A DNA stretch of 64,000 nt from Octopus sinensis (Eukaryota): NCBI RefSeq assembly GCF_006345805.1, contig NC_043000.1:141670001-141734000 (forward strand). Reading direction: 5' to 3'. How positions within the stretch are numbered: position 1 is the first letter of the stretch; every line of letters begins with the position of its first letter. A model generated the notes under the pieces. That model saw only the letters and a program-made list of their open reading frames with translations. It had not been told where the DNA came from and did not search any database. The position numbers were made by a program, and so were the translations under genes. This document shows, one piece after another, positions 1-64,000 of the stretch.

Positions 1-510
1 GAGATCACTACGGCGGCGGCGTTTTTCAAGAGAATAAGGTCGAGCGTCCTCAGCCTTTCTTCGTAGGACAAATTTTTGAGACCATGAACCATGCGGGTAG
101 CCAGCTTCTGGACTCTTTCGAGATGCTGTATGTCTTTGAGGAGATAAGGAGAAGAGGCTTGAATCCCATACTCCAATATGGGTTTCACCAGCGTGACATA
201 GAGTGGTAGGAATATGGCTGCTGTGAGCATTCCGAATGACCGTCGAATCAAGAACAGAATTCCGCGTGCTTTGTTGGCAGCATGGACGCACTGGGCCGAA
301 GGCGAAAAGGAGGAATCCACCAAGATACCCAGGTCCTTTACCTGATCGGTCCTCTCCAGCTGCAGACGACCCGGCTCGAAATCAAGTAGAGTTGCAGGAG
401 TAGAGCCGACAGGCAGATGACAGCACTTTGACACGTTCAGACACATGTCCCAATCGTTAGACCACTTCCAAATTTGGTGGAGGCATCGACGAAGATCCTC
501 TATATTACGT
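1..510 (-). mobile_element. CR1-clade LINE ORF2 fragment (C-terminal RT region), frameshifted; runs off window start
   Basis: Manual minus-strand translation: WSNDWDMCLNVSKC...QVKDLGILVDSSFSPSAQCVHAANKARGILFLIRRSF...LYVTLVKPILEYG...LERVQKLATRMVHGLKNLSYEERLRTLDL/YSLEKRRRRSDL. These are typical CR1 post-RT motifs. Confidence 0.9.
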
Positions 511-717
511 TGGTTCACTGGCTGTTGTCTGCTAATTTTTGTTTTTTTTTAAATTCACAGTGAAGTTACATTAAATAAAATGAAAATAACAAAAAAATAT
601 TAAGAAGGACAAGAAAAACAGCAGCACAAAAATTAGAAAGAGGGGAAGAAATTCCGAGAACTGTAAAAAAAAAAACCCTGTCTGTCTGTCTGTCTCTCTC
701 CGAAATAGAGAGAGAAA

Positions 718-718
718 G

Positions 719-810
<92 letters not shown>

Positions 811-849
811 GGATAGATAGATTAGATAGATTAGATAGATTAGATAGAT

Positions 850-920
<71 letters not shown>
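718..920. repeat. (GATA)n microsatellite
   Basis: About 50 GATA units seen directly, with a few GATTA variants. Confidence 0.98.
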
Positions 921-1816
921 TTCTACACACAAACACCTACTTTCCTGGCACTATTCTATTCACAGAAATAAAAAGACAAATGCTCTGCGCATGCACATAT
1001 ATCTCTCTACAGTCAGACTTATGCACAAAAAATACAATGCCAAACTTGCTAGCTAAGAACAAACAAAACACATTCACGAAGACACAGGCGTCTATATGTA
1101 CATATATATATATACATACATATATATATATATATACATGCGTATATAAGTGCGTGTGCTTCTATGTATATACATATATGTGTGTGTGCGTGTGTATAGT
1201 GAGAGAGAAAAGGAGGAAGATAGATACATAGATATGTACACATATGAACTACAAAGCAGTTAGTACAACGAAGACTGAGACACATAAAACAATTTTATTC
1301 CACGAAACAGTCCATATTCACTTTTGTCCTACCTTCACCAATGTCTCCAAATGAGTTACTTGTGAATTATCTGAGCAAATGCCAATACACAACTACCAAT
1401 CTGCTGAATAAATATGATACGATTATTGTTCTTACACTATGATTTGGGTTTCGTCTTCTTCTTGTTGTTCAGTTCGTTGTTGCCATTGTTGTTTCGGTTC
1501 ATACTCTTGGTGTAATTGTTTTTCTTCTGTACTATTTTTTATTTTCTTTTGGCTTTTCTATTTACAAACTTTTCATTTATCAGAGAAAGAATAAATATGA
1601 ATGTACACTAAATACGAAAGGAAAAAAAAATTTGACCTATATACTCGTCCATGATTAGAAGACACGATGCCAAATAAAAGCTGTAAATGGCCTGTTTTAC
1701 TTTATATATTTATTTTATATGTATTCACATATATGTATATGTGTCGACACACAAGCGCACACTCATATATGTACACGTATTTATGCACAACGCATATATG
1801 ACTATATGCAACAATC

Positions 1817-1852
<36 letters not shown>

Positions 1853-2027
1853 TGTATGCAAGTGCGTGCATGAGTATCTCGCGCTTTCTATATATATATA
1901 TATATATATATATATGCATGTGTGTATGTATGTAGGCATGTATGCATATATGCATGTATGTATGTATGCATACATATTGATATTTGTTCATGCAAACACG
2001 AGCAAGTACCATGCTTTGTGCATGGTT

Positions 2028-2134
2028 TTCTTCTTCTCTTCTTCTTCTTCTTCTTCTCTTTCTCCTCTTTCTTCTTCTTCTTCTTCTTCTTCTTCTTCTT
2101 CTTCTTTTTCTTCGTCTTCTCGTTCTTCTTCTTC
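2028..2134. repeat. (TTC)n microsatellite
   Basis: Imperfect TTC repeat seen directly. Confidence 0.95.
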
Positions 2135-2539
2135 ATTTATTTATTTATTTATTCATTTCCCTATTTCTTTTCTTTTTGTTTTTTGATTTCTCTCCTTAGT
2201 TTTTAAAGATGATAATTGTGTGATTATTGCTGAAAAACCTGCCGAACCATCCAATTAGAGCCACAGTAAAATGGACAAAAGCAAGCAATCAGTGATTTTA
2301 CTAAATATATTATTAAGCCTTTTCAAAAGTAGCATATCGATTAGAAATTGTGTAATGATAAGGACTGTTTCTGTAGTGATAACAAGCAATGCCTTTAACA
2401 TTGGATGTACATATCAATAAATGGAATACCGTATACCGTGGACAATGCTTTGCCATAAATAGAATTTATCTATCTTTCTCTCTCCTCCTCTTTCTCTTTC
2501 TTTCTCTATATACATGCGTGTATGTATGTATATATATAC

Positions 2540-2658
<119 letters not shown>

Positions 2659-2676
2659 ACATACATATATATATAC

Positions 2677-2708
<32 letters not shown>

Positions 2709-2791
2709 ATATATATATATATATATGTATATATATTATATATATATATGTACGTATGTATATGTATATATATATTATATGTATATATTCT

Positions 2792-3040
2792 GGGAGGCGC
2801 GTGGCTTAGTGGTTAGGGTGTCAGCACCATGATCGTAAGATTGTTGTTTCGATTCCTGGACCTGGCGACGCGTTGTGTTCTTGAGCAAAACACTTCATTT
2901 CACGTTGCTCCAGTCCACTCAGCTGGCAAAAATGAGTAACGCTGCGATGGACTGGCGTCCCGTCCTGCTAGGGAACACTTACGCCATAGAAACCGGGAAA
3001 CCGGGCCCATGAGCTTGGCTAGGCTTTAAAAGTGTGCATC
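2792..3040 (+). mobile_element. tRNA-derived SINE (family A, CORE-like central domain)
   Basis: A box TGGCTTAGTGG and B-box-like TTTCGATTCC. The central GTTCTTGAGCAAAACACTTCATTTCACGTTGCTCCAGT is shared with copies at 36165, 52106 and 61032. Confidence 0.88.
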
Positions 3041-3116
3041 TGTTTTTTTTTTTTAATGTATATATTTATGAATATGTATACATATAAGCACAAACACACA
3101 TACACACATATATATA

Positions 3117-3505
3117 GGGGCAAATGTGGTTGTGTGTTAAGATGTTTGCTTCCCAACCATATGGTTCTATGATCAGTCCCACAGCGTGACACCATCAGCA
3201 AGTGTCTATTATAGCATAGGGCTGATCAAACACTCGTGAGTGGATTCGACAGACTGAAATGGAAAGAAGACCGCCGGATATATATACTTGTGAGTGCGTG
3301 TGTGTGTGTAAGATACCCACCACCACCACCACCACCACTTGACAACCGGTGCTGGTGTGTTTATGTTTTCGTACTCTAGTAGGTCAGCAAAATAAGTACT
3401 AGGATTAGAAAATATGAAATAAGTATTGTGCTCGATTCATTCTGCTAAAGATCTTCAAAGAAATGCCCCAGCATGACCTCAATCCAATAACTGAAAGATG
3501 TAAAA
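3117..3505 (+). mobile_element. tRNA-derived SINE (family B), degraded
   Basis: Colinear with the better-preserved copy at 4648-5094 (GTGAGTGGATT..GAC.GAAA..GAAAGAAG, CTTGACAACCG.TGCTGGTGTGTTTA, GCCCCAGCATG). Confidence 0.8.
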
Positions 3506-4647
3506 TATATATATGCGTGTGCGTGTAATACTCATTCTTACTTCCACTCGCTTTTCTCCCTTCGTTTTATCTCTCTCACTTTTTCCTTTTTTCTCTATCC
3601 TCATATGGGAGTCAAATCGCCAAGAGTGAGGGGGGGGGCTCTAAAAATTCCAGCGAATATCTTTCTGGATCAAACTTGGTAAACTAAATTGTCCATTGAA
3701 AGCCATTTTATTCCACATAAACTTACTTTCCGCTGTCAATTCAATTTGTAAAATCCAAAGTTCAAACGCCGAATAAATTTAATATAAGGTCATAGAATAT
3801 AGTAGAAAAAGGCAAAAGAATAGAGAATTGTGCGTTATTTAATCAGCTAAGCACCGTTCGGCTCGATTGGTAAATTCCAAATTTGTGATGCAGTAATCAT
3901 TCACGTAAGTTTATGTCATATCTGAACGAGCAAGATTCTACAGATATAAAAAAATGACACACCTTCCTATCCTTATCAAGGCTATACTACACTGTTTGAA
4001 ATAGTGAACATTTTCAGGGAGATAGATAGAAAGACTAATAATTTTCGACTAGTATAAGAGGTAGAGACCTATCTTAGCTGATGAGGCTTCGATAATTGCC
4101 CCTATGCAAACTGGTTAGTGTAATTAATATGTAGACTAGAATTATAATACGCAACATCAATTCTGAATAATCCTGTTATGTGCTTCAAGTTAAATTTGCT
4201 GTTTTGAATTAGTGGTCGCATTAAAATCAATTTATGAATTTTAGAAGAGAAATTCCTATCTGAGATTTCAAAGAGAAATTTCGTAAAACCAGACCAAAGA
4301 GCTAAAATTCTTTTACGAACGGATTCGTTTATAAAGTTAACATATTCAGTGCTTTGCCAGTGTAGAAGAAACAATCAATCTTACTAAACTTCTACCAAAA
4401 TTTTCGCTGCTAGGCTTTTACCTGGAAGCATATATTATTTAGCAATATTAATACTAACATCTGACCTTTGTGGCGCATTATTGAAGAATAATGTGTCGCA
4501 AGCCTCTTACTCACATCTCCAGCTAGCAAAACTCTTTTGAATTGTGTGTGTGTATGTGATTTTTATTTCATACTACTTTCAGTTTTGTATTACTTATCAT
4601 TGTATGTGTAATGGAAGCAGCTTTAGAAATAGCTTTTTAACGGGTAT

Positions 4648-4884
4648 ACTCTTACTCTTTTACTCTTTTACTTGTTTCAGTTATTTGACTGCGGCCATGC
4701 TGGAGCACCACCTTTAGTCGAGCAAATTGACCCCGGGATTTATTCTTTGTAAGCCCAGTAATTATTCTATCGGTGTCTTTTGCCGAACCGCTAAGTGACG
4801 GGGACGTAAACACACCAGCATCGGTTGTCAAGCAATGCTAGGCGGACAAACACAGACACACAAACACATACACACACATACATA

Positions 4885-4932
<48 letters not shown>

Positions 4933-5094
4933 TACGACAGGCTTTTTTCAGTTTCCGTCTACCAAATCCACTCACAAGGCATTTGTCGGCCCGAGGCTAT
5001 AGTAGAAGACACTTACCTAAGATGCCACGCAGTGGGACTGAACCCGCAACCACGTGGTTGGTTAGCAAGCTACTTACCACACTGCCACTCCTGC
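4648..5094 (-). mobile_element. tRNA-derived SINE (family B), near full length
   Basis: Minus strand starts GCAGGAGTGGCAGTGTGGTAAG (A box)...GGTTCAGTCCC (B box), has an internal TA/TG tract and a (GAGTAAA)-like tail. Confidence 0.9.
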
Positions 5095-5139
5095 GCTTAT
5101 GAACCTGTTGCTTTGTAATCTAAATATCAAAGTAAAGTA

Positions 5140-6240
5140 CGATGTGTAGTCAAAACATATCAGACCGTGATTTCCTTTTTGGACAAAATAATAATGCGTG
5201 AGCAAAATCGGCATGGGCTTTAGGTGACCGCGTTATTCCTGAGCAAGCGCAAACATTTTCGTGGCTGTAGGTTGTGCCATTCGCCTGCAGTAACGCGTTC
5301 AGTACAGACGTGAAGAGTGTACCGTGCGACTTTTTCTTTCCAAGTCAAGATGAACGAGCGTATTCAGCGATACTATACCAAATTCTGCCAAAGACTTGGT
5401 GATACACTAGCCCAGACAATGGAGAAGATTAAGAAGGCCTTTGGAGATGATGCTATGAGAAAAACACAAATAAGCGGCTGGTACAAGCAATTCAAAAATG
5501 CTTCACCTTAGTGGACAGTGACCTACGTTATGGCCCGACAATTAACAACGAATACTACCTGGGGTATCTTCGTCGCCCTCTTGAAGCTGTGCGGCGAAGA
5601 CAACCCGACCTGTGGGCAGCCAAGAACTGTCAACTCCTTTTCTTCTGTACTATTTCATTTGGCTTCTCTACTTGCAAACTTTTCATTTATCGGAGAAAGT
5701 ATGAATATGAATGTACACTAAATTACGAAAGAAAAAAATTTGACCTATATACTCGTCCATAATTACAAGACAAGATTTCAAATAAAAGATGTACATGGCC
5801 TGTTTCTCTTTATATATTTATTTTATATGTATTCACATATCTGTATATGTGTAGACACACAAGCGCACACTCATATATGTACACGTATTTATGCACAACG
5901 CATATATGACTATATGCAACAATCTTTGTATATATATATATTGCTGACCTACTAGGGTACGGGGACGTAAACAAATCAACACCGGTTTTCAAGTGGTGGT
6001 GGTGTTGGGTGTCTTACACAAACAAAACACACACAAACATACATAGACAAACACACACGCATTCACAAGTATATATATCCGGTGGTCTTCTTTCCATTTC
6101 AGTCTATCGAATCCACTTACAAGCGTTTGGTCAGCCCTATGCTATAACAGACGCCTGCTGATGATGTCACGCTGTGGGACTGAACACGGAACCTTATGGT
6201 TGGGAAGCAAACATCTTTAACACACAACTACATTTGCCCC

Positions 6241-6271
<31 letters not shown>

Positions 6272-6283
6272 TTGTGTTTGTGT

Positions 6284-6321
<38 letters not shown>

Positions 6322-6712
6322 GACAACGCACCCGCTCATTCCGCCCACGTCGTCCAAACATTCCTCGTCAAGCAAAACACACCACTTGTTCGCCAGGCTT
6401 TCTATTCCCCAGACATGGCTTCGAGTGACTTTTGGCTTTTCCCAAAGCTCAAAAACAAACAAAAACAAACACTCAAAGGGAGACAATTTGAGTAAACAGA
6501 AGACATGAAGCAAAATTCGAGGGCACAACTTTACAGTATCCAAACATCTGATATCCAGCTGTGGCAGGAACGCTGGCAGAAGTGTGTAGACTCCCAAGGC
6601 GAATGTTTTGAAGGAGACTAAATCAAAATGGTGAGTTATTTTTTATATTGTTTTTTTTTTGGGGGGGGGGGAGGGCGGAGTCAAAGGTCGGATACTTTTT
6701 GACAACACCTCG
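5140..6712 (+). mobile_element. Defective mariner transposon (D34D) with imperfect TIRs and TA target-site duplication, interrupted by an insertion
   Basis: Left end TA|CGATGTGTAGTCAAAACATATCAGACC vs right end (reverse complement) TA|CGAGGTGTTGTCAAAAAGTATCCGACC. N-terminal HTH QRYYTKFCQRLG..AFGDDAM..ISGWYKQFK. Catalytic HDNAPAH...YSPDMASSDFWLFPKLK with 34 residues between the last two Asp. Confidence 0.92.
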
Positions 6713-6792
6713 TACATACTTCTGTCTACGTTCTTAAAGATTATTAACAATAAAATATGACTGAAACTTCGTAGGAATCAGTGGCTTATATT

Positions 6793-7184
6793 TCAATATA
6801 TAAAAGTGAAGTTGTGTGTCTGTCTCCTACGATTTAGATTCCTAACTACTCCCACATTTTGCGGTGAAATGTAACCAAAACCGGGTATCTTATAGTCGTG
6901 ATTCATATCGAGCCCTTCTGGGTATTAGCGCGCGTCTACGATAAGTCTACGATTTAAAAAAAAAATTACCATAATTTTTTTCCCATTTTAATGCATTTTT
7001 TTGCTATTATATAAGGGAAGTAACTCTCTAAAAATGTATTATTAAATCTCAGAACGTAAAAAGCTACAGTAACACCCCCTTTGTGGTTAGCCATATTGAG
7101 ATGGCTATTATACTTTACATCTCTAAAAATGCTTATATAGTTATTTCCCTTACAAACCCGAGCAACGCCGGGCGATACTGCTAG
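6793..7184 (+). mobile_element. Non-autonomous Helitron
   Basis: 5' TC..TATATAAAA followed by GTGTGTCTGTCT. 3' GC-rich hairpin CCCGAGCAACGCCGGG, an 8-nt spacer, then terminal CTAG followed by T. Confidence 0.8.
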
Positions 7185-8394
7185 TATTTCAAGTGAGCAT
7201 ATGTTATGGTTCATGATATACTTTTAACATGAATATTAGTTATATTTGTAACTGTGCTAGTTTATTGTTTTTATATGAAATTAACGTCATCTAACTGTCT
7301 CAGTGTCTTAGAATAAGTAGTAAGTGCAAAAAGTAGGTCAGCTTTGTATCTGTAAATAACGTGACATCTCTTTAATTAGAACAATAACAAACTCGAACAC
7401 TCCGTATCCTCTGCTCTACTCTATAAATACTTTGTGCCTGGAGAACAGAAATTAATATTCTGTTCTCTGTACGTTATATACCCACGTAATTAATTGTATT
7501 TAGACTTTTCCGGTGTCTACTTTAGGAGAAATTTATACAGGTCCATGTTCGTTAATTAAAACACAGTTTCGTCTAAGCATTACAGATATTATTTAACTAA
7601 CGTCTATATCGTGAGTTTGGGAGTAGACGTAATCGCCAGAGAAGGTATCTATTTCTAAAGCCACTTTCATTTAACAGACGTCACCATTAATATACGCCAT
7701 TAATATTATCATCCTTTTATATTCTTCATCACCGGATACCGAAGAGATGTCTTTTATAGTCAGTGTGATAATATTAAATAGAACGGCAAACAATACATTT
7801 GAAACCATTGGAAATCAAACAGAGACATGAATTTGTAATCAATAAAGACCTGAGCAAAGATCTTTCTTAATTGACCTCATATCGATTGCTATAGTTCTTA
7901 GCAGCTGTAGATTAATGTTTGGCTTTTTCATCTTAGTACCATATTAAAATATGTTTGAAGACACGAAAACAGTAACAGGCCATTGCAATTGTTTCTACTC
8001 TTAAATGTGTAATTCTACTCATCATTATTTTAAGAGACACAATTCATGCGAATTGAGGAAACATACAATACTAAATTGAATGACAAGTGTAGAGATAGTA
8101 TTATAAGCTAGATGTTCACAAACACTGCTTTATCATAAAATATTCGCGCACATACTATTACTCACAAGCACAAACTCGCATACACACATATACATATATG
8201 TAATATATCTGTTTATATATTTCTTTCTACGTAAGATTACTAATGTTATGTAAGAATAAGGTGAACGAGGTAAAGTCTGATCGAAGGAGAGAACTAAAGA
8301 AAAAGTATACGTGCGTGTTTAGTTGCTTCGCATTATGCCCACAATGTAACCTAGGCAACTGTTAGAGAAGGGCAATATATATATATATATATAA

Positions 8395-8772
8395 TATATA
8401 AATTTTTCTGTCTGTCTGTGTGTGTGTCTTCTAGGATCTCGGGCATCTTCCATCCGATTGTGCTCAAATTTGACATGTAGATACCGACGGTATCAGGGCG
8501 TGTATAAGTCTTGAACAAAATTACAAAAATCGATTCCAGCTGAGAAGGTGATCGATAAAGCCGTGGAAACATGCATTTGTAAAATCGTTTTTCTTTAAAT
8601 AAAAAAAAAAAGTCTATTTTATTTCTTCTTTTGCTAGTGTCTCAAATTTAGGTTAAATCAGTGTTTCCCGAAGGAGAGGCTTATGGGACGGTCGGACAAG
8701 TTGTTTTGAGAAAATTTGGTTTAAATGTTGGACAACTCAGCACCGTCTATCGGACGGGGACCGTTTTGCTCG
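8395..8772 (+). mobile_element. Non-autonomous Helitron (second family) inserted in a TA run
   Basis: 5' TATATAAA..CTGTCTGTCTGTG. 3' hairpin CCGTC-TATCG-GACGG, then 11 nt and a degenerate terminus CTCG|T. Confidence 0.6.
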
Positions 8773-8916
8773 TAAATATATAAGCACAATCAAATGAAAC
8801 TCTCGAAGGCGTTGCCCCGCTAGGAGTCTACTGATTGGACCATTTGAAAGTAAGAAAAAAAATTATATATATATATATTTGTTTGCATGTGTCTTTATAT
8901 TAATGTATGTATATAT

Positions 8917-10713
8917 ATTGAGGACCAACTGAAGGACACAACCTTCTATTGTGAAATACCCTCAAATATAGACCACCACATCATGAAAAATATCAACAAC
9001 CTGATCTCAAAACACTACAACTCACTTACCAATAATGAAAGAGATTACTTCACCAATTTCGAACCAAAACCCAGCAACTTCTACGGCTTACCGAAAATAC
9101 ATAAATCAAAAGATATTCAACAGGCAGTAAAAGAACAAGAAAGTGAGTACATAAAATTACTAGATCCAAAAGACCTAAAACTTAGACCTATTATAACTGG
9201 TCCAGCATGCCCTACCCACCGTCTAAGCAATTTTATTGACATTGTTTTGAGACCACTATGTGCTTACATACTCTGTTTCATCAGGGATGACATCGACTTC
9301 CTGTCCCATCTTCCCAAAACAACAGAAACAAATTCAGTTTTACTAAGTTTTGATGTGGTACGCCTCTACACCAATATTCCACACGATTTAGGAATAAAGG
9401 CGATTAAATACAGGTTAGAAAAACATAGAAAAGTGATTCCCAGCAGATTCCCAGTGCCATTTATATTAAACACAGTCAAACTTATTCTAGAAAACAACAC
9501 ATTCTTCTTCAATGGAAAGAATTACATCCAAATTAGAGGCACGGCGATGGGAACGAGGTTTGCTCCCGTTTACGCCAACTCTGTAATGGGATACTTAGAA
9601 CAACTCTACCAAGAGGTGGAGGTAAACTATGGCACTGGATTTAGAAAGCATATTGAAAAGGCATGGAAGAGATACCTTGACGACTGTTTCATAATCTGGA
9701 CAGAATCTCTAAATACTCTGGAAGAGTTCAATATCCTCCTGAACAACCTACACCCATCTCTCCAATTTACAAAGGAGATGAGTAGTACCAAATTACCATT
9801 CCTAGATATAATGGTAATTAAAAAAGACACTACCATCACCACAGATATATACTATAAACACACAGACACACATTAATACCTGAATTTTAAGTCGTGCCAT
9901 CCACCACATACGAAACGCAACATCCCATACTGCCTAGCCAGAATAATTTGTACCATTATAGAAGATGCAAATATCAGGAACAAATGCCTAACAGAACTAA
10001 GAGAATTTTTACTCAAACAAAAATACCCATCTCTACTTATAGAAAATGGCATACAGCAGGCTATAAAAATACCCATACAACAACTTAGGACAACCCAAGG
10101 AAGAGGAAAACAAGAACAAGTCATACCATTCATATTGAAACACGATTTATGTCACCAGAATATCTTCAACATTGCCAAAGCAAACCTAACAATCATTGCT
10201 CAAAATAATGAATTAAAAGACATAATGACGGATCGAGCTATGGTTCTTAGTAAAAGACAGCCTAAAAACTTGAAAAAATTACTAACAAAGGCAAAATTTG
10301 ACCTTAGCAACAAAGACCAAACATTCACTGTATCTAAATGCAATGATAGCCGATGTGGCACATGCCAATTCATACATGCCCGCCAATATATAAACACAAA
10401 AACCGGGGAAATATTCACGAATATGAACTGCAAAAGCAGAAATTTAATTTACTGCATCAAATTCCCAAATTGTGAAGAAATATATGTAGGTCAGACGGGA
10501 AATGCACTATCAGTACGCTCACGTGTACACCGACAACAGATTAGAGACCCAGAGGTCCGTCAGATACCTTTGAGTAACCACCTAGCAGCATGTGGTCGGA
10601 AAATATATATAATATTTCCATTCTACAAATTACACAGCCCAAGTGAAATCGAGAGGAAAATCAGAGAAAATAATTTTATTGATAAATTCGAACCCAAGCT
10701 AAATAAGCAATAA
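8917..10713 (+). pseudogene. Penelope-like element ORF: reverse transcriptase + GIY-YIG endonuclease, 5'-truncated, one in-frame TAA at 9874-9876
   Basis: RT motifs FYGLPKIHK, LRPII, SFDVVRLYTNIP, GTAMGTRFAP, WKRYLDDCF, PFLDI. The frame continues past the TAA (YLNFKSCHPPHTKRNIP...) into the 10135 ORF, which is in the same frame and has CNDSRCGTC and LIYCIKFPNCEEIYVGQTG..R..QH..E (GIY-YIG). Confidence 0.95.
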
Positions 10714-11380
10714 TAATAATACTTAGAGGTACTACTTCTACTGCTACGACCATGACCACTAACAACAACAACAATACTAAAGGTGATCAAGATGAAGATA
10801 GCAGGAAAATTATCTTATTTAGGGTTAAAAGTTCTATTGCCACCACCATCACCACTAGCAACAATAATTAAGGTGCTGACAATGATGATGATGACAATTG
10901 AAATATAAAAATCCCTGACAAAGGCTATTTACAACATTTCTAAAAATAGCCAACAATTGCTGCCTCGGCCAGGGTTAAGATACAGGACTCTTGACATGTT
11001 CAACAAAGCGTGACGCCTAAACCAATCAGCTCAACCAACCAATCAGCATAAGTAATTGAATGATACTACACACTGATTGGTCAGAATACTGTGTGCAAAA
11101 CCTAGCTATCTGGAGCCTACACAGCTGTATTTAAGGCACAGATTTAATCATCTCGCTACAGTAAAAAATTGTGATTCATGACTCTCACCACTACTACATG
11201 AACATGAAGATTGCAGAATTTAATGCATGAAAGTACTAGTTCAATCAGAATGAACATTTAACATTATTTTATTTCATTTTATTATATTATATTAGCTTAT
11301 ATTATATCATTATAAGATTGTAAATAAAACGTGAAAATCAGACAAGGTTGGAATTCCTTTTTTTAATATATTCTTCTATA
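10714..11380 (+). promoter_or_regulatory. Penelope 3' pseudo-LTR with CCAAT boxes and a TATA-like box
   Basis: Two CCAATCAGC (11022-11048), a reverse CTGATTGG (~11073) and TATTTAAG (~11129), all upstream of a hammerhead motif. Confidence 0.65.
11199..11243 (+). ncRNA. Minimal type I hammerhead ribozyme motif in the Penelope pseudo-LTR (C3 changed to A)
   Basis: TGAAC-aTGAAGA-t-TGCA(gaatttaa)TGCA-t-GAAA-GTAC-TA-GTTCA: stem I TGAAC/GTTCA, stem II TGCA/TGCA, palindromic stem III AGTACT. Confidence 0.7.
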
Positions 11381-11450
11381 CACAATCACACACACCCGTA
11401 TATATATCAATATATATATATATATATGTGTGCATGTAACACCAGATAAC

Positions 11451-11489
<39 letters not shown>

Positions 11490-14400
11490 TGAAACAAAAG
11501 GCTTTCACCGCTTCATGATAATCTTAACTCCTTATGAGAGTGATTTTATTTAACGTTAATGAATTTTCCTCTCATTACTGTAACCATTTTAACTGACTAA
11601 AAATTACTTTTAGCTGAACACCTTAAGTATAGTAACCTGCACTTAGCGGCAAAAACAGATATATAAACACAATCAAACGAAAGCCTTGAAGGCATTCAGG
11701 TGGCACTCCTGAGAAATGTTTCAGTGTTAATATTTTAATATGTTTAATCTCTTAAGAATTTTGCAATCAAAATACTATATGTATCGGTCATCTTAGTGGT
11801 CTTGGTAGCTGCAAATTGTTTATTGGAGTAGGCCTCTTAAGCTTATTCCATAGAGCAATTATTTGTGGACTTTTTACCATAGCTGCTGATAAATCACACA
11901 TTCAGCTTATGTCTATCTCTATCTAACAACACATTCAACTTATGTCTATAACTATTCATTTTCTGATCAATTAAATTTTATTGAGTATTTTCCTTTCCAC
12001 CTTTCAACAGGAATTTAACTAAAGCCAATGATATTTCTTTTCTTAGCGTTTCTAACATCAATTGAATAAACAATTATTTACGGTTGACCACATTAATTAT
12101 AGTAGCCACTATATAACAATATGTTATATACACAGAAGGCACTCTTCACTAATTATCCAATGATTTTATTTTCGCTTATGTTTACAACTGTCATCATTTA
12201 AGCAACTATTGTAATGAAAGTGTAAATATTCCTATTACGTTTATTGAATTTAAACATCCGAATTTCTTTCAACAGCTTAGTATTATAGAAACGATGTTTG
12301 ATAGCAGGTGTCCTGGATAGCTCGATGATCCATCTTGGGGTAAATAGTATTCACAGAAGGGGTTACAGAGTGAAGATAGTAAAGCGGTGAGTTTTTCTTT
12401 TTATTCTCTGTCTTTTTCCCTCTCACTCTTTCTCCTTTCTGTCTTTTCTGCATCTCTTCTGATTATTTATCTGCACTGTGTGCGTATGTGCAAATTCGTT
12501 TGCCTGCGCACGTGTGTGTGTGCATGCTGGTGTGTATGTGCGTATGTTCGGATGTGTGTTTGCATGTGTTTATGTATGTATATACATATATACAATCATA
12601 AAAAAACACATAATTATTAATAAATGCATAGGTATATATACATTTATAAATATATACTTATGCAAGCTCACAAGCACTTTCTAACGTGCATGCATACATA
12701 CACTTAAACACTCACACAGAGACACACACACACACCTACCTACCTATATATATAAATATATATATACTCATTTGTTCTGTTATTCTCCTGTAGAGTATAG
12801 CTGAATTACCTGGCCTTTATAACTCAATGTTGACACAAGAGAAATCAGTTATGGAAAAAGAGAAATCAGTTACAATATCTGCAATTCAATTCAATGCCTA
12901 TGGAATTACAAGCAGCATTTTATATACTTTGGTCATGAAAAAGAAGAGAAATAATCTAAAAGCGTATATTTCTATAAAGTACAACTGTTTTAATAATTTC
13001 TCCGGAAGGATGAACAATATTTATAAAATACTTCACATTATCATGGCGGTGAAGCTTATAATCAATACATATATTAACACGCTGTTCTGTTGAAACCGCT
13101 GAGCAAAGCAGTGGTGACAGATGTTAAGGTAAAGAACATTCTGTGTTTTATAAATACCTAAAATTTATTTCATGCGATATCAACTTCCTTTGTCGAGGAA
13201 TTTCAACCATGTTTCATGGTCTGCTACCACAACAGCTCCTTTACAGGATGCAGTTAGCGCAAGATATCATCAGGAGAAACCACTTCCGGTTTCAGCCCCT
13301 ACTCCTCTACCGTTTTGACGTGGCGCCTCCCCCCCTTTCGGAGGTGCCTTCAGCTCTGTTGAGCGCATGTCTTCTCTCCTTTCTTCTGTTCCCTGGCCTC
13401 TTCGATGTAGCGTCAACGAGTGTCGACGGGCGACTGCCTGTCTTCTCAAATTTCTCTTTAAATACCTGATGCTAGGATCCAGCAGGCAGCCCCAACAAGT
13501 TGTCAAGTGACACTGACTCAACTTTAACTGACAAATGGAGGACGCGTGGTCTTAGCCCACGCATGCTCTAAACGAGACCGTCCCATGTCAATCAGCGAAG
13601 CTACTTCAGTGTCAGCCTGTCTCACCTAGTGATGTTATTTTCCTGCCGGCATGTTATGACTTTCAAGCCATTTTTGGTCTTCCTGCTTCAGTCATATATA
13701 AAGCTGGCTTTTTCGACTGCCTCCTGTATTCTACTTATGATTTGGGATAATTGCATTCAGTTAATCGATCGGCCGTGTAAAGATTTAATCGTTTGGTTGT
13801 CCAACGTACTACAGGATAACAATGTTATATGGATTATGCAGCAGGATATTGCTAGTAAGGGATCTAAAATACAAGGGTGGGGAGAATTTTGTTGGCCTTA
13901 ACAGTGAGAGCAAATTATCAAATACAAATGATGCTCAAAATTGAAATACTATTATAAAGTAACTGGAAATAAGATAAATACTAACGAATGTTTTCTAATA
14001 GATAAATATATATGTATAGTTCTGAGAGAAGCCGTGTGAGACCTAAGAGAAAAGAATACACATACATCTACAGGCATATATATTATAAGAGACACACACA
14101 TATATGCATGACATTTCAGCATCTCATGTTTGTAGTTGATGTTGTTATTATGCACCGCATGCGTGGCCACACACATATGCGCGCAAGCACACACACAGAC
14201 AGTTACTCTTTCTACCTATCGTTCTTTCACACGTGTACACCGATAACAAATTCAATGCATACAAACATCAACACATACGTAAACACTCACGTACACACAC
14301 ACACATACACACACACACACACATATACCTGCACACTATCAGACACATATACAGAGGACATAATCTCACAACATGCGCAGCAAATATCGCACTCCAAGAT

Positions 14401-15279
14401 TCATGTGTCTCGTGGCAAATTGCCAAAGCTGCTAACCGCCCGTCTACTCACTAATTGGCTAGTTTCACGACCATATCGTTCATCAGCAAATCATCGACTC
14501 ACGTGATAGGGCATTGTAATTACTGTCATAAACATAGTGAGCCATGACTAATTCCCTCGAGTCTGTTTGAGTGAGAGACTTAAAGTATTGGGATTACATA
14601 GAAAAAAATCACTGCCGGAACAAATAGTTACGATATATCTGAATATCAAAGTGGTTTTCATTCGCTCTACTGCCACATCTAAAAACAGATTGTCGGCCAA
14701 CATATTACACACGCAGTCTCTCAGACATGTCTAAGTATGTGCATACAAATTCAAAGATATAGTGGTGTCTACATACATACATATTTTCATATATATATAC
14801 TTACATAAATACATACATGCCTCACACAACACACAAGCATAGACTCACTTGCACATATGTATGATTATATGTGTGTGTGGGTATGTATATATGCATATAT
14901 ATACATATACATATACATATATATATATATATATTATATATATATATATTATATATATATATATATATATACACACAGAAAGAGAGAGACAGAAAGCGAA
15001 ACAGAACTGATCGGAATCTTGTTACCGAATTTACAGCATGTATGTCTTTATGCAGCAGAATATTTGTCTTGTCTCTAGTGGATTTCAACAATCAGCGCTG
15101 GTGGGACAGAAACTCCGTACAAAGTGTTAACATATAAATCTTTTTATTTCATACGTTAATTGCGATAGTACCGGATCTGTATGTATGTATGTATGTATGT
15201 ACGTATGTATGTATGTATGTATGTATGTATGCATGTATGTATGTATGCATGCATGTATGTGTGTATGTATGTATGAATG

Positions 15280-15322
<43 letters not shown>

Positions 15323-15469
15323 TATATATCAAGGAATTCAAAAAAGTGGAACAAGAACGCAAAACATCCAGACATGATACAAAAAATGGCAAAAAAAGGA
15401 ACAAAAAGAACAAGGACGGATCATTTGGAGTTATATATATATATATATATATATATGTACGTATGTATA

Positions 15470-16960
15470 GTAAATAAAGAAAAAAAAGCAAATACAAAAA
15501 ACAACGCGAGGACGTGGTACATATAATGTATTAGCAGACGCTCAGGAAAAGAAAGATGGTTTAACATTTCGAGCAGACGCTCTTCTTCGAAAACAGAGGA
15601 AAGTGCAATAAAAGGTAAGACAGAGGAAGAAAATCGCCAAAGATGCACATGTGGTTACATTTTGAAATGACCGGAGAGGAATGGGTGAAGAAAAAGTACT
15701 TTCTAAGACAGGAGAGTGTAAGAGAAGGAGATATGTGTGTATGTGTGAGTATAAGCGTGCGCGCTGGTCTGTGTGTGTATTAACACGTGTATGTGCGTAT
15801 ATGTGTGTATGTGTTGTGTGAGTGTGTGTGGTTTTGGTTGCTTATATGTGCATGTGTGAGTGAACTTCGTATCGCTTAATGTAGGAAGTATTTAGTAGTA
15901 AGAGTGGCTGTCTATTGTGTAGTGTGTCTCTTCACATTTACGTAGGAGAATGTGTGCGTATTTGTGTGTGTGTAAGTGTGTGCGTTGGGTTGTGTGCCGG
16001 ATTTTGTCTGTGGAGTATATGTGTGTTCTTCTGTGTGTGTGTGGGCGTCCATGTATGTGTATGTGCGTATGTGTTTATGTCCATGTATGTGTAATTGTGT
16101 GTGTGTATGTATGAGTGTGTGTTGGAGGTATGTGTGAGTTTATATGTATGCGCATGTATGTGTGCGTGTGTTTATGTGTGCATGTGTGTGTGTATGTGTG
16201 TGAGTAGAGCTGTGTGTTAGTTATGTGTGCATTTCTGTGAGTGTGTGCGCGTGTGCGTGTGTGTATGTGTGTGCGTGTATGTATGTGTTGTGTGTGCGTG
16301 TATATGTGTTGTGTGTGCTTGTGTATGTGTGTGTATGTGATGAAAGGGCAGGTGTGACAGCGGGATATGGAGCACGGGAAGGATCCTGGTGAGGCTGGTG
16401 GGAAAGAGAAGGTGCTACGTTTCGGCCACGTTGAAAGGAAGACAAGGGTGGGTTAGAGAAAATGAGGCGGGCGGTGGGATCTAGATGGAGACATCGGAAG
16501 GCCCATAGGAGCCTCCGACGATGGGTACGGTGGAAGGTTGGAAAAGGAGGAGAAAGGGTTGCGGTTAGAGGATTGGTGTGGGGAAGGAGAGAGGACGGTG
16601 GTGTGATCGTTTCGACGAGCGCGGGCAAGGGCGGTTTGGACAAGGGTTGAGGGTAAATCTCGATGGATGAACAGGCGGGCAAGATACTGGGACTGGGTTG
16701 CGAAATCCTGCTTCCGGCTGCACAAGCGTCGGAGGCGGAGGAACTAGGAGTAGTGGATGGCCCGTTTGGTGTGGGAGGGATGGGAAGAGGAGAAGTTGAG
16801 GTAGAGTTGCGGAGATGGTGAGCGTGTGGGAAGGGAGGTCAATGATAAGAGAGATATCTTGGAAGTTAACCGAGGTGTGAGAGATGGTAGACGTAAATTG
16901 GAGAGAGAGAGAGAGAGAGAGAGTGGTGGCGCCTATACAGTCGTCTATGTAGCGACCATA
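15470..16960 (-). mobile_element. Degraded Penelope-like element (RT C-terminal fragments, CA-rich spacer, pseudo-LTR)
   Basis: Minus-strand fragments YGRYIDDCIG, LQFTSTISHTSVNFQDI, SHPSHTKRAI, LRLRRLCS...LARLFI, FSNPPLSSFQRGRN. The downstream segment is homologous to 21150-21370. Confidence 0.8.
15559..15594 (-). ncRNA. Minimal hammerhead motif with degenerate core
   Basis: GTTT-tcGAAGA-a-GAGC(gtct)GCTC-GAAA-tG-TT-AAAC. The core CUGA reads UCGA here. Confidence 0.55.
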
Positions 16961-16968
16961 CACACACG

Positions 16969-17019
<51 letters not shown>

Positions 17020-17020
17020 G

Positions 17021-17051
<31 letters not shown>

Positions 17052-17112
17052 ATATAGATAGATAGATATAGATATTGATATATATACATATACATAAATA
17101 TATACTCTGTAA

Positions 17113-17400
17113 ATAATTATATTTATAAGCTTGAAGCTTATAAGTGACCACCGTGCATTAACTGAGGAAAATAGTCTAATATTGAGGCATATACGCCTGC
17201 GACGGAAAAAAAGTGTGTTTTCCGTAAGCATGAGAACCGAACCAACATCACTTATATTCGTGATAAGTCTGCTAGAAAATTACAGTTCTTGGTGTAATAA
17301 TTAGCACTCTTATCGCGAATGAGCCCCAATATAAGATTATTATCGTAAGGCAATACACGGTGATCGAATATAGACTTTAAGCTTATAAATATTATAATTA
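17113..17400. mobile_element. MITE-like element with ~85-bp imperfect terminal inverted repeats
   Basis: Left TAATTATATTTATAAGCTTGAAGCTTATAAGTGACCACCGTGCATT... aligns to the reverse complement of the right end, TAATTATAATATTTATAAGCTTAAAGTCTATATTCGATCACCGTGTATT... Confidence 0.7.
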
Positions 17401-17418
17401 TTATTATTATCATTATTA

Positions 17419-17487
<69 letters not shown>

Positions 17488-19248
17488 TTGTCTACAGAAA
17501 TGTCACTCGAACCGTTACTACATTTAACACACACATATATGCAGACATACTTACATACATACATAAATACATACACACACACACACATGTATATATATAT
17601 ATATTCGCATATACATATATATGATATATTAGTGCGGGTGCAAGGAGTGGGTGTGTTATTGGTTAGTCATACCCATCTGTATTTAACGTCGCAGTAAAAT
17701 GTAAATCCCCTTTCTATGATATTAATATAACGCGAGCGCAAAGCTATCTGCATTCTGTCTTGGATTTTAAACGAAACAAAGCCTGCATGACAATATCTAT
17801 CATCTACAACTCATTTTCTCACGCGAATCGTTTCACAGTGAAATTTCTCCTCTTCTAAGGCTCCATGATTTTATTATATTTAGGTCTTATGCGGTAAAAT
17901 GAAACTTGTTCAACCGTAAATACGTGAAATTCCTCTGCTGCAAAGAAAACATACATAAAAATGTATTTAGTCTAATCACTCGGTCAAATGTCACAGCAGG
18001 AAGATGTATTTAGTCAGATATACGCCGAAAGTATTGTCTGTGGGCGAATATAGAAATGAATTTGTAGAAAAATATAACTACATGCTAAAGAGTGAATATA
18101 AAATACATCAATAACAGTTATATGTATTCTCCTAATATAATATTCTAGAAAAATATTTTCTACTTGCCAATAAATTAAATTGATTAAAGCATATGGGATA
18201 AATATTTTGAATGATAAAAAGATTTTTAAATGGTCAAGAAATGTCGATGGAAAAATGGCAAACGCAGCGATGTACAAGCAGTGTTTTTAGAGTGTATTAA
18301 CATTTTTGACGATGATGAAAATTTAGTCATTTTTAATTCGGCAGTGGCCTGCTTGATATCCTATAGTCGTGAAGTCAATCAATAAAGAAGAGCATTGAAT
18401 TTGCTTCCACGCTGTTTGGTGATTTCAACTGAAATAAATCTATAACCAGGAAGTTTGTTTCAACGGATATTTCAGATTCAATATCATACTTTTTGAAATT
18501 TGAAGATGATGTTACGCAATGGCCCTTCGAAAATCTGGAATGATCAACGCGGACTTTATTAGAGACAATATGGAGATTGTTCAGTAGGTTGTTGTATTTT
18601 CAGATCAGCAAACTTAGAATGCGTAATTATCTAGTAAAAGACTCATCATCAAAGTATTTGAACATGAAATTAGTTATTCCATAGTATATGATTGCAGTGT
18701 GGTATCGAACCTGGCCTCGTGATTGTGAAGGAAACTTCTTTCCCACTCCGGCATACCTGCGCCTTACCTTCTTATATATGTGTATGTGTGAGTGTACGTA
18801 TACCTGTGTCTGTAACTGTATTTGTATGTGTGGGTTTATTACGAAGGCGGCGCATTTCGAAAAAGAGACTGGAAAGGGGAAAATTCTTTTCGTGGGTGAT
18901 GTATATTCCTTCTTCGAAATTACATAACTGAATTGATTCAACTTTCAAAGAGACAGAATTACAAGTAAACATCTTTTATTTATTTTATGACTTTTATTTT
19001 CTGGCTACTGCCAATTCGAACGTCTTGTTTCCAAATGAATATAACTAGAACTTTTGCGTAATTAAAGTGTTATCTCTGGCTAATACCTCAGTACGGCTCT
19101 TATATTTTCTTTTATTTTTCGCATCAGTCGAATGAAGGAAACGAAAATCTCTGTTCTTTATCCTGCTGCACGCACGTTTAGTTCGGTGCTTTATGTTACT
19201 GAAGATGGTGTAATTAAAACACGCCATTTTGGCTGATAACCAACAGTG

Positions 19249-19260
19249 ATAATAATAATA

Positions 19261-19317
<57 letters not shown>

Positions 19318-19526
19318 TAATAATAATGATGATGACGATGATGATGATGATAATAAGGACGAGGATATTGATGGTCATAGCTATAGCAATGATGGCAATG
19401 TTAATAATAACTCTAATGACGCCAGCAATAATACCAAGCAAACGATGAGGTGAAGCAATAAAAGAATCGCAAGAAAACGATAATGATGATAATAATAATA
19501 ATGATAATAATAATAATAATAATAAT

Positions 19527-19560
<34 letters not shown>

Positions 19561-19563
19561 CAA
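19249..19563. repeat. Compound (AAT)n/(GAT)n/(AAC)n microsatellite
   Basis: Seen directly. Confidence 0.95.
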
Positions 19564-19985
19564 CAAGAGCATCGATGTAAAGCAAAGATGACGCAAGAGG
19601 GGGGGAAAAAAACCAAATTTAGATGATGCTGATGTTGATCATCGTCCGGATCATGATGACTATAATGGTTAAGAAGGAACAGAAAAGGATGGTGTTAATT
19701 AGTGCTTGAAGTCTCACAGAAAATATATTCCCTTGTGTTACAGTAGCAAAACCGAAATAGATGGTGCTAAGATGATCTCGATTTTCTTGCATAATTTACA
19801 CAATATCTATATTTCAGTGTCACTTTACATAAACATACACACATTGGTACCCATGCATATGTGTGTGTGTGTGTGTGTGTGCGGGCGGAAGTGTGAGTGT
19901 GTGTGCGTTCGCGTGCATGTGCGTGTGTATGAATGTGTATGTGTATCTATGCATATGCATACAAACACGCATACACACACACACA

Positions 19986-20020
<35 letters not shown>

Positions 20021-20048
20021 CCTACATACATACATATATATATATATC

Positions 20049-20087
<39 letters not shown>

Positions 20088-20380
20088 TTACATTATATAA
20101 AAGGGCTTAGTAAAATAATTACTTTGCCGCATACTGAATCATTAGAATAGCAGCTAAAAAACTTTTTTAAAGCTATTTCTAATACTTAAAGAAAATCTCT
20201 CTCATATATAGTGTTTGCTTAATTCACCTCACAAAAGTTTGGGGGTAAGGACATCGAAAAGCCCTTTTATATAATGTAATAATGTAATAATTTGAATTCG
20301 CCTGAATGGTCCCTTTGCATACTGACACTTGGTGAAATGATTAATAATTAATTAATTTTGCCCTCAATTGTTGAAATTAT
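20088..20380 (+). mobile_element. Short element within (TA)n, with a 21-bp perfect inverted repeat; possible distant relative of the hammerhead repeats
   Basis: TTACATTATATAAAAGGGCTT (20088-20108) / AAGCCCTTTTATATAATGTAA (20259-20279). Motifs CTGAATGGTCCCT and CCCTCAATTGTT resemble the 21.4-kb family. Confidence 0.5.
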
Positions 20381-20449
20381 ATATATATATATCTATATAT
20401 ATATATATATATATATATACTATAATATATATATATATATCATATATAG

Positions 20450-20492
<43 letters not shown>

Positions 20493-20560
20493 TATGTATA
20501 TATAAATATATATATACAATATATATATATATATATAATATATATATATATATATCTATA

Positions 20561-20592
<32 letters not shown>

Positions 20593-21057
20593 GCATACAT
20601 ACATGTCTGTGTTGTTTGTGTGTACGTTTACATACTTTTACTGTCATTTCCTTATACATGTTCCAGCCAGAAGTAGTGGTCGCCCTAGAAGTTCTACCAC
20701 TAGCTAATTTATACGTCTCATTTCCACGGCACTCTCTTTGTGTTTGGTTATGGTGAATAAGACAAAGTAGTCTTTTTTTTTAAATAAATGCGTTCAAATG
20801 TATTTTTAACACAGCCGTAACTTCGCTTTTTTGATCTCTGATATTTTGTGCTGCATGAAGTATGAAAAAGCTGTGTGTCCTTCAAATTTAAGCTCTTCAA
20901 TTATTATACCATGACTTTAAATGTTAGAGATTGGCATTTGGTTCTAAAAAGTGACGTTCAGTTCTATCTTTGGTTTAGTTTTCAATCACAAAGTTAGATG
21001 CTAGACCGTGCAGGTGCTTTTATGAATACATATACATACACATTTACTCACACACGC

Positions 21058-21135
<78 letters not shown>

Positions 21136-21149
21136 AATATACATATATG

Positions 21150-21370
21150 TAGTTAATCCAAACATGAAAACATAAAGAGAAAACACAACAACACGAGGAG
21201 TGGAACAAGTATAGTGTCATTGGACGCTCAGGAAAGGAAAGAAAGAAGGAGGATTTAACGTTTCGATCGGAGCTCTTCGTCAGAAACATAGAAAAAGGAA
21301 AGATAATCAAGGAAGGGAAGACGGAGGACAAAAATGGCCAAGGATACACACGCGACCACATATTGAATGC
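21150..21370 (-). mobile_element. Solo PLE pseudo-LTR fragment between (TA)n tracts
   Basis: Homologous to 15470-15660 (GACGCTCAGGAAA, GCCAA.GAT.CACA.G.G) and contains a hammerhead. Confidence 0.7.
21253..21287 (-). ncRNA. Minimal type I hammerhead ribozyme
   Basis: GTTT-CTGACGA-a-GAGC(tcc)GaTC-GAAA-CG-TT-AAAT, with a palindromic AACGTT stem III. Confidence 0.72.
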
Positions 21371-21378
21371 ATATATAT

Positions 21379-21430
<52 letters not shown>

Positions 21431-21664
21431 CAATTGAGGATAAAATCTTAAAAAGAAATTATCAGTAGTCAGCGTGAAAAACCTCGTAAGAGAAAAAATC
21501 CGTAAATTCTTCCTCTTTGAAAATATTCATTTATATTATATTGAGGGTACTACTATTCGTAGATACCAACACGCTAAGAGGGACCAATGCAGTCAAAACT
21601 ACTAAAAATAAACAAAATTTTACCGAATGCAAAACTTCAAAACACTCATTTTAAAAAAGATTCA

Positions 21665-21728
21665 GTTACATATCACATGTGATTTCGCATTTAATGCAGA
21701 ATATGCATTTCATGTTCATCAGTGCAAC
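21665..21728 (-). ncRNA. Type I hammerhead ribozyme (inverted arm)
   Basis: Reverse complement of the motif at 22457-22520. Confidence 0.85.
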
Positions 21729-22456
21729 AAACTCAAGAAATATAAGAGAAAACATAACATTACAAGCTCGATAGCCAACCGTACAATTCGTCGTAGCATG
21801 TACGAATGTTTATCTTTACATATCTATGAAAATGGCGGGCTTATTCGCAATGCATTTCGGTACCAAATTGTCTAGTCGGAATAAAAATTCAGTATTGAAC
21901 TATTCCGGTGAAAAATATAAATTAACAATTGAGGATAAAATCTTAAAAAGAAATTATCAGTAGTCAGCGTGAAAAACCTCGTAAGAGAAAAAATCCGTAA
22001 ATTCTTCCTCTTTGAAAATATTCCGAATTCTTTTTTAAAATGATGTGTTTTGAAGTTTTGCATTCGGTAAAATTTTGTTTATTTTTAGTAGTTTTGACTG
22101 CATTGGTCCCTCTTAGCGTGTTGGTATCTACGAATAGTAGTACCCTCAATATAATATAAATGAATATTTTCAAAGAGGAAGAATTTACGGATTTTTTCTC
22201 TTACGAGGTTTTTCACGCTGACTACTGATAATTTCTTTTTAAGATTTTATCCTCAATTGTTAATTTATATTTTTCACCGGAATAGTTCAATACTGAATTT
22301 TTATTCCGACTAGACAATTTGGTACCGAAATGCATTGCGAATAAGCCCGCCATTTTCATAGATATGTAAAGATAAACATTCGTACATGCTACGACGAATT
22401 CTACGGTTGGCTATCGAGTTTGTAATGTTATGTTTTCTCTTATATTTCTTGAGTTT

Positions 22457-22520
22457 GTTGCACTGATGAACATGAAATGCATATTCTGCATTAAATGCGA
22501 AATCACATGTGATATGTAAC
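22457..22520 (+). ncRNA. Type I hammerhead ribozyme with long stem II
   Basis: GTTGCA-CTGATGA-a-CAT-ga-AATGCA(tattc)TGCATT-aa-ATG-c-GAAA-TCAC(at)GTGA-TA-TGTAAC: stem I GTTGCA/TGTAAC and palindromic stem III ATCACATGTGAT. Predicted cleavage after 22514. Confidence 0.85.
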
Positions 22521-22644
22521 CGAATTCTTTTTTAAAATGATGTGTTTTGAAGTTTTGCATTCGGTAAAATTTTGTTTATTTTTAGTAGTTTTGACTGCAT
22601 TGTCCCTCTTAGCGTGTTGGTATCTACGAATAGTAGTACCCTCA

Positions 22645-22701
<57 letters not shown>

Positions 22702-22713
22702 AAATATATATAT

Positions 22714-23045
22714 GCAGGCGTGACTTTGTGGTAAGAAGCTTGTTTTACTACCATATGCTTCCGGTTTTAGTCTCACTGCATGGCAAGTGTCTTCTAGTAT
22801 AACGTCGGGTCGATCAAATCTGTGTGAGTGGATTTGGTAGATGGAAACTGAAGGAAGCCGCTGTATGTATCTGTATCAGTGTGTGAGCTTCCTTTGTGTC
22901 TGTGTTAGCGATTCAGCAAAATGACCGGTCAAATAAGTACTCGGCTTGAAGGAAATATGTTCCAGGGTCGATTTGTTCGACAAAAACTCTGCAAGGCGGT
23001 ACTCCAGCAAGGCAGCAGTTGAATGACTAAAAGAAGTAAAAGAAA
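22714..23045 (+). mobile_element. tRNA-derived SINE (family B)
   Basis: GCAGGCGTGACTTTGTGGTAAGAAGCTTG..GGCAAGTGTCTTCTA..GTGAGTGGATTTGGTAGA.GGAAACTGAA, colinear with 4648-5094. Confidence 0.82.
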
Positions 23046-23719
23046 AAAAAAGGAGGTGCTCTCAAATGAACATGTAGTTATAAGTAATAACTCATAATAT
23101 AGGGAGTAAAACACAGAACGTTCCTATCTTTTACGCACCTCTGGAATTCCATTTGAATTAGTTTATGTTTTATTTGCTCTCAGCGTGTTTTTCTTCATTT
23201 ATTTGCGTCTCAAACTCGGCGGTCTTTAATTCCTTACAATATTCTTTGATTCTTCTGATACTTAGTGTAGTGTCTTTGTACTTTCAAGCTCGCATACAGA
23301 CTCAGGTTTCATGTTTCTTCAGGAAGCTGTCTAAGCACATGTTGGCTGACATTAGAGACGGATGCAGCTGCTTTAGTTCACGCACTTAATTCTTTCCTGG
23401 AATATTTAAATTGCCTTTATCTGCCAATGGCGGACAAATGTGCATTGTGAGAAATTGAGTATTTATGTATACATTCTTCTAATTTCAGTGATACACCACT
23501 TTAAAATCAAAGCTATACATTACTATCGGCATAGTCAAGGAATTCATGGTATACGTTCTGAGTTCAAGTTCCGCTGAGGTCCTCTTTGCATTTCATTCTT
23601 TCGGGATCCATAAATTAAGTACCAGTGAAGCACTGGTATCGATGTAATCCACTGTTTCACACACTCAAAATTTCAGGCATTGTGTGTTTATTATTATTAT
23701 TATATTATTATCATTATTA

Positions 23720-23785
<66 letters not shown>

Positions 23786-23949
23786 CGTTGCCTTTGCACA
23801 GCCTCTAACGCTGGAGATGTACTACGGTGTCAGCGAACTAATGTAATACCTCTTATTTTTCGACCACATTGAGGAGTATTCGGGTGGTTCCGCAAGTGCT
23901 TCACCCTTACTGCAGGCCCCTATTTGATCTTGCCTCTCTTCAAGACTAA

Positions 23950-25190
23950 TACACCACACTTTCTCAGTTCAAACTCCATTCTGATATCAGCACTGAGGTT
24001 ATACACCATATCATCGAGGGAAATGACTTGGGTTTCATCTTTACTAATTTTTGTTGATTTCTTTCACTTCTCTAACTGAAATGATTAGTTCTGCCTGTCT
24101 AAGACAGACCATTGCTTGTTTCAGTTCTTGCAACCATTCACCATTCTTCTAGTGCTCTTTGTCTTTGCTCCAGATGTTACTCCAGATGTTACTCCAGATG
24201 TTATCTGGTATCAACTTTTCATTTGTACACTGTCCATTTATTTCTTTATTGTATCTCTTCTGATCTACTTTGAATAACCTCTTCTGGTGGTAACCCTTCA
24301 TTCTCTGGTTGTATCTTACTATCTTTGCTTTCTTTGCAACGAGGCGCTGTTTCAGTTCCTCCATCACCGCTTTCAGGCCCTCTCTTTCAATATTATCGAT
24401 ATTATACTTCCTCTTCAGCGCCCTGTATTTTTGTTCGCTTTTAATTCTACCTGTATTTTTCTTTTCCACCATGGGTCTTTTCTTTTTTCACTCCCTTTAT
24501 ATTTTTTTTCTTGACATCAACACCCACGTTTTCTGCTACAACAATACTTGCTGCCTTGATCAAATTATTTGTTTCTGTGATGCTGTTTGTTCTGACGTAT
24601 TTCAGAATTTCATTGACATTTTTCGTTTCTTGGTTCAATTTCCATCGATCAACATTTTTAAGGTTGCAAATAATGTCGATATCGTTCTCCCGTAGTCTTA
24701 CCTTTATTCTGCTGTAGATTGCCTTTTGTTAATCTGTCATGTCACCATTAGTTTTATTGTCTTCTTTTAGATCATCTATGTGTCTCTCATGAAGTAAACT
24801 ACCACTGCTCATTTCCTGTGTTATGAGATTACTCTTATCAGTAAGTACTGTATTTTCTTCGTATCTTCTGCTTCTATTGTCCAAGTCCCGTCTTTTGATA
24901 GCTTCGAGCTCACTTCTATGAACCAACGATTTTTTCTTATTGCTCTAGCTTGATCACGTAATCTCTGTTCCGTGAGTTGAAACAAACATTTTTCTCTCTA
25001 AGGATCATACATACGTTGTCGGTAACCCCTAATTTGTGCACCATTTTCATCTACCGGGCTGCTCATGTAGTAACACTCTATGACCACAGAATCTCCGAGC
25101 CTGCCGGTTGGAACACTGCCACCACCATTCGCTTCAGTTTCATTACCACCGTTATGACAAATATTTTGTTCTTTCATTGGCATTCATGTG
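23950..25190 (-). mobile_element. R4/Dong-clade LINE, N-terminal ORF region, frameshifted
   Basis: Fragments VIECYY..P.DENG..IRGYRQRM, ELEAIKRR, ITETNNLIKAASIVVAE, LKRKY..EELKQRLVAKKAKIVRY..LFKVDQKR, WSNIWS. Confidence 0.8.
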
Positions 25191-25699
25191 AGGTAGCGAT
25201 TATCAGTTTGCGCATTTATCACTGTTGTGTTATTATTGTGACACCATCACTAGATGTATCATTAATCAGTCCATGGGAGGCTCCAACCGTTTCCTTTCAT
25301 TATCATTATTATCATCATCATCACTGTATCGCTGATATTGTTTTTATGTGTAATAGCAGCTGCGGTGGCAGCAACAGCAACAGTAGCAGGGGTGAGAGTA
25401 GTGGTAAGGGTGGTAGTTGGGCCTCAGATTCCTGTGCTATTATAATAGTAGTATCTGTAGTATTAGCAGCTGCATCATATTATCATTATTGGTCTCTTGA
25501 TTAACTGCGCCCCACACATAATAATCAAGGAGATTGCAGTCTGGGGAGTTAGGTGGACAGATGTTTGGGTTGGTGTGGTTTCAGAAATTGTCTGTCAGCC
25601 ATGACTAATACAGTTCTATATTTAAGAGATGAGGAATTATGTACATTATTTGCATTATTTACAATTGGCGGATATTTGTCCTCATCATGTTTGCTGTTA

Positions 25700-25741
25700 A
25701 CACAACGTTTCCGATAATATACCCTCCAGCCTTCATCAGGT
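25700..25741 (-). ncRNA. Minimal hammerhead motif (left member of an inverted pair)
   Basis: Reverse complement: AC-CTGATGA-a-GGCTGG(agggtata)TTATCG-GAAA-CG-TT-GTGT. Stem II is partly degenerate. Confidence 0.6.
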
Positions 25742-25757
25742 TCGAAATTTTGCCAGG

Positions 25758-25801
25758 ACACCTGATGAAGGCTGAAGGATATATCAGCCGAAACGTTGTG
25801 T
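25758..25801 (+). ncRNA. Minimal type I hammerhead ribozyme (right member of an inverted pair)
   Basis: ACAC-CTGATGA-a-GGCTGA(aggatata)TCAGCC-GAAA-CG-TT-GTGT, with perfect stems I and II and palindromic AACGTT. Confidence 0.85.
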
Positions 25802-25806
25802 GTGTG

Positions 25807-25898
<92 letters not shown>

Positions 25899-25911
25899 AT
25901 ATATATATATG

Positions 25912-26090
25912 TATATGTAAAAAAATACAAACTGAGACAAGAACGCAAAACATTAGTAGACGATACAAAAATCATGGACGGGACATTCGAAGCCTTCAAT
26001 CTTCAGTCAAGAACCGGATCATCCTCGCAATTTCAGCTGATTAATCTTGAGATTGTTCCGATCTGGCCAGCCCCAAAGGAAAATCTAAGC
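25912..26090 (-). mobile_element. Short copy, within (TA)n, of the family at 48339-49460
   Basis: Shares TATGTA.AAAAATACAA, GACAAGAACG, GGACATTCGAA, TCTTCAGTCAAGAACCGGATCATC, GCTGATTAATCTTGAGATT and GGCCAGCCC. Confidence 0.8.
25996..26056 (-). ncRNA. Candidate non-circularly permuted hammerhead (copy A)
   Basis: Reverse complement: aCAAT-C-TCAAGA-ttaa-TCAG-ct-GAA-ATTGc-linker-TCTTGA-CTGAAGA-TTGA. Confidence 0.5.
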
Positions 26091-26181
26091 CTACATATAC
26101 ACATACATATATGTAAATATATATACATACATATTTACATATATGTATACACACACACACACACACAAACATATATATATA

Positions 26182-26253
<72 letters not shown>

Positions 26254-27230
26254 GTATATATATACAACGTATGAACGTTCATCTTTTACTGACCAACCTG
26301 CACAAATAATTTGCTTATGCTTATAGTGATAGAATGCTCGTACCAGATATTATCTCACTCTATCCCTCAAATCGACGTCGCCCGAACAAGTGCGCCGTGT
26401 GCTACGCGGCAGGTGTGTGCTACGCGGCAGAAGTGATCGCAGAACAACATGAGGTAAATTGTTTTCCTGAAGAACAAAGCGCACCAGCCGATCTAGGAAT
26501 TGAAACCGCGATCCAGATATCATGAATGCAACTCTGTAAGCACCAAGCCATGCTTCGTCATATACACATATACATGTACACAGCTAGAAAGATAGATCAA
26601 TAGAGATAGTCATGCATGCGTGGATGTTTGTATGCCTCATACATTTCTTCTTGTATGTATAAGCACTTTATGTGTAGACTTATTTTCATAGATCGAAATA
26701 GTTTTATAATACTTATATGCATGCCTGCATGCATACATGCATATATACATACACAACTAAATGACACATACATACGTGCATGTGTGTACGTTTAAGTTCA
26801 TTATTTGCGCACGTGCGTATATTTTATAGAATTATATTATAGCTGTATCTTTAATTGGACATTTATATAAGCCATCCCTTAATTACCTTAATATAGCTGC
26901 GCTAGTTCACATGTGTTAGTTCTCAGCGAAAACATTTTGATAGTTTTGATTTAATTTATCCATATAAAAGAGATATCCTAGTTACTGTTGTATCATATCA
27001 ATTGGACAGCCCGCATCTAAATTGCAATTTCTAGTGTCTATGCTCTTACGTCCACCAATTTCGTTGTCACATCAATAAAAGTATAGTCTTACCGTTTTCT
27101 CTCCCTACGTGCCTTGAAATTCACACTAATTAGTTAGAAGAGCGATGCTCATAGAATTACGGTATTCTTGTCATTCCATGTCGCAATGTGAAATGCATAT
27201 CTGCATTGGTATGAGCAACTATCGCTGGAT

Positions 27231-27234
<4 letters not shown>

Positions 27235-27273
<39 letters not shown>

Positions 27274-27303
27274 ATATCATCATCATCATCATATCATAAT
27301 CAT

Positions 27304-27345
<42 letters not shown>
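27235..27345. repeat. (CAT)n microsatellite
   Basis: Seen directly. Confidence 0.95.
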
Positions 27346-27346
<1 letters not shown>

Positions 27347-27391
27347 TTTTTCTTTTTCTTCTTCTTCTTCTATTTCTTCTCTTTCATGCAC

Positions 27392-27846
27392 AAGAACCAG
27401 GACATGCACCACAGCCCCACATGTGCGCGACTTAGCGATCCCATATCAAGACAAATAGCACACGACCCCGCAGGCGGGGCCCAGCTAGAACTCTCTCCAG
27501 ATCGAGCAGCCCAACCTGCTCAAAAGGTCGCCGAACAAGGGCTGCTCAAGGATGTTGAACAAAACACCCATGCTTCTAAAGGCGAACCGTGCAAACCCCA
27601 AATAACTCCTCTCAACACATAGCTACGACACCTCCACCACCTCCGTCCCTGATCAGAGATGCACATATCGTCAGCCACCAAAGGACAGGCTCAACTGGTC
27701 ATGGTCAAGCAAGTGACAAGCAAATCTGTGGTATTGAGCAGAACACCCGTGGTAGCCCGTCCTTTACACCAAGAGAAAACAATGCACATGATAACACCTC
27801 CAACCAGCTAAGATCAGAAGCCATGAGAGCCACCGTTGGGTACTGT
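27392..27846. mobile_element. Diverged copy of the ~550-bp (ATT)n-associated non-coding repeat
   Basis: Colinear with 39589-40170 (ATGTGCGCGAC, GATCAGAGATGCACATATCGTCAGCCAC, GACAAGCAAATCTGTGGTATTGAGCAGAA, AAGATCAGAAGCCATGAGAGCCAC). Confidence 0.85.
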
Positions 27847-27989
27847 TTATTGTTATCAGTATTACCACCATTACTATTATTACACCATTACCATTTTCAT
27901 TAACTTCTTTCTGTTCTGTTACCATTTCGGGCGAGTGTCTTCCTGATACCTACTGCATACATTATTAGGCCATTAAAACAAACACACAA

Positions 27990-30480
27990 GATGGTTCATT
28001 TACAGAATTATGTGATAGAGGAAAAGGGGAAGAGAGAGAAAGGAAAAAATAAAAATAGAAATGTAAACAAATAAAATTAAAGGGGAAAAGGAAGGAAAAT
28101 TCACAGCGACAATGCTCTTCTCAATACGTGTGACGTACAACTTAAGACACTCTCTGCTTTTAGCCTTGAGCTCCCTTGCTACTGATAGATGTACATCAGT
28201 TTGTTTGCTACGGGTCACATATTTGCCATGCAGAGGTTTTTGTTCCCACCTATCAGCCAATTGTTCAAGTGCATTTTGTTTTGTCATTGATGTCACCTTC
28301 TTTGCAACTACAGTTGCTGCACTTCTCTCATGCTGTTCTACCTGGGTGTTATGCATAAACGAGTTTGAAAATTTTTTGCTCTCTTTCATAACAGAATGAG
28401 GCTTCTTACATCTTTCGTGGTTTTCAATGACCTTTAGAATCCAGTCGTTAGATATTTCAAGATATTTTGCCAGTCCAATTGCAGTAGTTTTATATTTTTC
28501 AAACTAGATCAAGCACGACATCCTTCAGCTTTGGGTAGGTAAAGACGATCTGCATCTACCTTTAGGTGGTGCATCATATTGCAAGTCAGCAGCTTACGGA
28601 TTTTCCTGTCAATCTTCCTTATTTCGTTCATATTCTAGTTCAACACAGAAACTGTAAATAACAACCGGAACTGCTAAAGAATCTATAGCTAACACCTTAT
28701 CACGTGCATTTAATTCGGATTTTACAACTGCTCGAACTCTCCTATAACACTCCTTCCTCATCATCTCTTTCATATTTACATGTTAAAAGCCAGAGCCCTC
28801 ATTTATTCCGAGGTATTTGTATGTTTGTCCCTGCTCGAGTTATTTTATGACTGTGTCAATATCCAACACAACTGAATGTGAGGTCTTCTGTTTCCCTTTC
28901 TCGAAAGTGGCTTTGGCACATTTATCAACACAAATAATTCCATCCCAATGTCATCACTGAGTGCTATAACAGTACGTAATAATCCTTCAAGCTCATTATC
29001 ACCTTTGCCGTAGAGTCTTCGGTCATCTGTATAAAATAGATTACTTATTTTCTTGTCGCCAATTTCATATCCATAACCTATTCTGTAAGGGGTATTAGGG
29101 CTATGCAGAAAATTAAAGGTGAAAGTTAGTCGCCATGGAAGATACGTTTTGTGGTCAGTACTTCATAACTGTGGTGTAATAGGAGCCTCATCGCCACCCT
29201 TTTTGTTTAATGGGGAAAATATTGTTCCGTTCATTTAAATTGTATGTTTTCTCCAGGAGGATGGATGTGAAAATTTTATACGTGGTAGACAGATATGTTA
29301 TGGGTCGATAGTTTTGGGGAAATTTGGTTTCATTATTCTTCGGGTTTTGGTAAACTTTGTGATTGCTATGCAATCAGGTGTTTTCGTAGGATCTCTCATA
29401 ATTCCATTGTCTAACTTGACTAACTTCCGTGTGCGCACAGGAACTTGGCGAGCCAGAAATGTGCACCCTATCATCACTAGATTTCCACTTATGAGCCTTC
29501 GTGAGTGTCATCACTAGGTCTGCTTCTGTGATGCCCCCCCATGCTTGTCCTTGAAAGATTTGGTAGGATCCTTCCGTGTGTCTAATCCAGTCTGCATTTT
29601 CATTGTAAATCTTTTCATTACTCCGTATATTTATCCAGAAGCTTTCAACTTCTTCAATGGCGGCGGGTCTCTTCATAGTTTATTTTCTCTTTCCCTATTT
29701 CACTGTAGAATGCTTTGGCATTCAATGTGAACTGCTTATTTTGCTTGTAAATTTTGTTTCTCTTGTCAAATCTTCGTATTCTTTGAGATTTTGCTGGGAC
29801 ATTTTGTTGCAGTGTTTCTTTATTGAAAGCAGTTCTTCTCTTCGTTAAAATCTGTTTTCTTTTCATCTTTCTTCCTTTTCTGGGTTTTATATTTTTTCCA
29901 CAACTTAGTTCATTCAATGTTGATATTTCACCTCTCATTATTTCAATCTCTTTTTCAATTTTACTTTTCCAGTTTGGATTTCTTCTCAGGTTTGAATCTT
30001 TTTTTTTTCAGAGGCATGCAATTGGTTTCAATTGTATTAGCAGCCGCGTAAATAATTTCATTTAATTCAATGAAATCTGGTTTTAGTTCTTTTCTAATTT
30101 CCTTTGTTACATAGTTTCACATTTTAATTTGTTTTTCTATTCTGGATTGTATTTGAGAGCTTATGAAGTGTTTATCTATCATGCATATTAGCGTGTCTTA
30201 CAATTGCAAACTTATTCAGGATTTTCTGCTTCGGTTCTATCAAAGACTCTATGTTCTTCAGTAAAAGTGTAGTCTTCAAATATTGTTTCTTTACTACTAT
30301 CCTCGCTATTTTTATCAGGTTCGTTACAATTTATTTCTCTAGACGTTTGCATGTTCTGGTCAGATGGCAGTCTTTCAATTGAAAGTCGTGGAGAGTTGCT
30401 CTCTTCGTCTGGTTTTTCATTTCCTTGCTTTCTTATTTTTTGGTCATTTTCCGATGAGCGCTTGATCGCAGTTATTTCTG
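27990..30480 (-). mobile_element. R4/Dong-clade LINE, degraded, including RT fragments
   Basis: ETLQQNVPAKSQRIRRFDKR..FTLNAKAFY, VESFWINI, PQNYRPITYLSTTYKIFTSIL..FPIKQKG, LSPLIFCIAL, NLFYTDD, DKCAKATF, WEQKPLHGKY. Confidence 0.85.
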
Positions 30481-30539
30481 AAGATATCCCACCTAACATT
30501 TGCTAACTTGTTTTCGTCCAAATATAGTCAGCTGTCTTG

Positions 30540-31310
30540 ATTTCCATGAACTTTTCAAAATTTTTAATCACTGTTCCCAGGCCTCTGAAAATTATTGGTA
30601 CTACTACCACCTTTTTCAGCTACCAAAACCGCTTAACCTCCAAGCTAACCTGTTATATCTATCGACTTTTCTTTCTTCCTTATCGCATACCTTGTTGTCA
30701 GCTGGGTATGCTATATCTATGATACAGTATCGTTCGGTTTCTTTCTCAATTAACACTATGTCTGGTATCCTATTCTCTATATCGTGGCCGTATTGAATCA
30801 TAAAATCCCAATGGATCTTTGCATTATCATTTTCGATGATGCCTTCGTGTTTATGTTCGTACCACATTTTGCTCTGTCAAGAATATATTTGTTGCAAAAT
30901 GTCCAATGGACAATCCTTGCTATATTGTCATGACGTCTCTTATATTCTTTCTGAGTTAGCGGTGTACAGGTAATATGCCGAATGGTTTCACCATTTTGAT
31001 TACAAATTCTGCACTTATCACTTTCTGACGCGTTCTCTATTCTGTATTTGATGTAGTTGGTTCTTAATGCTTGCTCTTGGGCAACATACATTGGAGCCTC
31101 CGTTTCCGGTTTTAAATCACATTTAATCATCCATAGCCGTCTTTTTTCTCTGACTGTCTTATGTTCAACATCCCTATGAAATTGTCCATGCATTCTTTTC
31201 TTTATACACCCATTTTCAGTTTCATTCATTCTCAAGTGCTTGTACAGTGCTTTATCTTTACAACCTTCCAACCAACACAAACCTGACCTTCTTACTGCTA
31301 GTAATTAATC
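30540..31310 (-). mobile_element. R4/Dong-clade LINE C-terminal fragment (zinc knuckle + restriction-like endonuclease)
   Basis: MHGQFHR..DLKPETEA..AQEQALRTNY, CRICNQNGETIRHI.C, EYKRRHDNIARIVHW, IHWDFMIQ..RIPDIVLIEK..IIDIAYP..KE..KV..Y. Confidence 0.9.
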
Positions 31311-31388
31311 CATTTCCAACAGCCCTAAGTAATTATTATTATTATTATTATTATTATTATTGTTATGATCGTTGTTGTTGTTATTATT

Positions 31389-31841
31389 GAATGAAAGAGT
31401 AGCGCATCAAAGTGACACGGGTAAAATATACGAAACCCATTTTACACATCATGATAAGGGTACACTAGGCTCATGCATCACAAGCATATGTGCGCGACAT
31501 AGTAATCTCATATCAAAATAAACAGCATATGGTTTGGCAGGTGGGGCCCATTTATAATTTTATTCAGGTTGAATAGCCCATCCTGCTCAAAAAATCCCTA
31601 AATAAGGTTTGCTTTAGAACGATGAACAAAACACTCATTACTTCTGCTCATGATCAGTCATTAAGGGACATGCTCAAATGTTTAAGGTCAAGCAACTGAC
31701 AAGCAAGTCTATGGTATGGAGCAGAATATTTGCTGTAACCTATCTTTTATACCAAGGCAAAACACTGTACATGATAACACTCCCAATCAGTTAAGATTAA
31801 AAGCCACGAGAGTCACAGCTTGGTACTGCATCAAGGCATTT
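31389..31841. mobile_element. ~550-bp (ATT)n-associated repeat, internally deleted copy
   Basis: Colinear with 31941-32477 and 39589-40170. Confidence 0.85.
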
Positions 31842-31940
31842 ACCCTCCTCCTCCTCCTCTTCATAATCATCATCATCATCATCATCGTCGTCGTCGTCGT
31901 CATCATCATCATCATCATCATCATCATTATTATTATTATT

Positions 31941-32477
31941 GAGTGAGCGAGCAGAGCATGCCATCAAAGTGACACTGGGGTAAAATATACGAAGCCCAGT
32001 ATACCCATCATGACTACCCGTCTGATAAGGGTACACCAGGCACATGCATCACAACCATATGTGCGCGACATGGTGATCTCATATCAAGATAAACAGCACA
32101 TGACCTTGCAGGTGGAGCCCAGTTAGAATTTTCTTCAGATCGAGTAACCCACCCCGCTCAAAAGGTCCCTGAATAAGGGTTGTTTAAGGACGTTGAACGA
32201 AACACCCATGTTTCCAGAGGTGAATTATTCAAACCCCAAAGAATCCTTCTCAACACATGGCTATGCTGCTCCCCCACTACTTCTGCTCGTGATCAGAGAT
32301 GCACATATCGTCAGCCACTAAGGGATATGCTCAACTGGTTAAGGTCAAACAACTGACAAGCAAATCTGTGGTATTGAGCAGAATATTTGCTATAGCCCAT
32401 CTTTTATACCGAGACAAAACAATGTACATGATAACACTTCCAATCAGTTAAGTGATAACACTTCCAATCAGTTAAGT
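31941..32477. mobile_element. ~550-bp (ATT)n-associated repeat, well-preserved copy
   Basis: Highly similar to 39589-40100, flanked by ATT repeats, with a terminal ~25-bp duplication (TGATAACACTTCCAATCAGTTAAG). Confidence 0.92.
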
Positions 32478-32508
32478 TATTATTATTATATTATTATTAT
32501 TATTATTA

Positions 32509-32566
<58 letters not shown>

Positions 32567-33299
32567 ATTAAGACAGCAAGCTGGTAGAATTATTAGCAAA
32601 CCGAGCAAAAAATGCTGAGTTGCATTTCATTCGTTTTCACATTCCGAGTTCAAACTCTGCCGAGATCGCTTTCATGCTTTCAGTGTCGTATTATTATTAT
32701 CATTATTATTGCTATTAAACGTGGAAACCATGTTCTAATCATCGCTGGTGAGTTCTCTCTAATGTTGTTTCTCTTTGCCGTTTTCGGCCGCCGAAATTGT
32801 GACTATTGTTTTGCGGATGTACCCAAGTGTGTTCTGGAAAAGATTCACTCAGTTTCAATCACGGAACGCGCTTTCCACCCGTTCCAAAATCTTTTTGAGA
32901 TATATATTTACTATTCAACTTTTTCTCAAAAGATGGAACAATTTTAAAGAGAGCAGTGGTTGTAGGAGAAAATGTATTAGTTTTCTTGTGCTCCAGAGTA
33001 GTCAACCATGCATGGAGATTGCTACTTCCAGTGACAGTAGTAAAAAACCTACGAACAATAACACCACCTCTAACGTTACCAACGACTACAACAGCAACGT
33101 CAACAGCAAAACATGACCCGTGACAGATACAGCAACTGTAACGGAAACAGCAACAACAGCTATCATAGTATAAAACGTCAACAGTAGTAACGTCTTCAAC
33201 AAACAAGACAACAGTAATGCTTTTTACGAAGACAGTAACGAGAAAACATACGCAAAGGAAAAAAAAATATTCTTTCTTTGCAAGTATTATAAATAAGTG

Positions 33300-35900
33300 A
33301 ATCACACATTCCTTGCAAGAGAAAGCATAGGTTATTAAAACATATCAGAAAGATATCATTCATAGATCTAGAATAGGAAATGAGTCGATAAACAAAATCA
33401 ATACTATGTAAGCCACAATACCCTTCCCCAGGTGAAATAGAAAAACGTCTGGAAGAAATATGGTCTTCCATTGTTTATATCTGCCGAGGTAGGCAATATG
33501 GAAATATGGTCGCTATCTGCAGTAAGGAAGGGAAAGAGCAAAGGATGGCAACAGTGACCTGCTCTTCAGACTCGTTCCTGATGCTCACTTTTATACATGG
33601 GACGTCGTACGACCAAGATGAGGGTCTCAAACATACCTCCTTATGGGGACCAGGCTAGAGCAATGACCATGTCAGAGGAGCACTGGTAGATAATAAATTT
33701 AACAACAAGCCCCCAACAAAATAAAACAAGATTGTCTATGGAGTTCCAAGTTCTGATATACCATGCAACACCAGACTCTCTCTGTTTCGGAGAGTGCAAG
33801 CAGATGCATGTGGTCATGGAGGGTAGAAAACTGAGATGTTATAGTTGTGGCAAAACTGATCACATAAAAGCTATCTGTCTTATTTTGAAGAAGTCGTGAA
33901 AGGTACCTCACGCTGCACCACTATTCCAAACGCCAAATTCATTGCAATCCCAAAGAGGAAAGCAGCGGCGTCTGCAATGACTAGCACAAAAACAGCAAAA
34001 TAGTCAACGAAAATCCTGCTGACTCCTCGGATAAAGAAGGGGTGTCGGGCGAGACAAAATACCCCGAGGGAGTGATCGTCGAGCGATCCTCCGCCAAAAG
34101 AAAGAAAAAGAGTGAGAGCGGGTGAAAATACACATGTAACACCTAAATCCAAGACGTTTGTGGGTACGCAACTGAACCTATAAACGTGGCACACAGCTCG
34201 AAAGGAAAGCAAATGACATGCTAGCGATAAGGATGGCGCATACCCCAGTTCTTCGACGTGAAATACGAGGGTTGTATTGTCCGAGCTAGTGTTGCGTGCT
34301 CTGAAACAACACGGCAACAATCTAGAATTCGGTGTGTGACGGACCATATCGGCCGTGTGCTCTCCGATTTGAAAGAAATTTACGCGACGTTTCAGCAGAA
34401 TTTTACCGACCTCTTTTCCAAGAGTGATATACTTGAGACAACGGGCTTTCAGGACTACGCGATGGAATGCTGCGCAATTCAGACAAGGAGATTGTGTGTT
34501 GCGACATGGCAGTTTCAGAGGAGGAAATTGCAGAAGTATTGAGCTGCTATTTGGGACGCAATGATCAGGATTTGATGGTCTCACCCATGAGCTATATATA
34601 CACGTGTCAGATTTGATTGCTCCAGTTTTGACAGCAGCGTAGAGCACCTGTCAACAAACTGAGAGCATTCCAAGTTGTATGAGCCGAGGAGTAGTAACCC
34701 TGCTGAGGAAGGACCCGAACAAGTGTGACGTGGTTGAAAACTACAGATTTGTAACTCACCTCAGCACTGACTTTAAGATTTTAGCTGGGGTACTCGCTAA
34801 GATACTGGCGCTTGTTGTCCGTATTGTGAGTGAGGGAATGCACAAATCTGTGAGATCTCCTGTAGGTTTATCCACAAAATCCTCAATCTCATACGATACA
34901 TCGTAGAGCAGATCTGGTTTTGGAGGGCAGTGGTCAATTTGGACCAGTTCAAGGCATTTAACAGGGGGTGGGGCATCGCTATCTGGTGGTTGTCTTAAAA
35001 ACTGTCGGCTTCGGTACCGTCATCAGAGGCTAAATCACCAAAATGTATAGTGGCATCTGCTCGGTCGTCAAATTAAGTAGCCACCCACCAGAACCCTTCA
35101 GTATTGAATGCTCACTTCAATACTGATGTCCCTTATCTCTGTTTTTATATGTTTTGGCATTAGGACATTTGCTGCGAAGACTGGAGAATTTGAGGTGCAT
35201 TCCGCTGAAATTAGGCCACAGGGGTGTCTGACTCTTCGGAAACGGAAATGTTTGAAGCTATACTGAAAAATGTCAGCTATGTACAAAAGTACATATGAAA
35301 CAGGCAAATCGGTGGATTTTGAAACTAGGCTTGTGGAGAGGCAAATCCATGTTGACTAGCGGCGATTTCTGTCTCTGGGCGGAGGGACAGTGAAAGTGCT
35401 CAGAGTCTGGTTCGGACTAGATCTCCAGGTACTAGATCTCCAGGTAGATAGGAACTGGGAAGCGGTCATTGTCAGGATGGCCAAGCTCAGCCAGAAATAG
35501 GCAGAGTGGATGTTGTCTCCAAACGGCCAGACGAAAGTAGCGAATGCATACATCGATTCGGTAGTGTAGTATCGCCTGGCCGTCGAAAACTAGAGCACTT
35601 GCTCTCTCGATTCTTATTAAAGGGTCAGGTCCCGCAGGTCAGGAAATCCATTTACTGCCAATATGCACTCCGTAGTGGTCTTGGGGTGCCATCCTTGATG
35701 ATGCGAAGCCACGTGTTGAGGCTGACGCACCTGTAGAAATATGTAAATCTGTTTGACGGTGTGAACGACGGCGACGAAAACAAGGATGAACTTGTGCGGG
35801 GGTCCTTCGTGTGAGATGAGATGACTTTCTGCAGCTCATCTCATTGATGGAGCTGTAGTCATGGGCCAAACTTAGACCAAGATTAGGTGCTTAATGTTGC
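33300..35900 (+). mobile_element. Degraded L1/Tx1-like LINE (ORF1 zinc knuckle, ORF2 RT fragments; endonuclease region missing)
   Basis: CYSCGKTDHIKAIC (CX2CX4HX4C) near 33838. Also GFDGLTHELY, SRGVVTLLRKDPNK..ENYRFVTHLSTDFKILA and NLDQFKAFNR. Confidence 0.8.
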
Positions 35901-36164
35901 CAGACGCTCACTGCATTGTACCAGGTAGACAAAAGACTTGGCGTGAAAACAACCCAATGTTTCTATACGGGGCTAGTTGATGGTATGAGCAACGATGGCC
36001 TAGGATTGATACTAGGCATCGACGAGAACAATCTCTGTGGTCTATTCGGGTAGATTTTTCTGTCCGAGGATCGCGATCCATTTCCAGAAGCCTTAAGCAT
36101 AGCGGTGCTATAGGGTTACAATGCTTGTTCGAGACAATCTCTCTAGGCAAGGAAGTACCAACAG

Positions 36165-36408
36165 AATAACAGATGCTGTAACACATAGCCGGTCACAAAA
36201 CGTTTTACATTGTTTTAGCCTTTAAATGACGCTATCCCACTGGCTAGGCGAACAGGCCAACATTCCTCCACTGATCGAAAGGGGGACTGGAGTAACAGGA
36301 AATGAAGTATTTTGCTCAAGAACACAACGCGCTGCCCTCTCAGGGAATGGAACCCATGATCTAGCGATCGTGAGTGTTAAAGCCTAACCACAAGGCCACG
36401 CGCCTTCT
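36165..36408 (-). mobile_element. tRNA-derived SINE (family A head, different tail)
   Basis: Reverse complement starts GAAGGCGCGTGGCCTTGTGGTTAGG..GGTTCCATTCCC..GCGTTGTGTTCTTGAGCAAAATACTTCATTTC. The tail is shared with 47441-47560. Confidence 0.8.
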
Positions 36409-36422
36409 GATACATATATATA

Positions 36423-36522
<100 letters not shown>

Positions 36523-36772
36523 TATATATATATTATTTATTTATTTCTCTAACTTATATTTTATATCCTTTGTTATATTCCTTAATGTTTTTGTGCCTCC
36601 CTGTAATTGATATAAGCCCCACTTGTTATGTGTTGTATCTCGTCCTTTGATAGTCCTTTATGTTTTGGGCTTTTGTGGCCAATAAGAGAAATCATCATCA
36701 TCATCATTATTGTTATCGTTGTTGTTGTTATTATTATTGTTCTTGTTGTTATTTCTGTTGTTGTTGTTTTCC

Positions 36773-36822
<50 letters not shown>

Positions 36823-37231
36823 ATCATACTAGGACTATCAGAGCGAATTATCAACTTCGTAATTTGCCAGGGTTTTCGCCCGCTAGGTTCGTGTAAATTC
36901 TCTACTGTTCCGGTTGGTTGGCTACATACAGACAAATTCGTGATACCTACAGGCAACTCAGAATACAACGAAAAAGAAGATCGAAGACATTGAAGACTGA
37001 ACACGTATTTCCCGAGGTTGAATAATCTCCGGGATGGGAATAAAGTATATAATAAACATCAAGGAAAACGATAGAATCTCTCTCAGACCAAACAAATATG
37101 CAATAGTAAAAAAAAAAGAAATTAAAGAAAAGACGAATCGATATATTAGAAAGCAAAGAATAAAGACATTTCTTACTACGTACTCCAAGTGAAAAAGGTC
37201 TTTGAGAATTTCTTCGACGAGAAACGCAGAA

Positions 37232-37530
37232 GTTAGTTAGTTAGTTAGCTAGTTAGTTAGTTAGTTAATTTTTTGGCTCAAAAAGCAAAGAGCAAGGCCA
37301 CGTAGGGGGTGTCGTTAGTAAGTTAGTTAGTTCATTTTTTGGCTCAAAAAGCAAAAAGCAAGGCCATGCAGGGGGACATGGAGTTATGTACAGGGTGGTG
37401 TTCATGTAAAGAGTTCAGGCCACTTGTGGTCAAGGGAGACTTTGAACCGAGCGGTCGTCGGCATCTTCACCATCTCGTCCGGCAGCTTATTCCACGGATC
37501 CGCAACCCGGATGGAGAAAGCCCCTCTCCT
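37232..37530 (-). mobile_element. CR1 LINE 3' end with (TAAC)n tail, plus a second short 3'-end copy
   Basis: Reverse complement gives RRGAFSIRVADPWNKLPDEMVKMPTTARFKVSLDHKWPELFT*. TTTTTTGGCTCAAAAAGCAAA.AGCAAGGCCA plus (TTAG)n occurs twice. Confidence 0.85.
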
Positions 37531-38047
37531 TCGATTACGTTTAACGGCACAATCACGGAAACGTTAAGAAAAATTCAGGAAATCATCAAGGCTGGTGCAA
37601 GCGAGTAGATTAGGTTCCATTGTCAATAATTATATGCCAAGTTCTTAACTTTTATTAGCCCTAAACAATCTTTATTTAGAATCAAATACGGGCGAAGTTG
37701 GCAAAGACTGACAGTTAAATCATTATTGATGAATCGCACCTGGATGATGAAACATAATTTTACGAGTGAGTGAAACATTAAGTAATGAATTATGAATTAT
37801 CCAATTATAAATATAAACTTTCTAATGCTACATGTGATTGAAAATTGAAACAAAAACATATATAACCACACACACACACACAAGACATTATAATGTTTCA
37901 TAAATACATGCATACATACTAACACAGATACTTCATATGTGCATAGATGTATATTTATGCATGTGTGCGTGTATGCGTATGCATCTATGTATATATGTAT
38001 ATGTGTGTGTATGTATATATGTATATCGATATATATATATGTGTCTT

Positions 38048-38083
<36 letters not shown>

Positions 38084-38158
38084 AATGTGTGTGTATGTAT
38101 ATATTCATATATATATATATGTATATAAATACATACATATATATACATACAAACACGC

Positions 38159-38205
<47 letters not shown>

Positions 38206-38864
38206 ATATATATTATATAGTGTAATCATTTAGAGAGGAAATTAAATAAAACTAATCAAGCTATAATCAAAGCACATTTAGGATACCCTGAGGCGTGATT
38301 TTACAATAAATTTCTAAACGTCTATAAAATACATTAACTAAGTTTAAATTATTTAAAATATTGTATTTATTTTGCCATCAAGCTTGTTTTCATGATTATT
38401 TTGTCGTTATTACTATCCATACCAACAGAAAGTCCTTTTGATATAGAAAACATTTTCTGGCATAGTTATGAGTTGTAAAACTTCGATAAAACAGCTGCAG
38501 GGTATAAATTTAATGTTTCAGTCTCTCATTAATAATCTGGTTGTTTACATAATCATCTTATTGAGAGAGTCATACTCAAGTTACTGTTTAGGTGAATACA
38601 TATATACGAAACGTCATTAATGAAAAAATAAATATACAGTTACGAAATTTGTATATTTTTTCATTATATTTACAGTAAAAGTATAAATATAAATTAGACA
38701 CGTGCATTGTGTTTTCAGGGACATTACTAAATTCATTGGGTGCTATTTAGTATTCAAATAAAATTTAAGTATTCTCTTTCTTTCTCGCTGGTAACTTACG
38801 GCTTTCTCTACGAAGCCGTAAATTTAAAAATTAGTATGATTTTCTTACACATGACGACGATGAC

Positions 38865-38895
<31 letters not shown>

Positions 38896-38904
38896 GTGTA
38901 TAAC

Positions 38905-39130
38905 AAGAGCAATAATCCTTTCTACTATAGGCACAATGCTGAACTCTTAGTGGATAGGGTTTGTCGATTTCTTCTACCCCAGTACACAGCAGGTACTTAT
39001 TTTATCGAACCCCGAAGAGATAAGAAAAGCAACGACGACGTCAGTGGTATTTGAACTCAGAGTGTAAAGACGAGCCAAATACTGTTAAGCATTTTAGCCG
39101 GTGCACAAACAATTTTGACAGCTCGCCATC

Positions 39131-39195
<65 letters not shown>

Positions 39196-39320
39196 CTCTT
39201 CTACTAAAGACAAAAGGACCTGAAATTTTCCGGCAGGGGACTAGTCGATTACATCGACCCCAGTGTTTCATAGGTATTTAATTCATCGATCTCGAAAGGA
39301 TGAAAGGTAAAGTCGACCTC
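38905..39320 (-). mobile_element. Two degraded fragments of the family-C SINE
   Basis: Reverse-complement matches to 55849-56082 (GAGGTCGACTTT.CCTTTCATCCTTTCG, CTGAGTTCAAAT). Confidence 0.7.
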
Positions 39321-39542
39321 GTGATCAGAGATGCTCGTGATCAAAGATGAACATATTGCCTGTCACTATGGGACATGCTCACCTGGTTAAGATTAAGCAA
39401 CTGACCAGCAAATCTGCAGTATTGAGCAGAATATTTTCTGAGACCCATCTTTTCCACCAACAAAAAACAATGTACATGATAACACTTCCAATCTGTTAAG
39501 TTCAAAAACCATGAGAGCCACTGCCTATTACTACATTACGGA

Positions 39543-39588
<46 letters not shown>

Positions 39589-40167
39589 GAGTGAGAGATC
39601 AGTGCATGCCATCAAAGTGACACTGGGGTAAACTATACGAAGCCCAGCATACCCATCATGACTACCCGTCTGATAAGGGTACACCAGGCACATGCATCAC
39701 AACCATATGTGCGCGACATGGTGATCTCATATCAAGATAAACAGCACATGACCTTGCAGGTGGGTCCCAGTTAGAAATTTCTTCAGGTCGAGTAGCCCAT
39801 CCCGCTCAAAAGGTCCCTGAATAAGGGTTGCTTTAGGATGTTGAACGAAACACCTATGTTTCCAGAGGTGAATTATTCAAACTCCAAAGAATCCCTCTCA
39901 ACACATGACTATGATGCTCTCCCACTACTTCTGCTCGTGATCAGAGATGCACATATCATCAGCCACTAAGGGACATGCTCAACTGGTTAAGGTCAAACAA
40001 CTGACAAGCAAATCTGTGGTATTGAGCAGAATATTTGCTGTAGCCCATCTTTTATACCAAGACAAAACAATGTACATGATAACACTTCCAATCAGTTAAG
40101 ATCAGAAGCCATGAGAGCCACTGCCTCAGAAGCCATGAGAGCCACTGCCTGGTACTGCATCAGGGCA

Positions 40168-40170
<3 letters not shown>
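39589..40170. mobile_element. ~550-bp (ATT)n-associated repeat, complete copy (partial copy at 39320-39545)
   Basis: Bounded on both sides by (ATT)n. Internal tandem duplication of TCAGAAGCCATGAGAGCCACTGCC. Confidence 0.92.
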
Positions 40171-40214
<44 letters not shown>

Positions 40215-40225
40215 TATTATTATTA

Positions 40226-40321
<96 letters not shown>

Positions 40322-41041
40322 TTGTTATTATTATTAATGCGTCGAGCGGGGGAGTTTGCATGGCTTGTTTGTCTAACAACACTTGCCTTCGTCCTTGTTA
40401 GTTTTTGACTTTATTTCGTTGCTAAAGTTAGTTTTCTGCTTTTTTTTTCTTTTTGCACACTGTGTGTCCGATCTTGTGCAGACAAGAGGGGTCCAGTCAA
40501 AAACTGTTCTTATCAGCCCTGAGGAGCAAATTTTCGGGAATAGATTTTTCTTTTCGAAAAGTTTCCTAAAATGTTTAATATGGTGGAGCTTTCTTCACCA
40601 AACTAGCAAGAGCGGGGGGTCGCAGTGTATTCCTGCACCCGCCAGTAAGCTACCCTATCTACGCCCCAAGACATAGAACGTGGTGGCAACAACGACAACA
40701 ACAGTGGCAGACAAATGAATGTAATATTCCTTTGCTCCCTACACCGCCATCACAAACTCGGAGGTGAATGAAGAAACAAAGAAAAACTGTGAAAACAGTA
40801 CCGTCTCCGACGGCACTATCATCATCAGCAGCAGCGGTCAACGACAAAATAATAAAAGAAAACAACGAAAGTTTAAGTCCAAAGAATACGAGATTCGCAG
40901 CAGCAACTCGAGAGACATAAGAAAATATTTTTGTTCAGGAAGTGCTGCTGGGTCCGTTAGTTTTCAACCACGTCACCATTGTTCGGGCACTTCCTCAGCA
41001 GAGTTATTACTCCTCGACTCATACAGCTGGGAATGTCCCTA

Positions 41042-41755
41042 GTTAGTTGACAGGTGCTCTACACGGCTGTCAAAACCGGAACAAACAAATCAGACATGTG
41101 TATATATAGCTCATAGGCAAGACCATCCAATCCTGACGATTTCCTTCCCAAACAGCGGCTCAGTACTTCTGCAATTTCCACCACTGAAACTGCCATGTCG
41201 CAACACACAATCTCCTTGTCTGACTTGCCCGGCACGCCATCGCGGTAGTCCTGAAAGCCCGTTGTGTCAAGTATATCAGTCCTGGGAAAGAGGTCGCTGA
41301 AATGCTGCTGAAATGTCGTGCAAATCTCTTTCAAATCGGCCGATATGGTCCGTCACAGACCGAATTCTAGGTTATTGCCGTGTTCTTTCTGAGCTCACAA
41401 CACTAGCTCGGACAATACAACCCTTGTGTTTCACGTCGAAGAAATGGTTTATGTGTCATCCTTATCGCTAGCATGTCATTTGCTTTCCTTTCGAGCTAGG
41501 GTGCCATGTTTATAGGTTCAGCTGCGTACCCACAAAACTTTTGGATTTAGGAGTTACATGTGGATTTTCACCCGCTCTCACTTTTTTTTCCTTTTGGCGG
41601 GGGATCGCTCGACGATCACCCCCTCGGGTGATTTTGTCTCGCCCGACGACCCTTCTTTATCCGAGGAGACAGCAAGATTTTCGTTGGCCATTTTCTATTT
41701 GTTTTTGTGCTATTCGTTGCAGATGCCGCTGCTTTCCTCTTTGGGATTGCAATGA
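41042..41755 (-). mobile_element. Inverted copy of the L1/Tx1 segment 33939-34660
   Basis: The reverse complement aligns end to end (TCATTGCAATCCCAAAGAGG ... AGAGCACCTGTCAAC). ORF EICTTFQQHFSDLF..KSSGLDGLAYELY. Confidence 0.88.
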
Positions 41756-42500
41756 CTATAAATATGTATTATTGATATTGGAAATGTGAAGAGACTTGCA
41801 TTTTGTGTTCTCAACCCGTTGAAAGTTGGCGATGACAGTGGAGTCAAATTTGTAGCTATTTGCACAGTAAAATAAATATATTAAATCTAACACTAATATC
41901 GAAAACGAAATGATATCAAAAGTACAAATGTGAAATAAACAGGTTATATGTGCAGTGATATGATGAAAATAACATAACACTAACTGCAATATAAATTACG
42001 AATTTATAGCTATAGGTAGAGTGATATGTGTTGATAGAAGGAGTGACATTGGTGAAGATAATGATTATTTTGTGATGATAATGATGATAATTTTGGGATG
42101 TTAATGACCCTTAGAAAACTCGCATAAAAATACGTTGCTTTTATATTATGCTCAAGGTCCATCCTAATGCGAGGGCGAATAAATATATTATAGAAATAAC
42201 GGTTTAGTAATGACTTGTTGTTAGTTGGTAACAATGACGAGAGAAAATGCATTTATAAAGAATATTTATATTCATAAAAAAAAAGAGAAAACGAAGCTGG
42301 AGACTTGGTGCTCCGTAGAATGAGATTCAGACGGCGGGCGAAATTAATAAAGTGCTATAAAAGAGGGGGAAAAAGAGCTCTTCAGTAGGTCAACCAGTAG
42401 GCCCCTATAAATGTCACATATAAAACCATATACAAGCACACATACTCTCACACACAAGCACCCATACATACACTCTTTGACTCATATATATATATACATA

Positions 42501-42540
<40 letters not shown>

Positions 42541-42569
42541 GAAGCACATACATGCATATATATATATAT

Positions 42570-45500
42570 ATGTGCTTCGTTGATGTTGATCAGTTAGCTG
42601 ATCGGCTTAAGCGAAGCAGGGTCGTTGTTTATTTATAGTATATTCAGGCCTGCTGATGATTACGTAAGTATGAAATCACTGTGATACAGGTCTATATATT
42701 TTTAAATGTCTTTCTTTGAAAAATTGCATTCGGTAGGATTAGTAATACTTTTGGTAGAAATGACTGATTGTCCCTCTTAGCGTATGGCTGTATGTATGTA
42801 GAATGCCTCCTGGCATGTATGTATAATGCCCTCTCTATATATAAATTAATATGTTCAATAAGAAATAATTATTTTCGAAATTTTTTCTCTTATGAGGTTT
42901 TTACGCTATCTACCTGACAATTTCTTGTTAAGTTTTCCTTATTAAGTAGTTGTCCTTAATTGCTAAATTTTTATTCCGAAAAAACTTTTCCTCTCCCGAA
43001 ATGCAATTCGTAAAAGTTTGCCATTCATCCGGATATAGTATATAAAATTCACCCATGTGCTTCGTTGATGTTGATCAGTTAGCTGATCGGCTTAAGCGAA
43101 GCAGGGTCGTTGTTTATTTATAGTATATTCAGGCCTGCTGATGATTACGTAAGTATGAAATCACTGTGATACAGGTCTATATATTTTTAAATGTCTTTCT
43201 TTGAAAATTGCATTCGGTAGGATTAGTAATATTTTTGGTAGAAATGACTGATTGTCCCTCTTAGCGTATGGCGTGTATGTAGAATGCCTCCTGGCATGTA
43301 TGTATAATGCCCTCTCTATATATAAATTAATATGTTCAATAAGAAATAATTATTTTCGAAATTTTTTCTCTTATGAGGTTTTTACGCTATCTACCTGACA
43401 ATTTCTTGTTAAGTTTTCCTTATTAAGTAGTTGTCCTTAATTGCTAAATTTTTATTCCGAAAAAACTTTTCCTCTCCCGAAATGCAATTCGTAAAAGTTT
43501 GCCATTCATCCGGATATAGTATATATAAATTCACCCATGTGCTTCGTTGATGTTGATCAGTTAGCTGATCGGCTTAAGCGAAGCAGGGTCGTTGTTTATT
43601 TATAGTATATTCAGGCCTGCTGATGATTACGTAAGTATGAAATCACTGTGATACAGGTCTATATATTTTTAAATGTCTTTCTTTGAAAAATTGCATTCGG
43701 TAGGATTAGTAATATTTTTGGTAGAAATGACTGATTGTCCCTCTTAGCGTATGGCGTGTATGTAGAATGCCTCCTGGCATGTATGTATAATGCCCTCTCT
43801 ATATATAAATTAATATGTTCAATAAGAAATAATTATTTTCGAAATTTTTTCTCTTATGAGGTTTTTACGCTATCTACCTGACAATTTCTTGTTAAGTTTT
43901 CCTTATTAAGTAGTTGTCCTTAATTGCTAAATTTTTATTCCGAAAAAACTTTTCCTCTCCCGAAATGCAATTCGTAAAAGTTTGCCATTCATCCGGATAT
44001 AGTATATATAAATTCACCCATGTGCTTCGTTGATTTGATCAGTTAGCTGATCGGCTTAAGCGAAGCAGGGTCGTTGTTTATTTATAGTATATTCAGGCCT
44101 GCTGATGATTACGTAAGTATGAAATCACTGTGATACAGGTCATATATTTTTAAATGTCTTTCTTTGAAAAATTGCATTCGGTAGGATTAGTATATTTTTG
44201 GTAGAAATGACTGATTGTCCCTCTTAGCGTATGGCGTGTATGTAGAATGCCTCCTGGCATGTATGTATAATGCCCTCTCTATATATAATTAATATGTTCA
44301 ATAAGAAATAATTATTTTCGAAATTTTTTCTCTTATGAGGTTTTTACGCTATCTACCTGACAATTTCTTGTTAAGTTTTCCTTATTAAGTAGTTTCCTTA
44401 ATTGCTAAATTTTTATTCCGAAAAACTTTTCCTCTCCCGAAATGCAATTCGTAAAAGTTTGCCATTCATCCGATATAGTATATATAAATTCACCCATGTG
44501 CTTCGTTGATGTTGATCAGTTAGCTGATCGGCTTAAGCGAAGCAGGGTCGTTGTTTATTTATAGTATATTCAGGCCTGCTGATGATTACGTAAGTATGAA
44601 ATCACTGTGATACAGGTCTATATATTTTTAAATGTCTTTCTTTGAAAAATTGCATTCGGTAGGATTAGTAATATTTTTGGTAGAAATGACTGATTGTCCC
44701 TCTTAGCGTATGGCGTGTATGTAGAATGCCTCCTGGCATGTATGTATAATGCCCTCTCTATATATAAATTAATATGTTCAATAAGAAATAATTATTTTCG
44801 AATTTTTTCTCTTATGAGGTTTTTACGCTATCTACCTGACAATTTCTTGTTAAGTTTTCCTTATTAAGTAGTTGTCCTTAATTGCTAAATTTTTATTCCG
44901 AAAAAACTTTTCCTCTCCCGAAATGCAATTCGTAAAAGTTTGCCATTCATCCGGATATAGTATATATAAATTCACCCATTGCTTCGTTGATGTTGATCAG
45001 TTAGCTGATCGGCTTAAGCGAAGCAGGGTCGTTGTTTATATTATAGTATATTCAGGCCCTGATGATTACGTAAGTATAATGTGATACCTGATAGGTCTAT
45101 ATTTTTTAAAATGTCTTTCTTTGAAAAGGCATTCGGTAGGATTAGTAATATTTTTGGTAGAAATGACTGATTGTCCCTCTTAGCGTATGGCGTGTATGTA
45201 GAATGCCTCCTGGCATGTATGTATAATGCCCTCTCTCTATATATAATTAATATGTTCAATAAGAAATAATATTTTCGAAATTTTTTCTCTTATGAGGTTT
45301 TTACGCTATCTACCTGACAATTTCTTGTTAAGTTTTCCTTATTAAGTAGTTGTCCTTAATTGCTAAATTTTTATTCCGAAAAAACTTTTCCTCTCCCGAA
45401 ATGCAATTCGTAAAAGTTTGCCATTCATCCGGATATAGTATATATAAATTCACCCATGTGCTTCGTTGATGTGATCAGTTAGCTGATCGGCTTAAGCGAA

Positions 45501-46210
45501 GCAGGGTCGTTGTTTATTTATAGTATATTCAGGCCTGCTGATGATTACGTAAGTATGAAATCACTGTGATACAGGTCTATATATTTTTAAATGTCTTTCT
45601 TTGAAAAATTGCATTCGGTAGGATTAGTAATATTTTTGGTAGAAATGACTGATTGTCCCTCTTAGCGTATGGCGTGTATGTAGAATGCCTCCTGGCATGT
45701 ATGTATAATGCCCTCTCTATATATAAATTAATATGTTCAATAAGAAATAATATTTTCGAAATTTTTTCTCTTATGAGGTTTTTACGCTATCTACCTGACA
45801 ATTTCTTGTTAAGTTTTCCTTATTAAGTAGTTGTCCTTAATTGCTAAATTTTTATTCCGAAAAAACTTTTCCTCTCCCGAAATGCAATTCGTAAAAGTTT
45901 GCCATTCATCCGGATATAGTATATATAAATTCACCCATGTGCTTCGTTGATGTTGATCAGTTAGCTGATCGGCTTAAGCGAAGCAGGGTCGTTGTTTATT
46001 TATAGTATATTCAGGCCTGCTGATGATTACGTAAGTATGAAATCACTGTGATACAGGTCTATATATTTTTAAATGTCTTTCTTTGAAAAATTGCATTCGG
46101 TAGGATTAGTAATATTTTTGGTAGAAATGACTGATTGTCCCTCTTAGCGTATGGCGTGTATGTAGAATGCCTCCTGGCATGTATGTATAATGCCCTCTCT
46201 ATATATAAAT
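42570..46210 (+). repeat. Tandem array of ~482-bp hammerhead-containing units (retrozyme-like satellite), 7 full units plus ~270 bp, inserted in (TA)n
   Basis: Units start (ATGTGCTTCGTTGA) at 42570, 43055, 43537, 44020, 44496, 44978, 45456 and 45937 and are nearly identical. Confidence 0.97.
42646..42693 (+). ncRNA. Type I hammerhead ribozyme (repeated at 43131, 43613, 44095, 44572, 45531, 46013; disrupted at 45054)
   Basis: AGGCCTG-CTGATGA-t-TAC(gtaa)GTA-t-GAAA-TCA(ctg)TGA-TA-CAGGTCT: 7-bp stem I, GNRA-capped stem II, stem III ATCACTGTGAT. Predicted cleavage after 42686. Confidence 0.88.
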
Positions 46211-46553
46211 ATATATATATATGTATATATATATATAAATACATACAAGCACATACACACACACACATTTATATATATTGCTGATATATAAGAAAAGACA
46301 ATATTGCCGTTAGTAGTGTCAGAAATAATAATTGGTTGGTTGCAATCCACAAAATATAGATTAGTTGCAGAGAGGTGGCTCAAAATAGGAAATACTGCTT
46401 ATGTCTAATCTTCTTAGTCCTTTTCATAAGGATCTTCTGAAAGCAAGTATGTTTTAATGCTTTAATTTAATTTCTGTAAAAAATATGTTTCATGCTTGTG
46501 TTACATGTGTGTTTGTATGAACTAAATATATATATATATATATATATATATAG

Positions 46554-46582
<29 letters not shown>

Positions 46583-46584
<2 letters not shown>

Positions 46585-47428
46585 GGGTGCGATGGATAAA
46601 TTTGCACCCTTTTATACTTTTAATTTCACGCATGCGCATTGTTTGATTCGCATTTTGATGACTACACAGTATAGTAGGGTCAGTTGGGCACTCTTTGTGA
46701 GAAAAAAATACAGCACCATGACGCAATTCATTCTGCCAGAAATTCGGAAGCGACATGCTGTACTTCTGGGCATTCGCGCCGGAAGTTCCACTACGAATAT
46801 TTCAGAGTGTTTAGGTGTCAATCTGAGGATAGTGTAGATGATTCGGAAAGAGTTGGATGAGTTTAATGGCGATCACGAATGTGTTTCTAGCGATCACTAG
46901 TGATGGCTAAGTTATGCCTCTATCTATCTTCCCACACGGTTTCAGATTCAACACGGAGGCCAACAGGAAATCCCTGGATGGCTACTGGAAGACTCTATGT
47001 CTGGCAAGAGGACTCTGCACCATGTCACACAAGCAGGAGAATACAGTCATGGCTGTCAGACAATTTCTGCCACCACATCAACCTTAATATCTAACACCCC
47101 CTAGACTGCAACCACTTGAATTTTACGTGCGGGGCGCAGTCGAGCGAGAGACCAACAAAAGTCCTTGTAATACCAAAGATGACCTGAAGGCCAAGATTTT
47201 AGCAGCTTTCACCAACATAAACAAGGAGACCGTGCAGAGAAGTTGCAGGAGATTCCAAAGTCGTCAGGAGGCTGTGGTTGAAGCCAATGGAGATTTTACT
47301 GAATAAGCTTACTCTTTACTATTTCAAGATATTTTTATGTAATTTTGGTAAATATATCTGATAAAAAGAGATGTCAATGTTATTTTCATTATCGCATAAT
47401 ATAGACGACAGTTGTTCACACCTTCCTG
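46583..47428 (+). mobile_element. Internally deleted Tc1/mariner-superfamily element (maT-like), TA-flanked
   Basis: Ends are TA|CAGGGTG... and ...CCTG|TA. HTH fragment RHAVLLGIRAGSSTTNISECLGVNLRIV. Catalytic-region fragment VWQEDSAPCHTSRRIQSWLSDNF. C-terminus DDLKAKI..ETVQRSCRRFQSR.EAVVEANG. Confidence 0.8.
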
Positions 47429-47555
47429 TATATATATATATCATGGGATCACAGGACCGACCAGACCATTAGATGTTGTTACACATCGCTGGTCACAATG
47501 CGTTCGCATTGTTTTAAGCCTTGAAATGACGCCACCCCGCTGGCTAAGCGAGCAG

Positions 47556-47620
<65 letters not shown>

Positions 47621-47666
47621 ATATATATATTGTGTGTGTGTGTGTGTGTGATTGGAAGAAAGCAGC

Positions 47667-47710
<44 letters not shown>

Positions 47711-47747
47711 TAATATATTTATATATATGTATATATATAATATGTAT

Positions 47748-48285
47748 ATGTTTTTCGATCTAATTTGGATTCTTTAGCAATCAAAACTGAATTTTTCAAT
47801 TGGTGCTCAAGCCTTGAAGGAAAAAAGAGAGTTAAGCTACATCAGCCGTAAAGGAATACATATCTAACTTATCTAACTCGTCCAGTAGAGCCCAGCAATT
47901 GATATCTGAATAGTTCGATGAAATAACTCATGAACACTGCGATAGCTTCTACCAAAAGATGCTTCGTTATGTCGACCGGTCTGAACAAGGGAAGATTATA
48001 GAAAAGAATAATTCATTTATTATCTCCCCTTGTTTAAACCAGTCGCCATAACGGAGCATCTTTTGGTAGAAGCTATCGCACTCTTCATGAGTAATTTCAT
48101 CGAACTTTTCAGATATCAATTGGTGGGCTCTACTGGACGAGTTAGATGAGATAGACATGTATTCCCTTCCAGCTGATGTAGTTTAACTCTTTTTTTTTCA
48201 AGGCTTGAGCACCAATTGAAAAATTCAAATTTGATTGCAAAGAATTGAAATTTGATGGCAAAGCTTCCAACTAGATCGAAAAACA

Positions 48286-48286
<1 letters not shown>
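47748..48286. repeat. Fold-back element: ~250-bp imperfect inverted arms with a short spacer, flanked by (TA)n
   Basis: ATGTTTTTCGATCTA...GCGATAGCTTCTACCAAAAGATGCT..AACAAGGG is mirrored by CCCTTGTT..AGCATCTTTTGGTAGAAGCTATCGC...TAGATCGAAAAACAT. Confidence 0.92.
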
Positions 48287-48338
<52 letters not shown>

Positions 48339-48341
<3 letters not shown>

Positions 48342-49457
48342 GTATGTAGAAAAATACAACATGGACAAGAACGTATAACTCATAGAAGACGATACAATAA
48401 CATGGACAGGACATTCGAACCCCTCAGTCTTCAGTCAAGAACCGGATCATCGTAGTAATTTCGGCTGATTAATCTTGAGATTACTAGATCACGGCCAGCC
48501 CTCCAAGAAAAACTAAGCTGGAAGCGTAGATTTCCTGGAAGAAGGATCGAATGCATACGAACACCAGGACAGCAAAAGGGACAGATATAGAAAAAAAAAA
48601 AACAATAATGGAATACAGAAACATGAAATACGAAAGCATTAACGGTGAGAACAACAAGTGTCTTACGACTGATAACAAGCAAACAAATTTTTTCTCTGGC
48701 GCATTGGAAAAAGCCTTTATAGCGGCGGACGAAGAACAACGATGTTAACACGACGAGGGTCAGGAGCTGAAAGGCAGATTTCGGCCAACAGTCACGTGAC
48801 AGAGAAGAGAGAGAGAGAAAGGGGGACAAAACGCAAAAAGAGAGAGAAGAGAGAGAAAGAAGAATCAGAGAGGAGAAGGGATGGGTGTCGAAGAATGACC
48901 TGTGAGTGCAGAGCGAGACAAAGAAATAGGAGGGTAGTGGAAGACTAGACCAAAGGATCAGAGGAAAGAGAAGATGAATAGAGAGAAAGTAAAAAATGAG
49001 AGAGAGAGAGAGACAAACAGAGAGTCGTACCAATTATTAAGAATATGTGTTCACATTAATGATAAAGGGGTACGGGGCGCCTGGAATATATGTTAAGGTA
49101 TGTAGAAAAATACAACATGGACAAGAACGTATAACTCATAGAAGACTCATAAACATGGACAGGACATTCGAACCCCTCAGTCTTCAGTCAAGAACCGGAT
49201 CATCGTAGTAATTTCGGCTGATTAATCTTGAGATTACTAGATCACGGCCAGCCCTCCAAGAAAAACTAAGCTGGAAGCGTAGATTTCCTGGAAGAAGGAT
49301 CGAATGCATACGAACACCAGACAGCAAAAGGGACAGATATAGAAAAAACAAAAAAAACAATAATGGAATACAGAAACATGAAATACAGAAGCATTAACGG
49401 TGAGAACAACAAGTGTCTTACGACTGATAACAAGCAAACAAATTTTTTCTCTGGCGC

Positions 49458-49460
<3 letters not shown>
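48339..49460 (-). mobile_element. Non-coding element within (TA)n, with ~365-bp direct terminal repeats (period 756 bp, ~1.5-mer); PLE pseudo-LTR/retrozyme-like
   Basis: 48339-48705 is repeated almost identically at 49095-49460. AG-rich interior and (TA)n on both sides. Confidence 0.88.
48424..48486 (-). ncRNA. Candidate non-circularly permuted hammerhead (copy B1; identical copy B2 at 49177-49239)
   Basis: Reverse complement: TAGTAAT-C-TCAAGA-ttaa-TCAG-cc-GAA-ATTACTA-cgatgatccggt-TCTTGA-CTGAAGA-CTGA. Confidence 0.55.
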
Positions 49461-49502
<42 letters not shown>

Positions 49503-49921
49503 GTTTATATATATATTTATATAAATATATATGATTATATATATATATAGATAGATATCTATGTATATATATATAGATATACATAGATGATTCTGTATTT
49601 TTGTGTATGTATATATATATGTGTGTGTGTCTTTGTGTGTGTCTTTGTGTGTGTATGTGTTTGTGTGTGTATCCACGTTTTCCCGAATGAAGAGCTTGAC
49701 CAAACTTGAAAAAAACTCCACATCCCTTAGAGCGCTTTTCATTGAGAAGCCATTCTGATCTTCCCGTTTATTCTTTATATTTTATTCTTTGAATTCTTTA
49801 CCTACAACTTCCCGAATACTTACCAAACATCCTACATCGTTAATGGGTCTTTGGACTAATATAAATGCACGCATGATATTAACACCATCCTGTCACAAAC
49901 AGTAGTGAAATTTATATATTA

Positions 49922-50645
49922 CTAGCATTAAAGACCCGTCGTTGCCGCGTCATAGTGCTAGTGCATGTATATATGTGTATATATATGTGTGTACATATTA
50001 CATGTACATCTATATATATACATCTACACATAAAATGCAAAATACAAAGTTATATCTTGATATCGCTAGTGATAACAATACTCAAAATATATAACAGACA
50101 GGAATTATTAGCTCCTCTTTTTTCTCTACACTGTATACTTTATAGACAATAGCCTTTTTTTTTATTTAATTTTTTATTATCCATCTGGACTATTCCATTT
50201 CTGCGCGCTAATTTTATTTTTTAATTTATTCCCATTCATGTGAAACCACTTATTGAAGTTCAAATCATTGATGCAATTTTATACCAATTGCTATTTTTAC
50301 TTCTGTTATGTTACGATTATATTATACTTCAGTTTGATTTTAATTATTACTTACTACATATAATTCAATTGTTATTATTATTTTTATTGTTAAAGTGAAA
50401 GCATCTGACATAAAATAGAGAAATGTTTTTGTTTCACTTTTAACACGTAATACTGAAAAAGTGGAGAAGATATGATATTGCTATGGGCTCGCTCTAGGCA
50501 AGAAGTTGAACATTTTTTTGCCCATGAAACTACATGGACCCTAAGTAAGGCATGTTTAAAATTTGAATTAAATTGGTAGTGTAGTTCTCAAGTTTTAGGG
50601 AAACACACAGACAGACAGACACACATTCTCAGTTTTATATATATA
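49922..50645 (-). mobile_element. Non-autonomous Helitron
   Basis: Reverse complement 5' TATATATAAAACTGAGAATGTGTGTCTGTCTGTCTG (resembles the start of 6793-7184). 3' GACGCGGCAACGACGGGTC hairpin, spacer, then CTAG|T. Confidence 0.75.
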
Positions 50646-50815
50646 AAAATAACACTGTAAATTATTATGTAACCTGATAAATTTTCTGCATAGTGGGTTG
50701 CATTCGATTCCATTATATCGTTTCCCGACCACTAGGGAGCAGTGCAAACGTAAGCCGAAACGATCCTCAAGCTAAATAAAATTCACAGTAACTCTGTCTT
50801 CCGTATCAATTATTT

Positions 50816-50915
<100 letters not shown>

Positions 50916-50930
50916 TATATATATATATAG

Positions 50931-50963
<33 letters not shown>

Positions 50964-51369
50964 AATTAAGAAATGTAGTTAAACGTATGTGTTATTCAAA
51001 TCGTTGTACTTCCGATATATGTTTTGAAGAAAACAGTAGTATTATTCCCGAGGGAATAAAATGATGTAAAGCAATGTAATCATCTCATCAGGAAAAAAAG
51101 AGAAAAAAGCACATCAATAAGCCATTTTAACCGAATGTTGTTACCGCGTATATGACGAAGGGAATGCTGGCAAGTTGTTTTTTTTTAAATACCGTTAATA
51201 GATTGAACGTCAAAGTCATATTAAGAGAAAGAGGAGGGAGGAGAAAGAAAGAAATTAACAGAAAATTAAGAATGAAGAAATACAGTGCGATAAATCAGTG
51301 GAAATAAAGCTTAAAGGCATGTAAGTAGATACATGTAGTGGAAATGAAATGTAAGAAGACAGCCAAAAG

Positions 51370-52800
51370 TGAAATTTTATAGATTGGTAGAAACTAATTA
51401 TAGGAAATAAAGGTATGTTTTTGCCAATGTTTGCAACAAAAGGATTTGCCTTTATCATATAGAAAGGATCTAGATGGAATGTTCCATTCCAAACCAAATA
51501 GTTTATTATGTTCCTGTAGAGACCAAATTAATTTACTAAGTCCAGTATTGCTGCGCTTATTGATATGTCTAAATGAAGAGTAATGGTTAGATATTCTTTT
51601 CGACAACTGAGATGAAGAACTACCTATGTAAACAAAGATTTCTGAACCGGAACTAATTTTACATTGATAAACAGAGTCTCTGGTCTTAGAACTCCTGCTA
51701 AGGAAATAAATGCGAATCGAATTTATATTGTTATGTGAAGAGATGAGTTGTGACAGGTTTTTGGTGTTTGAAAACCCTATTCTAATTCGTTGTGAATTGA
51801 TAATAGAATGGTATCTTGAATTTTAGGGGAAATTCCTATGTATAGCTTCACGAATCTGGTAAGGGAGGTTGGATTTGATCTCTTTACCATATGGAATTAT
51901 CAACCAAACAGTTTTACCTAGAACATACCTTATTATTAGGGTAATTATCGTTAAAAGTCCTAAGTTTACTTCATAATGTAAAAAAAGTTCTTAAAGAACT
52001 GTTATCTACCTTACGCTTCAAAATGATATTTTTCGATTTAGTGTTGTTATTCGAACTAACATTTATATTGTTATAACTGTTATGACGCGCTTTCTTGTTC
52101 TCATTTGAGACCTCCAACGGTCATGACTGACCAGGGGATTGCACTTAGAAGCCTACCCTGCAAGGCACAAATGCGGGCAAGGTTGTTTATGGAAGACCAT
52201 CAGTTTCCCATGCATCCCGACCTCCCCTCTCCATGCCACCAGTGTTATCCAAGGGAAAGGCAAAGGCCGATACAGCTTGGCACCTGTGACGTCGCAGCTC
52301 ATTTCTACAGCTGAGTGAACTGGAGCAACGTGAAATAAAGTGTCTTGCTCAAGAACACAATATGCAACCCGGTCCGGGATTCGAGCTCACAACATCACGA
52401 TCGTAAGCTCTACGCTCTAACTACTGAGCCATGCGCCTTCACCTGTTCTGATTAATAGAGGTACAATTAATGTCAATAAGGTTAATATAGGTAACTTTTT
52501 CTTTATATCCAGCATTAAGTAAGGCAGAGTTATAAATACGGCTTTATCTTTGAAGATATCAACATAGACAGGTAATCTAGAAAGTCTAAGTGAAATATTT
52601 CTAACTAAATTCCTTGTAATAGCCTTTGAATGATTACTGAGAGGGCCAGTATATATTAGATTAGTTGAGGGTTTATGGTATGGGAAATAGGAATCCTTAT
52701 GTAAGTTAAGGGTAATATCATAAAGTTGGCTTCAGTTATATCATCGACGAAAACAATGCTTAAGCCCATGTTTCAGAACAATTTAACCAATCTATTTTTA
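51370..52800 (-). mobile_element. Degraded Penelope-like element of a different lineage (RT thumb, linker, GIY-YIG), interrupted by a SINE
   Basis: DITLNLHKDSYFPYHKP..SNHSKAI..ISLRLSRL..IF..ALLNAGY; VWLIIPYGKEIKSN..NFP..IINSQRIRIGFSNTKNLSQLISSHN; SVYQCKI..VYIGSSS..KRISNHYSSF..TGLSKLIWSL..LEWNI. Confidence 0.82.
52106..52442 (-). mobile_element. tRNA-derived SINE (family A, long tail) with probable 10-bp TSD
   Basis: Reverse complement of 61032-61383. Flanks are TGTTCTCATT (52096-52105) and TGTTCTGATT (52444-52453). Confidence 0.9.
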
Positions 52801-52884
52801 ACCCTTTGTAAGAAGACCAAGAAGACAAGAAGAAAAGCTGGAAAAAATGATGATGAGCAGGAGGGTGAGGAGAAAGAGGAGGGG

Positions 52885-53210
52885 AGAATAAGAATAAGAA
52901 GAAGAAGGAGAAGAAGAAAAAGAAGAAGAAGAAGAAGAAGGAGAAGAAGAAGAAGAAGAAGAAGAAGGAGGAGAAGGAGAAGAAGGAGGAGGAGGAGAAG
53001 AAGAAGAAGAAGGAGGAGAAGAAGAAGAAGAAGAAGGAGGAGGAGGAGAAGAAGAAGAAGAAGAAGAAGAAGGAGAAGGAGAAGAAGGAGGAGGAGGAGG
53101 AGAAGAAGAAGGAGAAGAAGAAGAAGAAGGAGAAGGAGAAGAAGAAGAAGAAGGAGAAGAAGAAGAAGAAGAAGAAGAAGAAGAAGAAGAAGAAGAAGAA
53201 GAAGAAGAAA
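52885..53210. repeat. (AAG)n/(AGG)n polypurine microsatellite
   Basis: Seen directly; it explains the poly-Arg ORF in the track. Confidence 0.97.
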
Positions 53211-55848
53211 AGAATGTCTATGTCGTAGTCATTTTGTATGTTTGCCCTAGCATAGATTCGGATATCGTAGAATCTATTATTAAGAAGCAGTAAAATTACT
53301 GAAAAGCCACAACATCATTTTCTTGGACAAAGGCACGAATTATAGGGCAATGCAGTTACATTCTTCATGCCATTGTCTCTGTATTGATTTATATTTTTGA
53401 TTAATCTCTGTATCCATTACAGTTGCTTCTAAGCACCATGATAGTTTCACTGCAATGCCCACGTCCTGTAGTACAACACGCCTCATTAACAAATGCCCAA
53501 ATATCACACATTGTGCTCAATGCAAATTTCTATTAAAATTTTAATCAATTTAAACTTTGGAAGTTCTTCGTTCGTCCTCATTGACAAGAATTTATATTAA
53601 TGCTAATGATTTATCATCGTAGTACGAATGCAATTTCAATTCACTAAATATTATTTTGGCTCATGACTTTAAATATGTCAGCCTTCACTTAACAATATCC
53701 AGTTCATGCAGAAGGCATATCTCGAAATACCAACCTCCTCTCCAAAAATAAGCAGAGACTGATACACCATTTCACTTCGATTTACAGATATTTCAGCTCA
53801 CTTGCAACATTCATGCACATCAATAATGCATGACAACCACATTATTATTATTTTCAAAATTTTCAAGAAATTTTATGAACAAGCATCTCCTTTCTTTCTT
53901 ATGTTACCTCTGCGTTGATTTATATTTTTCTATGGAAGAATATTACAGAACTGTAAGACATTCACTTCTTCACATTGTCATTGCCAGCTGTGTATGCAAA
54001 CATATAGCTCCCTACGACACCTGACGATGGGGAAATGCGTCAGTTTAATGTATCCTATATCTTTAAAGCCCTATACATATTCGATATATTAGTAACGGCG
54101 TTAATGTTGATTTATATTTAACCTAAAATTTCAAATTAAAAACCACTATATTCAGGATTTTACCTTCTATTTCTAAGAGCCGTTAAAATATGTGTACTGC
54201 TCATTCAAATATATTTTCCAATGAATATATTGTTTTTATGAGGTGGTGGTGTGCTGGTAGACTCTTCAACGCGAAGCGTGAAATGCTTAGCGGCATTTCG
54301 TCCGTCTTTATGCTCTGTGCTCAAATTCCACCGAGCTTTATTTAACCTTTCATCCATTCGTGATCGATATAATCGACTTACAACCTCTGCCGAACTTTCT
54401 GGCTTTGTACCAAAATTCGGACCTATATGTTGCCCTTATATTCAAGTGATGATTATATCATTATTCAAACACAACACACACACATACACATACATACACA
54501 CACACACGTTCACACACACATGAATATACACTCTTTCTTTCTCCCTCTCTCTCTGTCTCCCCCCACACACCAAGTAAGAAGCACACATGAGTAAATTAAT
54601 GCTGCGTTAGCTAATTTGTTTCAATTTCATATTGTTCTACAAATTCTACCGAGGTCGACTTTGCCTTTCATCCTTTCTGATTCGATAAATTAAGTACCAG
54701 TTGCGTACTAGAATCGATGTAATAGACTGGCTCCCTCCTCCAAAATTTTGGGCCTTGTGTTTTGAGTAGAAAACAATATCAATTTGTTCTACAAAATACA
54801 AAATAGATTATTATCCAACGTTATGCATACGCATAACCTATTCATAAATTACATATTTGTGAACATAAAAGGAGGAACGAGGCAGATTAAGTTCAATAAT
54901 GTAATATATTCCCATCATAAGGCTGAACTTAGTCCGACTGATCCTTCATTTTGAAGATTTTGCTTATACAATCAAGCGTTTATATTTGTCGATACATATT
55001 GTAGTGGATTGAAGCGTATATTAGTAAATATAAACATGTTGAGACATAGAAATAAATGAAATAATGTATTTCCTGTGAATTTAAATCGACTTTCATCTTG
55101 ATGCACGATTTTTTCTAAGATTTTGTCTAGATTACTAGCATTGAAACTAAGACACAGCCCAGAAAATAAGTCGATAGACATTTCTCAATAACAAAAGAAT
55201 CTCATTTAAGTAGAATGTGAAATTAAGTTTTGGGAATTAAACCAACGGAAATGTAAGCGACATTAGAATTTAACTTCGTACTGAAAAAGCAAATATAAAT
55301 GGATGACTTTTGGAAGCTATAGACATTTTGCTAGAGTTATCGCACGTTCTTTGCCAGTTCTGTTCAATCTTTCTAATAGCACATACGCAGACTGTAGTCT
55401 CAGACATATTGCACACTTTCTTTTCCTATTACATGACATTTGTACACTTTTTTTTAAAGACTTGTTCATGCCAGGCATGATGATGTTGCCACTGTTGTTC
55501 AGTCCCACATCATTCCTGAACTAACAGACTTATTTTGAAACGTGTTCCAGTTGTGACCATCTAGTTATTCTTCATATGAGAATCTATGTTGTAAAATACA
55601 TTATTCTTATTTACGAGAAGAGGAAACACATCCAGTAAACGCATAGAAGATTTTTCATGGACTCAAATTTTTGTTGTTGTTGATGTCATTTTGGTTGTTT
55701 GCTTCAGGTTGATTCTCAGTGAGCAAAGGTATGGCTAAAGTTACTCCAGTTTTAAAATTTTGATCCTTTCTTGACTCATAATGTACTTCTGAAAACACTA
55801 TTCAACATTTTCTTATTAGTTTTAAATACTAGCCAATAATATCACAGA

Positions 55849-56082
55849 AGGCGGTGAGCTGGCAGAAACGTTAGCAAGCCGGGCGAAATGCGTAGCCGTA
55901 TTTCGTCTGCCGTTACGTTCTGGGTTCAAATTCCGCCGAGGTCGACTTTGCCTTTCATCCTTTCGGGTCGATAAATTAAGTACCAGTTACGCACTGGGGT
56001 CGATGTAATCGACTTGATCCGTTTGTCTGTCCTCGTTTCTCCCCTCTGTGTTTAGCCCCATGTGGGTAGTAAAGAAATATAT
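55849..56082 (+). mobile_element. tRNA-derived SINE (family C, Meta-like central domain), full length with 13-bp TSD
   Basis: B box GGTTCAAATTCC and central GAGGTCGACTTTGCCTTTCATCCTTTCGGGTCGATAAATTAAGTACCAG. TSD ATAATATCACAGA at 55836-55848 and 56083-56095. Degraded copies near 23550, 32570, 54240, 54640 and 58320. Confidence 0.9.
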
Positions 56083-57215
56083 ATAATATCACAGATACGT
56101 GGTTGATATATCTAGCAGTGTGAAAGACTTCATAGTTACTGACTTATGTCGCTCATGCCAAATGCGATATTGTTCGAGTGGTGGCATAGCCGAAACAAAT
56201 TTGTTTTTGTTTCAGGAATACTGTTACAGAATATTCTGCAGTATATATTTGTTTTGATCAGATTGTTTCTACTAATATTAAGTATTGGCTTGAAGGATTT
56301 TAAGCTGCTATTCTTAGTATAGTGAACAACGAGCAAAAGGTTGTCTCGTTTACTTAAGAGCAAGCCATTTAAAAATATATGTAAAACGTTGAAAGGGATG
56401 AGAGTACATATAACATGAGACTATAGCTGTACGGAATTTTAGGTTATATTTCTGGATAAAATTTACATAATGAGCTTAGTTCGAAGATATGTAAAACTAC
56501 TAAAACGCCAAATAACAGTATTATAAATGGATTTACTTAAAGGAAGTGAAAATACTCTACGAGATACAATAGGTTACTATTTCTAATAAATTTTATTTGT
56601 TACATTTATTCTGGGAATTGACCTAACAATACAGACGTGGTTACAAATTCAAAGAATGTGTATATATGTGGAGGTTGATATTTTCAGTTAAACTTCTTAC
56701 AACACAGTCAATAATATAATGAGTATGTGACTATACATAGGATGTGGAGAAGCAAATAATGGAAATAAACACGCACACACATATACACACTTGTGCACAC
56801 ACGTTTAGAATATATAGACCCATGTATGCCTGAAGTAGAATATATGCAATTTTATGATTTACAAAGGTTCATAGACACAAACACACATATTATTCGTGCA
56901 TAAATGCCTTTAGGAATTCTATAAATTTCAATTAAACTCAGAGCGAGGAATACTTGGCAGAATATCTGCGTCTTGTACTCCCACCACACAACTTTACAAT
57001 GTATTTGTATACATATGTATGTATTAATGTACACAGACAGACACACACACACACATACACACATATACATATATATATGCATACGTACACACACATATAC
57101 ATAGATACAAGCATACATATATAATACATATTTGTGTGTGTGTATCTATATATATTCGTATCTATGATTTATATGTGTATATATATATGTATATATATGT
57201 GTATATATATATATG

Positions 57216-57253
<38 letters not shown>

Positions 57254-57884
57254 TATATACACACACACACACGTATGTATGCATGCATGTATATGCTTAT
57301 ATACTTCTGTGCGTGTGGGGGTGTATGTATGTTGTATGTGTGTACATATATGTACGCATGCTTGTAGGTATGCAATTATATATATGAGGATGTTTGTAGA
57401 CGTGGAAGTATATTTAGATATACATAAATATATGTGCATATATATTTATAATTTCGCTTAAACAGTTACACTCATATATTCATACATCTACATTTACTCA
57501 TATATATACAGATAGGTCGAGATGAACACAAAGGTATGACTAATACTCATATACATCTATAAATACATTTTAGCACACATACACACACGCACACAGAAGC
57601 AAGCACAGTAACCTGCTAATACACAAAAATATATGCAAACACTGTCACATAGACATACACACGCATATACACAGTTGCAGACGCATATATCATAGAAGCG
57701 TCTTCATATATTCACGCAGAAGCCATTACAGTGATTTTATAATCTTCAAATATTAGTTGAGATCGCGCGTCCACTGTAGTCTGCTGTCTACTCCCATCAT
57801 GGAGTTACTACAAGTAGACATTCGGCAATATATTTTCATTCAGCACTGATATACCCTTCTTTGTCGCCTCCCAAGCCTAAGCAG

Positions 57885-58085
57885 CATCGTAAATGCATCC
57901 GGCCTCATTGAATGAATTACAGTATTTTATGGCCAATAAAACGGCCGTGCAGTAAATTTACCAATTCAGCCACTTCTCATTTTATCGCAGCGAGCGACTC
58001 TGCTCACATTAAACAAATTCTATTCCTTCCTTTTCTTTTCTTTGTGAAAATCTCTCCGGTCTTCTTCCTTCCGCTGATTTATCGG
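57885..58085. promoter_or_regulatory. Candidate enhancer: cluster of posterior-Hox/Cdx and Pbx-Hox type motifs
   Basis: TCGTAAA (57887), dyad TTTTATGGCCAATAAAA (57925-57941) and TGATTTAT (58075) in apparently unique, relatively GC-rich sequence. Confidence 0.35.
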
Positions 58086-59939
58086 TTTTTGTGAGCGTTC
58101 AGTCTATAACTAAAGCGCCTGGTTGTCCTATAATCTGTTTGAACAACTGCACAAATCGTCAACCCGATACTAGTAAAATAAATAGCAAAATTAAATCAAA
58201 TTGATAAATAAATGAAAAGAACGACAACAATATGAAAAGAAGGGAATAATACTTAACAGTAAGTTACAGAGTTCAAAGATAAATGAAAATATTATTAGCG
58301 AAATTAAAAACATTTCGTGACAGGAGTAGCCACACAGTGACTTTTTAGTACCTTGTGGAATTTAGTCACATTCCATTACATTCTGAGTTCAAATTCCACT
58401 GAAATCAACTTTATTATTGCTTATTCTAGAGTTAGTAATTACCAGTGAAGTAGATGTGTCAATTGAACGAATATGATACATTAATTATCTTTGATAATGG
58501 ACTACACTTCCTGAAAAATAAGTGGTTGCGTACCTATGTTCAAAATAATTAACAAAATGGTTCACTTTCTATAAAGAAGGTGACTGCTGTACTGTGTTAG
58601 TAGATGACGGAAGACATTCAGAGCATAAATGACGAGTTTGTTTATGATATTGAATATTATACGCATGAGTTTAGTTTTCAGTTTTCTTTCTTTTTCTTCT
58701 ATTTCTTTAATTTGGAGGAAGGGACACTATCTATGCTTTTTGGAGGGCTTCCAAAACCAATCAGTTTGATGCCATTCATGCTCTATTTAAACTGACAAGT
58801 TTAACACATCCCGAAAAATCATGAGTAGAAGAATATTCCTCAGGGCTGATGCACAGGGGTGAAAAGCCTGGGTTTAAGAATTAGTGCTGTGCTGAGGAGG
58901 TTGGTTGAACCAAAAGTGAAGAGGTGTAAAGGCAAGGGAGTCGGAGGTGCGTGAGAAGTAGTTCCGCGGAAAGTTGTCGTCATAGCGATATAAATGACAG
59001 GGAGAATAAACCACATCTGAGTTGGCCAAAGGCTGTAGCGTATCAATATATGAATGGATATTGATTCTTTGAGTAGTTTTGGGTGTATGTCGATAACATA
59101 GTCAAGTAATAGGCTTGATCTCATCAATTTTATACCCAAGACAAACATAATAGAAAGAAATATTTGGCACTGGTTATTCGCTGGAAATGAATATACTATA
59201 CATTAATGAATTTATACGTTAATATATAACAGAGTAATTCAAATCAGATTTACCTTTCATACTCTTTCTTGATAGCATTAGCTCCAATAATCTACAACGA
59301 CAAATACCATAAAAGAAGAATATTATTTAGTCAAAACAAATAAAAATTTTATGAGGGAATTAAGTTTGCGTGGATGTTAAACATGTTAGCAAGAACAACT
59401 AATTTTCCCTCACATGATGTCCAGATTTACAGATATCAAAACGCATTAGATAACGTAGTTGTATATACGAAGGTAAGATGGGAAGGTCATGGTTAGAATG
59501 TTATTGATATTTGGTTTTTAAATCAGGGAATTCCTTGAGCTAAACATCCTCAGCATCAACAAATCAATATTTTATATATACATAACGAATATTTGTTACT
59601 TGAGAATAAATATCGAATTTCTTTTTTTAGGAGATAGAGACCTGTATCGTTTCTAACTTTCAAACTTGCCCCAAAGCATTAGCGATTTAAATGAAAGTAA
59701 AGACTACCGCTGATCACATGCTAAGTAAATACTGATTTCTGGGGTGGGCACAAGCTACTGATTAGAAGATTATAGGTGCAGCCAATTGGATCGATTCGCA
59801 TGTATTTATAGTACATATTTTTATCGAACTTGACATGAAAAAACATCTACTTCAGTAGTATTTCAACTGAGAATGTTGGTTGCCTTAACTAATTATAATC
59901 CGGCTGTATAATTCTCTTATCTAGTCTTATGAATATTGT

Positions 59940-59971
<32 letters not shown>

Positions 59972-61031
59972 AATACACAAACAGACACACGTGTGTGTGT
60001 GCATGCGTGTGTGTACGTGTTTGTGTGTGAATGTGTGTGTGTTTGTGTATGTGTGTATGCGTGTGTGTATGTGTGTGTGTATGTTTATGTATGTTTTTTT
60101 TTTCCTATAGGTTGCATCAATAACATCCCTGCCAATAAATTCCTTGTGACTTTAGCTGCATACGCCGACTGATTTTTCCATTTGATCAGTTATCTTTCGA
60201 TTTATAATTTCAAAGATTCTTAGATTTAATACATGAATGTAAAGTAACCTTTTTTCCTTAACACCGGAGCAATAACTTTGACTGGAAGAATTGAACTCAA
60301 CAATGCAAGCTAACCCATGATGTGACATTGTAGAGCAGTACCCGGATAAAATTATGAATTATTCCGCATTTTTAAGGTTTGTGAATAAAAATATAGAGAT
60401 TTTGTCGTTGATATGTAGGTGCCATTTTTTGCTTTCGTATATTAGATAGGTTTGGAACAGGTATATAAACAATTATTAAGCCAACTAGTATTTCTTTTGC
60501 CTATGGATTTACATTCCACTCTTTCATGTTCATGTGAACTGTACTTGTCAAATACATTGAAGCCAGCTACCTAAGAGAATTATGAAAAATGAGAGCAACA
60601 CTTCTATTTATCAGCTCTTGTTTCGCAATAAAATTGTCTAAAGCAAGCACAACTTCTGAAAGAAATAACTGTTGTAATCGATATTAGTACAATCCTGCAT
60701 GCCTGTACACACACACACACACCATATTTTATCATACCATAAAATCATATCATGTCATATCAAAAAGTGTTAGAGCAAATGCAAACCCAAACTTGGAGTC
60801 ATGTGCAATCAGATCAAGATTAATATCGATTTCCAACAGAAGGCCGGAGCCAAACGTCTTGAGCTCTATTTTTCTGCTGCTTCCTTTCATTCTTTACCAG
60901 AGAATCAAAATTCCAGAGATGAACTCTGAAAGATCTGAAATCTGTATGCAAAATATGTGTCGTAATACTGCAAACAATTTTCTTTTCGGCGCTCTATCGA
61001 TACCGCCATTATGCAGTTCTATAAGTATCCC

Positions 61032-61383
61032 GTGAAGGCGCATGGCTCAGTGGTTAGAGCATCGAGCTTACGATCGTGAGGTTGTGAGCTCGAATCCCGG
61101 ACCGGGCTGCGTGTTATGTTCTTGAGCAAGGCACTTTATTTCACGTTGCTCCAGTTCACTCAACTGTAGAAATGAGTTGCGACGTCACAGGTGCCAAGCT
61201 GTATCGACCTTTGTCTTTCCCTTGGATAACACTAGTGGCGTGGAGAGGGGAGGCTGGTATGCATGGGCGACTGCTGGTCTTCCATCAAACAACCTTGCCC
61301 GGACTTGTGTCTAGGAGGGTAACTCTCTAGGTGCAAACCCATGGTCGTTCATGACCGAAGGGGGTCTTTACCTTTACCTTTTT
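61032..61383 (+). mobile_element. tRNA-derived SINE (family A), full length with 11-bp TSD
   Basis: A box TGGCTCAGTGG, B box GCTCGAATCCC and a (TTTACC) tail. TSD TATAAGTATCC at 61020-61030 and 61384-61394. Confidence 0.93.
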
Positions 61384-61903
61384 TATAAGTATCCTATTAT
61401 TACAAGATATTTTCTCAGCGTCATTCAGTTCCTTGTAACTCGCCTGTTTCATGAATACTAACGATAGAATTCATTCTCAAACAATATTGGGACATGTAGT
61501 TTACTTTGTAGTGGCTGTATATATCGAGTAATAAGGAAGACAATGAGAATTTTACAGTTTTTTTCTGTGGAGAACAGATTATTTGTAGCATTTTATTTGA
61601 GATTCTGTTGACAGAACCATAAAAACTTAGATCATCGAAGCAAATCAATAACAACAATAACAATAACATGGCAATAACTGTAAACAAAGCTATTTATGTG
61701 AAACCATTATGCATGAAATGAAATGAAATGCGATGCATGCATCAAAATACTTGTGGAATCAGAAATAATTCAAAAGAAACGGTAATTCGTGGAGATTAAT
61801 AAGTAAATGCAAAACGGGAAAAATGAAGAAGCAATCTAAATATACATATGTACATATATATATATATGTATGTATATGTATATATATATGTATGTATATA
61901 TAA

Positions 61904-61960
<57 letters not shown>

Positions 61961-62583
61961 TACATACATATATATATATATATATATGTACGCATGTATG
62001 AATATATATATATATATGTATATATAAATATATATACATACATATATATATTATATATATATATATATATATGTATGCATGTATGAATATATATATGTAT
62101 ATATAATATATATATATATATACGTGGGTGCACATACACACACACATATATATATATATACAGAGAGAGAGAGAGAGAGAGAAAGGGATAACACGTACAT
62201 ATATACATACATACATACGTGCATACATACATACATATATACATACATACATACATACATTTTTGTGTAAGAAAAAGAGAGACCGGAAAAAAAGGAAAGA
62301 GAAAAGAGAACAATATCATAAAGGACTTAAAGAAGCGCTGAAAGGGACAAAGAATTTAAAACGAAAATCGGGAGCAAAGTATAAAAGAAAGAGCATAAAA
62401 TTAAGAAAGAAGAAATAGCGATTATAAAGAATCTATGTAAAAAAAACAAAAAAATCATAAACAAAGTTGTTAATCTGAAGATTATTGGATAGCTAGGAAT
62501 CATTGCTGAAAGTGTATTCAGATATTTTCTTTGTTGCCAGGAAGTTAGTTACAATTTTAAATGCTTAGGGATATATATATGTA

Positions 62584-62701
<118 letters not shown>

Positions 62702-62785
62702 TCTTATATGGAATCATATATACATGCACATATACGTACATACATACACATATGCATATATATATATATATATATACATACATAC

Positions 62786-62886
<101 letters not shown>

Positions 62887-63277
62887 GCGCAGGGAAATAT
62901 ATTTATATCAATGCATACAGATATATTTCTATATATATATATGAATAAACGCGCGTATACATTCATATATGCATTCGTACTTTATTATGTACGTTTCATT
63001 TCAGCATAAGATTGCGTATGATTAATATATTTATGCGAGCGATTTTGTGTGATTCTAAGTTTGTGTGAAGATGCGATAATATTTGCGTATTTATAAACGT
63101 ATATTTCCATATATATATATATACGTACATGTTTCGAATGCTGAAGTGAAATGCTAAAAAATATATTCACTCCCTGTAATTTGCTCATTCTCCTACATGC
63201 TTCCTTTCTTTAATCACATACATTTATACTCACTTATGTCTTATGAGTAAACACACACATGCATGTACACCCCCCCC

Positions 63278-63316
<39 letters not shown>

Positions 63317-64000
63317 TCACGTACAGACTCATGCACATCGATACATGTGTGTGTGTGTATTGTGTGTGTCAATGGGCAGCTAAATATGATGATAAATGGA
63401 ATCGAAATAAAGAAAGGAGGAAAGGAATGAGTTCAATTTTCAGAGAATATTTGCCATAGAAAGTAGAATTATGTGTCATAAAGGATAATAATTCCTCAAA
63501 AAACTATTGGCTGCCTTTTTAAACGCAAACACTTCATGGCAGGGTTGCGCACGAAACAAAATCGATAGAAACAAACAATGCGATAGAGAAGCGGTACAGT
63601 ACTTGTGCATTAAAAATCCTTGTAGATTGTGAACAAATAACGTGTCGTTATATTGTGTCAATTTAAAAAAAAAAATAAAGATTAAATGAATAATATCTAA
63701 GTAAATATTTTAAGATGTGAACAGAAACAAGGGAAATAAAATAGTAAGATTAAGAAATACAATACAAAGTATAATTTATAATCCGGAGATGACGAAGTCG
63801 ATGCAATGTTATCTCATAGGTTGAGTGGTAGTACTTACACTGCTGCAAATGCATGTATATATATATTGAAAGTATTGTTAATATTGGAGTCTGATGCATA
63901 ATACGGATTTATGCTGTGAAAAGGGATGTGTAATTGACAACATAGATCGTATCTTGATACTTCTATATTCTCTGTGCCGCTTTTATTGCCCAAAACATCA

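Follow-up and report, generated by a model that had tools for sequence, protein, structure and literature searches.

Head-to-head insertions of a putative octopus retrozyme pair two fixed 3' ends, one per arm

In the window analysed here, a 64,000-nt stretch of Octopus sinensis DNA (NC_043000.1, positions 141,670,001 to 141,734,000), two copies of a 497-nt non-coding unit stand back to back at 21426-22651, joined 5'-to-5' inside (TA)n, which raises the question of how an insertion comes to carry two divergent arms, each longer than the unit itself. The first-pass annotation had described two arms of a ~496-bp unit meeting at ~22023, each with a hammerhead, and had both 3' ends merging into (TA)n at AT-rich points; both descriptions are confirmed, with a unit of 497 nt (Table 1). 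Unit numbering takes window position 22023 as 1, with a period of 497, or of 495-496 where single bases drop out. Both flanks of the locus are (TA)n, and its two arms are 98-99% identical. They are 3 substitutions apart, yet have three minor alleles in common, and a C at unit position 2 is private to the plus arm, where it is found in both passes and nowhere else; it may be one template base read twice, or a chance junction base. The start of the plus arm lies 5-6 nt past the predicted cut position (7 if its first C's are junction bases), in agreement with the earlier figure of about 6 nt downstream, although the accompanying description of a start 'at the cleavage site' was loose.

A transcript across the locus had been expected to fold into ~600 bp of dsRNA. 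The predicted fold of a read-through transcript instead comprises an arm-arm duplex of ~490 bp together with pairing of the TA flanks, because the two possible pairing registers exclude each other. The predicted long-range stem that encloses site A is near-invariant in this and a sister family, with little covariation. At 20362-20376, 1 kb upstream, a short look-alike of the site-B end (CCCTCAATTGTTGAAATTATATA) runs into (TA)n and is possibly a very short old copy.

Table 1. The two-armed locus and its features, in window coordinates.
Feature	Position	Strand	Unit positions and remarks
Left (TA)n tract, target side of minus arm	21371-21425		
Minus arm, ends at site B	21426-22023	-	unit 140->497->242, 598 nt, 1.2 units
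Site B junction, CAATTGTTAAT then TA (here CAATTGTTAAT then ATAT), with hairpin GATAA...TTATC immediately 5'	21426-21463	-	
Type I hammerhead motif, minus arm	21665-21728	-	predicted cut 21671/21670; minus arm reads through
5'-to-5' junction, adjoins GAATTC palindrome	22020-22030		single C at 22023 common to both arms
Plus arm, ends at site A	22023/22024-22651	+	unit 1/2->497->~133, ~628 nt, 1.27 units
Predicted long-range stem, TTAGCGTG with CACGCTGA, site A inside	22113-22221	+	unit 91-98 with 192-199
Type I hammerhead motif, plus arm	22457-22520	+	predicted cut 22514/22515
Site A junction, CCCTCAATATAAT then ATA (here CCCTCAATATAAT then ATAT), with hairpin GGTA...TACC immediately 5'	22618-22654	+	
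Right (TA)n tract, target side of plus arm	22652-22713		

The single hammerhead motif of each arm is made up of stem I (GTTGCA/TGTAAC), the core elements CTGATGA and GAAA and a palindromic stem III (TCACATGTGA), and its predicted cut falls after unit 492. Stem I shows a two-sided swap in the sister family: of 139 motif copies from both families, 80 carry GTTGCA/TGTAAC and 28 carry the replacement GGCCTG/CAGGTC. Rfam returned no hammerhead match in the window at the gathering score, and at E values of up to 10 the locus drew 6 weak matches, none of them a hammerhead; a lone motif has a minimum-energy structure other than the hammerhead (z about -1). Two motif copies are predicted to pair as a dimer through stem III, a mode of pairing that the accessible part of PMC4209133 describes for animal ribozymes of this kind. 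Apart from a TA-driven frame, the unit contains no ORF of 120 aa, and with neither an RT nor a GIY-YIG ORF it is not an autonomous Penelope-like element. Its copies are dispersed over many contigs at 95-99% identity, with up to 3.1 head-to-tail units (locus L007). Contigs of two public runs guessed to be RNA cross the cut site, and such contigs tell neither strand, ends nor circles. Its sequence features place the family among the non-LTR retrozymes, with a predicted ribozyme, a Penelope-like insertion footprint and an unusually long tail.

A DNA search of the 2.72-Gb assembly yielded 1837 candidates, 40 of which were scored. Because the ranking of this search favours long copies, two more samples were drawn by the exact 3' junction, blind to the 5' side (154 matches to site B plus TA and 121 to site A plus TA, with 100 listed from each set). 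Arms were mapped in 170 loci (30 + 60 + 80 stretches, duplicates included). The third sample, blind to both ends, was obtained with an internal 14-nt motif common to sister families (4155 matches, the first 100 listed). Among the loci selected by junction pattern, 184/226 distinct arms have a head-to-head partner. The head-to-head layout is therefore the rule in the family, and the window locus, at first taken for exceptional, is an ordinary member. Targets in (TA)n also recur in the DNA-search and 14-nt-motif samples, neither of which was selected on TA. At L099, L103, L126, L129 and L145, entire insertions including their joints are tandemly duplicated with a flank, through either secondary duplication or doubling in the assembly.

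Homogeneous many-unit arrays occur in the sister family. Within the window, 42570-46210 (+) is a single-armed array of 7.6 tandem copies of a 482-nt sister unit, ~70% alike to the 497-nt unit over unit 11-225; each of its units has an intact hammerhead motif, units differ by 0-4 substitutions, and the array ends in (TA)n at the equivalent of site A. A two-armed sister-family copy elsewhere (L248/L259, contig C1, 38.67 Mb) has arms of at least nine and three units, with zero substitutions among five units compared, and is possibly the several-kb product of a single event and a seed of satellite DNA.

The 3' ends of the arms are fixed at two sites, site A (unit ~131-139) and site B (unit ~242-248), and since these lie ~110 nt apart, start sites can be scored beyond doubt. 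Of 111 distinct head-to-head events examined, with A scored over unit 128-146 and B over unit 236-252, 98 have both ends at A or B, comprising 96 A+B, 2 scored as A+A and no B+B (P about 1.5e-26 against a free 1:1 choice; a duplicated locus, L103, enters the 96 twice). One end lies elsewhere or is cut off in the remaining 13 events. Inspection by eye shows that L120, scored as A+A, is A+B with a small duplication, that L132 is a true A+A and that L145 is a complex B+B.

The 14-nt-motif sample contains 22 head-to-head loci, mostly of the ~480-nt sister family (tail of ~120 nt, against ~110 nt in the family of the 497-nt unit). Scored by eye, 20 of them are clean A+B at the homologous sites, the other 2 are short+long and slightly off-site, and same+same combinations number 0/22. 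On contigs C1-C3, a coding Neptune-like family whose own two 3' ends lie ~30 nt apart has 27 head-to-head clusters, among them 24 short+long and 2 long+long, with 1 unresolved. This coding family was traced from a remnant in the window, a 5'-truncated Neptune-like Penelope element at 8854-11400 (+) that retains RT, CxxC linker and GIY-YIG, with one stop at 9874-9876, and shows 92% identity to 775-aa intact copies elsewhere; it ends in (TA)n with a 30-nt tail, and its 3' region holds a hammerhead-like motif whose core is altered. Another abundant family of coding Penelope-like elements (L260-L289, for example L266, L267, L282 and L288), with an ORF of ~780 aa, has two 3' ends ~37 nt apart and (TA)n targets.

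UA microhomology of 3-6 nt with the target is present at both sites, in support of the microhomology first proposed for the 3' junctions. Microhomology alone does not pick the sites, because other UA-rich words of the unit are nearly unused: those at unit 419-420, 459 and 490 carry 0/222 ends, and the one at 340 carries about three. Priming at any TA-rich point, as originally suggested, thus gives way to priming at two fixed sites. Hairpins lie 8-17 nt 5' of both, and in their basal stem a single two-sided change distinguishes the two families, although with two lineages only the support this lends to the hairpins is weak. The first-pass annotation had proposed to test whether junctions are enriched at the cleavage site and at TA-rich points, as opposed to scattered randomly along the unit. 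Junctions are not random, with 3' ends at two sites and a peak of 5' ends at the cut; enrichment at the cleavage site is observed, and among TA-rich points it is confined to sites A and B.

That the head-to-head joint is an artefact of assembly or of chimeric reads is hardly credible. Single-base indels do occur in the assembly, and none of the longest contig pieces listed from public runs bridges the 5'-5' junction of the window locus; part of the junction stretch is present in 20 public runs, in two of them at 0.55 of words. However, about a hundred distinct joints obey the A+B rule with TA on both sides of each, the arms are offset and not mirror copies of each other, and the joint of L025 (220/9, with 3 inserted bases) recurs in public run X1, in a contig with a depth of 21.7, X1 being a run that may come from the source sample. 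Three more joints of the L025 type are present in the same run. Just as hard to credit is the insertion of two independent copies, in opposite orientation, into one TA tract. The family shares its (TA)n target with the other Penelope-like elements, and copies of the unit do have unrelated elements as neighbours (L027, L105, L140), but no TA separates the arms, their orientation is always 5'-to-5', and the partnering of most arms, the strict A+B combination and the alleles in common lead us to reject a double independent insertion on pairing statistics.

The two arms overlap rather than abut, as B arms run past site A in 67/81 loci and only 3 of them start near it (unit 120-150). In L1 twin priming both strands prime and microhomology joins the products, which leaves an inverted 5' part; each cDNA covers its own part of the RNA, without overlap, and the internal point at which the second primer anneals varies. 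The retrozyme departs from this scheme both in its fixed sites and in its overlapping arms, and the LINE-style twin priming to which the inversion had been likened is rejected in its L1 form. Overlapping arms could also arise by fold-back self-priming, in which a cDNA would fold at a palindrome and be copied back, so that the second arm would be a copy of the first. Some joints do fall on palindromes with both arms starting from the same base (GAATTC at L066, L128 and L152; TA at L041, L078 and L098), the shared alleles and correlated 5' ends described below agree with such a route, and 34-47/81 loci fit an A arm nested in the B arm. In 45-31/81 loci (at a tolerance of 5-30 nt), the window locus included, the arms are instead non-nested, each holding sequence absent from the other, which excludes simple fold-back at those loci; furthermore, the A arm reaches further 5' in 47 of the 81 loci and the B arm in 28. 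Fold-back is thereby excluded as the general route and we hold it to be quite improbable as an explanation, although a minority of loci may still come from it.

Arms of the same locus differ at 154 of 11802 sites (1.3%) compared with 2.8% between loci, and in the sister family the corresponding values are 1.0% and 4.4%. Repeated passes within one arm differ by 1.34%, like the arms of a locus. Discordance between arms at diagnostic sites is 25/496, where 134 would be expected, and 14/120 in a young subfamily of 16 loci, where 51 would be expected; between repeated passes within an arm it is 6/201. The two main haplotypes have similar private divergence (0.27% and 0.35%). Clearly discordant arms are found at L036 (5 sites), L094 (3 sites) and L163 (2 sites), and because of these loci and the substitutions between the window arms, a single RNA for both arms is not universal. 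A succession of sources, or gene conversion from one arm to the other, could also account for the sharing of alleles. In 26/81 loci no more than 20 nt separate the 5' ends of the two arms, compared with 10.3 in shuffles (a value reached in 0 of 5000); when pairs near the cut are left out, the figure is 18/73 against 9.2.

Among 95 joints, the arms overlap by two or more bases in 42 and by one base in 14, 10 are blunt and 29 contain inserts, many of which look locally templated. Considering the 66 insert-free joints, 64% (42) overlap by at least 2 nt, compared with ~20% by chance, and overlaps of this kind are the pattern of microhomology end joining. The arms of L153 are joined via 8 bases that match the predicted long-range stem (unit 91-98 with 192-199).

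A single priming event at site B, followed by a microhomology switch to antisense RNA or to a second cDNA, would account for the A+B pairing and the microhomology joints without two starts. Site A would then be a stop or cut site, with the second arm ended there by annealing to a TA overhang or by endonuclease cutting. No other stretch of the unit is indeed as (TA)-like as site A, and antisense self-priming and endonuclease resolution of the tail have been proposed for Penelope, according to the accessible parts of PMC3846280 and PMC8557442. Nevertheless, 21 single-arm copies that carry an ordinary 5' truncation have their 3' end at A, A and B arms have an identical profile of stops towards the 5' side and the same peak at the cut, the hairpin context is alike at both sites, and both tail ends act as start sites in vitro (PMC11167929), all of which makes a single start unlikely.

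The 5' ends carry a signal of their own. Eight of the 226 arms begin within 1 nt of the cut, a position predicted beforehand, whereas the rate of stops further downstream predicts 1.4 (P about 1e-4). The GAATTC palindrome coincides with a second peak at +7 to +9, which is slightly higher (10 stops, the highest 3-nt rate) and is separated from the first by a gap in stops between +1 and +7; the whole interval from -10 to +19 holds 34 stops against 15 expected. Of the 128 arms that reach the cut site, 100 read past it, and 30/226 arms are longer than one unit; most templates are therefore circles or uncut multimers, which supports the earlier suggestion of a template longer than one monomer. Either kind of template agrees with the low discordance between repeated passes of an arm and with the homogeneous arrays of the sister family. 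In addition, 6 arms end between 2 and 10 nt upstream of the cut, a stretch for which a cleaved RNA offers no template.

Stalling in the ribozyme stems, together with easy joining at GAATTC and at the U-tract, could account for the surplus of 5' ends around the cut with no cleavage at all. The stop rate tops at the palindrome and not at the cut, arms that end upstream of the cut or read past it point the same way, and the ribozyme is dispensable for insertion in vitro (PMC11167929). The coincidence of eight starts with a position predicted in advance, and the gap that follows it, argue against stalling as the full account and leave it doubtful. For the run-off of cDNA at a ribozyme-generated end, proposed in the first reading of the locus, support comes from the family-wide excess and not from the window arm itself. 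The plus arm crossed one hammerhead and stopped 5-7 nt after the next, as might be expected if the cDNA had run off a partly cut multimer and then been trimmed, but a stall, a join at GAATTC (+7) or chance fits equally.

The unit shows only AT-rich chance matches to 30 loci of one coding Penelope-like family, that of the remnant in the window, and to 30 GIY-YIG loci, the partner loci having been drawn from the best 139 of 20268 and the best 147 of 5029 candidates. The best RVT_1 matches were rejected as a partner, being LINE-type ORFs unrelated to the unit, as were the Penelope-like ORFs beside L017, L027, L105, L140 and L206, which are, where inspected, separate insertions or fragments across TA tracts. 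Near-identical, closely spaced LINE-type elements with long open ORFs (L171-L175) are concentrated on small unplaced contigs. The window also holds decayed fragments of other Penelope-like elements at 16249-16963 (-) and 51394-51822 (-), with similarity to RT/thumb and GIY-YIG, respectively. A weak zf-RVT match at 30798-31304 (-; E 2e-4), with a similar-looking fragment at 28000-28503, probably marks the remnant of a non-LTR retrotransposon.

Taken with the family junctions, which support the initial idea of a Penelope-type insertion into (TA)n with priming from both ends of a break, the likely explanation of the two-armed layout is that a Penelope-type RT/endonuclease primed copying twice, once per site, from two nicked strands of (TA)n. 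The ORF-less element would borrow an RT/GIY-YIG protein in trans, and the borrowed protein would nick both (TA)n strands. Each strand would use a different site, the 3'-OH of one pairing with the UA-rich RNA that directly follows hairpin A and the 3'-OH of the other with that directly following hairpin B; the two sites would probably belong to a single RNA molecule or to two from one source. Both cDNAs would extend towards the 5' end of the RNA, the one from B re-copying a stretch already covered from A, and arms could exceed one unit because the template would be a circle or an uncut multimer. Each cDNA would stop independently of the other, with a preference for the ribozyme cut and the bases just after it, and the two 3' ends would be joined by microhomology end joining to give the 5'-to-5' joint. 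Points against double priming are the exceptions L132 (A+A), L145 (complex B+B) and the two long+long clusters of the coding family, the discordant arms, the lack of a coding partner with sequence in common with the unit among the Penelope-like loci compared, and the finding that start sites show no bulk strand difference in vitro (PMC11167929). A bolder version of double priming, which in our estimate falls a little short of an even chance, would make the asymmetric double start obligatory. One complex with one RNA would present each strand of the break with a different hairpin-marked site, the 'optional tail' would be a fixed signature of every complete insertion, animal retrozymes would keep the two-site module along with the ribozyme, and the junctions would record ribozyme cutting in the germline.

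The origin of the inverted ends and tails of Penelope elements is a matter of open rivalry, with self-priming, endonuclease resolution and internal double initiation all proposed, and the present family offers hundreds of young, short and fully readable insertions on which to weigh them. The value of the analysis lies in the pairing rule and not in the window locus itself: use of one site per arm is near-strict, and simple fold-back is ruled out for a large share of loci. The family also provides evidence, at the level of junctions, for Penelope-type machinery moving an animal retrozyme, a link that in the accessible parts of PMC7229834 and bioRxiv 10.64898/2026.07.22.740005 is drawn from shared ribozymes, co-occurrence and repeat phylogeny, with no analysis of insertion junctions. 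The accessible part of PMC9977147 adds nothing further. In the literature covered, from which subscription papers, including older ones on Penelope structure, are mostly absent, no count of end pairing per insertion and no twin priming is given for these elements. Within this scope, which is no proof of novelty, the analysis adds A+B pairing that is near-strict across three families, arms that share alleles without being nested, and the peak at the cut.

The two-armed architecture with a one-sided tail is itself an already known Penelope footprint, found here on a non-LTR retrozyme. As described in the accessible parts of PMC8557442 and PMC3846280, Penelope insertions carry an inverted 5' copy and a tail of 30-40 bp that is often one-sided and termed optional, lie in TA targets and have been explained by self-priming or endonuclease resolution; these texts give no count of end pairing. 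The octopus insertions resemble those of endonuclease-bearing Penelope-like elements in their head-to-head inverted 5' copy, partial tandems, extension at one end, (TA)n targets and hammerhead in the repeat. They differ from the published ones in that the retrozyme has no ORF, the tail measures ~110 nt instead of 30-40 and two-armed copies are the majority. With the non-LTR retrozymes of PMC7229834 and bioRxiv 10.64898/2026.07.22.740005, as far as their accessible parts go, the family shares an AT-rich non-coding unit, a few hundred nt long, that bears a single type I hammerhead with a palindromic stem III, a range from monomers to multimers and the company of Penelope-like elements; circular RNA is demonstrated for those retrozymes, whereas the 497-nt family is known from DNA junctions and contigs. 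A purified Penelope-like protein, Poseidon of the green anole, nicks and extends both strands in vitro, and two internal start sites on its RNA define the tail (PMC11167929). The octopus family is like Poseidon in its AT-rich targets, in a stem-loop at the start region and in uncut RNA being a good template. The Poseidon start sites, however, are not homologous to the target, in contrast to the UA microhomology of the retrozyme sites, and where the accessible part of PMC11167929 reports no coupling per event, the two sites of the octopus retrozyme, ~110 nt apart, are paired one per arm.
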